Positions 1-64,000 of a stretch of DNA of 64,000 nucleotides are shown in pieces. The notes beneath the pieces are model-generated. The model was not told where the DNA came from, made no database searches, and saw nothing but the letters and a program-made list of their open reading frames with translations. The DNA is from Roseobacter sp. (GTDB lineage Bacteria > Pseudomonadota > Alphaproteobacteria > Rhodobacterales > Rhodobacteraceae). Position 1 is the first letter of the stretch. Each line of letters starts with the position of its first letter. The stretch is from contig JAGXHA010000055.1 in assembly GCA_024636475.1 (NCBI GenBank), positions 81,818 to 145,817 on the forward strand. The letters are read 5' to 3'. The position numbers and the translations under genes are program-made.

Positions 1-46015: not shown

Positions 46016-47304
46016 ACGATGACCTTTTGCGCCGACTGCTCGCCAACACCGAACACACGCTTGTAACGTTCGATCTCGCTTTTTGGACCCATCGCTTTGT
46101 TTGGATTATCCGAAAGCTTGACCGTGGGCCTGCCATTCGCCTTGACGGCTTTGCAGACAAGGCTGAACGGCGCAAGCGCATCGTCGGGAACAAGGCCGCG
46201 AAAGTCGTTTGTCAGCAATGTACCCCATCCGAAAGATACGGTTGCTTTTCCGGAAAACTGACCATGCAGTTCCTTGATTTTGGCAACGTCCAAACCGTCA
46301 CTAAAAATGATCCGCTTCTTGCTTGGGTCTTCCCCGCGCGCCTTCCACCAATCAATGGCGTTCTGTGCGGCCGTTGCCGGGTCGCCGCTGTCAATACGGA
46401 TACCCGTCCAGCCAGCCAGCCAATCCGGCGCGTTATCAAGGAACCCTTTGGTGCCGTATGTGTCAGGTAAGATTATACGAAGATTACCTTCGTGTTCTTC
46501 GTGCCAGTCCTGCAAGACGTCATAAGGCGCATTTGACAGGGTTGCGTCATCCTTGGCCAAAGCAGCATAGACCATCGGCAATTCATGGGCATTGGTGCCA
46601 ATCGCTTCAACCTCGCGGTCCATCGCAATTTTACAATTCGACGTGCCGGTAAATGCGCGCCCTAGTCCTTCCTGCATCGCTTGGACGCACCAGTCCTGCC
46701 ACAAGAAGGAATGCCGGCGCCGCGTGCCGAAATCTGCGATCGATAAATCTGGTATCTCGCGCAGCGCCTCGATTTTTTCCCATACACGGGTCATGCCACG
46801 GGCATATAGAATCTGCAGTTCAAACTTGCCCATGCGGTCCAGTACGCGACGCCCACGCAGTTCCATCAAGACAGCCAGTGCAGGAATTTCCCAAAGCATC
46901 ACTTCGGGCCACGTCCCCTCGAATGTCAGCTCGTATTGGTCGCCTTTGCGTTCCAGATGGTATGGTGGCAGGCGCAAGCCTTCGAACCACTCCATGAAAT
47001 CTGGACGGAACATCTGGCGCTTGCCGTAAAATGTGTTGCCACGCAGCCAAGTGCTTTCCCCACGGCTAAGCGAAAGAGAACGGATATGGTCCAGTTGTTC
47101 CCGCAGCTCACCCTCGTCAATCAAATCTGCCAAGGGAATGTGTTTTGAGCGGTTGATCAAACTGAAAGTGACTTGGGTTTCCGGCTTATTGCGAAAAACC
47201 GATTGGCACATCAATAGCTTATAGAAGTCCGTATCAATCAGGGATCGCACAATGGGGTCTATCTTCCACTTGTGATTCCAGACGCGGGTTGCGATATCGA
47301 CCAT
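46012..47304 (-). CDS. pncB: Nicotinate phosphoribosyltransferase
   Basis: SLIDTDFYKLLM, ADFGTRRRHS, GTNAHE, RIDSG and VKLSDNPNKAMG motifs. Confidence 0.96.
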   Translation of the reverse strand: MVDIATRVWNHKWKIDPIVRSLIDTDFYKLLMCQSVFRNKPETQVTFSLINRSKHIPLADLIDEGELREQLDHIRSLSLSRGESTWLRGNTFYGKRQMFRPDFMEWFEGLRLPPYHLERKGDQYELTFEGTWPEVMLWEIPALAVLMELRGRRVLDRMGKFELQILYARGMTRVWEKIEALREIPDLSIADFGTRRRHSFLWQDWCVQAMQEGLGRAFTGTSNCKIAMDREVEAIGTNAHELPMVYAALAKDDATLSNAPYDVLQDWHEEHEGNLRIILPDTYGTKGFLDNAPDWLAGWTGIRIDSGDPATAAQNAIDWWKARGEDPSKKRIIFSDGLDVAKIKELHGQFSGKATVSFGWGTLLTNDFRGLVPDDALAPFSLVCKAVKANGRPTVKLSDNPNKAMGPKSEIERYKRVFGVGEQSAQKVIV

Positions 47305-47375
47305 ACGGGACGCTCCGATTTTAATTCTACGCGCTTAAAGCAAAGCCTTCGCCCGCTGGCAAGCAGCAGCGCCGC

Positions 47376-47972
47376 CTAGGCCATAATGACGCCGGCATTT
47401 TTCATCGCAATGATTGCGGCATCCAGGGATCCGTTCAGGTCAATTGCGCGGCAAAGATCGCGTATCACCTTGACCTCGAAACCAAGTTTTGCAGCATCGA
47501 CAGCCGAATAATTGACGCAAAAATCAAGCGCCAACCCCACGAGCGTAACTTCAGTGATGCCGCGGGTTCGCAAATACCCTTCAAGGCCTGTTGGCGTCCT
47601 GTGATCATTCTCGAAGAACGCCGAATAGCTGTCGATGGCCGGGTTAAAGCCTTTGCGGATGATCAGGTCGGCCCGCGATTGGTTGAGTTCGGCATGAAAC
47701 TCTGAACCTGCGGTCCCTTGAATGCAGTGATCCGGCCATAAGACCTGGGGGCCATAAGGCATCTCCATCACACTGTACGCAGTTCTGTCCTCATGCGATG
47801 ACGCGAAAGACGAATGCCCCGCTGGATGCCAGTCTTGCGTCAAAATAACGGGAACGTCGTCATTCATGAGATTATTGATCCCGGAAATGATTCTATCGCC
47901 TTGTGGCACGGCCAATGCGCCGTCCGGACAAAAATCATTTTGAACATCGATCACAATCAGGGCTCTGGTCAT
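47376..47972 (-). CDS. pncA: Nicotinamidase/pyrazinamidase
   Basis: IDVQNDF, QDWHP, WPDHC, KG...DSYSAF and GLALDFCV motifs. Confidence 0.96.
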   Translation of the reverse strand: MTRALIVIDVQNDFCPDGALAVPQGDRIISGINNLMNDDVPVILTQDWHPAGHSSFASSHEDRTAYSVMEMPYGPQVLWPDHCIQGTAGSEFHAELNQSRADLIIRKGFNPAIDSYSAFFENDHRTPTGLEGYLRTRGITEVTLVGLALDFCVNYSAVDAAKLGFEVKVIRDLCRAIDLNGSLDAAIIAMKNAGVIMA

Positions 47973-48077
47973 TGTGGTTTCTCCTTAACTCACGTTGGAA
48001 TACCACATTCAAAGACGGGGGTCAGGATCAAAACCTCCCTCTTGCCTGACACGCGTCAGAAGCGTATTTGACCGCCC

Positions 48078-48977
48078 ATGTATATAATTGCCGCCCTTTA
48101 TCATTTCAGCCGCTTCCACGACCCTGACAGCCTGCGTTCGCCGTTAAAATTGCTGTGCGAGGCGCAGCAGGTCAAAGGCACGCTGCTTGTCGCAGGCGAA
48201 GGCATCAATGGCACGATTGCCGGCCCTCGCGCAGGCATCGATACTGTGCTGGCCCATATTCGCGGTTTGCCAGGCTGCGGCAATCTTGAATGGAAAGAAA
48301 GCCGCGCTGTCACGCCGCCTTTCGGTAAAATGAAAGTCCGACTGAAGCGTGAAATAGTCACAATGGGCCAGCCTGACGTGGATCCTCGGGAACGTGTAGG
48401 CCAATATGTCGACGCGTCTGACTGGAACGATCTGATCACACGCGACGATGTGGCGGTGATAGATACCCGAAATGATTACGAAATATCGATCGGCACTTTT
48501 TCTGGTGCCATCGACCCCCAGACCAAAAGCTTTGGTGAGTTTCCCGCTTGGTGGGAAAAAAACAAGCATCGTTTCCATAATAAGAAGATCGCGATGTTTT
48601 GCACCGGTGGCATTCGGTGCGAGAAATCAACGAATTACCTTGCTGGGCAGGGCGTGGAAGACGTGTTTCACCTTAAAGGCGGGATACTAAAGTATCTTGA
48701 GGAAGTGCCACAGGAAAACAGCACGTGGCAGGGCGATTGCTTTGTCTTTGATAATCGCGTCAGTGTCGGTCATGGGCTTAAAGAAGGCCCACATATGCTG
48801 TGTCATGGATGTCGAAAGCCGATTTTGCCGGACGATACAAAGCGCGACGAATATGAGGCCGGGGTAAGCTGTCACCATTGCGTCGAAGTCACATCAGAAG
48901 CCGATAAAGCCCGGTTTCGCGAACGTCAGCACCAAATTCTGCTTGCGCGCACACGCGGTGAGGACCACCTGAGCTAG
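48078..48977 (+). CDS. trhO: tRNA U34 hydroxylase TrhO (rhodanese-domain, UPF0176)
   Basis: GTLLVAGEGINGTIAG, IDTRNDYE..IGTF, MFCTGGIRCEKS, YHL-type HLKGGILKYLE and CFVFDNRV motifs. Confidence 0.9.
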   Translation: MYIIAALYHFSRFHDPDSLRSPLKLLCEAQQVKGTLLVAGEGINGTIAGPRAGIDTVLAHIRGLPGCGNLEWKESRAVTPPFGKMKVRLKREIVTMGQPDVDPRERVGQYVDASDWNDLITRDDVAVIDTRNDYEISIGTFSGAIDPQTKSFGEFPAWWEKNKHRFHNKKIAMFCTGGIRCEKSTNYLAGQGVEDVFHLKGGILKYLEEVPQENSTWQGDCFVFDNRVSVGHGLKEGPHMLCHGCRKPILPDDTKRDEYEAGVSCHHCVEVTSEADKARFRERQHQILLARTRGEDHLS

Positions 48978-49013
48978 TCGCTGGGCCACCCGGAATATTG
49001 AAAATTGAAGATG

Positions 49014-49028
49014 TTAATCCGCCTTTAA
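49014..49028 (+). promoter_or_regulatory. Perfect CtrA box upstream of motB
   Basis: TTAA-TCCGCCT-TTAA(C). Confidence 0.75.
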
Positions 49029-49074
49029 CATCTGATCCGCTACACCTGTTCCTGGGTGAATAGAGGTGGTGAGA

Positions 49075-49896
49075 ATGGCGGCGCAGGCTAATGCGGCACC
49101 AGTCATCATTAAACGTAAAAAAGTAATCAAAGGCGGCGGGCATCATGGGGGTGCCTGGAAGGTCGCCTATGCGGATTTTGTGACCGCGATGATGGCCTTT
49201 TTTATGTTGATGTGGCTGCTGAACGCGACGACAGAACAACAACGTAAGGGGATTGCCGACTATTTTACCCCCACGATTCCGATCAACCGAATTTCGGGGG
49301 GCGGTGACGGTGCCTTTTCGGGCGAAAGCATTTTTACAGAAATGACGCTGGCAAAAAACGGTACAGGTGGCGCGATACCGGTCGAAAGCCAGAACATCGC
49401 AAGTGGTACCAGCGGGACTGACGCGGAAGGGCAAAATGAGCTCTTCAAAGTGGTCGATGCCGAATTGATGGGCCGGGGTGGTGAATCCATGGTGATGGAC
49501 GAATTGAAGCGCCACGTGATCACAAGAGTCACCGACGAAGGCATGGTCATCGAATTATTTGACGTGGTTGGTTATCCCTTGTTCATTCCAGGAACTGACA
49601 GCGCCAACCCCATACTTGAAAGGCTTTTGTATGTGATTGCCGACGCAACAAAGGTCGTCGTCAATAAAATAGCAGTGTCCGGCCACGTCCGCTCAAATCC
49701 GATTGTTGCGATTGAAAATCCTGTTTGGGGCCTTTCGGCCCAACGGGCGACGCAAGGCCGGTTGATCCTTGAAAAGGCTCTGGAGGATCCTGAAAGAATA
49801 CAAAAGGTTACCGGCTACGCCGATAGACAACCCGAAGCCAAAGATAAGATGGATATCCGCAATAACCGGCTGGAGATCATCTTGTTGAGAGAATAA
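49075..49896 (+). CDS. motB: Flagellar motor protein MotB
   Basis: GGAWKVAYADFVTAMMAFFMLMWL with the conserved Asp; OmpA-like C-terminus (GH...N, LSAQRA, GYAD, NNRLEI). Confidence 0.93.
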   Translation: MAAQANAAPVIIKRKKVIKGGGHHGGAWKVAYADFVTAMMAFFMLMWLLNATTEQQRKGIADYFTPTIPINRISGGGDGAFSGESIFTEMTLAKNGTGGAIPVESQNIASGTSGTDAEGQNELFKVVDAELMGRGGESMVMDELKRHVITRVTDEGMVIELFDVVGYPLFIPGTDSANPILERLLYVIADATKVVVNKIAVSGHVRSNPIVAIENPVWGLSAQRATQGRLILEKALEDPERIQKVTGYADRQPEAKDKMDIRNNRLEIILLRE

Positions 49897-49925
49897 TCGC
49901 AAACAACTAGCACGCATTTTATCTG

Positions 49926-49940
49926 TTAGTCCGGTGTTAA
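49926..49940 (+). promoter_or_regulatory. Near-consensus CtrA box upstream of flgE
   Basis: TTAG-TCCGGTG-TTAA. Confidence 0.55.
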
Positions 49941-49997
49941 GCCTGATCAGCCTATCTGTTGCACCAACTTCGATTGGAACAGCAGAAAGGCTAACGC

Positions 49998-51350
49998 ATG
50001 ACCATTTCATCTTCGCTCAACGCAGGGGTTGCGGGTCTACAGGCCAATGCAATGCGTTTGGCCGGCATTTCAGACAACATCGCAAATTCGTCCACGTATG
50101 GATATAAACGGGTCGTCACAGACTTTAATTCAATGGTCTTGAAAGGAGAGACAAACAGCAGGTACACCGCCGGCGGTGTGCGGACTACTTCCCAGCGTCT
50201 AATCAGTGAAAGTGGGGCACTGATCAGCACCGCAAATTCAACAGATCTGGCTGTTCGCGGTCGTGGTTTCTTGCCTGTCACAACAAAAAGCGCCTTCGAG
50301 GCCGATCAAACAAACACGGAAATGATGCTTTCAACCACCGGATCTTTTCGGGTGGATGCGGAAGGGCTGCTAACATCCGACAGCGGTCTGCTGCTTTTAG
50401 GATGGCCCGCCAATCAAGACGGTACCATTCCCAACTTCCCAAGAGACACAAACGATGGCCTGCGTCCCGTTCAATTCGCGCTGAACCTGACCGGTGACCC
50501 GACCACCAAGATAGATATGAGCCTAAATCTCCCGGCAACGGCCACAGCTGCGGGTTCGGACGCGGATTCACAGGTTCTTTCGATCGAATATTTCGACAAT
50601 CTTGGCACCTCAAAAAGTATTGCCATGAAATTTACGCCCACTGTGCCATCAGCGGGTATGTCCAATGAATGGACCGTCATCCTCATGGACTCAGCACAAG
50701 ATGAAGCTGTCATCGGTGAATATGTGATCACTTTCGATGACAGCCGTGCCGCTGGTGGAACAATCGCATCCGTCACAACCGTGACCGGCGGTGCCTATGA
50801 TCCTGTAAGTGGGGAAATGATCGTCAATGTCGAAAGTGGACCGATCGAGTTCAACATCGGGGCGGTCAACAGTTCTTTCGGACTCTCTCAACTCTCGGAC
50901 AGCTTTGCACCGATTGCACTGAGCAAGGACGGCTCGCCAGTTGGCAATATGGCCGGGGTGGAAATCGATCCGAATGGCTACGTCAACGCAATTTACGACA
51001 ACGGCCTTCGCAAAACAATATATCAGATCCCATTGGTCGACCTGCCCAATGCCGAAGGCCTGATTTCCGTCGATTCCCAAACATATCAGATATCCCCGAA
51101 AAGCGGGGCTTACTTTCTTTGGGATTCTGGTGATGGACCCACGGGCGACATCAAAGGCTATGCGCGAGAAGAATCGACAACAGATGTTGCAACTGAATTG
51201 ACAACAATGATCCGGACACAACGTGCATATTCATCGAATGCAAAAGTCATTCAGACCGTCGAATTGTCTTTGGCAGAGTTGATATCTTTGCCGGTCGAAA
51301 TGGCGCTTTGGGTCGCAGAAAGATCCTTGTTGATAGAACGAAGTGTCTGA
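49998..51350 (+). CDS. flgE: Flagellar hook protein FlgE with a truncated, chimeric C-terminus
   Basis: SSLNAGVAGL...ISDNIANSSTYGYK and DLAVRGRGF motifs. The C-terminal MIRTQRAYSSNAKVIQTV is followed by 29 non-FlgE residues derived from antisense flagellin DNA. Confidence 0.92.
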   Translation: MTISSSLNAGVAGLQANAMRLAGISDNIANSSTYGYKRVVTDFNSMVLKGETNSRYTAGGVRTTSQRLISESGALISTANSTDLAVRGRGFLPVTTKSAFEADQTNTEMMLSTTGSFRVDAEGLLTSDSGLLLLGWPANQDGTIPNFPRDTNDGLRPVQFALNLTGDPTTKIDMSLNLPATATAAGSDADSQVLSIEYFDNLGTSKSIAMKFTPTVPSAGMSNEWTVILMDSAQDEAVIGEYVITFDDSRAAGGTIASVTTVTGGAYDPVSGEMIVNVESGPIEFNIGAVNSSFGLSQLSDSFAPIALSKDGSPVGNMAGVEIDPNGYVNAIYDNGLRKTIYQIPLVDLPNAEGLISVDSQTYQISPKSGAYFLWDSGDGPTGDIKGYAREESTTDVATELTTMIRTQRAYSSNAKVIQTVELSLAELISLPVEMALWVAERSLLIERSV

Positions 51351-51391
51351 AGCGCAACCATTGCGCTGTTGTTTGTGTTGATGCTCGACAT
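51251..51391 (-). pseudogene. fliC: Flagellin 5' stub (46 codons)
   Basis: Hand translation: MSSINTNNSAMVALQTLRSINKDLSATQSAISTGKDINSAKDNSTV*, a clear flagellin N-terminus, preceded by an AAAGGA SD. Confidence 0.93.
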
Positions 51392-51546
51392 GAACATGTT
51401 CCTTTAGTCATTGACGCTTTGCGTCCGTTTGCGACCCTACCCCGTTGGGCTGGGCCATAATGCCGTTCTGACCTGTGCACACATTCAATGTGTCTGATGG
51501 TGCGCCACCCGACCTCGGATGCAGCGCCACCATGCAAGTTTTCCGC

Positions 51547-51561
51547 TTAACAGCCTCCTAA
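51547..51561 (-). promoter_or_regulatory. Near-consensus CtrA box upstream of the flagellin leader
   Basis: Minus strand TTAG-GAGGCTG-TTAA, about 155 nt upstream of the flagellin ATG. Confidence 0.5.
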
Positions 51562-51598
51562 TTCGAGCATCTACAATATCGGGTATTTGATTCAAAAA

Positions 51599-51955
51599 TC
51601 AGGCACGTCTTTCAACTGAAGTTTCCGGGTTGATATCGATCACACATTTCGCACCATTCTTGTCATAAGTTTCGAGTGACGCCTGAACCCGCCGAAATGC
51701 AGCCATTCTTCGGGCGACTTTCCGGATTCCTTCAAGTGCATTGTTCAACAGCTCCTGGTTCCGCCTTACCTTGCTATCCAACAGTTCCAGCGCAGCAACG
51801 TCAGTCATTTCAGCGTTATTAAGCGCATCGATCAAACCCTCCTTACGACCGGCCATATTTGAAAGAACGTCCAAATCTCCCTTCAGTAATGCCGCACGCT
51901 CTGCCTCGAGAACATCATCGAGTGACCCTATCAGGGCTTCAATTTCATCACTCAT
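51599..51955 (-). CDS. flgN: Flagellar export chaperone, FlgN-like
   Basis: All-helical 118 aa protein (LDDVLEAERAALLKGDL, VRRNQELL, LETYDKNG) in the fla1 position between flgJ and flagellin. Confidence 0.7.
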   Translation of the reverse strand: MSDEIEALIGSLDDVLEAERAALLKGDLDVLSNMAGRKEGLIDALNNAEMTDVAALELLDSKVRRNQELLNNALEGIRKVARRMAAFRRVQASLETYDKNGAKCVIDINPETSVERRA

Positions 51956-52223
51956 TTTCTTTCTCCTTCAAGGCATCAAAAAGCGTTTCGGTCAGACCGA
52001 AACCGCCAGCCTTAACCATCTGCATGGCCTGCTCTTGTAGCAGAAATGACCCAAACTGATCCTCACCAGCACCCCCACCAAAGCTCTCGCGCGATGTACC
52101 AAAGCCTGCCGATTTCAGCATCTCCGCCAGAAAAGTGGCCTCCAGTTTCTGGGCGGCTTCCAAAAGCGGTCGATCGGTCAGCATCTTCGTGTAACCACCG
52201 CTGGAAACGTCAATGATATCCAT
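51948..52223 (-). CDS. flgJ: Rod-binding protein, short FlgJ
   Basis: AAQKLEATFLAEMLKSAG...FGGGAGEDQFGSFL...A...GGFGL, the Rod-binding domain pattern. Confidence 0.82.
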   Translation of the reverse strand: MDIIDVSSGGYTKMLTDRPLLEAAQKLEATFLAEMLKSAGFGTSRESFGGGAGEDQFGSFLLQEQAMQMVKAGGFGLTETLFDALKEKENE

Positions 52224-52339
52224 AGGACTATCCTTTAAATTGCATCTACTTTTGCGATCATGGCCTCAAAGCAGTAAACAACCGGTAACCATCTGCCTGC
52301 ATATTCATCCGCTAAAGGAATGCCTTTCGGAGGATCCAA

Positions 52340-54396
52340 ATGCAGTTGCCTCAAGCGTTTAAATTAACAAGCTCGGATGACGTTAAGATGAATGCGCATC
52401 CTTTCAAAGAAGGGCGCAGTAGCGCAATTCCAACACTGAAAGACGGGGCAAAGCACGTCCATTTTTCTGCCGTTTTTGCAGATCTGAAAGCCGTAGATTC
52501 CAAAGTTGAACTGACATCAAAGGGAAAGAGCACGGCAGAGCACACAGAAGGCGAAAACTTGGGTCAGGCACAAGAATCGGCACAGAACAGGTCGGTGGAA
52601 GAAGTTAATGTGGAATTTTCTGATCTGAGTGAAGCTGAGTTGCCGGAAAGGGTAACGACAAAAAGGGGCAAAACTGGACATATCGAATTTTCACAGGATG
52701 AGCGGCCGAGTGCCCCTGCTGGCATTGCTTCTGAAAAGACCAAACAACCCAGCCCTAGGCGCACTGAAACCTCGCTTGAAAGTATGATTTTACCCAGACT
52801 TCAGCCCGCGCTACTGTCGGAATTACACCAAGCCCCGGGGCACTACCTAGCCAGACGATTGATTTGGTCAAAAAAGTAGAACCGCAAGTCCTGCAGAAGG
52901 AAACAGAAAGTCAATTTTTACATATGGATAGAACGACTTCCGACCGATCCAATCGGGCGTCAACCATCTTGGGCGATGACATAAAAATTAGCGGCAAGAC
53001 CGTTATCAGAGCAGGTTACAGATCAAACGTTACCGTTGCTTCGGCATTGGTCTATCAAACCACAACGCCCGAACAGCAAATCGAACCGAAACACCTAGAA
53101 GAGCCGGCCAAACCAGCAACACAGCAGTCGCTATTAGGAGATGCGCCCTTATCCTCGGATGGTGCCGCACCAAGAACCCCTCAATCTCCTGCTTCAAACA
53201 GTCATGAAGCCGATTCCGGTCAGCATATTGCTGCGAATAAAGAGACCAGGGCAGCACCAAATTCTGTGAGGCAATCGCCACAAGAACATCCCGTTCCAGA
53301 ATCACCTGCCGTCGCTGATCACTCTTTGGCTTCGGCACGCAATTTTATGAATACATCACTCGAAAGCGCGTCTGTCGTGCGGCTCAAGCTTGGACATTCA
53401 AAATCCCAACTCCACACAGCCCTGCCCGAGCCAGAGCCAACACTTTCAAGAAGTGCACCCACATCCCAAAGTTCGGTGGCCCGTATAGATCCGGAAACTT
53501 CAGTCAAAAATTCTGCTGAACCCTCGTCAACACCTCACGAGACACCAAAGAACACTCGCAATCCTGACACCCAACGAAGGACATCTGGAAATACCGTCAA
53601 CCCGCAGGTGATTTCCGTACCTACCCAACCTCAAATGGATCAAGCATCAGCCTTTGTTTCAAAGCGAACAGCCGTGACGGCCCAACCGCGGGTTCTTCCG
53701 GGTGATCAAACAGATCAAGAACACATCGACACGCCCGAGAATCAAAAACACACGATAGAACTCGCGCCTACTTCGCAATCGAACCCCAATAAAGTGGCTC
53801 CAAAAATCGGAAAAGTGGTCGCTGTTTCCTCGGGGCAGGCAGGTATGGTGATGCAGCCAAATAAAGCGGCGGCAGGGGGCGCATTAGAAACCGCTTTACT
53901 CGAGTCCAAAGCCTTTGACGACATGACCCCCGGCCAACTATCCGATCAGCACCGCATTGCGAATATTGCCGTCACCCCGGTCATCACAAAAGCCGACTTA
54001 CCTTCACATATTCCAAGACAACTGGCTGAGGTACTAAATACCAGTAGCGGCAAATCGGTCGAAGTTGCCCTTCGCCCTGAGGAGCTTGGGCGCGTCAAGA
54101 TGTCGATCACACAGGCTGAAAACGGTGTGATAGTGAACATCTTGGCCGAACGCCCCGATACGCTGGACCTGTTGCGGCGACATATTGATCAACTCAATCA
54201 CGAATTAAAACTGCTTGGTTACCAAAGCCCTCAGTTTTCATTCCAAAACGAAGGCGAAAGCCCTTCGCCAGACCAGAACGACACGCCGCACGAACGGGCC
54301 TCGCTCAGCAATGACGCTGCCACTTCACCAGCGCTGCCGTCAACCGAGGAGCGCCGTAGTGTGCAGCCTCAGTCTGGCCTTGATATCCGGATATAA
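52340..54396 (+). pseudogene. fliK: Flagellar hook-length control protein FliK, split into two overlapping frames (52340-52879 and 52864-54396)
   Basis: Low-complexity S/T/P/Q-rich body and C-terminal Flg_hook domain (VEVALRPEELGRVKMSI...LLRRHIDQL...QFSF), upstream of flgD. The frame changes between about 52780 and 52876. Confidence 0.72.
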
Positions 54397-54408
54397 GGAA
54401 TTTTTCCA

Positions 54409-55074
54409 ATGACCCTGACAGCAACATCACTCACCACAGCGACAGTCCAGACAGCGCCGGAAGTAAGCAAATCCAAAAGCGTGATCTCGTCTGATTTTGA
54501 AACTTTCTTGAAGATGTTAACAACACAGGCGCGCTATCAGGATCCGCTTGAGCCCATCGATTCATCTCAGTACTCCGCCCAACTGGCGCAGTTTTCGATG
54601 GTAGAACAACAAGTTCTTTCGAATGACCTGCTTAAAGCCCTTTCAACCCAGCTTGGCGGCAGCAGCATCGGCCAGGTCGCAGGGTGGATCGGTATGGAGG
54701 CCCGGTCGACCGCTCCAGTTCAGTTTGAAGGGGCACCGATTACAATTGCGCCAGTCCTTGCGCCATCCGCTGAAAAAGCGGAGCTTGTGATTTATGATGC
54801 TCAGGGCAAAGAAGTTCAGCGCAGCGCGATCTCTGTTTCAGAAGAACCCATCCAATGGGCAGGCGTTTCGCAAAATGGCAGTCCCTTCGCCAATGGCACC
54901 TATAGCTTCGCCGTAGAAAGCTATCGAGGCGGTGAAGTCTTCGCAACCAATCCAGCAGAAAGCTATTCCCGCATCATCGAAGCTAGAATTGAAGGCGGGG
55001 CGACACGGTTGATCCTTGCCAGCGGCACAAAAGTTGCAACAAGCGATATCACAGCCTTGCGGACAGTAGATTAA
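54409..55074 (+). CDS. flgD: Flagellar hook capping protein FlgD
   Basis: DFETFLKMLTTQARYQDPLEPIDSSQYSAQLAQFSMVEQ. Confidence 0.95.
   Translation: MTLTATSLTTATVQTAPEVSKSKSVISSDFETFLKMLTTQARYQDPLEPIDSSQYSAQLAQFSMVEQQVLSNDLLKALSTQLGGSSIGQVAGWIGMEARSTAPVQFEGAPITIAPVLAPSAEKAELVIYDAQGKEVQRSAISVSEEPIQWAGVSQNGSPFANGTYSFAVESYRGGEVFATNPAESYSRIIEARIEGGATRLILASGTKVATSDITALRTVD

Positions 55075-64000: not shown

Follow-up and report, generated by a model that had tools for sequence, protein, structure and literature searches.

A deletion of the fla1 flagellar cluster with the same base-pair junction recurs across Roseobacteraceae

The stretch of DNA analysed here (the window, 64,000 nucleotides from a contig assigned to Roseobacter sp.) carries a true chromosomal deletion allele, which we call D, of the fla1 flagellar cluster in a Sulfitobacter-like bacterium, with the hook-protein gene flgE joined directly to the antisense strand of a flagellin (fliC) stub. 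An earlier note on this DNA had seen this single locus only; the deletion is no one-off and recurs across the family, and comparison of the sequences indicates that the same base-pair junction had many independent origins within Roseobacteraceae, where it is present in at least 12 genera. A recurrent cut at the same base pair points to a deletion hot spot that has not been described.

In the window, the flgE open reading frame (ORF; 49998-51350 on the plus strand, from the sequence and the ORF list) matches its relatives through ...AKVIQTV, codon 421, after which it runs through flagellin codons 46 to 1 in antisense, its C-terminus being ...RAYSSNAKVIQTV followed by ELSLAELISLPVEMALWVAERSLLIERSV. 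On the minus strand the stub ORF (51397-51251) codes for MFMSSINTNNSAMVALQTLRSINKDLSATQSAISTGKDINSAKDNS-TV and a stop. Pfam recovers Flg_bb_rod, FlgE_D2 and Flg_bbr_C on the flgE ORF, the Flg_bbr_C profile stopping at position 40 of 46, and assigns the 48-aa stub to Flagellin_N positions 1-40 (E=6e-8, above the curated cut-off). In the intact relative G017, FlgE closes with ...VIQTVDEMLQETTNIKR and flagellin reads ...TAKDNSAIWAI; against these, 12 residues of FlgE are missing and exactly 46 flagellin codons are retained. The earlier note had put the loss at about the last 11 conserved FlgE residues, which holds for the loss itself but not for the count, and had given the flagellin part as the first 46 codons, which is exact. 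Nucleotide alignments place the junction at 51260-51262 (bases C/GA): one blastn HSP stops at 51262 and the other begins at 51261, there are no filler bases and no mobile element lies nearby, and the (C)GA can be assigned to either parent. As had been claimed, the two fragments adjoin without any structural flagellar gene in between, and Pfam identifies motB upstream and flgN, flgJ, fliK and flgD downstream (Table 1).

Table 1. Coordinates, strand and supporting evidence for the features of the collapsed locus in the window.
Feature	Position	Strand	Evidence
UPF0176/rhodanese gene	48078..48977	+	Pfam UPF0176_N and Rhodanese; 86% aa identity to the G017 neighbour
motB remnant, intact, 276 aa	49066..49896	+	Pfam MotB_plug; 79% identity to G017 MotB over 276 aa
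flgE', codons 1-421; last 12 codons (DEMLQETTNIKR) gone	49998..51262	+	80% identity to G017 FlgE, residues 1-429
Deletion junction (C)GA, the sole bases of ambiguous parentage	51260..51262	.	Three-way alignments with G017 flgE and fliC
Out-of-context tail of the flgE' ORF, 29 aa, antisense of the flagellin stub	51263..51350	+	Without homology to FlgE
fliC', flagellin codons 1-46 with start codon; ORF closes TV-stop at 51251	51260..51397	-	Pfam Flagellin_N 1-40; 92% identity to G017 flagellin residues 1-48
fliC leader and promoter region, intact	51398..51598	-	Alignment with G017
flgN remnant, intact, 118 aa	51599..51955	-	Pfam FlgN; 70% identity to G017, full length
flgJ-like rod-binding gene remnant, intact, 91 aa	51948..52223	-	Pfam Rod-binding; 64% identity to G017
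fliK, frameshifted	52340..54396	+	N-terminal ORF 52340-52879, C-terminal ORF 52864-54396
flgD remnant, intact, 221 aa	54409..55074	+	Pfam FlgD and FlgD_ig; 67% identity to G017
UDP-glucose 6-dehydrogenase-like gene, 439-aa ORF	55071..56390	-	Same position and length as in G017

By gene order and chromosomal context, the locus is the remnant of a fla1-type flagellar cluster of Rhodobacterales. The conserved neighbours of the fla1 locus are the UPF0176/rhodanese gene on the left and the ugd-like gene on the right, for the latter of which UDPG_MGDP_dh domains are recorded in the loci L020 and L021; remnants and flanks together are collinear with the intact G017 and G001, and in the FlgE tree the window sits within the Sulfitobacter fla1 clade. 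The FlgN profile match (E=1.4e-6, 29.2 bits) is slightly below the curated cut-off of 30.5 bits. The fliC' stub retains all positions conserved among intact flagellins, and a 260-nt alignment of the stub and the first ~60 nt of the fliC leader has 87% mean column identity to G017, the identity being high throughout the leader part that was aligned (those ~60 nt only). The sole decayed remnant in the window is fliK, whose C-terminal frame opens 556 nt past flgJ, compared with about 110 nt in 13 other loci; in a salt-lake sister strain, TTAC replaces 52806-52850 (net 41 nt) and both fliK parts are then in frame.

A single deletion of 25,610 bp (G017 coordinates) accounts for the window compared with G017, in keeping with the earlier inference of one large deletion that left motB-flgE' and fliC'-flgN-flgJ-fliK-flgD. 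The event took out flgK to flaF, 30 complete genes, together with 84% of fliC and the final 12 codons of flgE; lost with these were the export gate, the MS, C, P and L rings, the rod, the hook junction, MotA, the ATPase, FlbT, FlaF and most of flagellin. The order in G017 is, from the left, UPF0176-motB-flgE-flgK-L-I-...-fliP-N-H-F-L-motA-...-flhA-fliR-flhB, continuing ...-flgH-A-G-F-fliQ-E-flgC-B-fliI-DUF1217-flbT-flaF-fliC-flgN-flgJ-fliK-flgD-ugd, which is exactly the separation of flgE from flagellin, by flgK/L/I through flbT/flaF, that the earlier note had given as normal. When the 30 missing proteins were compared by tblastn with the genome, which is 99.4% complete, none had a match, and this includes motA, the deleted partner of motB; the markers flhA, fliF, flgH and flgI of a functional fla1 cluster are absent by the same search, and FHIPEP/FlhA has no match in the genome. 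The genes were therefore not relocated. Nor was a second flagellar system found in the genome, which has one FlgE-like gene only and no rod genes, and in which the stub is the only Flagellin_N match. Since the fla1 core genes are absent, the organism, judged by its gene content, cannot build a flagellum, and the earlier expectation that it should be non-flagellated unless a second system exists is met. Among the other carriers, the single-contig genomes G355 and G220 have FlhA nowhere, and isolate genomes with the identical junction likewise lack it.

The same junction (...CAG ACN GTN / G(A/C)N TTG TC..., joined at the slash) is present in 16 loci examined at the DNA level, which share the architecture motB-flgE'-fliC'-flgN-flgJ-fliK-flgD. 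The D junction occurs in 12 of 401 genus representatives, and 29 of the best 120 FlgE clusters finish in ...VIQTV and an antisense-flagellin tail. On the FlgE tree 17 changes of state are needed, at least 13 of them forced by well-supported branches, and the FlgE cores of two D proteins, P0012 and P0013, are identical to that of the intact P0018. The tail of flgE' ranges from 16 to 118 aa among other carriers, so its protein sequence is not conserved. In Rhodobacterales, the fla1 cluster has been described as lost sporadically and independently (PMC11974857), and Ruegeria populations with partial fla1 clusters are also on record (bioRxiv 10.1101/2020.12.31.424895). The known losses concern the same cluster and family, are repeated and phylogenetically scattered, and leave non-motile strains beside motile relatives; they were scored, however, by the presence of FlhA, FliF, FlgH and FlgI, or as lineage-specific segments with pseudogenes nearby, whereas D is one junction in at least 12 genera. 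Text searches of these two papers showed no report of a common junction, and a search of the literature for a report of one found none.

Within the same species, the undeleted allele is still segregating. One metagenome contig, X13, is identical to the window at 139 of 139 positions as far as 51262, another, X9, spans 50900-51262 with 4 differences, and both go on with CGAGATGCTCCAGGAAACGACAAATATCAA, the intact flgE tail DEMLQETTNI; an intact-flgE allele with an identical left flank was found in two lake samples. Because this allele persists and the remnants other than fliK are intact, we conclude that the deletion is young, which bears out the earlier suggestion, made from the conserved stub, of a recent event. 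Across carriers, the stubs of all D loci are perfect flagellin N-termini, 11 of the 12 scorable loci have an open fliK, and the remnant genes are still intact in most; the disruptions are those of fliK in the window and of flgE' in G383. Two such events over roughly 16 x 5.5 kb of remnants would be a very low number were many of the alleles old. The chemotaxis MCP genes are uninformative on age, since they are also missing from the intact relative G001. The differences between D strains at third codon positions only were at first taken to mean post-deletion purifying selection, a reading that was dropped because these SNPs are clustered and an intact allele occurs with the same flank haplotype.

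A quasi-repeat, CCAGAYNGYNGA, is common to both break sites (plus strand: flgE ...AT CCAGAC N GT N/GA YGAR; fliC ...GC CCAGAY N GC N/GA RTTGTC). Its in-register identity is kept in 17 genera, where CCAGA, G and G(A) vary hardly or not at all and identity is about 50% over 45 nt. The best block common to both sites is 5-8 nt and the quasi-repeat matches at 8-10 of 12 positions. Across carriers the crossover is limited to 1-3 bases (G, GA, CG or CGA) and never falls within the longest identical block, CCAGACNG, and the flgE-type base stands at the mismatch just before the junction in 16 of 16 DNA junctions and in 28-29 of 29 protein tails. We consider it probable, short of established, that this cryptic quasi-repeat guides a RecA-independent illegitimate recombination and that D then spreads where motility is dispensable; the mechanism remains unresolved. 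Coding constraints (FlgE IQTVD on one side, the antisense of flagellin S-A-V/I-W-A on the other) would hold the quasi-repeat in every lineage, the repeat would set the register for a template switch or end joining, and the recombination would be resolved at the last 1-3 shared bases, before any such spread of the deletion allele.

Long direct repeats of the kind used in non-allelic homologous recombination (tens of bases, high identity) are absent at the breakpoints. The few either-parent bases and the lack of an insert fit a microhomology-mediated or illegitimate deletion, but the varying breakpoints expected of one are not met, the junction being identical; likewise, single-strand annealing predicts a 50:50 outcome and the observed one is one-sided, flgE-type. 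Moreover, the flgE site does not have its best match in the fliC site: within 33 kb on its downstream side, 15-185 other positions match it just as well, and a 30-kb cluster should contain ~10^4 12-mer quasi-repeat pairs of the same quality (an estimate from base frequencies, not computed). Since the similarity of the sites is not unique, microhomology alone cannot explain the recurrence of the same junction. DNA folding gave no stable hairpin at either site or at the junction (z-scores 0.1-1.4), and the orientation relative to dnaA differs among carriers, so that a simple leading-strand slippage model does not fit. With microhomology-mediated recurrent deletions (slippage, template switching, MMEJ) D has in common 1-3 shared bases, a short imperfect direct repeat and the lack of a mobile element or long repeat; it differs in spanning 25-26 kb, far above typical slippage, in an imperfect repeat that is not the best of the region, in a crossover that avoids the longest identical block, and in reaching the same outcome despite wobble bases that differ among lineages. 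Both the choice of this site pair and the constant retention of the flgE version are not explained by sequence similarity alone.

An unlikely but still possible alternative is that flgE and fliC are cut at fixed positions, and the flanks joined, by a nuclease or recombinase of the host that has yet to be identified or by an RNA-guided system, as a one-way switch from swimming to sessile. This would suit a junction precise to the base pair in 16 loci and at least 12 genera despite varying synonymous bases nearby, a strictly asymmetric outcome within a crossover window of 1-3 nt, two sites whose similarity is not unique within the cluster, and the coexistence of intact and deleted alleles within species; one assembly, G012, has a contig that stops exactly at the junction. 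Against it, the G017 copies of the 30 deleted genes matched flagellar families or had no match when scanned with Pfam, and none has a recombinase or nuclease domain; the shared core does not exceed 1-3 nt and has no dyad symmetry, the wobble positions at both sites are conserved no further than coding requires, and two genes are destroyed and none restored. A degenerate pattern for the predicted circle junction had only two matches among JGI metagenome contigs, both in an unrelated gene, and a transient circle would not assemble. Programmed excisions, such as skin in sigK of Bacillus and those in nifD, fdxN and hupL of Anabaena, carry their own recombinase, have an identical core at their ends and restore the gene in a terminal cell type. 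D is like them in being precise and reproducible, in its length of tens of kilobases and in having its ends within coding sequences, and unlike them in lacking both a recombinase and a core, in destroying two genes and in being heritable. That a dedicated directional mechanism recognises flgE at its 3' end and fliC at its 5' end, as a conserved one-way 'swim-to-stick' switch in Roseobacteraceae, is in our view doubtful; if true, the intact remnants would mark how often and how recently the switch fires.

It is improbable that one or a few ancient deletions were followed by lateral spread of the D allele through homologous recombination, with the flanks later homogenised to the recipient, a scheme in which gene-transfer agents could carry a 4-kb junction fragment. 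A short junction fragment would convert an intact locus in one step, the reverse needing more than 25 kb; within species D occurs on several flank haplotypes, with clustered synonymous SNPs that resemble recombination imports, and the tails of P0003 and P0006 are identical while mid-FlgE has diverged. The carriers, however, are 30-40% apart in FlgE protein and ~25-30% in DNA, too diverged for intergeneric homologous recombination, and their flanks match the intact relatives of their own lineage to the last base. The D strain CW3 and the intact G017 differ at 4 of 48 and 1 of 60 positions adjoining the junction, L025 (D) and L026 (intact) are 97.7% identical right to the junction, and the window compared with its close intact relative L088 runs at a flat ~85% identity to the junction, which argues that there is no imported tract in the window. 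Furthermore, codon 46 at the junction is lineage-specific (Ser or Ala), the diversity of the stubs equals that of intact flagellin N-termini, and the trend in the sequences examined, for which no flank tree was built, is that D alleles do not cluster near the junction. Judging from these alignments, the flanks are native to each lineage and not imported. A candidate derived base common to D alleles (ATT versus ATC at Ile419) was rejected as inconsistent between alleles.

There is very little to recommend the idea that the collapsed locus (motB, flgE', the stub, flgN, flgJ, fliK and flgD, together with an orphan fliG) is selected for a flagellum-independent function, which would make old deletions look young. 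The remnants are indeed intact in nearly all carriers, including the fast-evolving fliK and the orphan fliG, and two D strains of this species differ almost only at third positions (16 of 17 in flgE; all in flgN, flgJ and flgD). But with the export gate, MS ring and rod gone, nothing is left to secrete or assemble the proteins, the fliK of the window and the flgE' of G383 are frameshifted, the flgE' tail and the stub stop at variable positions, and the third-position SNPs are clustered as imports from intact relatives, one origin plus imports explaining the haplotypes.

Least credible, and in our view virtually ruled out, is that the junction is a misassembly, or that the cluster was inverted or translocated instead of lost: the draft genome, in 118 contigs, is probably a metagenome bin, and plasmids may escape binning, but the junction lies ~16 kb inside the nearer end of a 149-kb contig, separate assemblies of many runs cross it, with independently assembled contigs from more than eight lake and spring metagenomes spanning 51260-51262 (X1, X3, X6, X7, X8, X10, X12, X14 and X15), which rejects the misassembly that the earlier note had raised, isolate and single-contig genomes with the same junction are also without FlhA, none of the 30 genes is matched in the genome, and an inversion would yield a sense-orientation flgE::fliC(47-), which was not observed. 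The geometry of the junction is that of a deletion and not of a Hin-type site-specific inversion, the genes being absent and not retained.

Motility is a key trait both in the 'swim-or-stick' lifestyle and in bacteria-alga interactions, for which roseobacters serve as models. The recurrent 25-kb scar is a simple sequence marker of non-motile ecotypes in metagenomes and a natural system for breakpoint choice in bacterial illegitimate recombination; were it enzyme-catalysed, it would represent a new kind of heritable developmental switch. Carriers keep flgE, motB, flgD and fliG, so presence calls from these genes overestimate motility. The annotated FlgE proteins of carriers are truncated chimeras in genomes without an export apparatus, and scar carriers still annotated as 'flagellar hook protein FlgE' occur in Sulfitobacter sp. 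CW3, S. porphyrae, Salipiger and Alloyangia pacifica.

In the window, the reading frame of the hook protein FlgE runs into DNA that encodes flagellin on the opposite strand, as the earlier note had described, and this first description of the locus was correct, since reading frames and Pfam confirm the identities of both parts (see table). The flgE frame matched Flg_bb_rod, FlgE_D2 and a Flg_bbr_C domain cut at its C-terminus, the stub matched Flagellin_N positions 1-40 above the cut-off, and the neighbouring genes were identified by Pfam as motB, flgN, rod-binding flgJ, fliK and flgD. The C-terminal truncation of flgE stands, but its size is 12 residues (DEMLQETTNIKR) and not about 11.

Reading frames that meet at the flgE-flagellin junction
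Feature	Position	Strand	Description
flgE ORF	49998-51350	+	hook-protein-like up to ...RAYSSNAKVIQTV, then 29 unrelated residues
flagellin stub	51397-51251	-	encodes MFMSSINTNNSAMVALQTLRSINKDLSATQSAISTGKDINSAKDNS-TV*

G017, the nearest genome whose locus is intact (same genus, FlgE identity 80%), carries, by Pfam identities, the order UPF0176-motB-flgE-flgK-flgL-flgI-orf433-fliP-fliN-fliH-fliF-fliL-orf143-orf206-motA-orf638-flhA-fliR-flhB-orf140-fliL2-flgH-flgA-flgG-flgF-fliQ-fliE-flgC-flgB-fliI-DUF1217-flbT-flaF-fliC-flgN-flgJ-fliK-flgD-ugd, with flgK/L/I, fliP/N/H/F/L, motA, flhA/B and others lying between flgE and flagellin as had been expected. Aligned to it, the window shows a left arm ending at 51262 and a right arm starting at 51261; there is a single gap both here and against a second intact genome, G001, skipping 25,610 bp of the former and 26,097 bp of the latter. 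None of the 30 proteins of the skipped block had a tblastn match in the whole 3.41-Mb, 99.4%-complete assembly, barring paralogues (FliI to F1-ATPase and the like, FlgG to flgE itself), and all flanking control proteins were recovered in the same search. The genome held no FHIPEP/FlhA, no rod genes and a single FlgE-family gene, the stub was its only Flagellin_N match, and it has no second flagellar system. The event is a deletion, and the proposal of one large deletion is upheld; inversion or translocation of the cluster is ruled out by the lack of any tblastn match to the missing genes anywhere in the genome. An orphan fliG (352 aa, intact) lies between housekeeping genes on another contig (C71:14884-15942).

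On its 149-kb contig the junction is about 16 kb away from the nearer end, and it is spanned by independently assembled contigs from public runs, without a difference in a cold-spring metagenome (X1) and also in salt-lake and lake metagenomes (X3, X6, X7, X8, X10, X12, X14, X15); these contigs exclude an assembly artefact, and the misassembly objection fails. An undeleted allele of the same species was present in two lake samples: the X13 contig is identical to the window at 139/139 positions up to 51262, the X9 contig (50900-51262) differs at 4, and beyond 51262 both read CGAGATGCTCCAGGAAACGACAAATATCAA, the intact flgE tail. The suggestion that the event was recent is borne out by this intact allele on a near-identical flank, with decay in the window limited to fliK. 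Within the species, the deleted allele occurs on several flank haplotypes set apart by synonymous SNP clusters (50954-50996, 51137-51149, 51335), all of which are explained by a single deletion and later short recombination imports.

A commoner relative in samples X1 (window 51395-51613) and X8 (50960-51832), 87-90% identical and matching the intact locus L088, retains both the flgE tail and fliC intact. A 197-nt contig of X3 (51180-51370) is a 90%-identical variant that also crosses the junction; its listed differences all fall at third codon positions, and the same or a separate deletion event cannot be distinguished. In all four salt-lake runs that were aligned (X3-X6) the motB-flgE spacer has one T more than the window at 49973. 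One contig of a same-genus assembly (G012:C4, 62871) stops exactly at the junction (...CCAGACCGTGGA), as would be expected if the sample mixed intact and deleted alleles.

The loss in this single genome is ordinary; what is noteworthy is a base-pair-identical deletion of 25-26 kb that recurs across the Roseobacteraceae, with its mechanism unexplained. Searching with the chimeric FlgE, we found many hook proteins of other genera that end in ...NAKVIQTV followed by an antisense-flagellin tail, (E/A/D)(L/P)S(L/F)A..., the fused form making up 29 of the best 120 clusters at 90% identity; carriers include Sulfitobacter sp. CW3, S. porphyrae, Salipiger and Alloyangia pacifica. In the DNA of 16 carriers, which represent more than 12 genera, the order was in every case motB-flgE'(1-421)::antisense fliC(46-1)-flgN-flgJ-fliK-flgD, joined as ...CAG ACN GTN / G(A/C)N TTG TC.... 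Among 401 genomes sampled at one per genus, 12 carry the junction; FlhA is wholly absent from 10 of these, including three single-contig genomes (G220, G355, G383), and the other two have only an FlhA of a different type, elsewhere in the genome. In the literature, fla1 losses are called 'sporadic' and independent in broad surveys (PMC11974857) and lineage-specific partial clusters with pseudogenes are reported (bioRxiv 10.1101/2020.12.31.424895); text searches of this work returned no description of a common junction. One Roseobacter-type chimeric FlgE (P0026) bears the name 'Photobacterium sp. TY 1-4' in its source, probably through mislabelling or contamination of the record. In the MAG MFD01721.bin.2.14 (L019, 11345-14910) the cluster is intact with split flgK and flgI frames, more likely an assembly error than decay.

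On the FlgE tree the fused state requires 17 changes, at least 13 of them forced by well-supported branches, and over the 421-residue core fused P0012 and P0013 are identical to intact P0018. Beside the junction, deleted CW3 and intact G017 differ at 4/48 and 1/60 positions, and deleted L025 is 97.7% identical to intact L026 up to the last base before it (the JGI accession numbers of their two samples are adjacent, and a common study is probable). Identity between the window and L088 is flat at about 85%, with no foreign tract in this profile. Judged from sequence, each lineage has flanks of its own. Homologous recombination could plausibly have spread the deletion inside a species or a genus; genera that carry it differ by 25-30% in DNA, which makes transfer between them implausible. 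Since, in addition, codon 46 at the junction is lineage-specific (Ser in some, Ala in others) and the stubs vary as much as the N-termini of intact flagellins, we conclude from these comparisons that the same deletion has arisen many times.

When the flgE site is set against the antisense fliC site in 17 genera whose clusters are intact, the two align gap-free, with about 50% identity over 45 nt and with CCAGA, a G, and G(A) invariant or nearly so at both. This similarity is due to coding: FlgE ...I-Q-T-V-D reads ATC CAG ACN GTN GAY, and the antisense of flagellin S46-A-V/I-W-A reads GCC CAG AYN GCN GA. Of the proposed 11-nt microhomology, relatives show an imperfect version (8-10 of 12 positions identical). 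Within the 33 kb downstream of the flgE site, 15-185 further positions equal the fliC site in their match to it, and we estimate from base frequencies, without computing it, that 30 kb should contain about 10^4 12-mer pairs of the same quality. The crossover never falls inside the longest identical block: the flgE-type T of GTN is kept at every DNA junction and in 28-29 of 29 protein tails, exchange being limited to the 1-3 bases after GTN. Annealing of the whole repeat would be expected to yield both outcomes equally. Microhomology alone is therefore not sufficient, the match being non-unique and the crossover asymmetric and outside that block. Neither site has a hairpin, orientation relative to dnaA varies among carriers, Pfam found no recombinase in the deleted block of G017, and no reciprocal circle junction was found in metagenome contigs. 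Our best guess at the mechanism, an inference, is that the repeat guides a template switch or the joining of ends, though a directional process driven by an enzyme is not excluded. The distance between dnaA and the fla1 locus is 10-170 kb in several complete genomes (G383, G220, G355, G418), and in A. pacifica (L023) the locus is beside rpsT, where the chromosome record ends; the cluster is therefore near the replication origin in these genomes.

All 13 stubs examined retain every conserved flagellin position, fliK is open in 11 of 12 scorable deleted loci, and fliG in 6/6 carriers checked. The sole decay in the window is in fliK (52340-54396), which only this strain has as two overlapping frames: where a salt-lake sister strain reads TTAC, and so has a single frame, the window carries 45 nt (52806-52850). 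In single-contig G383 (L102, 1351500-1366500 of C1; 7294-8561) the truncated flgE' is also frameshifted near residue 300; this is a sequencing error, or else the scar is older there. Remnants are not shielded from decay, as these two cases show, and the simplest reading is that most deleted alleles are young, and therefore that their rate of formation, or of turnover, is high. Another, older deletion type leaves only motB-flgE-flgK-flgL-flgI in two syntenic genera (L105 of G123, L106 of G320), where flgK is frameshifted independently, at a different place in each.
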